A stretch of DNA of 64,000 nucleotides from an uncultured Spirochaetota bacterium (GTDB taxonomy: Bacteria; Spirochaetota; Spirochaetia; SZUA-6; Fen-1364). The notes under the pieces are model-generated. The model made no database searches. It had not been told where the DNA came from and saw only the letters and a list, made by a program, of their open reading frames with translations. The position numbers were made by a program, and so were the translations under genes. Of the stretch, positions 1-64,000 are shown one piece after another; position 1 is the first letter of the stretch; the number at the start of each line of letters is the position of its first letter. The stretch spans positions 544,001 through 608,000 of the forward strand of contig CAWAHW010000002.1 of the NCBI GenBank assembly GCA_963781885.1, in the 5' to 3' direction.

Positions 1-109
1 CCGCCTCTGCAAACGCCATCGCCATTGCCTGGCCCATGCCCGATGCGGCCCCGGTGACGAGGGCGACGCGGCCGTGTAAGTCAAACATGTCCAGTACCGT
101 GCGCGCCAT
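1..109 (-). CDS. SDR family oxidoreductase, 5' part only (runs off the window)
   Basis: Manual translation MARTVLDMFDLHGRVALVTGAASGMGQAMA has the TGxxxGxG Rossmann motif; GGAGG SD upstream; not in the ORF track. Confidence 0.85.
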   Translation of the reverse strand, partial: MARTVLDMFDLHGRVALVTGAASGMGQAMAMAFAEA

Positions 110-227
110 GGTGTACCTCCGCGTATTGTATGCTCGGTGACGGAACAATGCTAAGGTAGCCAAAGCGATTTGCCCACGCAAGGGACAATTCTAAAGAGTC
201 GGCCAGGAAATCCCGGAGGAGGCCTCC

Positions 228-1301
228 ATGACTTCGCGCGAAAGGGTCCTTTCCGCGCTCCATCACGTCCAGCCGGACGTCACACCCTGCGACTATTTCT
301 CCACGCCGGAGATACAGCGCGGTCTCCTGGATCGCCTGCGTGTCTCGTCGGAGGAGGCGCTGCTGGACCGGCTGGGGGTGGACATCCGCTACGTCGCGCC
401 GCCCTACACGGGACCGCGGCTTCCCTCCTACGATGACGGCTCGGAGACGGACATATGGGGGATCCGCAAGAAGCCGATGCCGAACGACTACGGCGATTAT
501 GCGGAGCCCGTGGGACTTCCCTATGCGGGCTGGACCACGGTGGAGGAGGCCGCGGTTTTTCCCTGGCCGAGCCCGGACTGGTACGACTATTCTGCAATGC
601 CCGCCCTCTGCGCGCGCTATCCCCATCGTGCCGTGGCGGTCGGCGGCTTCGGGATACAGGATTTCATCAACGGCACCGCATTTGGGCGCGGCGTGGAGCA
701 GGTGCTTCTCGATATCGCCCTCGATGACCCGGTGTACCTCTTCATCGTGGAGAAAAGGCACCGTTTCGCCCTCCAGCACATCGACAGGATACTCACGGCG
801 GCAAAGGGAAGGATCGACCTCGTCCTCTGCGGCGATGATTTCGGCAGTCAGCGCGGCACGCTCATCTCCCCGACGTCCTTCGACACCCTGTTCGCGCCGC
901 GCAAGAAGGAGTTCTTCGACATGGTCCATTCCCACGGCGCGAAGGTCACGCATCACTGCTGCGGATCCAGCCGCGCGTTCTTCCCCCGGTTCATTGCGCT
1001 GGGCATGGACAGCATCCAGACGATACAGCCGCGCGCCGAAGGCATGAACCCCTACACGCTCAAGGCGGAGTTCGGCGGCCGCATCTGCCTGCACGGGGCG
1101 GTGGATGTCCAGGGATGGCTGCAGCACACGAAGCCCGACATGATCCGAAGCGAGGTGCACCGGCTCATGGACGAGGTGGGCAGCGGCGGCGGGTACATCC
1201 TCGCTCCCAGCCACAACCTGCAGCCGGACACGCCCATCGAAAACGTGCTGGCCGTCTATTCCGCCGTGGCCGAGCGCCGGGGCGACCCGAAGCTCGCGTA
1301 G
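228..1301 (+). CDS. Uroporphyrinogen decarboxylase-family (URO-D/MtaA-CmuA-like) protein
   Basis: MTSRERVLSAL N-terminus, GDDFGSQ, HCCG, GGYILAPSHNLQ motifs; GGAGG SD. Confidence 0.85.
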   Translation: MTSRERVLSALHHVQPDVTPCDYFSTPEIQRGLLDRLRVSSEEALLDRLGVDIRYVAPPYTGPRLPSYDDGSETDIWGIRKKPMPNDYGDYAEPVGLPYAGWTTVEEAAVFPWPSPDWYDYSAMPALCARYPHRAVAVGGFGIQDFINGTAFGRGVEQVLLDIALDDPVYLFIVEKRHRFALQHIDRILTAAKGRIDLVLCGDDFGSQRGTLISPTSFDTLFAPRKKEFFDMVHSHGAKVTHHCCGSSRAFFPRFIALGMDSIQTIQPRAEGMNPYTLKAEFGGRICLHGAVDVQGWLQHTKPDMIRSEVHRLMDEVGSGGGYILAPSHNLQPDTPIENVLAVYSAVAERRGDPKLA

Positions 1302-1415
1302 GAAAGCGGGCGCGCGCGAAGGTCGCCGAGAGGACATTTCAAAAGAGTTGCGCGGGCACCGTCAATGATTGACAACCGGCACGGGAGACTCGACAGTTGG
1401 CCCAGGAGAACCACG

Positions 1416-2495
1416 ATGAGTGCTGGCCCGCGGAGGATTCGCGTCCGGGATCTCGAAACGATCTGCCGGGACGCCATGAGGAAAGCCGGTCTGTCGGATC
1501 AGGATGCCGCGATCACGACCGATGTGCTGGTGACCACCGACACGTGGGGTGTTCACACCCACGGCACGAAACAGCTGCGGGCGCTCCTGAAGAACTTCCG
1601 CGACGGCAAGATGGACCTTGCCGCATCGGCGGAGCTGGTTGGCCAGGGCACGTCGTGGGCCCTGTATGACGGGCACCGGTCCATGCCGATGGTGACCTCG
1701 AAGCGCGCCATGGGCACGGCCATCGAGAAGGCCCGCGCCACGGGTATTGCATGGGTCGGCGTGCGCAACAGCGGGCATTTCGGCGCGGCCGGATACTATG
1801 CGAACATGGCAGCGCAGGAGGGCATGCTCGGGCTCAGCATGTGCAATGTCGACCCGGGTGTTGCCGTGCCGGGTTCCCGCGGACCCGTCCTGGGGACGAA
1901 CCCGCTGGCGTATGCGGTTCCGGCAGGAAAAGAGAAGCCGGTCTTTCTCGACATTGCCACCAGCGTCGTTGCGGCAGGGAAGGTGTATGCCGCGCAGGCT
2001 GCCGGGAAACCCATCCCCGAGGGCTGGCTCATCGACAAGGACGGGCTTCCGACCACCGACCCGGCGGGCTACCCCCTCGTCGGCGCGCTCATGCCCATGG
2101 CAGGCCACAAGGGATACGGCATCGCGCTCATGATCGAGGTCCTGACGGGAGTGCTGTGCGGGGGGGCTGTCCGGGACAACATCGTGAGCTGGGTGAATGG
2201 CCCCGCGCCGGTGAACCAGTCCCTCGCGTTCCTTGCCATCGACGTTTCGATGGGCATGCCGCGGGAGGATTTCGGCGGCCGCATGGATGCGTTGATTCGC
2301 GGCATCCGCGGCGCGCCGCGGGCGGTCAACGCGGACCGCATCTACCTGCCCGGTGAAAAGGAATGGGACAACCGGGAGAGGGCGCTCCGTGACGGCATCC
2401 TCCTGCCGGCCGATGTCGTGGCAAGCCTCGACGGCCTGGCGCAGGATTTTTCCCTCTCCACCAGCCGTTTTTTCAGCGTCGTTGACACCGCGTGA
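1416..2495 (+). CDS. Ldh_2 (malate/L-lactate/ureidoglycolate dehydrogenase-like) oxidoreductase
   Basis: GVHTHG, NSGHFGAAGYYA, GTNPLA, LDIATS, GHKGYG, YLPGE motifs; start at ATG 1416 after AGGAG. Confidence 0.9.
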   Translation: MSAGPRRIRVRDLETICRDAMRKAGLSDQDAAITTDVLVTTDTWGVHTHGTKQLRALLKNFRDGKMDLAASAELVGQGTSWALYDGHRSMPMVTSKRAMGTAIEKARATGIAWVGVRNSGHFGAAGYYANMAAQEGMLGLSMCNVDPGVAVPGSRGPVLGTNPLAYAVPAGKEKPVFLDIATSVVAAGKVYAAQAAGKPIPEGWLIDKDGLPTTDPAGYPLVGALMPMAGHKGYGIALMIEVLTGVLCGGAVRDNIVSWVNGPAPVNQSLAFLAIDVSMGMPREDFGGRMDALIRGIRGAPRAVNADRIYLPGEKEWDNRERALRDGILLPADVVASLDGLAQDFSLSTSRFFSVVDTA

Positions 2496-2541
2496 GCCGG
2501 GGGATAGATTGAATGGCGGGAGGGCGGCCATCAGTACGTCC

Positions 2542-3253
2542 GTGAAACCTCATTACCGCACCGCGACACTCACGCCTGTCCCTCGCAGCTCCCTCGCGCT
2601 GGAAGTGGCAAAGAAATTGCGGCGCGAGATCCTCACCGGTCACATCAAGCCCGGCGAGCGCATCCTCGAGCAGGAAATATCCGAGGTGATGCAGACCAGC
2701 CGCGGCCCGGTGCGCGATGCGCTGATACGGCTGGAGCACGAGGGGCTGGTGGTGCGGGAGCCGAATCGGAGCGCCGTCGTCGCGAGCATGACCGTGGACG
2801 ACGTGGAGGAGGTCTGCAGCCTGCGTCAGTCCCTGGAGGTGCTCGCGCTGCGCTACTCCATCGACCGTGCCCAGGAGGACGATCTCCAGCGGCTCCACGC
2901 GGTCATCGGCCTTTTTGATGAGTGCCTCAAGGACAGCTTCACCCTTGAGCGCGCGGTGGACTCTGGACCTGCGCTTCCACGAGGAGTTCGTGCGCTCCGC
3001 GCGGCATGACCGCGTCCTTTCCATGTGGCAGAGCATCAAGCCCCAGATCTGGTTCCTGATCTTTTCGCGCAACGCATTCGCCCTGGAAAACTTCCGCGAA
3101 GCATCGCCTTCCCATGCGGAGCTCGTGGATTCGATCGAGCGCCAGGACTACGAGACGGCGAAGAACAATCTCTCCCGGCACCTGCAGATCGACTACGCGG
3201 CTCTCATCAACATCTACCAGAAGATACACGAGCCCGACGGGACGCCGCGGTGA
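2542..3253 (+). CDS. GntR family (FCD) transcriptional regulator, frameshifted near 2960
   Basis: wHTH (PGERILEQEISEVMQTSRGPVRDAL) in ORF 2353-3009; FCD C-terminus (DLRFHEEFV...HAELVDSI) in ORF 2867-3253. Confidence 0.8.
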
Positions 3254-4023
3254 TCCCCGACACTGCCTCTTCCGTCCGTGACGCCCGCGTGGCGCCGGGC
3301 AGCCTCGCCGTCTTCTGGCTCGGGCAGGCAGGCTTTCTCTTCAAGACCCCCGCGGGCAGTATCGTCTGCGTCGACCCCTATCTCAGTGACAGCGTGGAGA
3401 GGCTTGCCGGTTTTCGCCGGATCATGGCGAGCGTCATGGCGCCGGAGGACCTCGCGGTGGACGTGATGCTCATCACGCACCACCACGAGGATCACCTGGA
3501 CATCGACGCGCTGCCCGTCGTCGCGCGGCGCACCGAGGCGCGTTTCGTGGCCCCGGGGGAAAGCGTGAAGAGGCTGCGGGAGATCGGCCTGCCGCCGGAT
3601 CGCATCACGGAGGTCCGTCCCGGAAGCGTCACGGATCTGGGCTGCGTGACGGTGCGGACGGTTTTTGCGGACCATGGGACGCTGGCGCCCGATGCAGTGG
3701 GATTCGTGCTGGATTTCGGCTTCGTGCGAGTCTACATCACCGGCGATACCGCCTACCGGCCGGCCTCCATGGCAGAGGTCATGCGTCTCCGCCCGCAGGT
3801 CATCATCCCGGTGATCAACGGCGCCTACGGCAACATGGGGTCGGCTGATGCCGCCGCCCTGACCCGCGACACGGGCGCGCGCGTTGCCATCCCCTGCCAC
3901 TTCTGGACCTTCGTCGAGCACGGCGGGGATCCGGCTGCTTTCCTGGCGGCCTGCCGGGAGGAGGCGCTTTCCGCGCGTGTGGAGCTGATCACCCAGGGCA
4001 GAAGTTTCTCCTGGGTGTCGTGA
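3250..4023 (+). CDS. MBL-fold metallo-hydrolase, UlaG (L-ascorbate-6-P lactonase)-like
   Basis: WLGQAGF, DPYLSDS, THHHEDHLD, TGDT, PCHF motifs; GTG overlaps the upstream TGA. Confidence 0.85.
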   Translation: MIPDTASSVRDARVAPGSLAVFWLGQAGFLFKTPAGSIVCVDPYLSDSVERLAGFRRIMASVMAPEDLAVDVMLITHHHEDHLDIDALPVVARRTEARFVAPGESVKRLREIGLPPDRITEVRPGSVTDLGCVTVRTVFADHGTLAPDAVGFVLDFGFVRVYITGDTAYRPASMAEVMRLRPQVIIPVINGAYGNMGSADAAALTRDTGARVAIPCHFWTFVEHGGDPAAFLAACREEALSARVELITQGRSFSWVS

Positions 4024-4044
4024 GCGGCCCGCGCTGAACGCTTC

Positions 4045-4476
4045 CTACAGCGCCTTCAGCGCCTCTGCGTTCAGGGTCGCGATGCCGTTCTTCTCCAGTA
4101 TCTGCAGGGCGCGCTCGCGGTCGTCGATGCGGCAGATGACGATGGCATTCTCCCGCGTCTTCTCGACGTACGCGTACATGTATTCCACGTTCACGTTGTC
4201 CTGGTCGAGCACCTCCAGGATGCGGGCAAGCCCGCCGGGCTTGTCTTCCACTTCCACCGCGATCACCTCCGTGACCTGCGCGACGAATGCGCGGGTCTTC
4301 AGCACGGCGAGGCAGCGGTCGGGGTTGTCGACGATGATGCGCAGGACGCCGAAATCCGCCGTGTCGGCCAGGGACAGGGCGCGGATGTTTATCTTTTCAT
4401 GGGACAGCGTGCGGGTGACCTCGGCGAGCCTCCCCTTGCTGTTCTCCAGGAAGACGGAAATCTGCTTCACGGGCAT
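4045..4476 (-). CDS. Tandem ACT-domain protein (paaK-associated)
   Basis: MPVKQISVFLENSKGRLAEV...DKPGGLARIL...NVEYMYA; C-terminal part of ORF 4045-5820; GGAGG SD. Confidence 0.9.
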   Translation of the reverse strand: MPVKQISVFLENSKGRLAEVTRTLSHEKINIRALSLADTADFGVLRIIVDNPDRCLAVLKTRAFVAQVTEVIAVEVEDKPGGLARILEVLDQDNVNVEYMYAYVEKTRENAIVICRIDDRERALQILEKNGIATLNAEALKAL

Positions 4477-4529
4477 ACGTGACCTCCCTGCGGTGTGAGG
4501 ATCGGGGCGGGCGCCCCGGGGGACTGTCT

Positions 4530-5820
4530 TCAGATCTTGCGCTTGTCGATGATGCGCCGGGCCTTTCCCTCGCTGCGGGCGATGCTCTTGGGCTCCACGA
4601 GCTTCACCCGGGTATGGATGTTGAGCGACGCGTACAGGTCGCCTTCCAGCTTCTTTTCCATTCCCTCGAGATTCCTGATCTCGTCCGAGAACAGCGCCTC
4701 GTTCATCTCCACCTGCACCTCCAGCTCGTCGAGCTGGTCGCGCCGCTCCACAATGAGCTGGTAATGCGGCTCCACGCCCTCTCCCTTGAGTATAATCTCC
4801 TCGATCTGCGAGGGGAACACGTTCACCCCGCGGATGATGAGCATGTCGTCCGTGCGGCCGAGCACGCGGTGCATGCGCACCGTGGTCCTCCCGCATGCGC
4901 AGGGGCTCCTGTCCAGGTAGGTGATGTCGCGCGTGCGGTAGCGGAGCACGGGCGTGCCTTCCTTCGTGAGGGTCGTGATGACCAGCTCCCCCTTCTCCCC
5001 GTCGGGGAGCACGCGGCCGGTGGCAGGGTCGATGATCTCGGGGTAGAAGAGGTCCTCGTTCACGTGGAGGCCCTTCTGATGCTCGCATTCCATGGCGACG
5101 CCCGGGCCGATGATCTCCGTGAGGCCGTAGATGTCGATGGCGACGACGTGCAGCTTCGCCTCGATCTCCGTGCGCATGCTTTCGCTCCACGGCTCGGCGC
5201 CGAAGAAACCCGCCTTCAGCCCGATCGACCCCAGGTCCAGGCCCTCCTCCCGTGCCGCCTCCGCGAGAAAAAGCGAGTAGGAGGGCGTGCAGGCAAGGAC
5301 GGTGGACTTGAAATCCCGCAGGATCGCAAGCTGCCTCTTCGTGTTGCCGCCCGAGATGGGGATCACCGTGGCGCCGATCTTCCGCGCCCCGTAGTGCACC
5401 CCCAGGCCGCCCGTGAAAAGCCCGTAGCCGTAGGCGTTCTGCACGATGTCGTGCCGCGTGGTTCCCCCCGCGGCAAGCGTGCGCGCCATGGCCTCTGCCC
5501 AGACCTCGATGTCGCCTGCCGTGTAGGCATCGACGACCGGCGTGCCCGTGGTCCCGGAAGAGGTGTGGATCTCCACGATCTCCCTTAGTGCCACCGCGAG
5601 GAGGCCGTAGGGATAGACCTCGCGCATCTCGTCCTTTGTCGTGAAGGGCAGCTTGCGGATGTCGGCGATGCCCTGGATATCCTGCGGCTTCACGCCGGCA
5701 TCGCTCATCTTCTTGCGATAGAAGGGCACGCGCCGGTACAACACGTCCACCAGGCGCCCGAGCTTCTCCCCGTGGTGCGACGCGAGAGCCACGGCGACAA
5801 CGATTCGGAATCAAGATCAT
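4530..5820 (-). CDS. paaK: Phenylacetate-CoA ligase (5' end appears frameshifted, about 5785-5815)
   Basis: [51 protein letters not shown]; strong AGGAGG SD before ATG 5820. Confidence 0.9.
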
Positions 5821-5887
5821 CGCTTTATTTTCCTCCTAAGGATAGAGGTGCCGTGGAGTCCAGCCGTTCCAGATCATCGCACTCCTC

Positions 5888-6316
5888 CTACAGGCGGTAG
5901 ATTTCCGCGTCCGAGATCAGGTGTATCCCCGAGCCTTCCAGTGCGCGCTCCGCTTCGGGGAACTTCTCCACCTCGAAGACGATGGCCGCCCTGCTGCCCT
6001 CCTCGATCACGAATCCGTAGCAGTCCTCCACGTTCACGCGCGCCGCGGAGAGATTCACGAGCAGCCGGTGCATCGCCCCGGGGGCATCGTCGATCATCGC
6101 GACGAGGATGCGCCGCTTCGTCACCGTGAAGCGCGCTTCTCTCAGCGCGGCAAGCCCCTTGTCCGGGTCGTTCACGAGGACGCGCACGACGCCGAACTCG
6201 CCCGTGCTCGCCATCGACACGGCCCTGATGTTGAGACCCGCGTCTGAAAGCACGCGGGTGATCTTCTCCAGCTTTCCCTGCTCGTTGACGACGAAAATCG
6301 ACAGGTGGAATGCCAT
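5888..6316 (-). CDS. Tandem ACT-domain protein (paaK-associated)
   Basis: Paralogue of 4045-4476 (LSIFVVNEQGKL...DDAPGAM). Confidence 0.85.
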   Translation of the reverse strand: MAFHLSIFVVNEQGKLEKITRVLSDAGLNIRAVSMASTGEFGVVRVLVNDPDKGLAALREARFTVTKRRILVAMIDDAPGAMHRLLVNLSAARVNVEDCYGFVIEEGSRAAIVFEVEKFPEAERALEGSGIHLISDAEIYRL

Positions 6317-6317
6317 C

Positions 6318-7625
6318 TCAGCACCCCTTCCCGGACTGGGTCCGGCGGTCGATCACGCGCACCGCCTTGCCTTCCGTCGCGGGCAGGTTGCCCGCCTCCA
6401 GCAGCCGCACGACGGGCGTCACCCCGATCTCATCCCGCAGCGCGGCGACCGCCCTGCCCTGGAGCGCCTCGAGGTGAGAGAGGGTCCCCTGGAACTGGTC
6501 GCTCTCAAGCTCGACGCTGATGTGGAGCTTGTCCATGTAGTTTTCCTCGTGGATCTCGATGAGGTAATTCGCGCCGATGCCGGGGATGCGGAGCAGGGTC
6601 TGCTCGATCTGGAGGGGGAAGATGTTCACGCCGTTGATGATCATCATGTCATCGGACCGGCCTTGGATCCGGTCGATGCGGCGATGGGTGCGTCCGCACG
6701 GACAGACGCCCGGGATGAACCGCGTGAGGTCGCGCGTGCGGTAGCGCAGGAGCGGCGTGCCCGTCCTGTTGAGGGAAGTGAGGACGAGCTCGCCGCATTC
6801 CCCTTCCTCCACCGGCAGCCCCGTTGCCGGGTCCACGATCTCTGCGAGGAAATTGTCCTCCCAGAGGTGCATGCCGGACTGCGCGGGACACTCGAAGGCC
6901 ACGCCGGGCCCGCACATCTCCGAAAGGCCGTAGGAGTTGTACGCCTTGATGTTCCAGGTCTGCTCGATCCTTCGGCGCGTCTCCTCGGTGTGCGGCTCGG
7001 CGCCGACGAACGCCATGCGCACCGAAAGGTCGCGCGCCGGGTCGAGCCCCATCTCGCTCACGTGCGCGGCAAGACGCAGGGCATAGCTGGGAAGGATGTG
7101 GATCGCGGTGGTCTTGAACTCCTTCATGAACCAGATCTGCCTCTTGCTGTTGCCCGGGCCGACCGGGATGGTCATGGCGCCCAGCTTTTCCGCGCCATAG
7201 TGGAAGCCGAGGCCTCCCGTGAAGAGCCCGTACCCCATGATGTTCTGGAAGACGTCGGTGGAACGCATGCCCGCCATGTACATGCAGCGCGCCACGAGGT
7301 CCTGCCACGCGGCGATGTCCTCCCGCGTGTGGTAGATCACCGTCGGGTTTCCCGTGGTCCCGGAGGAGGAGTGCAGCCGCACGACCTTCTCCAGCGGCAC
7401 GGCGAGGAATCCGTACGGGAAGCTGCTGCGCAGGTCCTCCTTCGTCGTGAAAGGGAGGCGGCGGACGTCATCAAGCTGCTTCACTTCCGGCAGCGGCTTT
7501 CCGTCGAAAAGCGCCCGATAGAAGGGCGCATTCGCCGCGCCCCGCAGCGCGGTCGAAAGACGGTCAAGCTGCAGCCGCTCCAGCTCCGGTCGGTTCAGGG
7601 TTTCCAGGGTCGAATCCCAGTACAT
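6318..7625 (-). CDS. paaK: Phenylacetate-CoA ligase, second copy
   Basis: [41 protein letters not shown] motifs. Confidence 0.9.
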   Translation of the reverse strand: MYWDSTLETLNRPELERLQLDRLSTALRGAANAPFYRALFDGKPLPEVKQLDDVRRLPFTTKEDLRSSFPYGFLAVPLEKVVRLHSSSGTTGNPTVIYHTREDIAAWQDLVARCMYMAGMRSTDVFQNIMGYGLFTGGLGFHYGAEKLGAMTIPVGPGNSKRQIWFMKEFKTTAIHILPSYALRLAAHVSEMGLDPARDLSVRMAFVGAEPHTEETRRRIEQTWNIKAYNSYGLSEMCGPGVAFECPAQSGMHLWEDNFLAEIVDPATGLPVEEGECGELVLTSLNRTGTPLLRYRTRDLTRFIPGVCPCGRTHRRIDRIQGRSDDMMIINGVNIFPLQIEQTLLRIPGIGANYLIEIHEENYMDKLHISVELESDQFQGTLSHLEALQGRAVAALRDEIGVTPVVRLLEAGNLPATEGKAVRVIDRRTQSGKGC

Positions 7626-7764
7626 GCATGACCGCACCTGCGTGCGGATTCCTCCTCGGCATACAGTCTGCATCCACAAATGAACTGAATGACGGTGTAT
7701 ACTGGGAAAGCATGTTTATGCAAGTGAGCGGCACATTCAGGAAGAACCGCGGAATGGATGGACG

Positions 7765-8385
7765 ATGAGCGACAACGAAGCGCGCCGTGCATGCATCGTG
7801 CTGTCACCGGCAGGGGCGGTCTGGGAGCAGCGGTCCCTGCTCCTCCTCCACGGCCGCGGCGACACGGCGCGCGGCTTTATCGCTCATTGGAGGCCGCTGG
7901 TGGACGAGGGATGGACGCTCGTCGCGCCGGTTTCGTCGCAGGCGTGTGCGTCCGGCGGCTTCTGCTGGGACGACACGGAGCTGGCCCGGCGCGAGATACG
8001 CGCGCACCTGGACGACTGCCGGCGGCTGCGCGGCATCGACGTCGGCGGCATGGTGATGGCAGGGACATCGCAGGGAGCGCATCTTGCCCTGGAGCTCGCC
8101 ACGGAGGCGGGCGTGCCGGCGCTCTGCGCGTTTCCTTCTTTTCCCGCCGGATACGACGTGTCGCGTCTCACGTCCCTGCCGGGTCGTATTCCTGCAGGGT
8201 TCATCCTGGCCGCGCAAGCCGACGGCCGGGACCAAGTGCGGCAGGTGATTGCATCGCTTGAGTCGTCGGGCGTTCCGCTGGTGATTCACGAGATGCCCGG
8301 CGTCGGGCGCGACCTGCCGGAAGGATTCGCCTCGATTGCGGGTGGCGTGCTGATGCGGCTCATCGATGCCGCCGCATCCATCTGA
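7765..8385 (+). CDS. Alpha/beta hydrolase (phospholipase/carboxylesterase-like)
   Basis: LLLHGRG oxyanion region and GTSQG nucleophile elbow; catalytic Asp/His region looks degenerate. Confidence 0.65.
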   Translation: MSDNEARRACIVLSPAGAVWEQRSLLLLHGRGDTARGFIAHWRPLVDEGWTLVAPVSSQACASGGFCWDDTELARREIRAHLDDCRRLRGIDVGGMVMAGTSQGAHLALELATEAGVPALCAFPSFPAGYDVSRLTSLPGRIPAGFILAAQADGRDQVRQVIASLESSGVPLVIHEMPGVGRDLPEGFASIAGGVLMRLIDAAASI

Positions 8386-8423
8386 TCACGTGGGGAAGTG
8401 CAACATCTCCTCGAAGGCGATCT

Positions 8424-9722
8424 TCACGGATAGATCCTCGAGATGGTGCGCGGGAAGGGGATGCATTCCCGCAGGTGCTGGCTGCCGCAAATCCAGGCAA
8501 GGGTGCGCTCCAGCCCGATGCCGTAGCCGGAATGAGGCACGGAGCCGTACTTGCGGAGGTCCAGGTACCAGCCGTACGAGGATTCAGGGAGCTTCTCCTC
8601 GTGGATGCGCGCAAGGAGCTTTTCCAGGATGTCCTCGCGCTGGGAGCCGCCAATGATCTCGCCGTAGCCTTCCGGGGCCAGGAGATCGGAGCAGAGCACG
8701 GTCTGCGGATTGGCGGGATTCTCCTTCATATAGAAGGCCTTTGCCTTGCGGGGATAGTTCATGACGAAGATCGGCTTGTCGTGCATCTTCGTGATGATCG
8801 TCTCGTCCTCCCCCCCCAGGTCGTCGCCCCACTGGATGGCGCTGCCCTTGGACTGGAGGGTCTTCACGGCGTCGCCGTAGTCCATGCGGATGAAGGGCGG
8901 CGTCACCTTCTTCAGGGGCTCGATGTCACGCTCGATTGCCTTGAGCTCTTCCCCGCAAGAAGCGAGCACGTCGGAGACCACCCTGCTCACCATGTCTTCT
9001 TGCAACACCATGTTGTCGTCGTTGTCCGCGTAGGCCACCTCTGCTTCGAGCATCCAGAACTCGGTGAGATGCCGCCGCGTCTTCGACTTCTCGGCGCGGA
9101 ATGTCGGCCCGAAATTGAAGACCTTGCCATACGCCATGCAGGCCGCTTCGAGGTAGAGCTGGCCCGTCTGCGCGAGGTAGGCATCGCCCAGGTCGAAGTA
9201 GGGCACGGTGAAGAGCGTCCCCGCGCTCTCCCCGATGGAACCGGTGAGGATCGGCGTGTCGATGAGCAGGAACCCGCGCTCGTGGAAGAAGGAGCGGAAG
9301 GACATGATCGCCTGGTCGCGGATGCGCATGATGGCGGTCGGCCGGGTGGAGCGCAGCCACAGGTGCCGATTCTCCAGGAGGAAATCGATGCCGTGCTCCT
9401 TCTTGGAGATGGGGTAGTCGTCGGCGGGGTTCTGCACGATCTCGACGCCGCTCACGGTGAGCTCGAAGCCGGAAGGCGCGCGCTCGTCCCGTCGCGCCGT
9501 GCCCCGCACAATCACGGACGCCTCCATTTTCAGGCCCGTGATGCGCGCGAATGTCTCCGGCCCGCAGCCGGACTCCTCCGCCACGCCCTGGATGCGGCCG
9601 GTGCCGTCGCGAAGCTGGAGGAAGGCGATCTTGCCCTTGGACCGCATGTTGTAGAGCCATCCGCGTATCTCGACCTCGCGGTCGACATGCATTCCGATGT
9701 CGGCGATCGATACCACTTCCAT
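8424..9722 (-). CDS. asnS: Asparagine-tRNA ligase
   Basis: OB-fold N-terminus, LAQTGQLY, FRAEKSKTRRHLTEFWM, EIIGGSQRE, PHSGYGIGLER. Confidence 0.97.
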   Translation of the reverse strand: MEVVSIADIGMHVDREVEIRGWLYNMRSKGKIAFLQLRDGTGRIQGVAEESGCGPETFARITGLKMEASVIVRGTARRDERAPSGFELTVSGVEIVQNPADDYPISKKEHGIDFLLENRHLWLRSTRPTAIMRIRDQAIMSFRSFFHERGFLLIDTPILTGSIGESAGTLFTVPYFDLGDAYLAQTGQLYLEAACMAYGKVFNFGPTFRAEKSKTRRHLTEFWMLEAEVAYADNDDNMVLQEDMVSRVVSDVLASCGEELKAIERDIEPLKKVTPPFIRMDYGDAVKTLQSKGSAIQWGDDLGGEDETIITKMHDKPIFVMNYPRKAKAFYMKENPANPQTVLCSDLLAPEGYGEIIGGSQREDILEKLLARIHEEKLPESSYGWYLDLRKYGSVPHSGYGIGLERTLAWICGSQHLRECIPFPRTISRIYP

Positions 9723-9758
9723 TCGGTTCTCCTCGGGGGCGCCCGGCGGGCGCGGGTG

Positions 9759-10832
9759 TCACACGAACTCTTCGCGTTCGCGAAGGACGACGATCTCGCC
9801 CTTCTGCTCCAGAAGCTGGATGTACTCCAGGAAATCCTGCTGCGCGCGGTCGAGGTCCGATTTCCTGATCGCGCCAATCGCCTCTTCCTCCAGCCGTATC
9901 AGCTCGCGGCGTCGATCCGAGACCGCGGACAGGAGCCGCTGGCGCGTCTTCTCCTCCGCGCCCTTGATCACGAGCGCGAGCTCTCGGTCGGCATAGTCGC
10001 GCATGACCTTCTGCAGATCCTTGTCGGGGAGCTGGAAGACAACGTCTATTGTGTAGAGCATCTTGCGGATCTGGTTCGCCGTGTTCGGCTCCAGCTCGGA
10101 GAGGATCGCCTGCTCCCGCGCGGGGTCCATGTAGCGCAGGATCTCCGTGAGGGCGGAGGCGCCGTTCAGCTCCTCGGTCACCGCCGCGGCGACCTTCCGC
10201 ACCTTGCCGCGCAGCGCCTCTTCGGTGGCGCGGATGACGTCCGCGTCCACCGTCAGGGTCTTCGCGATGCGGGGAACGATCTCGCGCTGCGCTTCCGGGC
10301 TCATGGCCTGCAGGATGCGCGCCGCGAGCTTGGGCTCCAGGTGCGCGAGGATGAGCGAGGCAACCGGCACCGACTCCTCCCGCAGAAGCGCGATGGCCTG
10401 GTGGATGTCGATGTCTTGCAGAAAGGAGAAGGGCGGGGGCGCCATGTCCTTGCGGACCCTGTCCAGGATTTCCTTCGCCTTCTCCGCGCCGACGGACGCT
10501 TCCAGCATCTCCTGCGCCTTCTCGATGCCGCCGCTCGCGATGAGATCCTTCGTCTCGCGGATGTAGCCGAACTCCTCCATGATCTTGGAGGCGTCCTTCT
10601 GGTCGATGCGCTGGGTGCGGGCGATCTCCCGGGTGATGCCCTCCACCTCTTCGGTGGACATGTGCTTCAGGACGCGTGCCGCCTCGTCCTTGCCGAGGAG
10701 CATGAGGAACTGGGCCGCCTTGCGGTAACCCGCGTCCCGGCTTGTCTCCTTGATGAAACCGCGCAGACTCGGGTCGAGCTTGCCCTTCGCGGCCTTCTGC
10801 TCCTTGCGGTATTCGTCGGCTCCCCGTGGCAT
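9759..10832 (-). CDS. FliG-family flagellar motor switch protein paralogue (stand-alone)
   Basis: KAAQFLMLLG, GGIEKAQEML, PFSFL, LILAHL, AQQDFLEYIQLLEQKGEI match FliG N/M/C domains; no other flagellar genes nearby. Confidence 0.85.
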   Translation of the reverse strand: MPRGADEYRKEQKAAKGKLDPSLRGFIKETSRDAGYRKAAQFLMLLGKDEAARVLKHMSTEEVEGITREIARTQRIDQKDASKIMEEFGYIRETKDLIASGGIEKAQEMLEASVGAEKAKEILDRVRKDMAPPPFSFLQDIDIHQAIALLREESVPVASLILAHLEPKLAARILQAMSPEAQREIVPRIAKTLTVDADVIRATEEALRGKVRKVAAAVTEELNGASALTEILRYMDPAREQAILSELEPNTANQIRKMLYTIDVVFQLPDKDLQKVMRDYADRELALVIKGAEEKTRQRLLSAVSDRRRELIRLEEEAIGAIRKSDLDRAQQDFLEYIQLLEQKGEIVVLREREEFV

Positions 10833-10878
10833 GGCCGCAATACTACCCGCAGGCCGGGGGGAGGTCAATGCGGACCAC

Positions 10879-10904
10879 GGCGGCCACCGTCATCGGTGGC
10901 CGCC
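10879..10904 (-). terminator. GC-rich hairpin directly after the AKR stop
   Basis: GGCGGCCACCG-TCAT-CGGTGGCCGCC perfect 11-bp stem; no clear U-tract. Confidence 0.55.
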
Positions 10905-10907
10905 TTA

Positions 10908-11744
10908 TTACGCCGTCATGGTATCCGGGTGCGGCCCGATGCGGGTGCCCGTGTCCAGGGCAGTGATGCGCTGCATGTCCGAATTATCGAGTGAAAAATC
11001 GAAGACCTTGCTGTTTTCCAGGATCCTCTCGCGGTGCACCGACTTCGGAATGATGACGACGCCGAGCTGGAGGTGCCAGCGGAGCACGACCTGCGCGGGT
11101 GTCCGGTCGTGCTTGCGCGCGATTTCCGCGAACACCGCGTTGTCCAGACTGCGTCCCCGGGTGAGCGGAGACCATGCCTCGTGCCGGATCCCCGTTCTCT
11201 GGTCGTAGTCCAGCAGGTCCTTCTGCACGAGGAAGGGATGGAACTCCACCTGGTTCACGGCCGGCGTGATGGACGAACCTGATTTCAGGTCTTCCAGGTG
11301 ATGCGTGAGGAAATTGCTTACTCCAATGGCGCGCGTCTTGCCGTCGGCCAGCAGCTTCTCCAGGGCCTTCCAGGTGTCCTTGTACTTTCCCTTGATGGGC
11401 CAGTGGATGAGATACAGGTCGACGACGTCGACGCCCAGCAAGCGGCGGCTCGCGTCGAATGCCGCGAGCGTCTCCTTGTAGCCCTGGTCCGTGTTCCACA
11501 CCTTTGTCGTGATGAAGACCTTGTCCCGCGGCACGCCGCTGTCCCTGAGGGCGCGGCCCACGTCCGCCTCATTGGCGTACAGGGCGGCCGTGTCGATGTG
11601 CCGGTAGCCGATCTCCAGCGCCCAGCGCACCGCATGCTCGGTTTCCTTTCCCGGCGGCGACTTGAAAACGCCCAGCCCGACCCAGGGGATTTGCACCCCA
11701 TTGTTCAGACGCACGGTCGACGTGAGATTCATATTTGTTTCCAT
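10908..11744 (-). CDS. Aldo/keto reductase (2,5-DKG/glyoxal reductase-like)
   Basis: GYRHIDTAALY, DLYLIHWP, IGVSNF, NQVEFHP, IPKS motifs. Confidence 0.95.
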   Translation of the reverse strand: METNMNLTSTVRLNNGVQIPWVGLGVFKSPPGKETEHAVRWALEIGYRHIDTAALYANEADVGRALRDSGVPRDKVFITTKVWNTDQGYKETLAAFDASRRLLGVDVVDLYLIHWPIKGKYKDTWKALEKLLADGKTRAIGVSNFLTHHLEDLKSGSSITPAVNQVEFHPFLVQKDLLDYDQRTGIRHEAWSPLTRGRSLDNAVFAEIARKHDRTPAQVVLRWHLQLGVVIIPKSVHRERILENSKVFDFSLDNSDMQRITALDTGTRIGPHPDTMTA

Positions 11745-11902
11745 ACGCTATAAGGAAACAACTTTCGCGGGCATCGTCCAGCGCCGCTCCCGCGCCATAG
11801 GTCGGGCCGCGAACGCCGTCGCCGGCGCCACTTCCACAACGCCGTCGGTCGCTTGCCGAATGCCGCCGGCGCATTGATACTTACCGTACGGAGGAGTGCC
11901 GA

Positions 11903-12607
11903 ATGGCGCAAATCGTGGCGATTTCCGGTGCGGCAGGAGGGCTGGGTCCGACCGTCGCGCGCGCGTTCCTCGATGCGGATGCGACACTGGCGGTTGCCGG
12001 TCGGAATGCGTCGCGGCTCGCGCAGATGCTCGAGGATATCGGGGCGCCACCCGCGCGGAGGCTCGCGACAGCCGCCGATCTCGCCGATCCGGAGGCCGCG
12101 CGCGCGTGGGCGGCGGCCGTGGCGGAAAGATTCGGCAGGGTCGACGTCGTTCTTCACCTGGTGGGCGGTTATGCCGGCGGCGGCGCGCTTTCTGACCTGC
12201 AAATGGCCGACTGGCAGAAGCTCGAATCGATGCTCGTGCTCACGACATTCAGCGTCGTGCGGGCGTTCGCCGGGCCATTGAAGGCGGGCGGCGCGGGAAG
12301 GTTCGTTGCCGTCAGCTCCCTGAAGGCGCAGGCGCCGACGGCGAAAAGCGCGCTTTACGCAGCGGCAAAGGCCGCGTCGGATGCCCTGGTGCTCGCGCTC
12401 GCAGATGAGCTGCGGGGATCGGGGGCAACGGCGAATCTCGTGGTCGTCGATTCGATCGAGCCGCCGGAGAGCGCCGGTGCGGCAGCGCGCAAGCCGTATG
12501 GAAAGGCCACCCCCGCCGCCGAGATTGCAAAGGCAATGATGTATCTCTGCTCGCCGGAAGCGGCGACGATCAACGGCATCCGTCTGCCGCTGACCGGCAG
12601 AGGATGA
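11903..12607 (+). CDS. SDR family oxidoreductase
   Basis: SGAAGGLG and YAAAK catalytic motif; GGAGG SD. Confidence 0.9.
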   Translation: MAQIVAISGAAGGLGPTVARAFLDADATLAVAGRNASRLAQMLEDIGAPPARRLATAADLADPEAARAWAAAVAERFGRVDVVLHLVGGYAGGGALSDLQMADWQKLESMLVLTTFSVVRAFAGPLKAGGAGRFVAVSSLKAQAPTAKSALYAAAKAASDALVLALADELRGSGATANLVVVDSIEPPESAGAAARKPYGKATPAAEIAKAMMYLCSPEAATINGIRLPLTGRG

Positions 12608-12619
12608 AGGGAGCGTTGC

Positions 12620-13471
12620 ATGGAGCATCGGAGTTATGGCAGGACCGGTGAGAGCCTGTCGGTCGTGGGATTCGGCGGGATCTGCGTCATGGACGAAAAG
12701 CCGGCAACGGCCGCGCGCATGGTGGGCGAAGCCATCGATCGGGACGTGAATTATTTCGACGTTGCCCCGAGCTACGGGGACTCTGAGGAGAAGCTGGGCC
12801 CGGCGCTTGCGCCGTACCGTGCGAAGGTCTTCCTTGCGTGCAAGACCGGCAAGCGCGACGCGGCCGGCGCGCGGCAGGAGTTGGAGGCGTCGCTCGGGAG
12901 GTTGAAGACCGACCGCTTCGACCTCTACCAGCTTCACGCCGTCACGACGCGGGAAGAGGTGCAGACCATACTCGGTCCGGGCGGCGCCCTGGAGGCTTTC
13001 CAGAAGGCGCGCACGCAGGGCCTCGTGCGCCATCTCGGTTTTTCCGCGCATTCGGAGGAGGCCGCCCTCCTGCTCATGGACGCGTTCGATTTCGACAGCA
13101 TCCTCTTCCCGTTCAACTGGGCATGCTGGCTGAAGGGAGGCTTCGGGCGGCCGGTCCTCCAGCGCGCCAGGGAAAAGGGGCTCGCGCGGCTGGCGCTGAA
13201 GACGCTGGCAAAGCGGAAATGGCGCGACGGTGAGGAGAAGGACTGGCCCAAATGCTGGTACAAGCCGGTGGAGTCCTATGAAGAAGCCGAGGTGGCCACC
13301 CGGTTCACGCTTTCCATGCCGGTGACCGCCGGCGTAAGTCCCGGCCATATCGAGCTCTTCCGCTGGATGTGCGACGCGGCGGAAAAGCTCGGACCCTTGG
13401 CGGAAGCGGACGAACAGGCGCTGGAAACCGCGGCTGCCGGGCTTGAGGTGATCTTCCCCGAGGCGAGCTGA
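12620..13471 (+). CDS. Aldo/keto reductase
   Basis: [34 protein letters not shown] motifs. Confidence 0.9.
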
Positions 13472-13542
13472 ACGCGCCGATTGAACGCCGACTCGAAGCG
13501 GCGCGTTGCCCGCGCGCGCCGCCGGCATTACCTTTCATCACC

Positions 13543-15549
13543 GTGAACCGACTTGCCGGGGAGCTGAGCCCCTACCTGCTCCAGCACGCCGACAACCCCG
13601 TGAACTGGCACCCCTGGGGGGAGGAGGCATTCGCGGCGGCGCGTCGGGACGACAAGCCGGTCTTCCTTTCAATCGGATACTCAACCTGCCACTGGTGCCA
13701 CGTGATGGAGCACGAATCATTTTCAGACCCTGAAGTCGCGGCTCTCATGAACGACGCCTTCGTCTCCATCAAGATCGATCGGGAGGAGAGACCCGACCTG
13801 GACGCGCATTTCATGCGCGTCTGCCAGATGCTCACCGGCGCCGGCGGATGGCCTCTCACCGTCATCGTGACCCCGGACCGCAAGCCGTTTTTCGCCGGCA
13901 CGTACATTCCCCGCGACAATTCGTCCGGGCGCATGGGCATGATGGAGCTCGTCCCGCGCATCCGCGAGCTCTGGACGACGCAGAGAAAAAGCATCGATGA
14001 GTCGGTGGAATCCATCATGGCCGCGCTGGCGCGTCCGGATGCGGAGGAGCCAGGCGACTTTTCGCCCGGCCCTTCCGTCATTGTGGAAGCGGCCCGGTCC
14101 CTCTCGGCGCGCTTCGACGGCAGGAATGCCGGTTTCGGCGGCGCACCCAAGTTTCCCATGCCGACGCTCATCGGCCTCCTGCTGCGCGCCTGGCGACGCG
14201 GCGGGAACGCGGAAACGCTCGCCATGGCGGAGCGGACGCTTGCGGCCATGCGGCGCGGCGGCATCTACGACCAGGTCGGCTTCGGCTTCCATCGCTACTC
14301 CACCGACGAGCGCTGGCACGTTCCCCATTTCGAGAAGATGCTCTACGACCAGGCGCTGCTCTGCCTGGCGTACACCGAGGCATGGCAGGCCGTTGGAAAG
14401 GATCTCTACCGGCGGACCGCCTTGGAAATCTGCTCCTACGTGCTGCGCGATCTTCGCCTCCCGGGAGGGGCGTTCGCCACCGCGGAGGATGCCGACAGCG
14501 AAGGGGTCGAGGGCAGGTTCTACGCGTGGACCGAGAAGGAGCTGCGATCGGTGCTAGGTGACGGCGATTTCGAGCTCCTGTCGCGGCGCTACATCCTGCG
14601 GGAGCCTGCCGACGCGCAGATCATCCTCCACCGGTTCCCGTCGGACGACGCGCCCCCTGATGCGCGCGAGGCGGCCCTGCGGGAGGCCCGCGCGCGCCGC
14701 GTGCGGCCCCTCCGCGACAACAAGGTCCTTGCCGACATGAACGGCCTCATGATTGCCGCCCTCGCGCGCGCGGGCCGGCTCTTCGACGAGCCGTCCCTGG
14801 TGGAGGCGGCAGCGGCCGCCGCTCGCTTCGTGCGCGGAGGCATGACGGGCGAAGACGGCACGCTCCTGCACCGGTACCGGGACGGCGTGGCGGGCATCCC
14901 GGCATTCGCCGACGATCACGCATTCATGGCCTGGGGAATGCTCGAGCTTTTCGAAGCAGGCTTCGATGCCGCGTGGCTGGAGGAAGCCGTGCATCTGACG
15001 GACGCGCTGATCGCCGGATTCTGGGACGATGAGACGGGCGCCTTCTTCCAGACCTCCGGTTCCGTCGAAAAGGGAATCGCGCGCATGAAGTCGTTCACCG
15101 ACGGCGTGATCCCCTCCGCCAACGCGGTCGCCCTCATGTTGTTCGTGAAGCTCAACCGGATCACGGGAAGGTCGGACTACCAGGAGAAGGCTGACGCGCT
15201 CATGCGCTGCGTGCCGGGCGATGCCGTGGACTCATCGATCTCCTACTCCCACCTGCTCAGTGCAGCCGATTACGCGGCCGGCCCCACGGCGGAAGTGGTG
15301 ATCGTCGGAGACCCCGCTGCGACGGACACGCGTGCCATGCGCGAAGCCTTCCGACGCGTCTATGCCCCGAATGCCGTCATCATGGTGAAGCGTGCCACCG
15401 GTGATGCACTGCTGGATCGGCTGGCTCCGTTCACCTCTTCCCTGCGGCAGGTTGCCGGCAGGGCGACCGCATACGTCTGCCGCGACTTCACCTGCTCGCT
15501 CCCCGCCACCGACCCATCTCTAGCGGTACGTGGGCTCGCTGTCGACTGA
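13543..15549 (+). CDS. YyaL/SPATA20-like thioredoxin-domain protein
   Basis: [55 protein letters not shown]. Confidence 0.93.
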
Positions 15550-16593
15550 GGGCTCCGGCGGCTCGGCGGCGATCTCCTTCTCCACCTGCCGGTAGATGTC
15601 TTCCAGTATTTCCGCAAGCGGCAGGGGCCGGCTGTACAGGGGAGCGCACGCCTCCCGCCCGGTGTCGAGGCTCGCGTTTCCCACCGCGTCGGGCACGCAG
15701 TCCAGCGCCTTCTGACCGGCAAGAACGGCGGAGAGCGTTCCGAGCATGACGATGCACTCCTGGAGCGCCTGCTCGTAGAGGTCGAGGAAGCTCGCCGTTG
15801 ACCGATCCGCTTCACTGCAGGGGTGGCACCACCCGGCGTGCCCGAGATTGAGGAAGTCGAAACCCTCGGGAACGGTGCGGGGATGGATAAGCCCCAGCCG
15901 CCGCATCTTGAACCCGTCCTTGCGGTCCTGCTTGTATGCCAGGGGAACGAGATCGGGATTCAGGTGATTCGTCATCTTGTAGAAGTAAATCGCATCGTGG
16001 TAGGCGTTCTGGATGCGCAGCCTGTCGCGGCTCTTGTAGTTGTAGGTCGGGTAGGTGGCGTTCAGCGCCTTCACGAGCGTCTTGATGACGGGGTAGGGAA
16101 GATTCACGCCGCAGCGGACGAGCGAGAGATAGTCGAAGTCCGCCGGCGCCTTGCCGAATCGTTCCTGGAGCACCAGGACGTCGAGTATCCTCTCCAGGAA
16201 TGGGTGGGCGTGGTAGAGCCTCCTGCTCGCCTCTTCCCGCGCGCTGGCCGCCCCGGCAAAGTAGCCGATGAAGGGGTGTGCCTTGCGGTCCAGCGGCGCA
16301 TGCGTGGCGAAACCGAGTATGTAAGCGGCAAGCTCCGAGCCGGGACCGGCGGACAGCCGCAGCGCCTCCCGCGCCAGCTCCCGCACGAATGTGCCGTAGC
16401 CATGCCGATGGAGCGCCACCCCGTAGCGCAGCCCCGTCGGCATGGTGCGCTGGTTGTGGTAGAAGAAGTCCGGCCCCTGCGCGCCGAATCTGAAGAGGTT
16501 GCCGTGTGCCGCGAGCATCTCCTCCCCCCGATCGCCGAGCGCGCCGCGAAGAGCTTCCTCCGCAAAGAGGAGGTGGGCGAAATGGGAGGGCAT
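15520..16593 (-). CDS. Zinc-dependent phospholipase C-family protein
   Basis: MPSHFAH N-terminus, [29 protein letters not shown] zinc-ligand pattern. Confidence 0.75.
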
Positions 16594-16640
16594 ACAGTCA
16601 ACATTACCACGGCCGCCGGTGCCTTTCACGCACGCGGCAC

Positions 16641-16668
16641 TTGACTTTTTGTCTCCCGCCGATAGTAT
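16641..16668 (+). promoter_or_regulatory. Sigma70-type promoter of tRNA-Phe
   Basis: TTGACT-16 bp-TAGTAT, 11 nt before the tRNA. Confidence 0.7.
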
Positions 16669-16679
16669 GTGCCGATATC

Positions 16680-16752
<73 letters not shown>

Positions 16753-16773
16753 GAATTCCCTGACCGGCAGAAA

Positions 16774-18264
16774 TCACACCCGTTTTCCGAACATCCTCGC
16801 GGCGCTCACGGCGGCATTCCATCCCTCGATCAACGCCGCGCGGGTGGTCCCGTCCATCGCGGGGGTGAAGACAGCGTCCGGCTGCCAGATCGTCGACAGC
16901 TCCTCCCGCGACGTCCACAGGCCGCTTGAAAGACCGGCCGCGAATGCCGCGCCCAGCGCCGTCGTCTCGAAGCTGCGGGGACGAACGAGCGGCATGTCGA
17001 GGATGTCGGCCTGGAACTGCATGAGGAACGGGTTCATCGACGCGCCGCCGTCCACCCGCACCGACTGTATGCTCTGACCGGCGTCCGCCTCCATCGCTTC
17101 CACGAGGTCCCGGGTCTGGTAGGCGATGCTCTCAAGGGCGGCGCGCACCACCTGCTCCTGCCGGGTGCCGCGCGTGATGCCGAAAAGCGCCCCGCGCGCA
17201 TCGGGGTCCCAGTGCGGCGCGCCCAGGCCGACGAATGCCGGCACGAAATACACCCCGCCGGTATCGGCCACGGCACGCGCCATGAGGTCCGACTCCGCGG
17301 CGCTGGAGAGGATGCGCAGCTCGTCGCGCAGCCACTGCACCACCGCGCCGCCGATGAACACGGAGCCCTCCAGCGCGTACTCCCTGCCGCTGCCGAGGTC
17401 CCAGGCGATCGTCGTCAGGAGCCGGTTGCGCGACTCCACGGGTGCGCCGCCCGTGAAGAGAAGACAGAAGCAGCCGGTGCCGTAGGTCACCTTCACGGCA
17501 CCCGGCTGCAGGCAGGCCTGGCCCAGCAGCGCGGCCTGCTGATCGCCGAGCACGCCGCGGACGGGTATCTCGGTGCCGAAGAGCTGCGCCGGGGCAACGC
17601 CGAAGTCGCCGGCGGACGTGGTCACCTCGGGGAGGATCGCGGCGGGCACCTCCAGGGAGGAGAGAATCTCGGAGTCCCAGCAGCCCTTGTGGATGTCGAA
17701 GAGGAGCGTCCGCGACGCGTTGGACGGATCCGTGAGGTGCCGCCCCGTGAGCATGCGGACGAGCCACGAATCCACCGTGCCGAAGCAGACATCGCCGGCC
17801 ACCGCCTTCTCGCGAAGCCGGGGAATGTTCTGCAAGGCCCACATGATCTTCGTGCCGGAGAAATACGGGTCGAGGAGGAGGCCCGTGCGGCGGGTGATGG
17901 TCCGCTCCAGGTCGCGCGCGTGCAGGGCCTGGCAAATCTCGGTCGTGCGCCTGTCCTGCCAGACCAGCGCCGGGCAGAGGGGCGCGCCGGTCGCCCTGTC
18001 CCAGAAGACGGCCGTTTCGCGCTGGTTGGCGATGCCGATGGCCGCGATCCGGCCGGGCTCCACGCGCGCCTGTGCCACCGCCTCGCGCGCGGCGGCAAGC
18101 TCCGTCTCCCAGATCTCCATCGGGTCGTGCTCGACCCATCCCGGCTTGGGATAGTGCTGGGTGAGCGGTTTCTGGGAGATGCCCAGGGGGCGCCCCTCCC
18201 GGTCGAAGACGATCGCGCGCGAGCTGGTGGTGCCCTGGTCGAGAGCGAGGATGCAGTTGCGCAT
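16774..18264 (-). CDS. glpK: Glycerol kinase
   Basis: LDQGTTSSRA, NQRET, WQDRRT, DPYFSGTK, GDQQAAL, TYGTG, YALEGS, VDGGA. Confidence 0.97.
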   Translation of the reverse strand: MRNCILALDQGTTSSRAIVFDREGRPLGISQKPLTQHYPKPGWVEHDPMEIWETELAAAREAVAQARVEPGRIAAIGIANQRETAVFWDRATGAPLCPALVWQDRRTTEICQALHARDLERTITRRTGLLLDPYFSGTKIMWALQNIPRLREKAVAGDVCFGTVDSWLVRMLTGRHLTDPSNASRTLLFDIHKGCWDSEILSSLEVPAAILPEVTTSAGDFGVAPAQLFGTEIPVRGVLGDQQAALLGQACLQPGAVKVTYGTGCFCLLFTGGAPVESRNRLLTTIAWDLGSGREYALEGSVFIGGAVVQWLRDELRILSSAAESDLMARAVADTGGVYFVPAFVGLGAPHWDPDARGALFGITRGTRQEQVVRAALESIAYQTRDLVEAMEADAGQSIQSVRVDGGASMNPFLMQFQADILDMPLVRPRSFETTALGAAFAAGLSSGLWTSREELSTIWQPDAVFTPAMDGTTRAALIEGWNAAVSAARMFGKRV

Positions 18265-18299
18265 GCCCTCAGTATATCAGTGCCTTGCCGCTTGCGCGA

Positions 18300-19004
18300 T
18301 CAGCGGGCGACGGGCGCGGACGGGTAGGGGCCGGAAAGGACGCCGTAGCCTGCATCGGCGTTCCATACAAAAACGCGGAACTGGAAGCCGCCGGCGAACG
18401 CCGGGGAGCTTGCCGCGATCGACGAGACGGCAAGCGGCGCATTGGAGGCCCCGAGGGGATAGGCGGCCATGAACTTCCCATCGTTCCCGTAGACCCATAT
18501 CTCCGCGTTCTTGCCTGCCCCCGTCACGTTGATGAGCCCGTTCTCCACGCGCGCGGTGGGATACTTTGCATTCGCGGCGAACGTCGTGCGGGCCGGCACG
18601 GTGAGCGTATCCTCCACGGTGTCGCCGCCGCTGTTCTGGAGAACCACCCGGTAGTCCCCGCTGGGGAAGGGGGTCGTGCCGGGCATGGCGATGGACGTGC
18701 TGCCGATCCAGTTTTCGCCCTCCGCCACCGCGCTTACCCAGGCGGTGCTGTCCACCTTCCAGAAAAGCTCGGCGTCGTCGTTGATCACGTAGAATGCGCT
18801 GAGGTTTTCCATGCCGTCGGGATCGCTGGCCACGAGAAAGACGCCGAGCGTTTCGGCATTCACGCCCGTGGCCGGGTCGTGCGTGTAGATCACCCGGCCG
18901 TAGACGCGCGAAAGCTCGGGAGGCTTGCCCGAGCATCCCGCCAGGACGGCAAGACACGTCAGAAGCGCGCCTGCAATGACGCCGAGCAGGACTGGTCGCT
19001 TCAC
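18300..19004 (-). CDS. Hypothetical lipoprotein
   Basis: Signal peptide with LAGC lipobox; start overlaps the tdk stop. Confidence 0.7.
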   Translation of the reverse strand: MKRPVLLGVIAGALLTCLAVLAGCSGKPPELSRVYGRVIYTHDPATGVNAETLGVFLVASDPDGMENLSAFYVINDDAELFWKVDSTAWVSAVAEGENWIGSTSIAMPGTTPFPSGDYRVVLQNSGGDTVEDTLTVPARTTFAANAKYPTARVENGLINVTGAGKNAEIWVYGNDGKFMAAYPLGASNAPLAVSSIAASSPAFAGGFQFRVFVWNADAGYGVLSGPYPSAPVAR

Positions 19005-20119
19005 AGGCCTTCCAGGACCGCCGTTCGCCGGCAGTCGGAGAGCCGGCGCCGCAGGTAGTCGTGGTCGAGCTCGAGGTCCTTCACGAGCTGGAGGAAAAGC
19101 TCATTGGGCACCAGATTCTGCTCCGTAAAGAGGAAGAGAAGCGCCTTTTCCGCGATACAGGAGACGCGGAGGGAGTTCATGCCGATCTCGTCGTAGGAGC
19201 TTGCAAACTGCGCGTACAACCGGGACCGGGGGAGATTGCACTTCACCAGGCCCAGCTCTTCACGCAACTGGTGCGGCTCGCCCCGCGACGCCTGCTCGCC
19301 CAGGGGCTTCAGGATCAGGTAGGTGTATTCCTTGCCGGGCAGGTGGTGATGGTCGTCGCATCGCGTGCAGTAGTTCGGCTCGCGCGGATCGTCGCTCGCC
19401 CGGTCGCCGCCGATCACGAGCAGGGGATCGAAATAGAGCGCCGGGCACTCGTAGCCGTCCACCGTATAAAAGCGGTAGGTATAGAAGGAATCCTGGAGGC
19501 ACTCGGGATGCTCGCAGTAGGCGGTGAGGGGGAAAACGTCGGTGGCGGTATCCAGGAGCAGGCGCGCCGTCGTGTTGAATATCTCCCGGCGGAAGTTCAG
19601 GACGAGCGACGGAAAGATGAAGGAGAGGCCGCGCGCGCGGGAGGCGTTCTGCACGACGTAGGCAAGACGCTCCTCGTAAAAGGAAGCCTCGTCGATCACC
19701 CAGGTCCCTGCCTCGGGGTGTTCCGCCATGACGCGCTCCAGGTCGAAGGAGTTGGCGATCTCGGCGATGTTCGTGCCGCAGCGGACGTAGCCGCCGCGGT
19801 AGGGCAGGGCGTCGGGAGGGTAGTCGGGGAAACGCTTGGCGTCCAGCGCGGAGCGGATGAAGAAGACGATGCGCCTGTCCGCCCCGTCCGTGCGCGTCTG
19901 CTCGGCGGCGGCGCCGGTCTTGCGCCGGGCCACCTCGGAATCCCGCCAGATGCGCGCCGAGAACTCCGTCTTGCCCGATCCCATGGAGCCGATCACGAGG
20001 ATCCGGCGGGACGGCCGGGAGAAATCGAAATGGTTGAAGGAATGGTGCACCTTCACCTCGGGGAAACCGAGGCTTTTCAGGAAGGTCTGCGTATCACGGC
20101 TGTCGGTTCCCGCGTCCAT
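19001..20119 (-). CDS. tdk: Thymidine kinase, long spirochaete type
   Basis: Walker A GSMGSGKTE, Walker B VIDEASF, LTAYC..C and YCTRC zinc ligands; about 370 aa. Confidence 0.85.
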   Translation of the reverse strand: MDAGTDSRDTQTFLKSLGFPEVKVHHSFNHFDFSRPSRRILVIGSMGSGKTEFSARIWRDSEVARRKTGAAAEQTRTDGADRRIVFFIRSALDAKRFPDYPPDALPYRGGYVRCGTNIAEIANSFDLERVMAEHPEAGTWVIDEASFYEERLAYVVQNASRARGLSFIFPSLVLNFRREIFNTTARLLLDTATDVFPLTAYCEHPECLQDSFYTYRFYTVDGYECPALYFDPLLVIGGDRASDDPREPNYCTRCDDHHHLPGKEYTYLILKPLGEQASRGEPHQLREELGLVKCNLPRSRLYAQFASSYDEIGMNSLRVSCIAEKALLFLFTEQNLVPNELFLQLVKDLELDHDYLRRRLSDCRRTAVLEGL

Positions 20120-20149
20120 GCGGTTGGAGAATAGACCCCGCGGCCGGCG

Positions 20150-20290
20150 TGGTCAATGGCAAGCAGTTCTCATTTTGGACCTTCCTATGGATACGAAACT
20201 GCATGGGCGCTCTGAAATTGCCCGCATATCGTGGGACAAAATGAGAACTGCATCCCTCGGTCACCATTGCGAGAGTTGCTGGTCAATGGC
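20150..20290. repeat. MITE-like element: 15-bp perfect inverted repeats inside 11-bp direct repeats
   Basis: GCAGTTCTCATTTTG (20163-20177) / CAAAATGAGAACTGC (20237-20251); TGGTCAATGGC at 20150-20160 and 20280-20290. Confidence 0.65.
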
Positions 20291-20295
20291 GCGCT

Positions 20296-23200
20296 TCAAA
20301 AGAGGGGGAGCTGTCGGCTTTTGCGTCGCCGATTCGGCAGCGTGCTGCGGAGAGAGAGGGGGATGTCGCCGATGAAACGCGACGGAAGGCATTCACGGAG
20401 CTGGCCGTACACGCGGCGCCTCGCGCAATGGCTGATGAAGAGCCGGTCGCCCGCGCGCGTCATGGCCACGTAGAAGAGCCGCCGTTCCTCTGCCAGGTCG
20501 TCCGGCAGAGGGGTGATGCCTTCCTCGGCTCCCGCGATGAAAACGACCGGGAACTCCAGGCCTTTCGCCGCGTGGAACGTGAGGAGCGTCACCTTCTGCG
20601 CGGGGCGCGGCCCCTCGCTCTCCCGTGCGCACAGAGACACGTGTGAGAGAAAACCGGGCAGGTCGGTCCCGAAGCGCGCGGCGCTGGACCTGATGGTCTC
20701 TTCGCCGAGGGTGATATCCGGCACCGTCCGATCCAGCGGTATGGCCGTCTGCATCACCAGGTCCAGCGCCGCGCAGATTCCGGCGTCCGCCGCGGTGCGG
20801 GCCATCAGCGCGCCATTCGCCAGGATCGCGTCCAGGGCTCCCGTCGTGCCGGTGCGCTTCTCGTGCCGGCGGAGGATGTGGAGCGCCACCGCGTCCGCCG
20901 GGTCGGCGGCGAGATTGAGCGCGGCGATCAGGGCATCGAAGGGTTCATCGTCGGCGAGCGGCGCATTGGAGGCGACTGCAAGAGGAAGCCCGGCCTCCTG
21001 CAGGGACGGCAGCAAGGCATCCCGGACGGCGCGGGTGCGAAAAAGCACGGCGATGTCGGAAAAGGCATACCCGGTCGCTTCCCGCCCGCGTGCGGCGTCG
21101 ACGGAGACGGAGTCCACTCCTCCGACGAGGCCCCGAATTTCACCCGCGATGAAGCGTCCTTCCTCTTCCGGGTCGCTCACCGCGGCGACGCGTATCGCCT
21201 GCCCCGGGCCACGGACCGCCGACAGCAAAGGGCCGTCCTGCCCGCGATCCCTCGCGATGACGGCCGCGGATGCCTCCACGATGCAAGCGCTCGACCGGTA
21301 ATTGCGTCCAAGGGAATAAGACTCCGACCGTGAGAGAAGGGCAAAACGCTGGAAGAGCTCCCGGTCCGATCCGCGGAATCCGTAGATGGCCTGGTCGGGA
21401 TCGCCGATGCAGAACACGGCCCCCACGTGCGCCGCGAGAAGCTCCAGCAGCGCGAACTGCGGCGTATTGATGTCCTGCAGCTCGTCCACGGCAACGGCGC
21501 AGAAGCGCCGGCCGATCGATGCACAGAGGGACGAATCTGCCCGGAGAATACCGACGAGCTTTCCCACGAGGCCCGCGATGTCGACGCAGCCTGCCCCGGC
21601 GATTTCCGTCTCGTAGGCGGCAATCGCCGCCGCCAGGTCGGGGTCCGGCAGGGCTTTACCCTCCCACGCGCTTTCCATGGCGGTGGAAAGCCCGCGGATG
21701 CGGGTGGCTGGCTCGGCCGGAAAAAGCATTTCCAGATGCGCACGCCGCCGCGCGGGCGTGACCACGCTGGGTGAGGAGAGGATCGAGCTCGCGGAGGAGC
21801 GACCAGCTGAATGAATGGAACGTTGCCACGGTCGCGTCGGCCGCACGGGCCGGCGCCAGCCGGGCGAGTCTTTCGGAAAGCTCTCCGGCCGCTCGGGTCG
21901 TGAAGGTGAGGGCAAGGCCCCTGCCGCTGCCGCCATCGCCGCGCCCGCTCGCCTGCGCGAGCCAGTGGGTGAGGAGCCGGGTCTTTCCCGACCCGGGCCC
22001 CGCGCTCACGACGATGCGCGGCGCCGCACTTTCCACGATGGCGCGCTGCGCCGCGTCGAGTGCATCGACAGGCACCGAAGTTGCAGGTCCGCGTCCCGCG
22101 GCGCGGTCTGCGTCGCCGCGCGGCGACACGGCAGCCTGCACCCGGCGCGCGGACCGCCGGACTGCGGGGAAAAGCTCGTCCTGGCCGCGCAGCCGTTCCC
22201 GCTCATCGTCGCCGAACACCCGTATGACGCCGAACTCGCCGTCGTAGCCGGGCCGCGCATCGATCCTGCCTTCCCGCATGCGGGTCACCGCTTCTGCCAG
22301 CAGGGCGCCGTGTCGGCGTCGGATGTCCTCGACCGGTGCGTCCAGCAGGAGGCCGTACTCGCTGCCGAACGCGCCCACGATGCGCGCGTAGGCGGAGACG
22401 ACCGCGCGCGAGCCGACCCCCGCGCCGGCAAGCTCCGCGAGAAGCTCGGCAAGCGGGATGAGGGAATGAAAACCTTCGCCGGGTCGCGGCGGCGCGGGTG
22501 CCGCACGGTCGGCAAGGGCCATCACGCGGCTCAGCACGCCGATCGTGAGGGGCGTGCCGCACACCGGGCACATCCCCCCCGCCTCCCGCGAGCGCGCGGG
22601 CTCCCAGCAGATGCCGCACGTGCGGTGGCCGTCGAGGTGGTACTTGCCTTCCTCGGGATAGAACTCGCAGGTGCCCAGGAATCCGTGCCCGGTGCGAAGC
22701 GCATCCGTTACCCCGCGCCAGCTGGGCTCGGTGTCCAGGAGATTGGCCTCCCGGCCGAGATTCGGCGGCGAGTGCGCGTCGGAGTTGGAGACCAGCCGGT
22801 AACGGTCCAGCGCGCTCCATCTCCAGTTCATGGCGGGGTCGGAGGAGAGGCCTGTCTCCAGCGCGAAGATGTACGGCGTGAGCTCCTCGAAACAGTCCTC
22901 GATGCGGTCGAAGCCGGACTTCGACCCGAAGAGGGAGAACCAGGGCGTCCAGATGTGCGCCGGTATCAGGAAGGAGTCCGGGTTTGTTTCCAGGAGCAGC
23001 GACAGCAGGTCTTTTGGATCGAGCCCGAGTATCGGCCTGCCGTCGGAGGCGATGTTGCCAATGCGCGCGAGCTTCGCGGCAAGATGCCGTGCATCCTCCA
23101 GCGTCGGCACGCCGATGAGGCTGTGCACCTTGTGCACGACGCCGTGCTTCCTGTAGATGGAGCTGATCTCGGTCGTGGGGAGAAAGCGCACGTCCCGGTC

Positions 23201-23440
23201 CGCCGGTGCGGCGCCTTCCAGCGGTGAATCCCGCGGGGGATCCTTCAGGACGTAGAGACCGTCACGCTCCACGAGGGATTCGCTGAGCTCCGCGAACCAC
23301 TGGGGATGCGTGAAGTCCCCCGTGCCGACGATGTCGATTCCCTTGACCCGGGCCCAACGATGGAACCCATTCAGGTCCGCCTCCCTGCTCGTGGCCCGGG
23401 AATACCGGGAATGCACGTGCAGGTCGGCGACGAGCCTCAT
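20296..23440 (-). CDS. Endonuclease Q-like PHP domain fused to UvrD/REP helicase, frameshift near 21770
   Basis: DLHVHSRYS, GTGDFTHP, PAHIWTPW, SNSDAHS, GKYHLDGHRTC..C/CPVC; then AGPGSGKT, VDELQD, GDPDQAIYGFRG, NYRS, HAAKGLEF, EERRLFYVAMTRA. Confidence 0.88.
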
Positions 23441-24030
23441 ACGCTCTTTGCGAAGATCGTCCTGATTTCTTCCTTTGCGCCGTCCAGCACCTCGCCGTAT
23501 TTCACGTCGAGCTGGGACAGGTATTGGCGCACCATGCTCTGGAACTCGGGGTCCTGGGCGGGGTTGATCTTCACCTGTCTTCCCATCTGCCGGGAAAGAT
23601 CCTCTTCCTTCTTGCGGAGCTTCGGCCCGTATTGCTTCTCAATGGCTTCCACCAGCCGCTTGCGCTCGCCGAGGTATTCCTTGAAGAAGCCGTCGAGCTG
23701 GCTGAAGATCATGCCCACCTTCTTCGCGTCGGTCACGGCGGAGGCAATGGCATCGCCCAGGCGCTTCGTGTCCTTTGCGCCGAAGTCGTCCACCGGGAGC
23801 ACGAGGTTGGCGAGGAGTGACTGCATGAGGCCCTCGCGGACGAGCTTGCCCGTGGCCGGCTCATATGCCTTCAGCGCCGGCTTCAGGTCGAAGGCCGGGT
23901 CGTCGAGCACCTTGAAGGCGAGCTTCTTGCCCTCGTCGCGGAGACGATTCGCCTCCAGGAGCTCCTTGTTGGCTTCGATATCCTTCGAGTTTTCCATGGC
24001 GATTTCAAGCGCCGATTTTATCGTTCCCAT
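23437..24030 (-). CDS. Conserved helical hypothetical protein (DUF6657-like)
   Basis: MGTIKSALEIAME N-terminus and PAQDPEF C-terminal motif, recalled from spirochaete/deltaproteobacterial proteins; stop overlaps the next start. Confidence 0.65.
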   Translation of the reverse strand: MGTIKSALEIAMENSKDIEANKELLEANRLRDEGKKLAFKVLDDPAFDLKPALKAYEPATGKLVREGLMQSLLANLVLPVDDFGAKDTKRLGDAIASAVTDAKKVGMIFSQLDGFFKEYLGERKRLVEAIEKQYGPKLRKKEEDLSRQMGRQVKINPAQDPEFQSMVRQYLSQLDVKYGEVLDGAKEEIRTIFAKSV

Positions 24031-24079
24031 GTTTTCACTCCCTGTCAGGAAAGAAATGTACCCGGGGCATCGCAAGGAA

Positions 24080-24677
24080 TCAAGCCCGGCCCCGCGCGCG
24101 TGGTGTCATGATCGTCTCAGTGTCGGTGACGATGCCGTCCACGCGCTGATCGCTCGGCCCATGCGGCACCGCCTCCACGAGCTGAAAGGAGAAACAGACG
24201 GCAATGACGGCAATCGCAGGGGAAACCCGGCGCGCATCGAGCAGGAATCGGTCGTAGTAGCCCTTGCCGCGCCCCAGCCTGTTGCCGTCGCGGTCGAAGG
24301 CGAGCCCCGGGGCTGCCACCAGCGGACGCGCCGCGCGCGATGGATCCATCGCCGGCCACGACGGGTCGGGCACGGGGATGCCCCAACGGTCGCGGGGAAG
24401 CTCGACGGCGCGAGGCGGGAGTATCAGGAACACGGATATCGTCACCGACGATGCGCGGCACGGCCACAGCCTTGCCCTGGCCGCGCGCGGCGGCAATGAG
24501 GGGCGCCGTGTCCAGCTCGCGCGGCATGGACAGGAAGGCGAGAACGAGGTCTGCCGCCGCCCATTCGCCAGTCGCCGCAAGGCGCGCGGCGACGCGGGCG
24601 CTCCGTTCGGCACGCGCGGCGGGAGAAAGCGCGGCGAGCGCCGCCGTCATGGCGGTGCGCATTTCGGGCTTGTTCAT
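24080..24677 (-). CDS. 5-formyltetrahydrofolate cyclo-ligase, frameshifted near 24440
   Basis: MNKPEMR..., AFLSMPRELDT, VAVPR in one frame; PGLAFDRDGNRLGRGKGYYDRFL, PHGPSDQRVDGIVT in another. Confidence 0.85.
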
Positions 24678-24707
24678 GCTACAGTCATACGGGTGAGGAG
24701 GCAGGCG

Positions 24708-26461
24708 ATGCAAGAGCGCACGCAACGGACCGCGGCACGCGCGGCGGCAGCAATTCGCCAAGCCCGGATCTCTGGGACAGGGTCCGTGAAAGCGTCATCG
24801 GCCGCAACGCATCGCTTCTGACACCGTTCGGAAGAAGACGCCTCACGTATGCCGACCACACGGCGTCGGGACGCGCGGTCACGTTCATCGAGGACTACAT
24901 ACGGGACGTCCTGGCCGAGTACGGAAACACGCACACGGAGGACGACGCCACCGGGACCATCACCTCCGAGAGGCTGCGCGAGGCGGAGGCGTCTATCAAG
25001 CGTCTCGTGCACGCGGGGCCCGCGCACAAGATCATCTGCGTGGGCGCGGGGACGACTGCCGCCGTCCATCAGCTCCAGCAGATACTGGGAATCTACCTGC
25101 CGCCGGCGGGCAGGGACATGTTCGACAAGCTCCTGAAGGCGGGCCTTCCCGCCGCGGACGGCGCGCTGCTGCGCGAGCGTCTGGAGGCGGCCCGGCCCGT
25201 GGTCTTCGTGGGCCCGTACGAGCACCATTCGAACGAGGTCTCCTGGCGGGAGTGCTTCGCTGAGGTGGTCGAGATCGAGCTCACGGCTGGCGGGCTCGTG
25301 GACCTCGACGATCTGCGCGCCAAGGTGGCGCGGCCGGTCTACGCGCAGCGGCGGAAGATCGGCGCGTTTTCCGCGGCATCGAACGTCTCAGGGGTGAGGA
25401 CGCCGGTCCGCGAGGTCGCGCGCATCCTGCACGAAGCAGGAGCGCTTGCATTCTTCGATTTCGCCGCCAGCGCGCCGTATGACGTGGTCGATATGAGCGA
25501 TGCGAGCGGCCCTTTGGACGCCGTCTATTTCTCGCCGCACAAGTTTCTCGGGGGGCCGGGGAGCTGCGGGGTGCTGATCATCCACGAAAGCATCTACCGC
25601 GCCGACCTTCCGCCCACCGTCGGGGCCGGCGGCACGGTGGACTTCGTGAACTTTGACGGCCAGGCCTACAGCCCCGACATCGAGGTCCGGGAAAAACCCG
25701 GCACGCCGGGCATCCTCCAGACGCTCCGAGCCGCGCTCGCCATGGAGCTGAAGGAAGCGCTCGACCCCGCGCGGATCGCCCGGCGGGAGGAGGAGTTGTG
25801 CCGGCGCGCCCACGCGCGGCTTTCGGCGCATCCGGCCATCGACCTGATCGGCAATGTGGCACCCGAGCATCGGCTGCCCATATTCTCCTTCAATATCCGG
25901 GTGGGCACCTCGTGGCTGCACCCGCGTTTCGTGGCGACGCTCCTGAACGACCTCTTCGGCATCCAGAGCAGGGCAGGATGCTCCTGCGCCGCCCCGTACG
26001 GGCATCGCATCCTCCACATCGACACGCGCACCTCCCAGGAGCTTCGCCGCTCCATCATGCGCGGCAATGTCGGCCTGAAGCCGGGCTGGGCGCGCGTCAA
26101 TTTCCATTTCCTCCACGACGACGCGGAGGTGGACTTCATCTGCGATGCGATACTTTTCATCGCCGACCACGGGAAGCGCTTCCTGCCCTTCTACAAGTTC
26201 GATGTCCACACCGGCACCTGGCGGCATGTGGGCAGTGTGCCGGCCCCCAGGGCCTTCGGTATCCAGGCTGCCCTTGACGGCGCGCGGGCCGAAGATGCGC
26301 ATGACGCGCCGGAGCCCGACCTCGTCCGGCTGTTCGAAGGCTATCTCGAAGAAGCTGCCGCGCTCGTCGAAGCGGGTAGCACCTCCTGGCGGGACGATGA
26401 GCTGAAAAAGACCGAAGAAGACCTGATACCATTCGTCTACATGGGAGACGATGCACGGTGA
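24708..26461 (+). CDS. Aminotransferase class V / cysteine desulfurase-like PLP enzyme, frameshifts in the 5' part
   Basis: GPYEHHSN, AASNVSG, DFAASAPY, SPHKFLGGPG (PLP Lys), RAGCSCA; GAGGAGG SD before ATG 24708. Confidence 0.85.
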
Positions 26462-26530
26462 GCCCGCTTCCAACACCCTCCACAGGCTCGGAGCAACAGC
26501 TCCCAATGGATCGATTGACGAAAGGAGAAC

Positions 26531-27870
26531 GTGATCATGGCAGGATCGATGCTTTCATTCCCCCCTGGCTTTCTCTGGGGCACGGCCTCCGCCGGCTATC
26601 AGGTCGAGGGCGGCAACACCACGTCGGACTGGACGGACTGGGAGAATGAGCCGGGGAGGATCGCTGCGGGCCAGAAGTCGGGGCGCGCCTGCGATTGGTG
26701 GTCGGGCGAGCGCTGGAAAGAGGACTTTGACAGAGCCGCTGCCGACGGGCAGCGCACGCACCGGCTGTCGGTGGAATGGAGCCGCATCGAGCCCGAACCG
26801 GGCAAATGGGACATGGACGCCCTGGATCGCTACCGGCGCATGATCGTCGGGCTGCGCGACCGGGGCATGGAGCCCATGGTGACGCTCCATCACTTCGTGA
26901 ACCCGCGCTGGGTCATGGAGCGTCAGGCGTGGGAGTCTCCCGCGATCGTGCCGCTCTTCGAGGCCTACACGCGCAAGGTCGTCGCGGCGCTGAAAGACGT
27001 TGTGAAGCTCTGGTGTACGATCAATGAGCCGAACGTGCTGATGCTCTCTGGTTGGGTGGAGGGAAGCCACCCTCCCGGCAAGAAGAAGCTCGGGCTTGCG
27101 ATGGAGGTCGCGCGCAACATCCTGCGCGCCCACGCCGCCTGCTACCGGGCCATCCATGAGCTGCAGCCGGATGCGCAGGTCGGGCTTCCCATCCATTTCC
27201 GTCCCCTCACGGCCGCGCGATCTTTCTTCCTGGACCGATGGGTGGCACGCAAGCAATTTGACCTTTTCAGCTCGGTTTTTCCCGATGCCATCCGCACGGG
27301 ACGCGTCCGCGGCATCCTCGGCTCAACGGCGGTGCCCGAAGCGAAAGGGACGATGGATTGGTTCGGTCTCAACTATTACACGGCGGATGTCATCACCTTC
27401 GACCTGCGCAAGCCGGGCCAGCTTTTCGGAAGCCGCGCATTTCCCCCGGGAGCAGAGTTGGACGAGGCAGGAGAGTTCGCGTACTACCCTGCCGGGCTTG
27501 CGTGGTCGCTGGATTGGGTGCGGCGAACGCTGGGCCTTCCGATCTACATTACGGAGAATGGCTTTGGCGACAGACAGGATACGATGAGGCCGCGCTACAT
27601 CCTCGGCCATTTGCGGGAGGTCTGGCGTCATATCCAGGCGGGGGGAGACGTGCGGGGCTACTATCATTGGTCGCTCATCGACAACTTCGAATGGGAACGG
27701 GCCTGGACGCACAGGTTCGGGCTGTACGCGATGGACCCGGAAACCCTCGTGCGGACCCCGAGAAAATCCGCCCGCCTCTATGCCGAGAATCTGCAAGGCG
27801 GACGGCATCTCCCCTGAGATGGTGTCACGCTATGCCCCCGAGCTGGCGGAGGGCTTTTTCGAAGACGTGA
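26531..27870 (+). CDS. Glycoside hydrolase family 1 (beta-glucosidase-like); C-terminal frameshift near 27790
   Basis: FPPGFLWGTASAGYQVEG, TINEP acid/base, ITENG nucleophile, WSLIDNFEW. Confidence 0.92.
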
Positions 27871-27871
27871 A

Positions 27872-28684
27872 ATGAAAAGCAGGGCCACGTCGAGGGATTG
27901 GCTCCCTCTTGCACGGGGACGCAGGGGCGCGCAGGAGGTCCCGACGGGCGAGGCATTCCGCCCGGAGTGGATCGATTTCGAGCGGGGCATCCGCGTGGGC
28001 AATCTCCAGCCGCATGAGCGCATCACGCAGATCCTCAAGCACCGGTTGGAGGACGACCATGGCACGGGCTTCGTGACGGACCGGTGGGGCCGCGGGGTTT
28101 ACTGGCAGTGGATCTGCTGGCTGCCGCGCGCTGACCGCGAGGCAAAGCCTGTATCGAATACGATCAACTTCGGCTGCGCGAAGCTCTACATTTCGGTCGA
28201 TCGTTCGCTGCGCATCTTCCAATGCGGTCTTGCCGTCGAACGGGGATTCGCCGGCGGCACACCCTCGTTCCCGGGCATCCTCCTGCAGCCGGACTGGGAC
28301 TGGCACCGGCTCATGAAGCAATGCGCTGACGGCACGGCCGTGGACGTCGAGCTGCGCCGTCTGGTCAACCGCGAAGGATTCACGGCGGCCATTGTCGGCG
28401 CCGGCGGCAGGACCTGGACGGGCAAAGAGCTCACCTCGGCGCGCCAGATCCGGGAGGCGGCGCGCAAGGCTCCCCGCGACGCCTGGAGCGGCTTCGACGT
28501 GTACTATCCGATGCCGGAATCCGAGGTGCGCGCCGCCAGCGGCTTCGATCTCGTGCAGGGCATCCTCGGCGCGTTCGCCGAGGTGGTGCCGGTCATGAAC
28601 GCCTGCATGCAGGTGACCCTCGCGTCCCGGGCTATTTCTTCTGGGCCCGGATCGGCGACTCCTTCAGGAAAGACGCGAGGATAA
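27872..28684 (+). CDS. Conserved-looking Trp-rich hypothetical protein
   Basis: Protein-like composition, starts right after the GH1 stop; no family recognised. Confidence 0.65.
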   Translation: MKSRATSRDWLPLARGRRGAQEVPTGEAFRPEWIDFERGIRVGNLQPHERITQILKHRLEDDHGTGFVTDRWGRGVYWQWICWLPRADREAKPVSNTINFGCAKLYISVDRSLRIFQCGLAVERGFAGGTPSFPGILLQPDWDWHRLMKQCADGTAVDVELRRLVNREGFTAAIVGAGGRTWTGKELTSARQIREAARKAPRDAWSGFDVYYPMPESEVRAASGFDLVQGILGAFAEVVPVMNACMQVTLASRAISSGPGSATPSGKTRG

Positions 28685-29852
28685 CGGCAACAACGGTCAG
28701 GCCCGCCAGTGTCAGGAGCGATCCGCTCATCGAGCCCGACGGCGCCTTGAAGGCGTCCATGCCGAAGATGAACACGATGCCCGAGATCTGGCCCATGACG
28801 ACCATGAGGGTGTTCGACGTTCCCTCGGGGGCCGGCAGCGTCATCTCCGCGCCGTACTGGAAACCGATGGGTCCCGCGCTCAGGAGGAACAGCCCGAAGA
28901 CGAACGCCGAGGCGAGCAGCAGCCACCACGTCGTGGCGAATGTGAGGCCGATGAGCCCCGGCAACAGCCCCGCGAGTGCAAGGATGATGAATGGCTTGCG
29001 GCGGCGGATCGAATCGGAGACCAGGGGAATGACAATGGCCCCGATGATGCCGCCGATCAGCATGATGCCGCCGGCAAGACCCGCCTGCGCCGTGGTGAAA
29101 CCCCGGGGACCGACGATCTCTTCGATCCAGGTCGTCACGCCGTTGAACATGCCCAGCCCGATGAAGAAGATCACGAGCAGGAGGATGAAGTCCCTCTGCT
29201 TCATCATGTGCCGCAGCCCGTCGAAGACGAGCGCGCGCGCTTCCTCTTCCTTGGGGCCGGGAGGGGTCGGCGGGTGCTCGCGCGCGACGATGATGAAGAA
29301 CACGGCGGCTGCCACCGCGACGAAACCGTTGATCAGGAGCATCTCCTGCATGCCATAGGCGTTCATGAGCATGGGCGTCACGATGAGCGCGGCCAGTATC
29401 CCCAGGTAGATCGACAGCGTGCCCAGCCCGACGGCGGTGCCCCGTTCGCCCGCGGCGAACCATCGACCGCAGAGCTTCGTGATCGCCCCGACGATCAGCG
29501 GCTGTCCCACCGCGATGCCGATCTGCGAAATGAAGACAAGCGTGAAGTTGTTCGCGAACACGCCGCGGGTGACGGCGAAGATCGCCGTGAGCGCCGCGCC
29601 GAGGGAAACCGAGCGGCGAAATCCCCACGAATCGATGAGGAGCGCGCTGGGCAGGAATATGAGGATGTAGACGGCCATGAAGATCAGGGAGAGAAGGCCG
29701 ATGGCGATGTCGGAGGTCCCATAGAACTTCATCGCGTCGCTCGTGATGGGAGCGAACGTGATCCAGAGGCCTTGGTTCATGGCCATGACGAACATGAAAG
29801 CAACCAGGATCAGCCACCGATAACCGTACGTCCGAACGGCCCCGACTTCCAT
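28632..29852 (-). CDS. MFS transporter
   Basis: About 12 hydrophobic segments, YRWLIL N-terminus, WF..GERGTAVG, SDSIRRRKP loop. Confidence 0.9.
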   Translation of the reverse strand: MEVGAVRTYGYRWLILVAFMFVMAMNQGLWITFAPITSDAMKFYGTSDIAIGLLSLIFMAVYILIFLPSALLIDSWGFRRSVSLGAALTAIFAVTRGVFANNFTLVFISQIGIAVGQPLIVGAITKLCGRWFAAGERGTAVGLGTLSIYLGILAALIVTPMLMNAYGMQEMLLINGFVAVAAAVFFIIVAREHPPTPPGPKEEEARALVFDGLRHMMKQRDFILLLVIFFIGLGMFNGVTTWIEEIVGPRGFTTAQAGLAGGIMLIGGIIGAIVIPLVSDSIRRRKPFIILALAGLLPGLIGLTFATTWWLLLASAFVFGLFLLSAGPIGFQYGAEMTLPAPEGTSNTLMVVMGQISGIVFIFGMDAFKAPSGSMSGSLLTLAGLTVVAVILASFLKESPIRAQKK

Positions 29853-29985
29853 GACACCCCGCTTTCTCCGGCTCAGATGCCGGCTATTTATTGCCCCCGC
29901 CCGCGGGCGAAGACGCCCAAGTATGAGCTTTTCGGTCAGATTTGTCCAGATTTTCGATCCTTGAGGGACAAAAGGGCGGCGCGGA

Positions 29986-31172
29986 TCAGCTTCCTGCGTC
30001 GCCCGCAGGCCTCCGGTTGCGGACGAGGCGGACGGTGACGACCGTCAGGACAACAAGGAAGCAGTTGAGGCCGAGGTAGAACCAGAAGCCGCCGTGAATG
30101 CCGACAGTCTGCGCAAGGAGCGACATCAGGAAGGGGAAGACAATGGATCCTGCCGCGCCACCGGTTGCGACGGAGCCGACGGCGACGCCGGTCTTGTAGT
30201 AGCGCCCCACGACCGTCATCAACAGGGGATAGAAACCCGAGAAGCCCAGGCCCGTGAAGAAAAACGCGATGATGACCGCCACCGCGGAATGGACCAGCAG
30301 GACGATGAGGAGCATGGCCGCGGAGAACGAAGTCAGGCCGAGCATCAGCATTTCCTGCCGCCTGCCCTTGTACCAGAAAGAGACCGCGAGCCTGCCGACG
30401 AGCAGGCCCACCCAGACCACGGCGACGGCGTATGCCCCCTGCGAGGCGGCGGATCCCAGCACCTGCACGAAGAACACGGAAGACCAGGAAAAGACGCCGA
30501 TCTCCGTGCCGACGTACACGAAGAGCGCGAGGATGAGGATGATGAGGAGGGGCTCACGCACGAGACGCAGTCCCGGCTCCTTTCGCTTTCCGCTCACCGG
30601 CCGGGGTGCGGGAAATGCGCGATCCCGAAAAGGACCGCGATGATGATGAGGAGGATGCCCGCGGCGAGAAAAACGGCGAGCATCGATACACCCGCGCCCG
30701 AGACGTAGCCGACGGCCGCGGGCCCGATGATCGCCCCGACGCAGAACGCCGCGTGGAGCAGGTTCATGAGCCTGCTTTGGCCGTTTCGCTCGATATGGAT
30801 GATCTCCAGATTCGCCGTCACCTCCATGGAGCCCTGGCAGAGACCGATCGCGAATGCGAAGGCGAGGTTGGGCCAGGGGGAGGGGACGCGGCCGAACAGC
30901 GAGACACCGATGGCCCCGGCGACAAGGCCGACCACGATCACGACCTTCGCCGGGACGCGCTGGATGATGACGCCGCTCAGGAATGCCGAAAGCAGGTACC
31001 CCACGGCGCTTCCCGCCAGCACGATGCCGGTGACCGTGTATGACCAGTGATAGTCGCGGATGAGCTGGGGGAGTGAGGCGCCGGCGATGGTGAAGATCAT
31101 GCCGAAGCCCATGAAGCCCGCGAGGAAGAGGACGTAGAGGCGGCGGCTTGCCGCATCGAGTTTTCCGATCAT
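29986..31172 (-). CDS. MFS transporter (FucP/TsgA-like), frameshift near 30600
   Basis: N-half in ORF 30594-31214 (MNLLHAAFCVGAIIGP), C-half in ORF 29986-31743 (YVGTEIGVFSW). Confidence 0.8.
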
Positions 31173-31282
31173 GTGTGTTTCTTCCTTCATAAGCGAACGG
31201 AGCGGCAAGGTCAAGCGCCATGGGTCGCCGATGAAAGACCACGGTCGTGACCGAATGAGCCGCGGTTGAGTTATGTCCGGAT

Positions 31283-31298
31283 TTGTGATATATCAGAA
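31283..31298. promoter_or_regulatory. Putative operator palindrome upstream of the cytochrome-MetVF operon
   Basis: TTGTGATATATCAGAA near-perfect palindrome in an AT-rich patch. Confidence 0.4.
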
Positions 31299-31338
31299 CT
31301 TGACCTTCCGAAATCCTCGAGGAGTCAGGATCCACCAG

Positions 31339-32505
31339 ATGTTGCGCGCGAGGCGTGTTCTGCTCTGCGGCATCACCATGACGCTCATTGTCCTGGGGTT
31401 GCCGTCGTATGCCCAGAGCGATGCCACGTCCGCGGCCTCGTCGCAGGCCTCCACCAGGTCGGCGCCGGCGCCGACCGCCCCTTCTTCGAAGACTCCCGCG
31501 TGGACAAGGGTGCACAGGGTCGATGATTTCGTGACGGCGGGGGACATTCGCTCGGGCACCGTCCTCTCCGACGCGGACGCGCCGGTTGTCGTCTTCTCCC
31601 ATGGAAGCCACACCGCCGCGGGCGTGAGCTGCGAGCAGTGCCACCACACCGGCGTGCAGGGCTTCCAGGCGCCCGCCTGTGCCTCGTGCCACAAGGGAGC
31701 CGCGGCGGTGGACGTCATGCACGCGGCATGCATCACCTGCCACCAGCGCACAGGCTCAGGCCCGGTGAGCTGCAACGACTGCCATACGGCGCGCCAGACG
31801 AGCCTTGCCGGCGTCTACCGCTTCGAGCTTTCCGACGTCGTCCGGGGGCCGCTGTTCATCGCCGCGTGGGCGCTCTTCGTTCTGGGTTTCGCGTGGCGCA
31901 TCCTTCAGTTCAGCCGTCTCACGCGCGCAACCCGTTCGCGCCTCACCGCGCCGTTGCCGTCGGTTTCCGCGGAGTGGAGCGGCGCCGCCAACGATCGCGG
32001 CTTCTTCGCGCGGCTGCGGCGCTGGGTGCGCGGTACGATATTCGGCACGCATCCCGTCATGGGTGTGGTGAGCCTCCTCTTCCACCTCCTCCTGGTGCTT
32101 CTGCCCCTTCTTCTTCCGGCGCACAACATCCTCTTCGCGCTGACCTTCCGCGTGAGCCTGCCCACGCTCCCCGAGCCCTTCATGGACAAGGCCACACTCG
32201 GGCTTCTGGCGATCGGTGTCTTCTTCCTGGCGCGCCGCATCTTCTCCCCCCGGATACGGGCGCTCAGCACCCTACGCGACTACCTCGTGCTCCTGCTCGT
32301 TGCCGCCCCGTTCGTCACCGCATACATGGCCTACCACCATTGGCTGGACTACCGCACGGTGCTCGTGACGCACATGATCGTCGGTGAAATACTCATTGCG
32401 CTGATCCCCTTCACGAAGCTCGGGCACATGCCCTTCCTGATCTTCGCCCGGTTTTTCGTGTCCGGCGAATACTCCTGGAGACCGGGGAAGCGGAGGTGGA
32501 GATGA
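31339..32505 (+). CDS. Tetraheme cytochrome c3 fused to NarI/TmcC/HmcE-type membrane cytochrome b
   Basis: Signal peptide; FSHGSH plus CEQCHH, CASCH, CITCH, CNDCH; then about 5 TM helices with His residues (FHLL, AHN, THMIVGE, FTKLGHM). Confidence 0.85.
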   Translation: MLRARRVLLCGITMTLIVLGLPSYAQSDATSAASSQASTRSAPAPTAPSSKTPAWTRVHRVDDFVTAGDIRSGTVLSDADAPVVVFSHGSHTAAGVSCEQCHHTGVQGFQAPACASCHKGAAAVDVMHAACITCHQRTGSGPVSCNDCHTARQTSLAGVYRFELSDVVRGPLFIAAWALFVLGFAWRILQFSRLTRATRSRLTAPLPSVSAEWSGAANDRGFFARLRRWVRGTIFGTHPVMGVVSLLFHLLLVLLPLLLPAHNILFALTFRVSLPTLPEPFMDKATLGLLAIGVFFLARRIFSPRIRALSTLRDYLVLLLVAAPFVTAYMAYHHWLDYRTVLVTHMIVGEILIALIPFTKLGHMPFLIFARFFVSGEYSWRPGKRRWR

Positions 32506-32894
32506 GCGGACATTCCGTGGACGCGAAGACACTCCAGAGGATCTCCCGGGTCGTGGAGGGGAAGAAGGACATGATCCGCCTCTCGCTCCAGGCCTGCGTC
32601 CACTGCTCGCTGTGCGCGGAGAGCTGCTTCCTGTACCGCCAGAGCGGCGGGGACCCGACGTACACGCCGGCGTACAAGGCCATCAACACGATCGGAAAGA
32701 TCGCAAAAAGCAGGGGCAGGCTTTCGGACGATGCCTACGAGCGGATCCGCGAGCTTGCCTGGGACAAATGCGTTCTCTGCATGCGCTGCTACTGCCCCAT
32801 CGGCATCAGCGTTCCCTCCCTCATCGCCGCGGCGCGCAGCGCCTGTCGAGAGAAAGGGGTGCACCGCTGGTACACGACAAGGAGGAACGCATGA
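32502..32894 (+). CDS. Small 4Fe-4S dicluster protein (HdrC / TmcB N-terminal-like)
   Basis: CVHCSLCAESC and CVLCMRCYCPIGI; ATGA overlap with the upstream stop. Confidence 0.85.
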   Translation: MSGHSVDAKTLQRISRVVEGKKDMIRLSLQACVHCSLCAESCFLYRQSGGDPTYTPAYKAINTIGKIAKSRGRLSDDAYERIRELAWDKCVLCMRCYCPIGISVPSLIAAARSACREKGVHRWYTTRRNA

Positions 32895-33295
32895 AGGGAA
32901 GAAGGGCGTTTTTCGTGCTTCTCGCATTCGCACTCGGAACGTGCGCGCCGGCGATCTTTGCGGACCCCCCCGCCGTTCTCATGCTCGCAAAGGCGAAGGT
33001 CTTCGGCTCGCTCAGCAGGCCCGCGGTGCGCTTTACGCACGGCGCCCACGGCACCATCCAGGGGGTGAGCTGCCTCACGTGCCATCACGTGTACAAGGAC
33101 GGGAAAAACGTCCTCGACCTCGCCCAGCTCACGGTCGGCAATCCCGCGATACGCTGCGAGACGTGCCACGCGAGCCCGCGCGACCTTGAATCGTCCTTTC
33201 ACAAGTTGTGCATCACCTGCCACGACACCGCGAAGGCGCAGGGCAAGGTGACCGGTCCGCGCGACTGCGGCGACTGTCACGCGTGGGACAGGTGA
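32891..33295 (+). CDS. Periplasmic tetraheme class III cytochrome c (c3/TmcA-like)
   Basis: GGAGG SD, signal peptide, RPAVRFTHGAH, CLTCHH, CETCH, FHKLCITCH, GPRDCGDCH; ATGA overlap. Confidence 0.9.
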   Translation: MKGRRAFFVLLAFALGTCAPAIFADPPAVLMLAKAKVFGSLSRPAVRFTHGAHGTIQGVSCLTCHHVYKDGKNVLDLAQLTVGNPAIRCETCHASPRDLESSFHKLCITCHDTAKAQGKVTGPRDCGDCHAWDR

Positions 33296-33307
33296 GCAGG
33301 GGGGAAT

Positions 33308-33992
33308 ATGGTCAAAGCGAAACCAAAACCGCTCGGTGAGATATTCGACAGGGTGAAGGGCTACCGGCGCGTCCTGATCGTCGGCTGCGGCGGATGCACC
33401 TCGGTCTGCCTTGCCGGGGGACAGCGCGAGTCGCTCGCCCTCGCCGACGAGCTTTCTGCCTGTGCGCGCGCGGCGCGCGTGCCCCAGCAGTACGCGACGT
33501 TCGTCACCGAAAGGCAGTGCAACGCCGAGTTCGTCGACGAGATCGGGGAGCGGGCCGCCAACTGCGACTGCCTGATCTCCCTGGCGTGCGGGGCCGGTGC
33601 GGGGCTCCTGGCGGACGCGTTCCCTTCGCTTCCGATGTTCCCCGGCCTGGACACGATGTTCGTCGGCGTGGACCGCGACGTGGGCTTCTACGAGGAGCGC
33701 TGCAGGACCTGCGGCACCTGCGTCCTGGGCGACACGGGAGGGATATGCCCGGTCACGCGCTGCTCCAAGGGCGTCCTGAACGGGCCTTGCGGCGGCACAC
33801 GGGAGGACGGCTCCTGCGAGCTTGCCGACGGCATCCGCTGCGCCTGGCACGATATATATGACAGGCTGAAAGCGCAGGGGCGTCTTTCCCAGATGCTCAT
33901 CGTGCGGCCTCCCATGGAGTGGGTCGACCGGGGTGTGCGGACCCTCATCCAGAAGGGCTACGAAGGCGCGGTACGCCGCCAGAACGGGCTGA
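33308..33992 (+). CDS. metV: MetV, Cys-rich partner subunit of methylene-THF reductase (apparent 1-nt insertion near 33963)
   Basis: GCGGCTSVCLAGG, RQC, ACGAG, CRTCGTCVL..TGGICPVTRCSKGVLNGPCGG, CAW; probable true stop TGA 33990-33992. Confidence 0.88.
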
Positions 33993-34004
33993 GGGGGATG
34001 CCCA

Positions 34005-34931
34005 ATGAAGTCGGGCAGCAATCTGGAAAAGGTGCTTTCGGCAGGGCATTTCGCCGTGACGGCGGAGCTCGGCCCGCCGCCGGGCGCCGACGTGGATTTC
34101 GTCGCCAAGAAGGCGGAGCTGCTGCGCGGCGCCGTCGACGCGGTGAATGTCACCGACAACCAGACCGCCGTGGTCCGCATGTCCAGCCTCGCGGTGTCGG
34201 CGCTGCTGGTCGGGATGGGCATCGAGCCGGTCATGCAGATGGTGTGCCGCGACAGAAACCGCATCGCCATGCAGAGCGATGTCTTCGGCGCCTCGGCGCT
34301 GGGCATCCGCAACCTCACCTGTCTCATGGGGGACCACCAGGCCTTCGGCAACCAGACCGGCGCAAAGAAGGTGTACGACGTCGACTCCGTCCAGTTGATC
34401 TCCATCGTGAAGCGCATGCGCGACGAGCGGAAGATCCTGGGCAGCGATGAAGAGATCCTCGGCAGCGTGCCGATGTTCATCGGCTGTGCGGCCAATCCCT
34501 TTGCCAAGCCGTACGAGTTCCGCGCCCTGCGTCTTGCGAAAAAGGTGGAGGCGGGCGCGGACTACGTGCAGACGCAGTGCGTCTACGACGTGAAGATGTT
34601 CGCCGAATGGATGAAGGCGGTCCGCGACCTCGGCGTCCACACGAAGTGCCGCATCCTGGCGGGGGTGACGCCCCTGAAGTCGGCCGGCATGGCGCGCTAC
34701 ATGGCCGAGCAGGTCCCCGGCATCATCATCCCGCCCGAGATCATCGCGCGCTTGGCCGCGGCCCCCAAGGGCAAGGGCGCCGAGGTGGGGCTCGCCATTT
34801 GCGCCGAGATCATCGAGCAGCTGCGCGCCATCGAGGGCGTGGCCGGCATCCATATCATGGCAATCGAGTGGGAGCAGAAGGTCCGCGAGATCGTCCAGAC
34901 GGCCACGCTGCTTCCGCGGCCCGTCGTGTGA
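34005..34931 (+). CDS. metF: Methylenetetrahydrofolate reductase, MetVF type
   Basis: TAELGPP, NVTDNQTA, QMVCRDRNRIAMQ, GDH, KKVEAGADYVQTQ, GIHIMAIEW. Confidence 0.95.
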   Translation: MKSGSNLEKVLSAGHFAVTAELGPPPGADVDFVAKKAELLRGAVDAVNVTDNQTAVVRMSSLAVSALLVGMGIEPVMQMVCRDRNRIAMQSDVFGASALGIRNLTCLMGDHQAFGNQTGAKKVYDVDSVQLISIVKRMRDERKILGSDEEILGSVPMFIGCAANPFAKPYEFRALRLAKKVEAGADYVQTQCVYDVKMFAEWMKAVRDLGVHTKCRILAGVTPLKSAGMARYMAEQVPGIIIPPEIIARLAAAPKGKGAEVGLAICAEIIEQLRAIEGVAGIHIMAIEWEQKVREIVQTATLLPRPVV

Positions 34932-35042
34932 GCCATCACCGCGAAGGACGGTTCCCCGACGGCGTCGCGCCCGGGGCCCCGCCCCTCATCGGCGCAGTGC
35001 CCGCCCTTCCGCGCGCGCGGCTTTCATGGTAGCGTGGACTCC

Positions 35043-36008
35043 ATGGACGGGGCAGACGCGCGCGGCAACGACAGGCTGGAGCCGGACGACCTGCAGGAAA
35101 TCGTCGTCGCGTGCGACAGGGACGGGATCATCCTGTCCTGGAACCGGGCGGGCGAGGAGATCACCGGTTTCCTGCACGACGACGTCATCGGCTATCACCT
35201 TGATGCCGTCATAGCCCCAGAGTCGCGCCAGTTCCTCGACCAGATCCTCACGGTGGAGAGGAGCGGATCGCTGCTTCCCGGTCTCCCCGTGCGCCTGCAG
35301 ACGAGCTTCGGCTGGGTGGTGCCGGCGGAGGTGACATCGGTGCCCCGGCGCGGCGCCGACGGCTGGCTGCTCATCTTCCGCGATACGACGCTGAAGGTGC
35401 AGCTCCAGGAGCATCTCGACCGCCTGGACGTGCTCTACCGCGGTCTGGTGGAGGATTCACCCGACATCATCTACGTGCTCGATGAGCGCGCGCGCGTGCT
35501 TTTCATCAACGACACGGTGGAAAAGCTCCTCGGCTATTCAAAAAGGGAGATCATCGGCAATGATCTCATCGAGCTCGTCCATCCCGACGATCGCCAGCAG
35601 GCGTACTGGCCCCTGCGGGAAAGACGCCACGCGGACCGCGCGACGCGCAACCTCCGCCTGCGCTTCCTCACCCGCGCGGGACGGCAGCGGCGCTATGACC
35701 TTGATTTCATCTACATCTCCCTGACGGCGGTCGGCCTGGGGTCGAACAGGCTGGGGGCGCAGCCGCGCGGCGAGCCGGGCGGCGCGCTGGGAACCCAGGG
35801 CGTGGCGCGCGACGTCACGGATCTCGTCATGCTGAACGAGTTTTCGCGACAGGCGGAGCTCATCCTGCCTGTCTGTTCGATCTGCCACAGGATCCGCGTG
35901 ACGTCGGGCAGCACCGTGGAATGGCTGCCGCTTTCCGACTACCTGACGCGCAGGACGGGTGTACTTTTTTCCCACACCTACTGCCCCGACCACGTACCCG
36001 CGCAATAG
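35043..36008 (+). CDS. Tandem PAS-domain protein with C-terminal CxxC...HxxCPxH motif, no kinase or cyclase output
   Basis: WNRAGEEITG and INDTVEKLLGY...VHPDD PAS motifs; LPVCSICHRIR...FSHTYCPDH tail. Confidence 0.8.
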   Translation: MDGADARGNDRLEPDDLQEIVVACDRDGIILSWNRAGEEITGFLHDDVIGYHLDAVIAPESRQFLDQILTVERSGSLLPGLPVRLQTSFGWVVPAEVTSVPRRGADGWLLIFRDTTLKVQLQEHLDRLDVLYRGLVEDSPDIIYVLDERARVLFINDTVEKLLGYSKREIIGNDLIELVHPDDRQQAYWPLRERRHADRATRNLRLRFLTRAGRQRRYDLDFIYISLTAVGLGSNRLGAQPRGEPGGALGTQGVARDVTDLVMLNEFSRQAELILPVCSICHRIRVTSGSTVEWLPLSDYLTRRTGVLFSHTYCPDHVPAQ

Positions 36009-36042
36009 GCGTTTCCGGTTGCTTCGCTTTTTTCGGCGACCC

Positions 36043-36093
36043 TTGACAAATCTAGTAACTCGTCGTATATTTTAAATAACTACTAACTTGTAG
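36043..36093 (+). promoter_or_regulatory. Promoter and tandem putative PadR operators
   Basis: TTGACA-17 bp-TATATT; related 14-mers CTAGTAACTCGTCG (36052-36065) and palindromic CTACTAACTTGTAG (36080-36093). Confidence 0.65.
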
Positions 36094-36104
36094 AGTAGAA
36101 AACG

Positions 36105-36689
36105 ATGTCGGTACGAAATGCGATTCTCGGTCTTCTCTCGCAAAAATCCCAGCATGGCTACATGCTACGCGCCGCTTTCGAGTCGCTTGTCGGCGGCGAG
36201 GAAATTTGGGACGTGAAGCCTGCGCAGATCTATACGACCCTCGCGCGTCTTGAGGAAAGCGGGCTCGTCCGGCAGGACGGTATCGACCAGGACGCGGGGC
36301 CGGAAAAGCGCGTCTACTCCCTCACCCCGGAAGGAAAAAAGGAGCTTGCATCCTGGTTCGCCGCAGGGGTGGAGGAGGAGCGCCAGCGCGACGAGTTCTT
36401 TGTCAAGCTCATGCTGAGCATGCGCGCGGAAGGGGCAAACCCCGTCGCGGTGATCCAGGCGCAGCGCGGCACGCTGTACCAGGAGATGCACGACCTGACG
36501 GCGCGGCGCACGAAGGCCGATCCGAAACGCGAGCTTGCCACCATCTTCCTCCTGGACAAGACCCTCATGCACATCGAGGCGGACCTGCGGTGGCTGGACA
36601 TGGTGGAGGCGCGCCTGGACGACATGGATCGCCAGGCCGCGGCCCCGCTCGCCGCGCGGCCGCGCGGAAGACCCAGAAAATCATCGTAA
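36105..36689 (+). CDS. PadR family transcriptional regulator
   Basis: ILGLL...HGY, QIYTTLARLEESGLV, YSLTPEG, RDEFFVKL. Confidence 0.92.
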   Translation: MSVRNAILGLLSQKSQHGYMLRAAFESLVGGEEIWDVKPAQIYTTLARLEESGLVRQDGIDQDAGPEKRVYSLTPEGKKELASWFAAGVEEERQRDEFFVKLMLSMRAEGANPVAVIQAQRGTLYQEMHDLTARRTKADPKRELATIFLLDKTLMHIEADLRWLDMVEARLDDMDRQAAAPLAARPRGRPRKSS

Positions 36690-36714
36690 GCGGAAAACTG
36701 CAAAAGGAGCCGGT

Positions 36715-37452
<738 letters not shown>

Positions 37453-37461
37453 GAGACGTTC

Positions 37462-40029
37462 ATGGGTATACAACTGACACTCGCGGCGCGCTACCTCGCG
37501 GGCCGCCGCCTTCGCGCAATTCTCACGACCCTTGCCGTCATCTTCGGCGTCCTCGTGCTTTTCGGCATGAACATCATCGTGCCGACCATGATGCAGGCGG
37601 TGCAGTCCACCATGATGGCCGCCTCCGACCAGGTCGACGTGACCGCGACGCTCACGACGGGTGAATCATTTGCCGCCGCCGCTGTGGACAAGGTCCGGGC
37701 GGTGAGCGGCGTGCGCGCCGCGCAGGGAATCCTGGAGCGGCCGGTGAATCTTCCCGCCGATTTCTTCGATCACAATCCTGCCACGCCCGACAAGGTGTCC
37801 GTGCTGTCCCTCATCGGCATCGACCCGGCGCGCGCCCGCGGCGTGCGGCCGTACCCCCTGAGCGGAGGCCGCTTCCTCGAACCGACGGACGGAGCGGCGG
37901 CGGTCATATCCGCCAGTCTCGCGCAGTCGCTCGGCATCTCGCTGGGCGGCTCGTTCGCGCTGCCGACGGTGCAGGGACTCGTCCAGCTCACCGTCGTCGG
38001 GCTTCGTGCCCCGCGCGCCGTGCCCGGCAACGAGGAGGTGCTCGTGACGCTGCCCGAGGCGCAGCAGCTCCTTTCTGCCGAAGGCCAGATCAACACCATC
38101 GAGGCGAACTATGACGCAACCGATGCGGCGCGCCGTGCACAGATCAAGGACGCCGTCCAGGCGGCCCTGGGAAGCTCGTTCACGCTCGGTACCCTTTCCG
38201 ACACGAGCAGCCTCTATGGATCGCTGGGGGCAGCGCGAATCGGCTTCACCGCGTTCGGCATCCTCGCACTCTTCATGGGCGCCTTCATCATTTTCAACAC
38301 CTTCCGCACGATCGTGGCCGAGCGCCGCCGTGACATGGGCATGCTGCGCGCAATCGGCGCAAGCCACCGCACCGTTGTTGGGATCTTCATCCTGGAAGGG
38401 CTGATCCAGGGTGTCCTGGGAACGGCGCTGGGGATGCTCTTCGGCTACCTTCTCGCCCTTGCGGCCACCGCGTCGCTGGGCCCGCTGCTTAGCCAGTACG
38501 TGCATTTGACGATGGGGCTGCCGATCGTCTCCCCGGGCATCGTCATCGTCTCCGTCGTCGTGGGCATCGGGGTGACGCTCGCGGCAGGCCTCTTCCCCGC
38601 GCTCGCCGCGCGCAAGGTGACGCCGATCGAGGCGCTGCGTCCCTCCACGGATGCCGCGGTCTACCGCCGCGCAATCGGCGGCAGCGCCATCGCGGGCATC
38701 GTCCTCGTGGTTCTGGCTCTCGTGGCGCTTGCCTCCGGCTCCATGAGCATCCTCGCGCTGGGCATGATCATGTTCATGGTGGGCATCGTGCTCCTGGCGC
38801 CCGCGCTGGTGCGGCCGCTCTCCCTGGTGTTCGGTGCGCTGCTGGCGCGCCTCTTTGCCCGGCAGGGGACGGGAACCCTCGCGCAGCAGAACCTCGCGCG
38901 CCAACCCTCCCGCGCGGCGGTGACGGCAAGCACGACCATGATCGCACTGGCCATCATCGTGGCCATGGGGGGCATGATGGCAAGCGTCTCCGCGGGATTC
39001 CTGGAGATCCTGCGCACGAGCCTGGGCAGCGACTACCTCTTCGTGCCCCCGGCCGTCGCGGTCTGGCAGAACGACGTCGGCGCCTCCGGCTCGCTCGCCG
39101 ATTCCCTGCGAAAAATCGACGGGGTGGACCACGTGAGCACCCTCCGCTACGCCTCCACGATCCTCGATTCCGGTGCAACCCGCAACACCGCCGCGCTCCT
39201 CGGCATCGAGCCGAAGGAGTTCCCGCTCGTTTCCTCCCTGGCGTTTACCGATGGCTCGTCGGAAAAGGCGTTTGCCGCCCTTGCGGACGGGCGGGGCATT
39301 ATCGCCAATCCCATGCTCGCCGCGTCGCTGGGCTTGAAGGTGGGCGGCACCGTTTCACTGGACACGGCGGAAGGCAGGAAGGACTACCAGGTCGTCGGCA
39401 TCGCCACGGACTTTCTCGATGCGAAAATTGCCGCCGCCTTCGTGTCGCAGGCGAGCCTCGCCCGGGACTTCCACAAGACCGAGGACGTTCTCATCCAGCT
39501 CAACCTGAAGCGCGGTGCCGATGCCGCGGCTGCCGGGGCGGCCATCCGTGCAGCCGGGGCTCAATTCCCCCAGTTCTCCATCGTCCAGGGCAAGGACTAC
39601 TACACGCAGATGAGCGGGCTTTTCACCGTGATCTTCACCGCCCTGTACGTGCTGTTTGCATTCCTCGCCTTGCCCTCACTCCTCACGATGCTCAATACGC
39701 TGGCGATCTCCGTGATCGAACGCACCCGCGAGATCGGGATGCTGCGCGCCGTCGGCACGACCCGGCGGCAGGTGAGCCGCACGGTGCTCGCCGAATCGCT
39801 GCTGCTGGCGGCCCTCGGCACCCTGTTCGGACTGGTTGCCGGCGTGTACCTCGGGTATCTCCTGGTCAGGGGCATGGCGTCGGCCGGCTTCCCAACGCCG
39901 TACGTGTTTCCGGCGGCGGGAGTAATCGCCGCGGTTGTGATCGGACTGGTATTCGGGGCCCTTGCCGCAATCATCCCGGCGCGAAAGGCCGCCGCCCTGG
40001 AAATCGTTGACGCCCTCCGGTTCGAATAA
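37462..40029 (+). CDS. ABC transporter permease with duplicated FtsX/MacB domains
   Basis: Two ERxR(D/E)xGMLRA.G motifs, two periplasmic domains. Confidence 0.92.
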   Translation: MGIQLTLAARYLAGRRLRAILTTLAVIFGVLVLFGMNIIVPTMMQAVQSTMMAASDQVDVTATLTTGESFAAAAVDKVRAVSGVRAAQGILERPVNLPADFFDHNPATPDKVSVLSLIGIDPARARGVRPYPLSGGRFLEPTDGAAAVISASLAQSLGISLGGSFALPTVQGLVQLTVVGLRAPRAVPGNEEVLVTLPEAQQLLSAEGQINTIEANYDATDAARRAQIKDAVQAALGSSFTLGTLSDTSSLYGSLGAARIGFTAFGILALFMGAFIIFNTFRTIVAERRRDMGMLRAIGASHRTVVGIFILEGLIQGVLGTALGMLFGYLLALAATASLGPLLSQYVHLTMGLPIVSPGIVIVSVVVGIGVTLAAGLFPALAARKVTPIEALRPSTDAAVYRRAIGGSAIAGIVLVVLALVALASGSMSILALGMIMFMVGIVLLAPALVRPLSLVFGALLARLFARQGTGTLAQQNLARQPSRAAVTASTTMIALAIIVAMGGMMASVSAGFLEILRTSLGSDYLFVPPAVAVWQNDVGASGSLADSLRKIDGVDHVSTLRYASTILDSGATRNTAALLGIEPKEFPLVSSLAFTDGSSEKAFAALADGRGIIANPMLAASLGLKVGGTVSLDTAEGRKDYQVVGIATDFLDAKIAAAFVSQASLARDFHKTEDVLIQLNLKRGADAAAAGAAIRAAGAQFPQFSIVQGKDYYTQMSGLFTVIFTALYVLFAFLALPSLLTMLNTLAISVIERTREIGMLRAVGTTRRQVSRTVLAESLLLAALGTLFGLVAGVYLGYLLVRGMASAGFPTPYVFPAAGVIAAVVIGLVFGALAAIIPARKAAALEIVDALRFE

Positions 40030-40079
40030 CAGGCACGACGACCCGGGTCTTTCCGTGTCGTCTCCCGTTTCCCCTGCCG

Positions 40080-42074
40080 CTATTCGAAATGCAGAGCCTG
40101 GATGGGATCCATGCGTGACGCCTTGCGCGCCGGGTAGATCCCGAAGAACAGCCCGACGGCGATCGAGAACCCGATGGCGAGGCCCACGGTGCCGATCGTG
40201 ACGGACACGGCCATGCCGCCGACCTTGCTGATGAGCTGTGCCGCGATTGCTCCCAGTGCCCACCCCAGCAAGCCCCCCAGGCCGGAGAGGATGATCGCCT
40301 CCACGAGGAACTGCGCCATGACGTCCCGCCGCCGCGCCCCGAGCGATTTCCTGATGCCGATCTCGCGCGTGCGCTCCGTGACGGACACGAGCATGATGTT
40401 CATGATGCCGATGCCGCCGACCAGGAGGCTGATTCCGCCGATGGCGCCCAGCAACAGCGTCATGATCTGCGATGTCTCCTGCACGGTCTGGAGCACGTCC
40501 TGCTGCGTGACGATGGAGAAGTCGTCGTCGGCTCCCGGCTGGATGCCGTGCCGGCGTTCCAGAAGCGCCGTGACGTCGGCCTTCACCTGATCGAGGTGGT
40601 CCTTGTCCACCGCGGTCACGCCGATGCTCCGCGTGTCCTTCTGGTGGCGGAATCGGGCGTACATGACGGTGAAGGGGATGATCACCGTGTCGTCCTCGCT
40701 GAAGAACCCACCCCCCGCTCCCTTCTGCTTCAGCACGCCGATGACCTTGAAGCTCACGCCGGCGATCTTGATCGTCTTGCCGACCGGGTCCTCGTCGCCG
40801 AAGAGGTTCGTGACAATGTCGACGCCGATCACCGCCACGGCGCGGCTGGAGCGGTAGTCCTCCTCGGTGAAAAAGGAGCCGTTCTCCACCGTCCAGTTGC
40901 GCACGAGCGAATAGTCGGCAGTGGTCCCGACAACCGATGTCTGCCAGTTGTTCTTCTGATACTTCAGGGTTTCCCGGACGCTCACCTCGGATTCCACGCC
41001 GGAGATGTTCGCCACGCCCGCCTTGATTGCTGTCGCATCATCCACGGTGAGCGTGCTCATGGAGCCGAAACCCGCGCGCACGCCGCCCACCCTTGTGCTG
41101 CCTGGCGTGATGGTGAGGAAGTTGCTGCCCAGGCCCTGGATGCGCTGGGTGACGCCCGCCGTCGCGCCCTGGCCGACGGAGACCATGGCGATCACCGCCC
41201 CGACGCCAATGAGGATGCCCAGAATCGTGAGCACGGCGCGCATCTTGTTCTGGACAAGGGCCCGCGCGGCCGAGCGCACGTTCTCCCAGAGCTCGCCGGG
41301 GCTGAAGACGCCGCGCCTCTTTCTTTCGCCGTGCGCCGTGGCGCGCTGGATCTTGCCCACGTCGATCCCCACGCCCTGGATCTGCTTCGGGTCGGGGATC
41401 GCCTCGTCGGAAACGATCACACCGTCCTTGAACTTCACCAGGCGCCGCGCATAGGCCGCCACGCTCTCCTCGTGCGTCACCATCAGGATCGTGATCCCCG
41501 CGCGGTTGAGGCTCAGGAAGATGTCCATGATCTCGTCGCTCATGCGGCTGTCGAGATTTCCCGTCGGCTCGTCGGCCAGGATCAGCGCGGGCGAGTTCAC
41601 CAACGAGCGCGCAATGGCGACGCGCTGCTGCTCGCCACCGGAGAGCTCGCTGGGAGTGTGGTGCCCCCGCAGGGGAAGGCCCACTGCTTCCAGGAGCGCG
41701 TGCGCGGGGGTGACCCGTCGCCGCTCGCCGGTGTAGATGAGCGGCAGCTCGATGTTGCGCTCCGCGCTGGTGCGCGGCAGGAGGTTGAAGCCCTGGAAGA
41801 CGAAGCCGATGGAGCAGCTCCGCACGGCGGCGAGCTGGTCGTCGTTCATGGTGGACACGTCGGTGCCGTCAAGGACGTAGCTGCCGCTGGTGGGGTGGTC
41901 GAGGCAGCCCAGGAGGTTGAGGAAGGTGCTCTTGCCCGAGCCCGACGGTCCCATGACCGCCACGAACTCCCCCTCCTCCAGGGTGAAGGAGACGCCCTTC
42001 AGCGCCTGAACCTCCACGGTCCCCGTGTCATAGGTCTTTGTCAGGTTCTCGGTCACGATCAAAGGGCGTCCCAT
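40080..42074 (-). CDS. macB: MacB-type ABC exporter (ATPase + permease fusion)
   Basis: GPSGSGKST, LSGGEQQRV, GGIGIMNIMLVSVTERTREIGIR, YPARKAS. Confidence 0.9.
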   Translation of the reverse strand: MGRPLIVTENLTKTYDTGTVEVQALKGVSFTLEEGEFVAVMGPSGSGKSTFLNLLGCLDHPTSGSYVLDGTDVSTMNDDQLAAVRSCSIGFVFQGFNLLPRTSAERNIELPLIYTGERRRVTPAHALLEAVGLPLRGHHTPSELSGGEQQRVAIARSLVNSPALILADEPTGNLDSRMSDEIMDIFLSLNRAGITILMVTHEESVAAYARRLVKFKDGVIVSDEAIPDPKQIQGVGIDVGKIQRATAHGERKRRGVFSPGELWENVRSAARALVQNKMRAVLTILGILIGVGAVIAMVSVGQGATAGVTQRIQGLGSNFLTITPGSTRVGGVRAGFGSMSTLTVDDATAIKAGVANISGVESEVSVRETLKYQKNNWQTSVVGTTADYSLVRNWTVENGSFFTEEDYRSSRAVAVIGVDIVTNLFGDEDPVGKTIKIAGVSFKVIGVLKQKGAGGGFFSEDDTVIIPFTVMYARFRHQKDTRSIGVTAVDKDHLDQVKADVTALLERRHGIQPGADDDFSIVTQQDVLQTVQETSQIMTLLLGAIGGISLLVGGIGIMNIMLVSVTERTREIGIRKSLGARRRDVMAQFLVEAIILSGLGGLLGWALGAIAAQLISKVGGMAVSVTIGTVGLAIGFSIAVGLFFGIYPARKASRMDPIQALHFE

Positions 42075-42084
42075 GTTGCTCTCC

Positions 42085-43426
42085 TCATCTCATCATCGGA
42101 CCGAGGATCCCGCCGAGCCCGCCGTCCGGGGGGCCGCCGGGGCCCCCGGTCTGCTGCGCTGCCTGCGTGCTCGTGCTCGTCGCGGTGCCCGCGCTCTTTT
42201 TCGTCGTGACCACCTCCTGACCCTCGTCGAGTCCCGCGATGATCTGGGTCTTCGACCCGTCGGTTGCGCCGATCTGCACATCCCACGCCACGGCCTTGCC
42301 CCCGTCGATGATCGTCACCGTGCTCTCTCCGTTTGTTGTCTTGATTGCCGAGGCGGGGAGGGTGAGGACGTGGGTGAGGGACACCACGGCGATATCGGCA
42401 TCGGCATTCATGCCCCAGAGGAGCTCGCCATCGGGATTCGGCACCTCGATGGTGGCCGCGAACGTGGAGACATTGCTCGACGTCGTCGCTTTCAGATCCA
42501 TGGACTTCACCCTGCCCCTGAACTCCATGTTGGGAAAGGCAGATTGCGTGACCGAGACCGGCTGTCCGATCTTGACCGAGGGTGCGTCGTTCTCATTCAC
42601 CGCCGCAACGAGCAGCATGGGGCTCGGGTCGATGATGGAGGCAATGGCGGTGCCCGTGGTGACGATATCGCCGACCTCCACGTCGAGCTCCGCGACCGTG
42701 CCTGCCCGGGGTGAGCGGATGACCGTCGAGTCGAGGACGATCTTCGCCACTTGCCGGTTGTAGTCGGCCGTGGCGACCGCCGCCTCCTGTGCCTGCAGGC
42801 TTGCCGCGGTCGATTGGGCCTTCACGTTCGCGTAGGAAAGACGGGCGGATTCACATTCGGCCTTTGCCGTGGCGAGCGCCCGTTCCGCTTGCGTGAGCGT
42901 GCTCTTTGCCGCAAGTCCTTTGTCCGTCAACGCCTTCGTGCTGTCGTAGCTTTCCTGCGCGCTCGCCTCGGCGGCCTCTGCCGTTGCGAGCGTTGCCTCT
43001 GCCGCCGCGAGGTCCAGGCCCGCGGGCTTCGCCTCAAGGTTCGACAAGCGCGGCACGCTGCGACTGGTACGTCGCCTCGGCGCTCTTGAGGGCAAGATCG
43101 AGACCCGTGGGATCGATCTCCGCAATCGGCTGGTCCGCGGCCACCTTTTGGCCGACGGCGACGAACAGCCTCACGATCTTGCGCGTCGGCATATTGGAGT
43201 CGGGCCGTATGGTGATGCGGGTGGCCGGCTCGAGCTGACCCGATGCGCTCACCGTGGTCTGGATGTCCCCCCGCGTGACCTTGACCGTCGACACGGCAGC
43301 CTGCGTCGACCCGGTCTTCGCCGCGCCTGTGGAAGGGAAGAGCGTTCCCCGCAAGAACCAGAGTCCCACCCCTGCCACGACCAGTACGCAGGCCGCGATC
43401 AGAAGCCCCTTACCCCGCTTTTTCAT
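42085..43426 (-). CDS. Efflux periplasmic adaptor (MacA/HlyD-like), frameshift near 43050
   Basis: N-terminal TM and lipoyl half in ORF 43034-43426; coiled coil, IRSPRAGTV and beta-barrel in ORF 42085-43125. Confidence 0.85.
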
Positions 43427-43444
43427 GATTTCCTCCTTGATGAT

Positions 43445-44866
43445 CTAGTTTCCCAGCGCCGCATCCAGGGCGAGCGCGGCCAGCTGCGCGTCGCTCTTCG
43501 CATTGGCCAGGTTGACCTGCGCCGTGGTCAACGCCACGGAAGCAGTCAGGACGTCCAGGTTGGAAAGCACGCCGTTGGCGAACCGGAGCTGGGCAAGGTC
43601 GTCCTGGCTCTGCGCCAGCTCCATGCTCGCCTGCGCGAGATCCGCGCGGGCCCGCAGGTCGCGCAGCGACGAGACGGCGTTCTTCACGCCCGTGCTGATG
43701 CTGGCAACGAGCTTGTCCTGCTGGATCTTCAGCGCCTGATTCTGAAGCTGCGCTTGTTGCACCGCCGCTGCTGTGGCCCCCGCATCCAGGATGGGAAGGC
43801 TTAAGGTAAGCGCCGCCCCCCAGCCCGTGCTCGTGGAGACAGGGCTCGCCCAGCTCATGTTGAAATCCACCGACCCGTTGGCTTTCACGACCAGCGCGCC
43901 CTGGGCCTTCGCACGTGCTACGGAGATGTCAGCGGACGCGATGTTGAGCGCCGACTGCTTCAGCTCCGATCGCTGCGCCAGCGCCTTCTTCACCGCCTCC
44001 GCGACGTCCATCGTGGGAACGGCCACGTCCCCCACCTCGGCAACGTCGTACTGCCGATCGAGCGGCCAGCCCACGACGGCGGACAGGAGCTCGCGGTCGA
44101 TGCCCAGCGTGTCCTGCGCCTTCTGCAGGTCGAGGTCCGCCTGGGTCCGGTTGATCTGGGCCTGCCTCAGGTCGATCTGGCTGGCGCTCTGCGCGTCGTA
44201 GAGCGCCTGGGTCTTTCGGAGCTCTTCCACCCGCTGCGCGAGTGACTTTTTCAGTATGTCGATCTGCCTCTGCTGGGCGAGCAGCGTGTAGTAGGCCTGC
44301 TTCACCTGATAGACGATCGTCTTCTGGTTTGCATCCTCGCTGGACTGCGTGACCTGCAGGGCAAGGGAAGCCTGCTGGACGGTGGCGCTGCCGCTGCCCC
44401 TGGGGTAGCCATCCCAGAGGGTCGTGCTCGCTCCCAGGTGCAGCGTCGTGGACTGGTCGAGCGCGGAATCTTCCAGCAGCGTCTGCGACACGCTGGCGCT
44501 CAATGTGGAAGAGAGGGGGGCGCTCGCGGCGACGCCTGCATCCGCCGTGTCGTACGGGCTGCCGGCGATCGTGCCGTTGCTGCGCGTGGTGCCGGCTTCG
44601 GAATGGCTCACGCCGCCGGTTCCGCTGAGGCTGAACGAGTTTGCGGCGGCCGCGGCGTCGTATGTCGCCTGCGCGCTGCCCCGGGCAGCGCGGGAAGCCC
44701 TGATATCGGGTCCGTTGGCAAGCGCCTGATCGACGCACTGGGTGAGGGTCAGGCTGTCCGCGAATATCGGAAGGGAGAAGAAGAGCATCAGGACGACCAC
44801 GAGAGTCGTGACCCTCACCCCCTGCGTCGAGCGTGCGGTGAAGAGACCATGTGTCGTCTTCGTCAT
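43445..44866 (-). CDS. TolC family outer-membrane efflux protein
   Basis: Signal peptide, LTLTQCVDQALAN, VKQAYY, LSLPILDAG, RFANG repeats. Confidence 0.9.
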   Translation of the reverse strand: MTKTTHGLFTARSTQGVRVTTLVVVLMLFFSLPIFADSLTLTQCVDQALANGPDIRASRAARGSAQATYDAAAAANSFSLSGTGGVSHSEAGTTRSNGTIAGSPYDTADAGVAASAPLSSTLSASVSQTLLEDSALDQSTTLHLGASTTLWDGYPRGSGSATVQQASLALQVTQSSEDANQKTIVYQVKQAYYTLLAQQRQIDILKKSLAQRVEELRKTQALYDAQSASQIDLRQAQINRTQADLDLQKAQDTLGIDRELLSAVVGWPLDRQYDVAEVGDVAVPTMDVAEAVKKALAQRSELKQSALNIASADISVARAKAQGALVVKANGSVDFNMSWASPVSTSTGWGAALTLSLPILDAGATAAAVQQAQLQNQALKIQQDKLVASISTGVKNAVSSLRDLRARADLAQASMELAQSQDDLAQLRFANGVLSNLDVLTASVALTTAQVNLANAKSDAQLAALALDAALGN

Positions 44867-44899
44867 GGTCAGAATGTAGCGGGGTCGTTTCCAGAGTTG

Positions 44900-44949
44900 A
44901 TGAAGTCGGGGCAAAAGCTCTGTGAAACCCGGGTAAAGACTTCGTAAAC
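44900..44949. promoter_or_regulatory. 11-bp-periodic GTAAA-like repeats, putative OmpR/CpxR-type binding array
   Basis: ATGAAG 44900, GCAAAA 44911, GTGAAA 44922, GTAAAG 44933, GTAAAC 44944. Confidence 0.6.
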
Positions 44950-45008
44950 TGTGCAAAACCACGGCCCCATGCCCTTGCGCATCGAGCCCTCGAGGGTACA
45001 TTGGGACC

Positions 45009-46778
45009 ATGACGAAAGGGGTCATGCAGCGGTCCGCGCCGATCCTCATCGCGATTCTCCTGCTGGCAGGAGGCGCCACGCTCGGCGTGCTGCAGGTGCG
45101 CTGGGTCGGCATCGCCTCCCGCGCGGAGGAGGAGCGCCTCCGTCGCGCGCTGGAGCTCGGGGCTGTACAGACGGCAGGGGATGCGGAGGAAGAGGTCCGG
45201 GTCATCCTGTCCCTGACGCGGATCTCTGCCGCCGACTTTGAGACGCAGAGCTGGAGCCAGATCGAGGCGGGCCTGGGCCTCTGGTACGCAAACGCCCGTT
45301 TCCCCGATCTGTTGCGCGCCTTCTCGATCGTGACCGACTCTCCTGCATCGGCGGTGCGCACCTATTCCCGGACCCAGGCCCGGCTGGTTGCCTCGGTGTT
45401 GCCCGCCGATGTCATGAAGGTGCTTTCCGAGGCGCAGTCCGCCGGAGCACGGTCCAACGGAGGGCAGCGATCGTGGCCTTCCGTCATGCTCGAGGCGAAC
45501 AGACGCATCATCGCGCTTCCCGTACCCGGCGCGGACAACCAGGGCGCCGCGTCAGCGGGTTTCGTCATCATCGAGCTGGACACGAGCGTGTTCTACGAAA
45601 AGGTCCTGCCGTACTTCGTCGCCGTCGACCTTGGTGATTTCCTCTATAGAATCGTTGCGTCGGACAAGACGGTTCTCGCGGAGTCCAGCGGCCCTTTCAC
45701 CAACCGGCAGCCCGAGACCGCCGTGGGCGTGAGCAGCCTGCCCGTGCTGGGGGGGCCCTTTCACGGGCAGGTGCCCGCCGCCCCCGGCGCGGGCTCGAAC
45801 GGCTCAATTTCCGTCGACCCTCTCCTCCAGTTGTGGCTGGAGAGGGCCTCGGGAGCCCAAAGCGCCCGGGTCATGCCGCCGGACATCGGATTCTCTAGTG
45901 ATGCGGAGGCCACCCTCCAGGTCTTCTACCCAAAGGCGAGCCTCGATGCCACGATGAAGCTGCGCCAGGCGCTCAACATCAGTATCAGCCTCGGCATCCT
46001 GTCCCTGCTCATCGTGAGCATGCTCGTGCTCTGGCGCCTGTACCGGCGGAGCCTCAGCCTCCGCGCGAGCGAGCAGGAATTCGTCGCCTCCATCAGTCAC
46101 GAGCTGCGCACCCCCATCTCCGTCATCCAGGCGACGTCGCAGAACCTTGCGCGCGGCGTGGTGAGCGACCCCGCCCGACAGCAGCGCTACGCGGAGGTGA
46201 TTCATGGCCAGATCAGGAGGCTGTCGGGCATGGTGGAAAGCATCCTCCTCTACGCCGGGCTCCAGTCGGGCAGAGGGCGGCCGCCCGGCCTGTCCGACAT
46301 CGACCTCCCCACATTCGTTCAGGACCTCTTTCAGCCCCTGTGGTACCTGGCCCAGGAGCGGGGCTCCCGGGTGAAGCTGGATACCGCGGGCATGCCGGCC
46401 CGCATCTGCTCCGACCGCGTGGCAATCGGGTTGATACTGGAGAACCTCGTGGTGAATGCCATCCGGCATGCGGATCCGGGCGAGATACGGGTGAGCATCA
46501 CGGCGACGGAGGGACGCATCCTGGTGATCGCAGTTGAGGACGATGGACCCGGTATCCCGGCGCGCGAGCAGTCCCGTGTCTTCGAGCCGTTCACGCGCGG
46601 AGAGCGCAGCGTGCGCGACCAGAAGCCGGGAAGCGGTCTCGGGCTGCATCTGGTCAAGCGCGTCACCGCGCTCCTGGGGGGGAAGGTGAGCCTCCAGAGC
46701 CCGTACCGGTCGGGAGCGCAGGGCGGGTGCAGATTCGTGGTGAGCCTGCCGTTCGAGGAGCCGAGCCGTGGCGACTAG
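45009..46778 (+). CDS. Sensor histidine kinase
   Basis: Two TMs, SHELRTP H-box, NLVVNA, DDGPGI, GSGLGL. Confidence 0.95.
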   Translation: MTKGVMQRSAPILIAILLLAGGATLGVLQVRWVGIASRAEEERLRRALELGAVQTAGDAEEEVRVILSLTRISAADFETQSWSQIEAGLGLWYANARFPDLLRAFSIVTDSPASAVRTYSRTQARLVASVLPADVMKVLSEAQSAGARSNGGQRSWPSVMLEANRRIIALPVPGADNQGAASAGFVIIELDTSVFYEKVLPYFVAVDLGDFLYRIVASDKTVLAESSGPFTNRQPETAVGVSSLPVLGGPFHGQVPAAPGAGSNGSISVDPLLQLWLERASGAQSARVMPPDIGFSSDAEATLQVFYPKASLDATMKLRQALNISISLGILSLLIVSMLVLWRLYRRSLSLRASEQEFVASISHELRTPISVIQATSQNLARGVVSDPARQQRYAEVIHGQIRRLSGMVESILLYAGLQSGRGRPPGLSDIDLPTFVQDLFQPLWYLAQERGSRVKLDTAGMPARICSDRVAIGLILENLVVNAIRHADPGEIRVSITATEGRILVIAVEDDGPGIPAREQSRVFEPFTRGERSVRDQKPGSGLGLHLVKRVTALLGGKVSLQSPYRSGAQGGCRFVVSLPFEEPSRGD

Positions 46779-47544
46779 GAAACCTGCAACCCGCCGCCCC
46801 GCGGCGACCGCGAAAAGGCCGGCGCGGCCGCGCGCACGCATCCTCGTGGTCGAAGACGAGGAAGGCCTGGTGCTCGCCCTGGAGGATGCCCTCCGCGGCG
46901 AGGGCTTCGAGGTGCGCGCCGCCACGGACGGCGTGAGCGGCCAGCGCGAGGCATCGACGGGCCGCCACGACCTTCTCATCCTCGACGTGATGCTCCCCGG
47001 CCGCGACGGATTCCAGGTCTGCCAGAACCTTCGCGCCGAGGGCGTCCGGATTCCCATCCTCATGCTGACGGCGCGCGGCACGACGATCGACATCGTCATG
47101 GGACTGCGCCTCGGCGCAGATGACTACCTCACGAAGCCCTTCGATACGCAGGTGCTCCTGGCGCGCGTCCAGGCGCTGCTCCGCCGCTCCACGGGTGCCG
47201 CGATGCCTTCCGGCGGGGAGGCGGAAGGCGCTGCCGAACCGGGCGTGCTGCGCTTCGGGGAGTTCAGCCTCGACACCGAGCGCATGCAGCTCCTCCGCGG
47301 CAACGAGCTGATTCCCCTCAACGTGCAGGAGTTCCGCCTCCTTGTCGTTTTTCTCCGGCACCCTGACCGTGTGCTGAGCAGGGACACGCTTCTTTCAGAA
47401 GCATGGGGCTACGACGCGGAAACGACGACGCGGACCGTGGACGTGCATATTGGATGGCTGCGGCAGAAGCTCGGGGAAAAGGATTTCCCCCGGCACCTCA
47501 TTACGGTGCGCGGCTTCGGCTACAAGCTCATTCTGAACCCGTGA
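46768..47544 (+). CDS. OmpR-family response regulator
   Basis: VEDE, LDVMLP, GADDYLTKPF, TRTVDVHI, TVRGFGY. Confidence 0.95.
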   Translation: MATRKPATRRPAATAKRPARPRARILVVEDEEGLVLALEDALRGEGFEVRAATDGVSGQREASTGRHDLLILDVMLPGRDGFQVCQNLRAEGVRIPILMLTARGTTIDIVMGLRLGADDYLTKPFDTQVLLARVQALLRRSTGAAMPSGGEAEGAAEPGVLRFGEFSLDTERMQLLRGNELIPLNVQEFRLLVVFLRHPDRVLSRDTLLSEAWGYDAETTTRTVDVHIGWLRQKLGEKDFPRHLITVRGFGYKLILNP

Positions 47545-47587
47545 CCGCCGGAGAGCGCGCCGGCGGCGGCCGGAGGTTCCTGACGCC

Positions 47588-48127
47588 ATGATCGCGCCTG
47601 TTCTCACAATCGCCTCCATCCTCGCGGGCTTCTACCTCGTCTTCTACGTCTTTTTTCCGCTCGGGCGGGGTGCCATCTACTTTCCCAGCACCCCCGAGAA
47701 GACCCTCCTCTTCGTGACACTGTTGCGGGTCTTGCCCGGGGAGAGGGCCGCGGACCTGGGCGCAGGAGACGGACGGGTCGTCATTGCGCTCGCGCAAAGC
47801 GGCGCCGAGGCGCATGGATTCGAGATAAACCCGGCCCTTGTGCTCATTGCGAAGCGGAACATCCGCCGCGCCGGTCTGCGCGGCAGGGCCTTCATCCACT
47901 GGAGGAGCTTCTGGCGCGCGGACCTTTCACGATTCGACGTGCTCACCGTCTTTCAGGGAAGCTTCATCATGAAGAGACTGGAGGCCAAGGTTCGCAGGGA
48001 GCTCTCACCCGGGGCGCGCATCGTCTCCGACTACTGGGGCTTTCCCACCATGGCACCGGAGAGCCTTCACGACACGGTCGTCTGCTATCGGATCCCCGAC
48101 GCCCCGTCAGCTACAGGACGCGGTTGA
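47588..48127 (+). CDS. Membrane-anchored class I SAM-dependent methyltransferase
   Basis: N-terminal TM, GAIYFPS, DLGAGDGRVV, GFEINP. Confidence 0.85.
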   Translation: MIAPVLTIASILAGFYLVFYVFFPLGRGAIYFPSTPEKTLLFVTLLRVLPGERAADLGAGDGRVVIALAQSGAEAHGFEINPALVLIAKRNIRRAGLRGRAFIHWRSFWRADLSRFDVLTVFQGSFIMKRLEAKVRRELSPGARIVSDYWGFPTMAPESLHDTVVCYRIPDAPSATGRG

Positions 48128-49125
48128 ACCACGACAACGAGAGCAGCGCCATCATGAGCAGCAGGCCGCAGGCCACCGCCGTGAGGAGCGCGGTGATCTC
48201 CGTCTGCGACTTTTCCAGCTCCAGCCGCGAGCCGAGCGACCGGTAGATGCTGCGAAGCTCCCCGGCGCTGCTCGCCTTGTAGTAGCTGCCACCGGTGATC
48301 AGGGCGATCTTTCGAAGCGTCGGCTCGTCCAGGATGGCGTGAAACGAGAATCCTTCGAAACCGACCATGGCGCCTCCACGGGTGCCGACCCCGACGGTGA
48401 AAACGCGCACCCCGAGATTGGCCGCTTGCTCGGCCGCGTCGAGAGGGTCCGGACCCTGGTTGCTCTGGCCGTCGCTCAGGAGGACGATTGCCGCGCTCCT
48501 GTCGCTGCCGGGCGCGACGGCCGGTGTCTGCTGATCCGTCGCGGCGACCAGCGGCGCGTCCGCCGAATCCGCCGCATCGCTCGAAGGCTTTGGGAAAAGC
48601 GCCTCCAGCGCGGTGATGATCCCGCTCCCGATCGCCGTGAACATCTGCGGACGCAGCCTGTCGATGCCCTCCAGGACCTGTGTCTTGTCCGTGGTCGGCG
48701 GCTGGACGAGGAACGCCGATCCGCTGAAGGCGACGATGCCGACGCGCACGCCGCGCGGCTCGCCATTCACGAACGACGTTGCGGCATCCTTCACGGCTTC
48801 CATGCGGTTGGGCCTGATGTCCCTCGCCCTCATGCTCCCCGACACGTCGATCGACAGGATCACGGTCCCCCGGTTCGCGGGCAGCGTGATGGTCAGGGAG
48901 GGCCGCGACAGGGCAAGGATGCCGACCGTCACGCCAAGCAGGAACAGCACGGGAGGCGCGTGCCGGCGGAATCCGGGTCCCCGTCCCTGCGCGTCCTTCA
49001 CATCGGCAAATGTCGCATGGCGCCGCGCGATCCTTGCCCGACGTCTGCCGGGCAAGCAGATAGGCAATGACCAGGACGGGAATGAGCGCGAGCAGCCAGA
49101 GCATCCCGGGCCACGCGAAAGTCAT
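48111..49125 (-). CDS. VWA-domain membrane protein (BatA-like), frameshift near 49060
   Basis: MTFAWPGMLWLL start, MIDAS DVSGSM, TAIG, LLSDG, C-terminal TM. Confidence 0.88.
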
Positions 49126-49240
49126 GTCCCTCAAAAATACTTCGCCGGTGCGGAAATGGCAGGAAAGAAGAGCAAGTCACCACCGCGCGGGCAGGCTCAC
49201 GTGAAGACGGTGCGCCCCGGTCCGCGGGATCCGGGACGCG

Positions 49241-50038
49241 TCAGGCCTTGAGAGGTTTCAGGGCGCTGCGCACCGTCGAGGCGATGATGGCCGCTGCCAC
49301 CACCACGCCGCAGGCGACCGCCGCCACGAACACTACGTGGCTTGCAGGGGTCGCGTCAGCCGATCGCTTCAGGACGATTCCCGCCAGAGCCCAAAGCACC
49401 ACCAGACTGTAGCCCACGTCCCGCCGGGTCGCCAGGACTGCAACCGTGATGAGGGCCGCCACGATAATCACCGCAACCGTCCATACCTCCGGCCGCAGGC
49501 CGAAACCGTTCCAGCCCGCCTTCACCAGGAAAGCCGTCACGTCGGCAATCGTCGCAACGGTTATCCATCCGAGGTAGATGCTGAAGGGCACTCGGAAGAA
49601 CCACCTCTCCGCTCCGCCGGCGCGCGTGCGGCCCGTCCGCAGCCTCACGTAGACGGCGAGCAGCGACGCAAGGATCACCAGCATCGCCAGGACCGACACC
49701 CCGACCAACTGATAGTGCCACAGCAGAAGCCATGCGACATTGGCAGCCGATGACAGAGCAAACAGCCAGCCGATCTGCCGGGTCCCCTCGGGGACGGCCT
49801 GGCCGGCAGAAAACAGGCCGCGCGCCTGCGCAATCGTGAAAAGCAGGAGCAGGAGGTAGATCACGCCCCAGATCGAGAAAGTAAGCCCCGCGGGCACAAA
49901 GAGATTGGGGATGCTATCAGAGAGCGCGCCGGTGAGCCGACCGTTGATTCCGACCGTCGATGCGAGCGTGTTCACGACGAGGACAGCCAGGAAAGAGATG
50001 ATGTTGACAACCTGAATGATCTTCATGTTCGTTTTCAT
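49241..50038 (-). CDS. TspO/MBR-like tryptophan-rich membrane protein
   Basis: PAGLTFSIWGVIY, NVAWLLLW, PFSIYLGWITVA. Confidence 0.8.
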   Translation of the reverse strand: MKTNMKIIQVVNIISFLAVLVVNTLASTVGINGRLTGALSDSIPNLFVPAGLTFSIWGVIYLLLLLFTIAQARGLFSAGQAVPEGTRQIGWLFALSSAANVAWLLLWHYQLVGVSVLAMLVILASLLAVYVRLRTGRTRAGGAERWFFRVPFSIYLGWITVATIADVTAFLVKAGWNGFGLRPEVWTVAVIIVAALITVAVLATRRDVGYSLVVLWALAGIVLKRSADATPASHVVFVAAVACGVVVAAAIIASTVRSALKPLKA

Positions 50039-50155
50039 GTCTCGAGAATACCATTGCCGTCCCGTTTCGGGCACTCCAAATCCGGCCCGGGTGAGAAAGG
50101 CGGCGTCAGCGCCGCCGATGCTTCCCGGGCCAAACGAGCCGTGATCCGCAGACGC

Positions 50156-51385
50156 CTAGAAGGCGAGGTCAAAAGCGGCGCTGATGGTGTAAGGGGAGCC
50201 GCTCGTCTTTGTTCCGGAAAAAGGATAGGCGAAGTACAGATTGAGGTCCGCCAGATCGAAAACATCTATGTAAATTCCTATTCCGGTGGACCCGAGAAAG
50301 CCGCTGGCCGTGTTGCTGGATTCCTGAAGATAGCCATTGTAGTAGGCGGTATCGACAAAGGCAAATAGTGCCGGCTCCAGGTCCCGCCATACGATCGCCG
50401 GGCCCACGACGCGCAGCTCCAGGTTGTTGATCAATTTCAGTCCGGTGGCGTAGTTTCCGTCATCCAGTCCATGAATCGTCGTGCTGTTTCCTGCGCGCAC
50501 GTATCTTCCGCCAAAGCTTTCAAAGACGAAGACGGGAACCGAGCTCCCGCCGGCATAGTCAACGCCGACATAGTCGGCAAGATACCCGCTTAGAAGGTTC
50601 ATGTTGGGGTCAGACGCGGTGGATTTGGCAAACAGCGTTTGATACAACTTGAGCGTCGCATTGAAGCGATAGTAGTCGGAGCCTCCGATCGTGTTGAAGA
50701 AAAAGCTCGGGCCCCATTCCGCGGACGCTTCGCCGTATATGCCCTGCTCCGTCTTGTGAACGGGGTCGACGGCAACCGTGTTCAGCGAGAGGCCGGCAAG
50801 CAGCGCGTTGGAAAGGATCTGGGTCTTGTCGGGGAAGGTGGAATCGTTGAGAAGCGAAGACTGCTGGCCCCATTCTGTCGATACGGAGTTGTAGTCGTAG
50901 TGGACCCTGTAGAAAAGAAAGCCCTCCAGGAGGTTTCTTTTTTGGCCCGGGTTCCACAAAATGCCTTGACGGATGCCAATGTCATTGACGAACTCGGCCT
51001 GATCGTAGGTCGTCGGTGAGTTTCCCCCGCTCGTCGGGCCCAGGATGTTGACAAAACCGGTCTGCGTGTAGCTCGCCGATGTGTTTCCTCCCGTAAAGGG
51101 GCCCGTGTAGTGGCTTCCATCGGGATTGACGTAGAAATTGTTTGACTGCCAACCGGCTCCCGGGTCATCTTCAATGATTGTGTCCAGCCCCGGTATCAGC
51201 CGCATGCCCGCATAGAGGATGTCGATGCTCGCGCCTGAGGGCACGAACCCATCCAGCCAATAGGCATAGAGTCCATACCCCGTGAATGTCCACGTTCCGG
51301 TGGGGGTCGTGGATTGCGCGAACGCGGTGGCGCCGCCAAGGCACAGAAGGATCGCCAACACGCAGGCGGATGTCGTGCGCTTCAT
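50156..51385 (-). CDS. Putative outer-membrane beta-barrel protein (Omp85 surface-antigen-like)
   Basis: Signal peptide, Y/F/G/N-rich amphipathic strands, GG..VR motif, NNLELR, C-terminal Phe; GGAGG SD; visibly lower GC. Confidence 0.65.
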   Translation of the reverse strand: MKRTTSACVLAILLCLGGATAFAQSTTPTGTWTFTGYGLYAYWLDGFVPSGASIDILYAGMRLIPGLDTIIEDDPGAGWQSNNFYVNPDGSHYTGPFTGGNTSASYTQTGFVNILGPTSGGNSPTTYDQAEFVNDIGIRQGILWNPGQKRNLLEGFLFYRVHYDYNSVSTEWGQQSSLLNDSTFPDKTQILSNALLAGLSLNTVAVDPVHKTEQGIYGEASAEWGPSFFFNTIGGSDYYRFNATLKLYQTLFAKSTASDPNMNLLSGYLADYVGVDYAGGSSVPVFVFESFGGRYVRAGNSTTIHGLDDGNYATGLKLINNLELRVVGPAIVWRDLEPALFAFVDTAYYNGYLQESSNTASGFLGSTGIGIYIDVFDLADLNLYFAYPFSGTKTSGSPYTISAAFDLAF

Positions 51386-51499
51386 TGATACCTCCATTGA
51401 TGGAACTGTCTGCGGGGACTATATCACTCATTGGTCTGGCGCGCGATGCCCTGATTGCGGGAAAAAGACAGGTTGTTCTCAAGCGGCGGGATTAAGGAA

Positions 51500-51574
51500 T
51501 CGGGCTGGGCGGATTTGAACCGCCGACCCCTTGCACCCCAAGCAAGTACGCTAAACCAACTGCGCTACAGCCCG
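51500..51574 (-). tRNA. tRNA-Pro (TGG), CCA not encoded
   Basis: CGGGCTGTAGCGCAGTTGGTTTAGCGTACTTGCTTGGGGTGCAAGGGGTCGGCGGTTCAAATCCGCCCAGCCCGA cloverleaf. Confidence 0.97.
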
Positions 51575-51586
51575 ATTTCGGCCTGC

Positions 51587-51615
51587 AATCTACCACCCGC
51601 ACCGGGGCATGTCAA
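51587..51615 (-). promoter_or_regulatory. Sigma70-type promoter of tRNA-Pro
   Basis: TTGACA-17 bp-TAGATT on the minus strand. Confidence 0.75.
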
Positions 51616-51880
51616 GTTGCGGCGCGCGCGGCGGCCCACGCGGATCGCGTGGCAGGGCGGCAAAGGCCTCCATGCGGGCCTTGGCTTTGACCAATGTCTG
51701 ATGTAGTCATTTATTGACTACCTATCTTATGCTTGCCTCCCTCACCGGAATCCTCTGGCCTGGCCTCAACCGAGACCGGCAAAGCTGCGTTGCGCATCCC
51801 GCGCGGTGACCGTGCTCCGCACCGGCCCGGCATCGCGCGCGTGGCTTGAAGCGACGCTCTGCTTCCGATACTTTTTCCGC

Positions 51881-53503
51881 ATGACGGCACAGCGCAAGCT
51901 CTGGCTCATTCTGCTGACACTCATCTCCGCGGTGCTTTTGCCGCTCGCCCTGCCGAACGACCTTTTCGGCGGCGCCATCAGGACACTCGGGTTTTCCGCG
52001 GGCGAAAGCTTTTCCTGGGGGAATGCCGTCCTCGGAATCGTCGCCATCGCGCCGTTGTTCTACGCGGTGAGCCTCGCGCCGACCTTCGGGTTTGCGTCCC
52101 TCCTGGGCGTCATCTTCGGCGGCGTTTCCACGGCGCTTTCCAACTTCTGGCTCATGTTTTTCCAGGGCTTCTCCGTCTGGACGTACGGCGGCGTGATCGT
52201 CGGTTACATCGGGTATAACGCGCTCCTTTTCCCCTTCCTGCGCGGCTTCGCGCGCATCAGCAGTCGTTTCCGACCCTTCCTGCTCGCCGCGGCATGGTGC
52301 GGCTACGAGTACTTCAAGTCGATCGGATTCCTGGGATACCCGTGGGGCCTGATCGCCTATCCCATGGGAGGCTTCCTGCCCCTCGTGCAGTTCGTCGACG
52401 TCACCGGCGTATGGGGGCTGTCCTTCCTCATGGCGCTTGTGAACGCGCTTGTCGCCGAGTACGCCCATGCCGGGTGGCGGCCGTTCTTCCGCCGTCAGGC
52501 GGCCTTCCTCGTCGTGCTCGTGGCATGCGCCCTCGTCTATGGCGTCATCCGCCTGGCCACGCCCATCCCGCAGAAGGGGGAGGCCACGCTGCTGCTCGTC
52601 CAGCAGAACATGGACCCGTGGGACGAAGGCCGCAATATCGACCAGAGCCTGCGCGTCAATCTCGATCTCACCTCGGAGGGCATCAGGAATACGCCGACGC
52701 TGCCGGATCTCGCCGTGTGGAGTGAAAGCTCCGTCTACAGCCCCTTCGTGGAAAAGGGACAGTTTGCGCCGCAGAAGAACCAGCTCGTGGACGAAGTGAA
52801 GGCGGGCGGGGTCCCGATCCTTTTCGGCGGCGTGGTGATACTGGACCGGCAGAAGGAACAGGCGATGAATGCCTCCATCCTCGTCGCGAAGGACGGGAGC
52901 ATCGTCGATACCTATGGCAAGACGCATCCCGTGCCGTTCGCGGAAAGCATCCCCTTCTTCGACGTCGACTGGGTGGCGCGTTTCTTCCGCAGGGTGGTGG
53001 GGATCGAGAACCCATGGGTGAGCGGCAATCGATTCACCATCTACTCGACGCCGCTTGCGCGCGGCGGGACCATGAGCTTCGGGACACCGATCTGTTTCGA
53101 AGATGCCTTTGCGCAGGTCTGCCGCAGCTTTGTCGACCGCGGCGCCGACGTGCTCGTGAACATCACGAACAACTCCTGGTCGAAGACGTGGTCGGCGGAG
53201 ATCCAGCACTTCCAGGCTGCACGATTCCGCGCCATCGAAAACAGGCGGGTGCTCGTCCGCTCGACGAATGGCGGCCTTTCCGCCGTGGTGGGGCCGTGGG
53301 GGGAGATCAGATCGCGCATGCCCCTCTTCGAGCGAACCTACCGGGTGGTGGACGTGCCGATCTATCGGGCAGCCACTCTTACCGTGTATGCCCGGTTCGG
53401 GGACTGGTTCGCGTGGGCAATTCTCGCGCTCCTTCTCATCGTGCTCGTGGTCGACGTCCTGCCGAAAAAAAAGAGGCTGCCTCTAGAAAGCAGCCTCCTT
53501 TGA
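51881..53503 (+). CDS. lnt: Apolipoprotein N-acyltransferase
   Basis: GYPW, QQN, WSES, YGKTHPVPFAE, PICFED, NITNNSW, RAIENRR, RSTNGG. Confidence 0.95.
   Translation: MTAQRKLWLILLTLISAVLLPLALPNDLFGGAIRTLGFSAGESFSWGNAVLGIVAIAPLFYAVSLAPTFGFASLLGVIFGGVSTALSNFWLMFFQGFSVWTYGGVIVGYIGYNALLFPFLRGFARISSRFRPFLLAAAWCGYEYFKSIGFLGYPWGLIAYPMGGFLPLVQFVDVTGVWGLSFLMALVNALVAEYAHAGWRPFFRRQAAFLVVLVACALVYGVIRLATPIPQKGEATLLLVQQNMDPWDEGRNIDQSLRVNLDLTSEGIRNTPTLPDLAVWSESSVYSPFVEKGQFAPQKNQLVDEVKAGGVPILFGGVVILDRQKEQAMNASILVAKDGSIVDTYGKTHPVPFAESIPFFDVDWVARFFRRVVGIENPWVSGNRFTIYSTPLARGGTMSFGTPICFEDAFAQVCRSFVDRGADVLVNITNNSWSKTWSAEIQHFQAARFRAIENRRVLVRSTNGGLSAVVGPWGEIRSRMPLFERTYRVVDVPIYRAATLTVYARFGDWFAWAILALLLIVLVVDVLPKKKRLPLESSLL
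53465..53497 (-). terminator. Intrinsic terminator of the RRM gene embedded in the lnt 3' end
   Basis: GAGGCTGC/GCAGCCTC stem followed by T8 on the minus strand. Confidence 0.8.
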
Positions 53504-53518
53504 CCGACGAGCCAGCCC

Positions 53519-53797
53519 TTACTGGTCGTCGTACCCGCCCCTGTGCGGCTCCTTGGGCTTTGCGAAATTCACCTTCAAGTTGCGCCCGTCCAGCGGCGTC
53601 TCATTGAGGGCCTTGATCGCAGCTTCGGCTTCCGGTTGCGTGGCCATTTCGATGAACCCGAAGCCCTTGGACCTTCCGGTCTGTCGATCCTTGATCACCT
53701 TGCTCGTTTCGACATTGCCGTAAGGGGTGAACAATTGACGCAGGGAATCCTCGTCAATCCGGTAGGGAAGATTCCCTACGTACAGATTCACAGCCAT
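53519..53797 (-). CDS. RRM RNA-binding protein
   Basis: RNP2 LYVGNL, RNP1 KGFGFIEM; AGGAG SD. Confidence 0.95.
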   Translation of the reverse strand: MAVNLYVGNLPYRIDEDSLRQLFTPYGNVETSKVIKDRQTGRSKGFGFIEMATQPEAEAAIKALNETPLDGRNLKVNFAKPKEPHRGGYDDQ

Positions 53798-53984
53798 ACA
53801 CACTCCTTTTCCGAAAAACGGGGGATCTTGGGACACGATAGGGGGCACACATCTCGAATAGCACCTAGGGTCGTGACCAAAGCAGGCTGATTCTAAACCG
53901 GTTTTTTTGAGGGCGCAAGCACTTTTTTAACGAGTTGTTATGTGGACGTTACGCCGTTGTTCGACGATCGCGCCGGGCAAGGGA

Positions 53985-54012
53985 AGCGCTGCCGGCTTTG
54001 CCCGGCAGCGCT
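53985..54012 (-). terminator. Hairpin downstream of argG
   Basis: AGCGCTGCCGG/CCGGCAGCGCT 11-bp stem 6 nt after the stop; weak U-tract. Confidence 0.55.
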
Positions 54013-54018
54013 AAAAGG

Positions 54019-55259
<1,241 letters not shown>

Positions 55260-55263
<4 letters not shown>

Positions 55264-56456
55264 TCCAGTACCTCCTCTATCAAGTGAATTCCCTGCTCTA
55301 TTTCCTTGCGGCTGATGATCAACGGCGGGGCAAGACGCACGACGTCGGCCCCCGAGCGCAGGAGAAGGATCCCGCCGTCCCGGGCGCGGTCGATCAGGGC
55401 TTTCAGATCCCCGTCAATGTAGCGGAATCCCTGGAGGAGCCCCTTTCCCCGCAGCTCGCCCACCTTCTGCGGGTGGCGTATCCGCATGGCTGAAAGACCT
55501 TCGCGCAGCGCGATCCCCGATTCCTTCACCCTTTCCACGAACGCCGGCTGGCTGATGATCCTCCATACCTGGGAGGCCACGGCGGTCGTCACCGGCCCGC
55601 CGCCGAATGTCGTGCCATGGTCGCCCGCGTGGATGAGGCAGTTGATTTTTGGCGATATGAGCACGGCCGACAGCGGCAGTCCGCCCGCCAGCGGCTTTGC
55701 CAGCGTGATGATATCCGGCTGGAGCCCGACGCCCTCCGAGGCGTAGAACGTGCCGGTCCGGCCCATGCCGGTCTGAACCTCGTCGGCGATCAGGATCGCG
55801 TGGGACCGCCGGCACTGCTCGTTCAGCGCCCGCGCGAACTCCTCCGTCATGGGTGCAAGGCCGCCTTCGCCCTGGACGACCTCCACGATCACGCCGGCGA
55901 ACTCGTCGGTGAGAACGCGCGCGAGCGCTTGAGGGTCGTTGTACGGCGCCACCACGACGCCCGGGATGAGCGGGAAGAAGGGATCCTGGTACTTCGGCGA
56001 CGGCGTGCAGGAAAGCGAGCCGAACGTCCTGCCGTGGAAGGCGCCGCTGAAGCAGAGGAGCTTCTCGTGGCCCGGCCCTTTTGTGCGCAGGGAGTGCAGC
56101 CGCGCGTACTTCAAGGCTGCCTCGTTCGCCTCAGTACCGCTGTTGCCGAAGAAAACCGATGCGAACGGATAGGGCCCCGTCTTCAGCATCGCGCGGGCCA
56201 GGGCAAGGGCGGGCTCGGTCGTAAACAGGTTGGAGATGTGGCTCAGCTTCCGCATCTGCTTCATGGCGGTGCGGGCAAGGTCGGCGCGGCCGTATCCCAG
56301 CGCGTTCACGGCGATCCCCCCGGCAAAGTCCAGGTAGCGGCGGCCCCCCGTGTCCTCCAGCCAGACGCCATGCCCGCGCGCCACCACCAGGAGCTCGCTC
56401 CCGTACTGGGGAGGGAAAGGCAGATCCGTTTCCAGTGCAGCCTTCTTCACTTCCAT
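55260..56456 (-). CDS. argD: Acetylornithine aminotransferase
   Basis: GIAVNALG, NSGTEANE, FHGRT, DEVQTG, LAKPLAGG, HGTTFGG; arg operon context. Confidence 0.92.
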
Positions 56457-57217
56457 AGTCGTGTTCCCTGCTTTCCTTCCATGAGCCGGGCCAGAGAGCC
56501 CGCCCCGTCGTATTGGCCGATGATCACCTTGTCCACGCCCCGCTCCATCGCTTCCAGGGACGCGGAAACCTTGGGCACCATGCCGCCCGTGATGACGCCG
56601 CGCGCGATGAGGCTCCGCGCTTCTTCGGCGGAGAGTGCCTGCACGATGCTCCCGTCGCAAAGGATGCCCGGCGTGTCGGAGAAAAAGATCAAGGCGTGCG
56701 CGGAAAGCCGGGCGGCGATCCGAAACGCCACCGTGTCCGCATTGATGTTGAGCGCGTTTCCCGCTGCATCCATTGAGGGGGAGGCGACCACGGGGAGGAA
56801 TCCGTGCGCCAGAAGAAGCTCCAGCAGCCGGGGATTCACGTCCGTGACGTCGCCCGTGCGCGTGTCTGCAGGGGAGCCGCCCCGCCGCTCGGCCTTGATG
56901 ACGCCGCCGTCCGTTCCCGTCACGCCCACGGCGTCGAGGCCCCGCGCGCGCAGGAGCCGCACGAGATGCGCGTTGATCCTGCCGCCGAGCACCATGTCGA
57001 CGATGTCCATCTCTTCTGCCGTTGTCTGGCGTATGCCGTCGCGGAAGACGGGCGCGATACCGAAGCGCTTCGACACCGCGGTGACCTCGGGCCCGCCGCC
57101 GTGCACGAGCAGGAGCCTGTTGTCCCGCGAGAGGTCGAGCATCTCATCGGCAAGCGCCAGGAGGGAATCCCTGCTCTCCGCGGCCCGGCCGCCGATCTTC
57201 AGGACGATGGCCGCCAC
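56447..57217 (-). CDS. argB: Acetylglutamate kinase
   Basis: KIGG, VHGGGP, NINAD, GGMVPKV. Confidence 0.95.
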   Translation of the reverse strand: MAAIVLKIGGRAAESRDSLLALADEMLDLSRDNRLLLVHGGGPEVTAVSKRFGIAPVFRDGIRQTTAEEMDIVDMVLGGRINAHLVRLLRARGLDAVGVTGTDGGVIKAERRGGSPADTRTGDVTDVNPRLLELLLAHGFLPVVASPSMDAAGNALNINADTVAFRIAARLSAHALIFFSDTPGILCDGSIVQALSAEEARSLIARGVITGGMVPKVSASLEAMERGVDKVIIGQYDGAGSLARLMEGKQGTRLWK

Positions 57218-57218
57218 C

Positions 57219-58270
57219 TTAGAGCTCCCCCCCTGACCGCAGGCCGGCAGCCTCGGGGAGGCCGAACCGGATGTTCATGTCCTGCACGGCCTGGCCCGAT
57301 GCGCCCTTCACGAGATTGTCGAGCACGGAGAAAAGCATGACGTGCCGGCCCTCCCGCCTCCACCCGATGTCGCAGCGATTGGAGCCCCAGACCTCGCGCG
57401 TCTGCGGCACCCGCGCGCCGGCGAGCCCGATGAACGGCCGGCCGGCATAGGCAGCCTGGAACGCCGCCTCGATGCTGCCGGCGCCCGTGGCCGGAGGATC
57501 GCCGGAAAGCTCGGCGACCGTCGTCACGGCCATGCCGCGGCGCAGCGGCGCCATGTGGGGCGTGAAAAGCAGGGAGAGCGTCTCCTGTGCCTGGTGGAGC
57601 TCCTGTGCGATCTCGGGCGCGTGCCGGTGCGACGTGCCGGGGTTGTACGCGTTGACATTCTCCGATCGCTCGCAGTACAGGAGGTCCACCCTTTCCTTGC
57701 GGCCCGCTCCCGAGATGCCCGAGATCGCGTTGGCGATCACCGTCCCCGTGAGAAGCCCTGCCCGCGCGAGCGGCAGGAGCGGCAGGAGGGTGGCGGTGGG
57801 GTAGCATCCCGGGGCGGCGATGAGGTCGGCGCTCCGCAGGGCGTCGGTATGCCATTCGGCAAGACCGTAGACGGCGCGCGGCAGCAGGTCGGGCCGGGGA
57901 ACGGGGGAGCCGTAGGCGGAAAGGAAGACAGCGGGATCGCGGATGCGGAAGTCCGCCGAAAGGTCGATGACGACGGCCTTTCCGAACAGGGGCGCGCAGA
58001 TCTCCGCGGATTTCAGGTGCGGGAGGGCGGAAAAGACGACGTCGAGCTCGTGACTCTCCGCTGCCCGCCGTGCCTCTGCAACGGTGCACAGCAGCCCCCC
58101 GGGAATTTTTCTTCTATCGACGGCGGCAGACCGGGATCCGCCGCGCGCACAGGCGCGCCCGCCTGGGACGAGGAAACCGCATGGATGCGGCGGACCTCGG
58201 GATGCTCCGCCAGGATGCGCAGAAGGACGAGACCGGTATAGCCTGTCGCACCGAGCACGGCTGCTTTCAT
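57219..58270 (-). CDS. argC: N-acetyl-gamma-glutamyl-phosphate reductase, frameshift near 58095
   Basis: GATGYTG in ORF 58013-58270; DLSADFR, PGCYPT, SGISGAG, DNLVKGASGQA in ORF 57219-58274. Confidence 0.92.
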
Positions 58271-58822
58271 TCACGCTCCTCCCGGAAAGCCTGGAATGCG
58301 CGCGCGCATGGCACGCGCGAGTCGAAACGGCATGACGCCGCTTCGCGGCACGATCAGGATCGTGTCGTCGCCCGCGATGGTGCCCAGCACCTCGCGGATG
58401 CGCAGGTTGTCCAACGCCGAGGCGACGCTGCTTGCGTGCCCGGGCAGGGTCCGCATGAGGCCGAAGGCGCCCGAGAACTCCAGCGACAGGAATCCGCGCA
58501 TGAAGTCCTGCACGTACGTGGCGTCCGTCCCGGGGCGCACCTCGGCGTCGGAGAGCATGTAGGTGTATCCGCCGCTCGCGCTGGGCGCCTTGCCGATGCC
58601 CAAGCGCTTCAGGTCGCGGGAGAGCGTGGCCTGCGCCACCTCGAAACCCTGGCGCCGCAGGAGCTCCGTCAGGCGCTCCTGGCTGTCCACGGCGGCGTCC
58701 GCCACGATCCGGCGGATGGCCTCCAGGCGCACGCCGCGCGTCGGCGACGCCCCGTGTCCCCTCCCCTTGGGGGGGCGTCCCGCGCCGCCATGCCCGCCCT
58801 TTTTCGTCCGTATGTCGCTCAT
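58271..58822 (-). CDS. argR: Arginine repressor
   Basis: SQERL, QATLSRDL, TLPGHA, GTIAGDDTI. Confidence 0.93.
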   Translation of the reverse strand: MSDIRTKKGGHGGAGRPPKGRGHGASPTRGVRLEAIRRIVADAAVDSQERLTELLRRQGFEVAQATLSRDLKRLGIGKAPSASGGYTYMLSDAEVRPGTDATYVQDFMRGFLSLEFSGAFGLMRTLPGHASSVASALDNLRIREVLGTIAGDDTILIVPRSGVMPFRLARAMRARIPGFPGGA

Positions 58823-58878
58823 TGCATATTTATCCTGCTCGATTGGATAATTATACGGTCGTGGGCCGGAAGGGTCAA
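58823..58878 (-). promoter_or_regulatory. arg operon promoter with tandem ARG boxes
   Basis: TTGACC-17 bp-TATAAT; cores TGCATATTTATCCT (58823-58836) and TGGATAATTATACG (58844-58857), 21-bp period. Confidence 0.85.
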
Positions 58879-58928
58879 GGGGGGGCGGCGTCTTGAAACC
58901 GCGGCGCGCACCCCGTATAGTGCGGCCC

Positions 58929-59498
58929 ATGAGGATCTGTGTTTTCTGCTCTTCCAGCGACGCGGTGGACACGGTGTATCTCGATGCCGCCGCGGAAGCG
59001 GGCACTCTCATCGCGCAGGGCGGGCATTCCCTGGTCTTCGGCGGCGGACGGGTGGGGCTCATGGGGGCCGTGGCGCGCGCCGTGCACGCCGGCGGCGGGA
59101 AGGTGGTCGGCATCATCCCCACGTTCATGAACAAGCCCGGGGTGCCGTACACAGAGTGCGACGAGCTTCTCTACACGCGCGGCATGCAGGAGCGCAAGGC
59201 GCGCATGATGGCATTGGCGGAGGCCTTTCTTGTCCTGCCCGGCGGCTTCGGGACCCTGGAGGAGATGTCGGAGGTCATGACGCAGAAGCAGTTCGACTTC
59301 TTGAAGGTTCCTCTCGTCGCCGTGAACGTGAACGGCTTCTACGATCGGCTCGCGGAGTTTTTTGAGGTATTCTACGACCGCCGCTTCGCGAAGCCGGCCT
59401 TTCGGGCCACCTGCCCGTTTGTCGGGAGTCCCGCGGAGGCCATGGCCTACATCCGCGACTACAGCCCGCCGGCGTCGACCAGCAAGTGGTTCACGTGA
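58929..59498 (+). CDS. LOG family (TIGR00730) nucleotide monophosphate nucleosidase
   Basis: ICVFCSS, GGRVGLMG, MQERK, PGGFGTLEE. Confidence 0.93.
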   Translation: MRICVFCSSSDAVDTVYLDAAAEAGTLIAQGGHSLVFGGGRVGLMGAVARAVHAGGGKVVGIIPTFMNKPGVPYTECDELLYTRGMQERKARMMALAEAFLVLPGGFGTLEEMSEVMTQKQFDFLKVPLVAVNVNGFYDRLAEFFEVFYDRRFAKPAFRATCPFVGSPAEAMAYIRDYSPPASTSKWFT

Positions 59499-60288
59499 TG
59501 CCGGCCTGCTGGAGGAGCAGGCGCATCTCGCGGGCGTTCTTCGCGGCGTTTCCCCTCCAGTGATTGTTGAAAAAGAGCAGGAGCATGGGCACACGCTGCA
59601 TGATGGTCCTGATGCGGTCCGCCCACTCCTCCATCTCCGCGGGGCTGTACAGGTAGTTGTAGCGTGAGGCGTTGTCGCCGGTCCACCATTCCTCCTTGTT
59701 GCGGCCGTGGAAGCGAAGGTAGCCGAAGCTCCCCGTCGTCACGGTGGACGGCCGCAGCAGCTTCGGCAGGTCCGGCTCGTCAACGCTTACGAGTGCCACG
59801 CCGCGCTCCCTGAGGCCCTCGTAGACCCGGTCCTGCAGCCAGTCGCTTTTTCGAAACTCCACTGCCAGCGGCAACCCTGAGAGAAGAGAGCAGAGGGTCG
59901 ACAGGCGCGCGCGCGATTCGGGCGAATAGCCGAAGCTGTACGGGAATTGCAGGAGCACGGCGGCGAGCCTCTTTGCATCGACGAGCGGCTGCAGGCCCTG
60001 TCGGAATGTTTCGATCTCCTTCTCCCAGTTCTGCCCGATCTCGTGCGTCATGCTCCGGTGCGCCTTCAGGGCAAAGAGAAAGCCTTCCGGCGTTGCATCG
60101 ATCATGTGTTGCAGGGTCTGTGCGCGGGGTTGCGCGTAGTAGCTGAAGTTGAGCTCGACGATTGGAAACTCGCGCGCATACAAGGACAGGAAGTCCGACC
60201 TCGGGGTCTGGGGCGGATAGACGGGACCGACCCAGTCGTCGTAGGAGTAGCCGCTCGTCCCGATCAGAATTTTCCGCTGCTCGTCCAT
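59491..60288 (-). CDS. DUF72 domain protein
   Basis: IGTSGYSYDDW, VELNFSYY, LQFP, AVEFR, YLRFHGRN, FFNN. Confidence 0.93.
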   Translation of the reverse strand: MDEQRKILIGTSGYSYDDWVGPVYPPQTPRSDFLSLYAREFPIVELNFSYYAQPRAQTLQHMIDATPEGFLFALKAHRSMTHEIGQNWEKEIETFRQGLQPLVDAKRLAAVLLQFPYSFGYSPESRARLSTLCSLLSGLPLAVEFRKSDWLQDRVYEGLRERGVALVSVDEPDLPKLLRPSTVTTGSFGYLRFHGRNKEEWWTGDNASRYNYLYSPAEMEEWADRIRTIMQRVPMLLLFFNNHWRGNAAKNAREMRLLLQQAGIT

Positions 60289-60295
60289 GCTTCTC

Positions 60296-61255
60296 TCAAT
60301 ACCCCGCCTCCTTGTCCACGACGTTCAGGAGCGGCTCTCCCGCGACGTAACGCGCGAGGTTTTGGCAGAAGAGATCGAATGTTTCCTCGTCGTAGCCGGG
60401 ATGGTTCCCGCCATAGTGCGGGGTGACGATCACATTCGGCATGCCCCAGAGCGGATGCCCGGCCGGGAGCGGCTCGGGATCGGTGACGTCCAGCCCGGCG
60501 CCGCGCACGCGCCCGTCCGTGAGCGCCGGGATCAAGGCGTCGGTGTCGATGCTGTTTCCGCGCCCCGCGTTCAGGAGGAATGCCCCTTGCATCGAATCCA
60601 GCTCCGGCTTTCCGACGAAGCCGCGCGTAAGCGGCGTGCCCGGCAGCACGAGCATGATGATGCGCGCCCGCGCGAAGGCGGCCCTCCGTTCATCGGGGCC
60701 GAACACCTCCTCCACGGCGTCATGCGCGCGGGCGTGTCGGCTGATCCCGATCACGTGCATGCCGAAGGCGCGGCCGATCTCCGCGCACCGCGCGCCGATC
60801 ACGCCAAGGCCCGCCACGCACAGCGTCCTGTCGGCAAGCGTGGCAAGGCCCTGCACCATCGCGTCCCTGTCCCATCGCCCTTCCACCTGCGCGCGCACGG
60901 CGCGATGCAGGTTGCGGGTGAGCATGAGCGCCATTCCCCAGAGGTGCTCCGTCATGGCGGAGGCGTGGATGTGCACGTTCGTGAAGATCGCGCCGTGCGC
61001 GCGGGCCTCGGGGATGCGCAGGACGCCGTCCATCCCGGCAAAGCCCGTCTGCAGCCATTGCAGGCGGACGGCCTCCTTCCAGAGAGGGGCCGGCAGCGAC
61101 GGATAGCAGACCTCGATCTTCCCGACGAGCCCGGGGTCCGCGGCAAGCTCTTCCTGCCGGAGGATGCGCGCGCCGGGCGCGAGGGCAAGGATTCTTTTCT
61201 CCCGCGCGGCCTCAAGGGGCGCATTCACAAGAATGATCGGCGCGGCATGACGCAT
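60296..61255 (-). CDS. D-2-hydroxyacid dehydrogenase
   Basis: GLGVIG, NAGRG, LDVTDPEPL, TPH. Confidence 0.92.
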   Translation of the reverse strand: MRHAAPIILVNAPLEAAREKRILALAPGARILRQEELAADPGLVGKIEVCYPSLPAPLWKEAVRLQWLQTGFAGMDGVLRIPEARAHGAIFTNVHIHASAMTEHLWGMALMLTRNLHRAVRAQVEGRWDRDAMVQGLATLADRTLCVAGLGVIGARCAEIGRAFGMHVIGISRHARAHDAVEEVFGPDERRAAFARARIIMLVLPGTPLTRGFVGKPELDSMQGAFLLNAGRGNSIDTDALIPALTDGRVRGAGLDVTDPEPLPAGHPLWGMPNVIVTPHYGGNHPGYDEETFDLFCQNLARYVAGEPLLNVVDKEAGY

Positions 61256-61437
61256 GACGGACACCGGAGCCCCGATCCCGGAGAAAGTCAAGACGCTCTT
61301 GACAATACCTGTAAAAATCATTTGACTCGGCTCATGAATCAATTGGTGTGACCGTCCACCGTCCCGTCTCGCTCGGCTCTTTCGCCTTTCGCTTCCAGGC
61401 GATCGTCACCTTCCCCGACCTGTAAGGAACTAGAGAG

Positions 61438-63228
61438 ATGAAAGCATTCGACCCGCGCACCGCGGCATCGAAGAATCGTCTTGTCGGCTTGTGGCGTCTC
61501 ATGACCGGCTACCGGCCGGGCTATGTCGTCGCCATTCTCTGCACGGGCTTCGCCACCTGCTCGCAGACGGGCACGTATCTCCTCCTGCGGCGCTTCATCG
61601 ACGTCGCGCTTCCGTCGCGCGCCCTGGCGCCCCTCATCGGGGTCGCCGCGGCCTTCGTCGGGCTCGCGGCATTCCAGGGCACGTTCTCATTCCTCGCGGG
61701 GCGCCTCGCCGCGCGCGCCGCCGAAGGGACGACGCGCCGGCTGCGCGACGCCTTCTACGACCAGGTGCAGAAGATGCCCTTCTCCTATCTCGACAGGACC
61801 CCGACGGGGGAGCTCATCGAAAGGGCCACTTCCGACATGGACGCCGTGCGTCGATTCTACGCGGACCAGGCCATCGGCTTCGGCCGCATCGTCCTGATGC
61901 TCGGAGTGAACCTCGCCGCCGTGCTGAGCATGAACGTGCGGCTGGGCCTCGCGTCCATCATCGTGCTGCCCTTCGTGCTCGTCGTGTCGGTGATCTTCTT
62001 CACCGCCATCTCGAAACGCTATGAGAAGTATCAGGAGCAGGAGGCGATCCTGTCCACGACGCTCCAGGAGAATCTCACGGGCGTGCGGGTCGTGAAGGCG
62101 TTCGCGCGCCAGGCGTTTGAGACGGACCGGTTCGAGGCGGTGAACGTCGAGAAGTATCGTCGCGGGCGAAGGCTCGTCACGATGAACGCGCTCTTCTGGC
62201 CCCTCACGGACATCATCTGCGCGCTGCAGATGGTCGGGGGATTCCTCTTCGGGGCCGTGCTCGCCATCCGCGGGACGATCAGCGTGGGGACCTACATGGC
62301 GTTCGTCGCCATGATCGCGCAGATCATCTGGCCCATCCGTTTCCTCGGCAGGCTGATCGTCGACATCTCCAGCGGCCTTGTCTCCTACAAGCGCGTCATG
62401 ACCGTGATGATGGAGACCCAGGAGCCGCTTGCTGCGGGAATCCCGATCCTCGGACCGCGCCTCCGCGGGGACCTGGTCTTCCACGATGTCTCCTTCGGCT
62501 ATGACCCCGCGAAGCCCATCCTGTCCGGGGTGAGCTTCAATTGCTCCTCGGGACAGTCCATTGCGCTCCTGGGCTCCACGGGATCGGGAAAGACCAGCCT
62601 CGTGAACCTCGTGCCGCGCTTCTACGACTACACGGGCGGAAGCATCACGCTGGACGGCCGGGAGCTCGCGGAGTACGCGCGGCACGACCTGCGCCGGCAG
62701 GTGGGCATCGTGGAGCAGGAGCCCTTCCTCTTCTCCCGTTCGTTGCGGGAGAACATCACCTACGGCGTGGCCGGCGACGTGAGCGATGAGGCGGTGGAGG
62801 AGGCGGCCCGGTCGGCTGCCATCCACGACGTCATCCTCACCTTCCCAAAGGGCTATGACACAATGGTGGGGGAAAAGGGTGTCACGCTCTCCGGCGGCCA
62901 GAAGCAGAGGGTCGCCATTGCGCGCACGCTCCTCAAGGACCCCGCCATCCTCATCCTCGACGACTCTACCTCCTCGGTGGACACCGAGACGGAGGCCGCC
63001 ATCCGCGCGGCGCTGGAGATCCTGATGAAGGGCCGCACGACATTCATCATTGCCCACAGGATCCAGAGCCTCATGAAGGCGGACCTCATCCTTGTCTTCG
63101 ACAAGGGGCGCATCGTGGAGCGCGGCACGCACGCGTCGCTCCTGGCGGCGGGCGGGATGTACAGGCGGATCTTCGACCTGCAGACCCGCATCGAGACCGA
63201 GCTGAAAGAGGAGATCAGCCTTGCCTGA
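61438..63228 (+). CDS. ABC exporter, permease + ATPase (MdlA-like half of a heterodimer)
   Basis: 6 TMs, GSTGSGKT, LSGGQKQR, degenerate LDDSTS, IAHR. Confidence 0.93.
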   Translation: MKAFDPRTAASKNRLVGLWRLMTGYRPGYVVAILCTGFATCSQTGTYLLLRRFIDVALPSRALAPLIGVAAAFVGLAAFQGTFSFLAGRLAARAAEGTTRRLRDAFYDQVQKMPFSYLDRTPTGELIERATSDMDAVRRFYADQAIGFGRIVLMLGVNLAAVLSMNVRLGLASIIVLPFVLVVSVIFFTAISKRYEKYQEQEAILSTTLQENLTGVRVVKAFARQAFETDRFEAVNVEKYRRGRRLVTMNALFWPLTDIICALQMVGGFLFGAVLAIRGTISVGTYMAFVAMIAQIIWPIRFLGRLIVDISSGLVSYKRVMTVMMETQEPLAAGIPILGPRLRGDLVFHDVSFGYDPAKPILSGVSFNCSSGQSIALLGSTGSGKTSLVNLVPRFYDYTGGSITLDGRELAEYARHDLRRQVGIVEQEPFLFSRSLRENITYGVAGDVSDEAVEEAARSAAIHDVILTFPKGYDTMVGEKGVTLSGGQKQRVAIARTLLKDPAILILDDSTSSVDTETEAAIRAALEILMKGRTTFIIAHRIQSLMKADLILVFDKGRIVERGTHASLLAAGGMYRRIFDLQTRIETELKEEISLA

Positions 63229-64000
63229 CTTCATGCACGACGAAGAGGAGTTCACGACCGGCTTCAACGGGAAGACGGTGCTCCGCATGTTCGGCGAGCT
63301 GCGGAAATACTGGCCACGCGTGCTCGTCTTCTGCTGCCTGGTCGGTCTGGTGGCCGTCGGCGACGGTCTTTTCACCTACCTCAACAAGAGGATCATCGAC
63401 GAGGCGATTGTCACGCATGACACGACGCGCCTGGCGACTATTGCGCTCCTGTTCGGCGCGATCATGGCGGGGCAGGCCTTCGCGGTGTTCGGCATGGTGT
63501 TCTTTGCCGGCACGCTGGGCGAGCGCGTCCAGTACGACCTCAGGAAGAAGATGTTCAACCACCTCCAGGAGCTGTCGTTCTCCTATTACGACCGCACACC
63601 GGTGGGATGGATCATGGCGCGCGTCACCTCGGACTCGGGCCGGATCGCCAATCTCATCACGTGGGGTCTGAATGACGTCTGCTGGGCGATAACGAACATC
63701 ATCTCCTCCACCGTCTTCATGTTCCTCATCGACTGGAGGCTGGCGGCGATCATCTTCGTCACCATCCCCTTTCTCGTCATCGTGGCGGTGCAGTTCAAGA
63801 ACCGCATCGTGGGGGAATACCGCAAGGTGCGGCGGCTGAACTCCAAGATCACCGCCGCCTACAACGAAAGCATCTCGGGGGTGCGCGTCGTGAAGGCCCT
63901 CTGCCGCGAGGAGAAGAATCTCGCGGAGTTCTCCCGTCTCACGGGCGACATGCGGGCGGCAGGCTTCCGGGCGGCGTGGCTCTCCGCGCTCTTCCTGCCC
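63221..64000 (+). CDS. ABC exporter second half (MdlB-like), truncated by the window end
   Basis: TTG start after GAGGAG overlapping the previous stop; DLRKKMFNHLQELSFSYYDRTPVGWIMARVTSD read manually. Confidence 0.88.
   Translation, partial: MPDFMHDEEEFTTGFNGKTVLRMFGELRKYWPRVLVFCCLVGLVAVGDGLFTYLNKRIIDEAIVTHDTTRLATIALLFGAIMAGQAFAVFGMVFFAGTLGERVQYDLRKKMFNHLQELSFSYYDRTPVGWIMARVTSDSGRIANLITWGLNDVCWAITNIISSTVFMFLIDWRLAAIIFVTIPFLVIVAVQFKNRIVGEYRKVRRLNSKITAAYNESISGVRVVKALCREEKNLAEFSRLTGDMRAAGFRAAWLSALFLP

Follow-up and report, generated by a model that had tools for sequence, protein, structure and literature searches.

A five-gene cluster joins cytochromes c3 and b to metV and metF

We analysed a window of 64,000 nucleotides (the whole stretch of DNA whose first lines are shown above) from an uncultured spirochaete. 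Five co-directional genes at 31339-34931, already recognised in a preliminary description of this DNA, encode a cytochrome c3-cytochrome b fusion protein, a small Fe-S protein, a separate cytochrome c3, and the subunits MetV and MetF of a methylene-tetrahydrofolate (methylene-THF) reductase (MTHFR). The first three genes are joined by ATGA overlaps located exactly at 32502-32505 and 32891-32894. Gaps of about 12 nucleotides had been described between the remaining genes; 12 nt do separate the c3 stop codon (33293-33295) from the metV ATG, whereas a gap before metF appears only when a base near 33965-33969 is skipped. On the + strand, no terminator-like site is found inside the five-gene cluster. 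HdrA, HdrB and MvhD are encoded neither by the five genes nor by the neighbours scanned (15520-50074), RnfC2 is likewise not encoded in the cluster, and the five-gene set holds no further open reading frame (ORF) that could be TmcD, the Trp-rich fourth subunit of Tmc.

Table 1 Genes of the cluster and its downstream neighbour
Feature	Position	Strand	Basis
c3-cytochrome b fusion gene	31339..32505	+	TmcC/HmcE/NarI-like; Pfam, NCBIfam, CxxCH, hydropathy
2x[4Fe-4S] protein gene, 130 aa	32502..32894	+	Fer4_8, HmcF/TmcB partial matches, 8 invariant Cys
Separate tetrahaem cytochrome c3 gene, 134 aa including leader	32891..33295	+	Cytochrom_CIII, TmcA-like
metV, Fe-S/Zn subunit of MetVF	33308..33992 (one base skipped)	+	PF12225
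metF, flavin TIM-barrel methylene-THF reductase, MetVF type	34005..34931	+	PF02219
PAS-PAS protein gene, Cys/His-rich C-terminus	35034..36008	+	PAS 4.2e-29

The PAS-PAS gene is found directly 3' of metF in 6 of 80 loci compared (57-72% identity), all six being spirochaete loci that contain the c3 gene, and PAS histidine kinases come after the cluster in loci L073 and L099. The PAS-PAS protein may act as a sensor or regulator for the cluster, and its belonging to the unit is uncertain.

The membrane subunits combine two tetrahaem c3 modules with a NarI-type cytochrome b

The fusion protein consists of a signal peptide, a Ser/Ala/Thr/Pro linker, a tetrahaem c3 domain (Cytochrom_CIII, E = 6.6e-09; four CxxCH motifs) and a five-helix, dihaem-type cytochrome b. 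An alternative ATG lies upstream at 31273; the public gene call P0001 (388 aa) begins at 31339, and we number the histidines from this start. The cytochrome b has TmcC as its best NCBIfam match (E = 2.6e-43), scoring 148.1 bits where the equivalog cut-off is 240, and matches HmcE (3.1e-32), also below the equivalog cut-off; the Pfam match to Nitrate_red_gam is weak. Hydropathy analysis detects five hydrophobic helices, and 19 homologues all keep two histidine pairs, 249/262 in TM2 and 345/363 in TM5. In the PDB, NarI is the sole real sequence match (E = 2.5e-4) and also the best fold match (Foldseek probability 0.99, E = 0.035), obtained with an AF2 model of the anchor of only moderate quality (mean pLDDT 66.4); Mycobacterium smegmatis EtfD ranks ninth among the Foldseek matches. 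These features agree with the NarI-type assignment made earlier. They predict a dihaem architecture like that of NarI, DsrM and HdrE, in which the histidine pairs of helices 2 and 5 would be the axial ligands of two b haems. Topology signals place the Arg-rich loop and the C-terminus of the five-helix anchor on the cytoplasmic side, and in a natural cytochrome b-FeS fusion (P0128) the Fe-S domain sits at this cytoplasmic C-terminus.

The second c3 module is a separate protein with a leader peptide, four CxxCH motifs and four further histidines. It matches Cytochrom_CIII (1.7e-09) and the model of TmcA, a periplasmic type II cytochrome c3 (E = 6.8e-19), in the latter case with 68 bits, below the equivalog cut-off of 114. 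The cluster thus holds the two leader-bearing tetrahaem modules that had been proposed, one fused and one separate. After a composition filter, these are the only ORFs in the whole genome with at least two CxxCH motifs, and no other multihaem cytochrome c passed. The genome also encodes ResB and CcsA, the system II haem-attachment pair.

The small Fe-S protein lacks the CCG domains of TmcB and HmcF

The 130-aa Fe-S protein contains a Fer4_8 domain (9.9e-10) and matches HmcF (1.5e-24, below the equivalog cut-off) and TmcB (3.8e-22), covering only profile positions 37-155 of 457 and 23-137 of 430, respectively. No CCG domain (PF02754) is detected in it. Cys 32, 35, 38, 42, 90, 93, 96 and 98 are invariant in 39 sequences, consistent with the two clusters assigned to it in the preliminary description, and topology analysis finds no leader peptide. 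The sole trace of the RnfC model in the cluster (E = 0.0015) falls over the first Cys motif of this protein. By these matches, the protein is the counterpart of the ferredoxin domain that TmcB/HmcF/DsrK carry at their N-terminus, and it lacks their CCG domains.

MetV and MetF, and a one-base frameshift in metV

MetF matches PF02219 over nearly the full profile (3.1e-37, positions 2-285 of 287). Among NCBIfam models it matches the MTHFR half of PRK08645 best; with the NAD(P)H-type model TIGR00676 its score is no more than 82.9 bits, where the cut-off is 293.7. Its relatives are 67-87% identical. MetV, the sole MetV of the genome, matches PF12225 (9.6e-33) and has 13 cysteines that are invariant in 39 sequences. 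Both identities therefore stand, with one caveat on metV. The assembled metV lacks a stop at 33990-33992, its frame continuing to 34450 and overlapping metF, because of one extra base near 33965-33969 that is absent in all four aligned relatives. Skipping one base there yields a MetV ending in ...GYEGRYAARTG*, like the G[YF]E[GA]RY ends of its relatives, which are 223-250 aa long.

Taken at face value, the delayed stop and the extra base would mean that the cluster is decaying here, with an inactive or impaired enzyme in this genome even if the system works elsewhere. We regard decay as improbable: the shift affects only the last ~8 metV codons, 3' of the conserved GYEG, and the remaining genes of the set are all intact. 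Many other genes of the assembly are also split, a pattern typical of indel errors, including a UvrD-like helicase gene and an MFS gene in the window, purH, ResB, a URO-D gene and a PFL-like gene that is in three pieces.

The short Fe-S protein and metV occur together across phyla

We compared the locus with 14 related loci and with a partly overlapping set, drawn from species genomes, that comprises 80 relatives of the cytochrome b. The arrangement cyt b-FeS-(c3)-MetV-MetF is kept in 12 of the 14 related loci, the other two being cut by contig ends. Among the 80 relatives, 68 adjoin metV, and of these 63 also have metF and 57 a c3 match; the gene set recurs in both collections. By record label, the 68 loci comprise 38 from Thermodesulfobacteriota or 'delta', 18 from Spirochaetota, 4 from 'Proteobacteria', 3 from Planctomycetota, 2 from Myxococcota, 1 from Nitrospirota and 2 without a phylum label. 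Gene order is shuffled, reading MetF-cytb-FeS-c3-MetV in Syntrophales-type loci and c3-MetV-cytb-FeS-MetF in Desulfotignum, and in the shuffled loci the membrane genes sit between metV and metF. The c3 gene is missing in nine spirochaete-type loci (eight labelled Spirochaetota, and L035). HmcA-, HmcB- and HmcC-like genes occur in 12, 11 and 9 of the 80 loci, respectively, in non-spirochaete loci.

The form of the Fe-S protein follows the presence of metV. The short form is encoded in 67 of the 68 metV-linked loci (the exception, L108, has the long form), while the long, CCG-bearing, TmcB-like form is found in 9 of 9 loci without metV, a count that leaves out loci cut by contig ends. The long form measures 432-499 aa in eight of these nine; in L101 it is 295 aa and cut at a contig end. 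Short and long forms separate on the tree with support of 100/100. This short protein serves as the system's signature subunit, and the recurrence of the gene set appears, from its distribution, to be more than chance.

We also considered whether the genes are merely co-regulated or fused into an operon by chance, with the membrane module serving another cytoplasmic acceptor and MetVF working as a type II enzyme, soluble and of the ferredoxin type. According to PMC8760232, MetVF enzymes are soluble when purified and take electrons from reduced ferredoxin in vitro, and we saw no FeS-MetV fusion protein (one match in a search for longer proteins; PF12225 in 0 of 20 longer representatives). Against this stand the near-exclusive pairing of the CCG-less subunit with metV, the persistence of this pairing through gene-order shuffling across at least five phyla, and the neighbour scan and locus comparison, in which no other candidate acceptor gene conserved within the cluster was seen. 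We give this alternative little credence, and favour a functional unit of MetVF and the membrane proteins.

The cluster combines parts of Tmc/Hmc complexes with the MetVF core of acetogens

The cluster resembles the Tmc and Hmc complexes of Desulfovibrio and its relatives in its TmcA-like c3, its TmcC/HmcE-like cytochrome b, the two-cluster ferredoxin domain that is N-terminal in TmcB/HmcF, the Tmc gene order and the presumed electron transfer across the membrane. It differs from them in that its Fe-S subunits, which branch apart from the TmcB-like ones, lack the HdrD-like CCG domains (two in TmcB) that define TmcB/HmcF, in that the cytoplasmic end is formed by MetV and MetF, and in that the cytochrome b carries one of the c3 modules as a fusion. 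Unlike DsrMK, HmeCD and EtfD, with their catalytic CCG domains, and NarGHI, with its molybdoenzyme, the predicted chain ends in a flavin folate reductase.

The MetVF-type MTHFRs of acetogens comprise types II (MetVF), III (RnfC2-MetVF) and IV (HdrCBA-MvhD-MetVF); they are described as having no NAD(P)H site and needing a partner donor, and none of the four MTHFR types set out in that source has a membrane-integral subunit (PMC8760232). With them the cluster shares the same core, namely adjacent genes for MetF (PF02219) and MetV (PF12225) with conserved MetV cysteines, and, like types III and IV, it encodes an additional module for electron input next to metVF. Unlike in types III and IV, the predicted partner is membrane-integral and periplasm-facing (cytochrome b and c3) rather than built from RnfC2, HdrA, HdrB or MvhD, and the small Fe-S protein is like the HdrC of type IV in size only.

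A functional precedent is provided by Sporomusa ovata, which has membrane-associated MTHFR activity and a chain from H2 to methylene-THF with no transmembrane subunit reported (PMC9430772), and by Thermacetogenium phaeum, whose quinone-dependent, membrane-associated MTHFR is described as lacking TM helices (PMC6895022). Attachment in both is presented as loose, via Hdr/MvhD-type proteins; MTHFR and methyl-THF:AQDS activities are reported for washed membranes, and the published models connect the methylene-THF couple, in either direction, with cytochrome b or quinone (PMC9430772, PMC6895022). Unlike in these organisms, which also differ in their partner proteins, the operon described here contains a dedicated anchor. 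We found no prior description of a cytochrome b/c3/Fe-S-MetVF complex in the literature searched.

This genome contains a quinone-linked chain but no acsB match

[quoted passage not shown] The architecture permits such a loop, fhs and folD are present, and S. ovata membranes are reported to reduce methylene-THF with H2 (PMC9430772). In other organisms the genomic setting is also suggestive: the set lies directly downstream of CODH-AcsB-AcsCD-AcsE in L073 and L054, and 7-kb flanks contain AcsB in 15 and AcsCD in 18 of the 80 loci, all non-spirochaete. In this genome, however, which is 92.55% complete, acsB (PF03598) has no match, a group-1 [NiFe] hydrogenase was not found (the only weak match covers profile positions 16-69), and a molybdopterin formate dehydrogenase was not found either, the single molybdopterin match being NuoG. 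AcsB was found in one of 15 genus relatives (G012), which gave no cytochrome b match, and the 7-kb surroundings of the spirochaete loci hold neither AcsB nor CooS nor AcsCD. Methionine synthesis would be covered by a separate housekeeping enzyme encoded beside metE, a bifunctional homocysteine methyltransferase/MTHFR. Because of these absences and this second MTHFR, the Wood-Ljungdahl reading is unsupported here and we judge the H2/formate loop unlikely. The reading fits deltaproteobacterial-type carriers with acs/CODH genes upstream or in their flanks.

The quinone-linked chain, which includes complex I and cytochrome bd, could instead feed an anabolic enzyme, in which quinol or c3 electrons reach MetVF for methionine synthesis and other methylations with no bioenergetic role. 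The need of MetVF-type enzymes for a partner donor (PMC8760232) would be met in this way. The MTHFR beside metE speaks against this reading, as does the embedding of the set in catabolic acs/CODH operons in other phyla. The methylene-THF/methyl-THF couple has an E0' of about -200 mV and menaquinone lies at about -74 mV; methylene-THF reduction by menaquinol would thus be uphill. An anabolic role therefore has a low probability in our view, and we return to a membrane-bound complex with a bioenergetic role.

Discussion

We propose that the five genes probably encode one membrane-bound electron-transfer complex, a wire derived from Tmc/Hmc that links the periplasm or membrane to MetVF. As had been suggested, and as the CCG-less Fe-S protein and its pairing with metV argue, MetVF would take the position held in Tmc/Hmc by the DsrC-reducing CCG domains. 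Electrons would enter at the periplasmic tetrahaem cytochromes c3, one soluble or lipid-anchored and one fused to the anchor, and pass to two b haems stacked across the five-helix cytochrome b, then to the cytoplasmic 2x[4Fe-4S] protein, the MetV clusters and the MetF flavin. The complex would thereby couple methylene-THF/methyl-THF to periplasmic cytochrome c3, the quinone pool, or both. In loci without c3, the cytochrome b must have a different partner, presumably quinone, and reduction of methylene-THF by menaquinol would be uphill there too. The domain identities, the topology signals, the conserved interleaved synteny and the pairing of the truncated Fe-S protein with metV are shown by the analysis; the physical association with MetVF, the cofactor content and the direction are inferred.

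With electrons traversing the membrane and proton uptake or release taking place in the cytoplasm, methylene-THF reduction by periplasmic donors would build proton-motive force; this force would in turn drive the oxidation of methyl-THF when the acceptors are periplasmic and of low potential. Since acsB is missing, neither a source nor a sink of methyl-THF is identified in this genome. We lean slightly toward the oxidative direction in this acsB-less spirochaete, in which methyl-THF from methyl-transfer reactions would be oxidised and electrons would exit to c3 or quinone.

The MetVF core and the Tmc/Hmc-type parts are already known; what appears new, by comparative genomics, is a MetVF reductase with a membrane-integral partner. 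More tentatively, and with somewhat less than even confidence, we suggest that it represents a fifth, membrane-integral MTHFR type, a Tmc/Hmc-derived haem wire with MetVF replacing the DsrC-reducing CCG module, which makes the methylene-/methyl-THF step a site of chemiosmotic coupling and was passed laterally to acsB-less spirochaetes. If so, coupling would be energy-conserving in the reductive and proton-motive-force-driven in the oxidative direction, the missing, hard-wired way round the thermodynamic bottleneck that the reversible Wood-Ljungdahl pathway poses to anaerobes labelled Thermodesulfobacteriota, Planctomycetota and Myxococcota. The acsB-less spirochaetes would have acquired the set laterally and might use it to oxidise methyl groups to formate, electrons leaving through cytochrome c3 or quinone. 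The recurrence of the set in several phyla points to a membrane-anchored MetVF, and a membrane link of this enzyme has long been sought.

A gene set for a probable MetVF core on a Tmc/Hmc scaffold

Five genes on the forward strand of the window, which lies at G000:C2:544001-608000 (contig C2 of its genome, G000) and has a G+C content of 65%, encode a MetVF core on the scaffold of the Tmc and Hmc transmembrane complexes. G000 comprises 4.64 Mb in 7 contigs, with a completeness of 92.55% and a contamination of 2.12%. In the first gene product, a hydrophobic leader and a linker rich in Ser, Ala, Thr and Pro precede a class III cytochrome c domain (Pfam, 6.6e-09) that contains four CxxCH motifs. 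The membrane part behind this domain has five hydrophobic helices, and its topology signals are a first loop rich in Arg and a positive charge at the C-terminus. Among NCBIfam models this membrane part is closest to TmcC (2.6e-43) and HmcE (3.1e-32), both below the equivalog cut-offs, and its match to Pfam NarI is sub-threshold. NarI is the sole real PDB sequence match of the cytochrome b (E 2.5e-4). Helices 2 and 5 contain histidines 249, 262, 345 and 363, which are conserved without exception across 19 homologues. The AF2 model of the anchor has a mean pLDDT of 66.4, and Foldseek returned nothing for it at E <= 0.001, NarI chains ranking first at E 0.035.

The second gene product matches HmcF and TmcB solely over their N-terminal ferredoxin part (HmcF positions 37-155 of 457, TmcB 23-137 of 430), and domain and profile searches detected no CCG domain in it. 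PDB sequence searches gave no match for MetV and no real match for the Fe-S protein. A predicted-complex run of these two proteins scored 0.09 (mark 0.32) and weighs on binding in neither direction. A scan of regulatory signals returned no promoter-like site and three terminator-like sites, all on the reverse strand and within chance expectation. Elsewhere in the window, one stretch has a G+C content of 0.58 compared with ~0.65 in the rest, and may be foreign or non-coding DNA.

Coordinates of the gene set and of other features (window positions unless a contig, C, or a locus, L, is named)
Feature	Position	Strand	Remarks
Gene 1, c3-cytochrome b fusion	31339-32505	+	Alternative ATG 31273; the public gene call (P0001) begins at 31339
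Gene 2, small Fe-S protein, 130 aa	32502-32894	+	ATGA overlap with gene 1; eight invariant Cys, two cluster motifs
Gene 3, tetrahaem c3 with leader	32891-33295	+	ATGA overlap; closest to TmcA (6.8e-19, below cut-off)
Gene 4, metV	33308 (start)	+	Starts 12 nt past gene 3; PF12225, 9.6e-33
Gene 5, metF	34005-34931	+	PF02219, 3.1e-37
PAS-PAS protein	35034-36008	+	~100 nt past metF; Cys/His-rich end CSICHRIR...SHTYCPDH
UvrD-like helicase, split	20296-23440	-	
MFS transporter, split	29986-31214	-	
Low-G+C stretch	50001-52000		
Split genes elsewhere in G000	C3:183605-185574; C2:375-1338; C1 purH region		
Complex I	C2:~695500-709500		
Cytochrome bd with CydCD-like transporters	C6:332000-334500		
Carotenoid genes	C2:464000-473000		
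Glutamate mutase and methylaspartate ammonia-lyase genes	C1:204000-216000 (L146)		MutS/MutL/MutE
Hmc-like versions of the set	L054:10024-13895; L083:11676-13812; L071:8905-12684		Multi-domain c3 with 3-4 class III domains
AcsE-like methyltransferase region	L042:4461-7380		Pfam-scanned; methyltransferase of 438 aa
Second, divergent MetF	L073:9699-10658		Behind metV; ~35% identity to that of the window

The metV reading frame

The preliminary description had this gene content and arrangement right except for the end of metV: in the assembled sequence the frame has no stop at 33990-33992, and the first one is at 34450, 445 nt into metF. MetV proteins of 12 relatives are 223-250 aa long and end in the motif G[YF]E[GA]RY, and metV and metF overlap by 4 nt in 10 of the 12. 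Skipping one base after GYEG in the window yields RYAARTG followed by the stop at 33990-33992, 12 nt ahead of metF, and this corrected version is the one that had been described. In a DNA alignment the extra base falls in GGCGCGG and is missing from all four relatives. Contigs of three DNA sequencing runs gave short matching pieces, none of which spans 33951-33993, and no RNA run turned up among the sequencing runs listed.

Genes split into adjacent ORFs of different frames recur in G000. The window itself holds two, for a UvrD-like helicase and an MFS transporter; elsewhere they are purH (on C1), ResB, a URO-D-family gene and a PFL-like gene in three pieces. The assembly thus appears to contain many indel errors of a single base. 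Because many genes are split likewise, the metV frameshift is more likely an assembly indel than a real mutation. The 380-aa metV ORF was also considered as a genuine extension or as a fusion of MetV with MetF. Both readings were rejected, since its last part is metF sequence read in the wrong frame and MetV of the relatives is 223-250 aa long. With the exception of the stop of metV, the gene set is real as described.

Conservation and gene order

In a search of 41 related genomes, G000 included, 19 had a match to the cytochrome b: G000 itself, 18 of the 24 further members of its family and none of 16 genomes from other families of the order. In 12 of 14 related loci the genes for cytochrome b, Fe-S protein, MetV and MetF follow in the same order; the other two loci end at contig ends. 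The separate c3 gene is present in five of the 12 and wholly absent in seven, and the invariant core therefore consists of cytochrome b, small Fe-S protein, MetV and MetF.

A second scan, of a single genome for each species, used an alignment of the 19 homologues and confirmed 126 relatives; we analysed the best 80 loci, which include several contigs already among the 14. Of these 80, 68 carry metV on the same strand within 3.5 kb, three are cut by contig ends and nine lack metV. Among the metV-linked loci, metF is also found in 63 and a c3 match in 57. By record label they comprise 38 Thermodesulfobacteriota or 'Deltaproteobacteria', 18 Spirochaetota, 3 Planctomycetota, 2 Myxococcota, 1 Thermodesulfovibrionia, 4 'Proteobacteria' MAGs and 2 without a taxon label.

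Gene order varies among these loci. Syntrophales-type loci read MetF-cytb-FeS-c3-MetV-(second MetF), and Desulfotignum (MAG loci L093-L099 and L102) reads c3-MetV-cytb-FeS-MetF. Some 'delta', Myxococcota and Planctomycetota loci read cytb-FeS-MetV-MetF followed by a multi-domain c3 and a Fer4_11 protein, to which one locus (L083) adds an NrfD-family protein; these extra genes are akin to HmcA, HmcB and HmcC, respectively. A further large ORF of such Hmc-like loci matches Pfam NrfD in L083 and no Pfam family in L054 and L071, the ORF of L071 matching that of L054 by tblastn. Since metV and metF are interleaved with the membrane genes, an arrangement otherwise hard to explain, their products and those of the membrane genes probably work together.

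A short Fe-S subunit as signature

The Fe-S gene differs between loci with and without metV. In the nine loci without metV, which include Desulfocarbo indianensis and Desulfacinum infernum, it has the long TmcB form of 432-499 aa, one copy being cut to 295 aa by a contig end. In metV-linked loci it is short, with 39 aligned sequences of 124-160 aa; some longest-ORF lengths are overstated by open frames upstream. The sole exception (L108) has the long form with metVF upstream. A maximum-likelihood tree separates the 39 short proteins from the N-terminal parts of the nine long ones with 100/100 support. The idea of the preliminary description that MetVF stands in for the CCG module has strong support from comparative genomics, through both the conserved set and the short Fe-S protein with metV.

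In the same tree the 17 spirochaete-type sequences form one clade (100/99) that joins Desulfobacterales/Desulfococcaceae sequences (98/94). This nesting within the diversity of other phyla hints, under midpoint rooting, that spirochaetes may have acquired the set laterally. In an even sample of the phylum, the short Fe-S protein was detected at E <= 1e-20 in 9 of 301 genomes, G000 among them and the other eight in two further families. An Fe-S profile searched against 1.84 billion representative proteins gave 415, 131 and 16 matches at E <= 1e-3, 1e-10 and 1e-30, and in a 90%-identity collection at least 1206 of 2016 candidates had E <= 1e-15. The best 120 of these 1206 bear generic names such as 'Fe-S oxidoreductase' or none, and a short TmcB-like Fe-S protein beside metV is a usable annotation marker.

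One protein (P0128) is a natural fusion of a cytochrome b, 36% identical to that of the window, with a C-terminal Fe-S domain, and therefore supports contact between the two on the cytoplasmic side. No Fe-S-MetV fusion was found, the MetV domain being absent from all 20 longer representatives; the search for longer Fe-S proteins gave one match, a CCG/response-regulator protein.

Genomic neighbours of the set

In L073 and L054 the set directly follows genes for CODH, AcsB, AcsC/D and an AcsE-like pterin-binding methyltransferase. Of the best 80 loci, 15 encode AcsB and 18 encode AcsCD in the 7 kb to either side, and none of these is spirochaetal. Three more distant spirochaete loci (L042-L044) carry an AcsE-like methyltransferase gene upstream of the set. 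Between this gene and the cytochrome b, L042 encodes a 527-aa MetF-MetV-C-terminal fusion (MTHFR and DUF5981), with equivalent tblastn matches in L043 and L044; such loci would have another, divergent MTHFR next to the one linked to the cytochrome. A second MetF is also found in L073 and other Syntrophales-type loci, where a single MetV or membrane module may serve two MetF paralogues. Further downstream in L073, past a PAS kinase, are HdrC-like and HdrB-like (CCG) genes.

The PAS-PAS protein downstream of metF in the window is kept at the same position, with 57-72% identity, in six spirochaete loci with the c3 gene and is a possible redox sensor of the system. In L073 and L099 the cluster is followed by PAS histidine kinases.

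Metabolic background and direction of electron flow

G000 encodes fhs, folD and PFL-like enzymes, a 14-subunit-type complex I including NuoEFG, cytochrome bd, six UbiA-family prenyltransferases and a ResB/CcsA pair for haem attachment. The [FeFe] hydrogenase family has four matches, three of them strong. With a composition filter (GC3 > 0.72, GC2 < 0.6) applied, only 2 of 22,595 ORFs contain two or more CxxCH motifs, and these are the two c3 modules of the operon. Several corrinoid proteins are encoded, one beside a URO-D-family methyltransferase. A bifunctional homocysteine methyltransferase/MTHFR adjoins metE and should cover methionine synthesis. The carotenoid genes (phytoene synthase, desaturases, lycopene cyclase) adjoin a B12-binding HTH regulator, and the genome appears to encode glutamate fermentation by the methylaspartate route.

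The set had been proposed as a site of energy conservation for the Wood-Ljungdahl pathway. For this genome the proposal lacks support: acsB has no match in G000 (92.55% complete), [NiFe] hydrogenase gives only a weak, partial match, and the single molybdopterin-family match is NuoG. Among 15 genus relatives acsB occurs in one (G012), which has no cytochrome b match. Such a role is plausible in the many carriers with the set beside acs genes.

Judging from homology to Tmc/Hmc complexes and NarI-type anchors, the c3 haems would lie in the periplasm and two b haems across the membrane, with the Fe-S protein docked on the cytoplasmic face and MetV relaying electrons to the MetF flavin. This would involve physical assembly with MetVF, cofactor loading and, putatively, interaction with quinone. 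The methylene-/methyl-THF couple is placed at -200 mV in excerpts of PMC9430772 and PMC6895022. With low-potential periplasmic donors, methylene-THF reduction would take up protons from the cytoplasm and generate proton-motive force, and oxidation of methyl-THF toward low-potential periplasmic acceptors would require it. Toward quinone, methyl-THF oxidation would be downhill, judging by the menaquinone potential. For carriers with acs genes both directions are reasonable. In this spirochaete we lean slightly toward the oxidative direction, since methyl-THF has no acetyl-CoA synthase as destination: methyl groups from methyltransferases would be oxidised and passed through FolD and Fhs to formate, with electrons leaving via c3 or via quinone and cytochrome bd.

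Relation to known systems

Membrane coupling of methylene-THF reduction is a question dating from 1977, and acetogen MTHFRs are classified into four types, none with a membrane-integral subunit (excerpts of PMC8760232). The set fits none of types II, III and IV; nor is it a Tmc complex, whose defining CCG feature its Fe-S subunit lacks. Sporomusa ovata and Thermacetogenium phaeum have membrane-associated MTHFR activity, no transmembrane helices in the subunits of the enzyme, and proposed cytochrome b/quinone-linked chains (excerpts of PMC9430772 and PMC6895022, respectively). In contrast to these enzymes, for which a membrane-integral subunit was not found, the set includes genes for a cytochrome b anchor and for periplasmic haem proteins.

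We found no description of a cytochrome b/c3-MetVF cluster in full-text searches, a scope that leaves key comparative papers on sulfate reducers outside, nor in the accessible parts of PMC9430772, PMC5736913, PMC9012536, PMC2702500, PMC10553843, PMC8760232, PMC6085437, PMC4046663 and PMC6895022. A figure legend for Desulfobacterium autotrophicum names 'MetF-ABC' and two 'TmcBCA' clusters, unexplained in the accessible text (PMC2702500); the figure could conceivably be an earlier, unremarked drawing of a MetF-Tmc link.

The set exemplifies module swapping on the Tmc/Hmc scaffold and offers a concrete, sequence-defined, widely recurring and testable target for the long-debated membrane coupling of methylene-THF reduction. 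It could explain how the methyl-THF barrier is overcome in complete oxidisers and in syntrophs that oxidise acetate, and how some autotrophs gain energy at the methylene-THF step.
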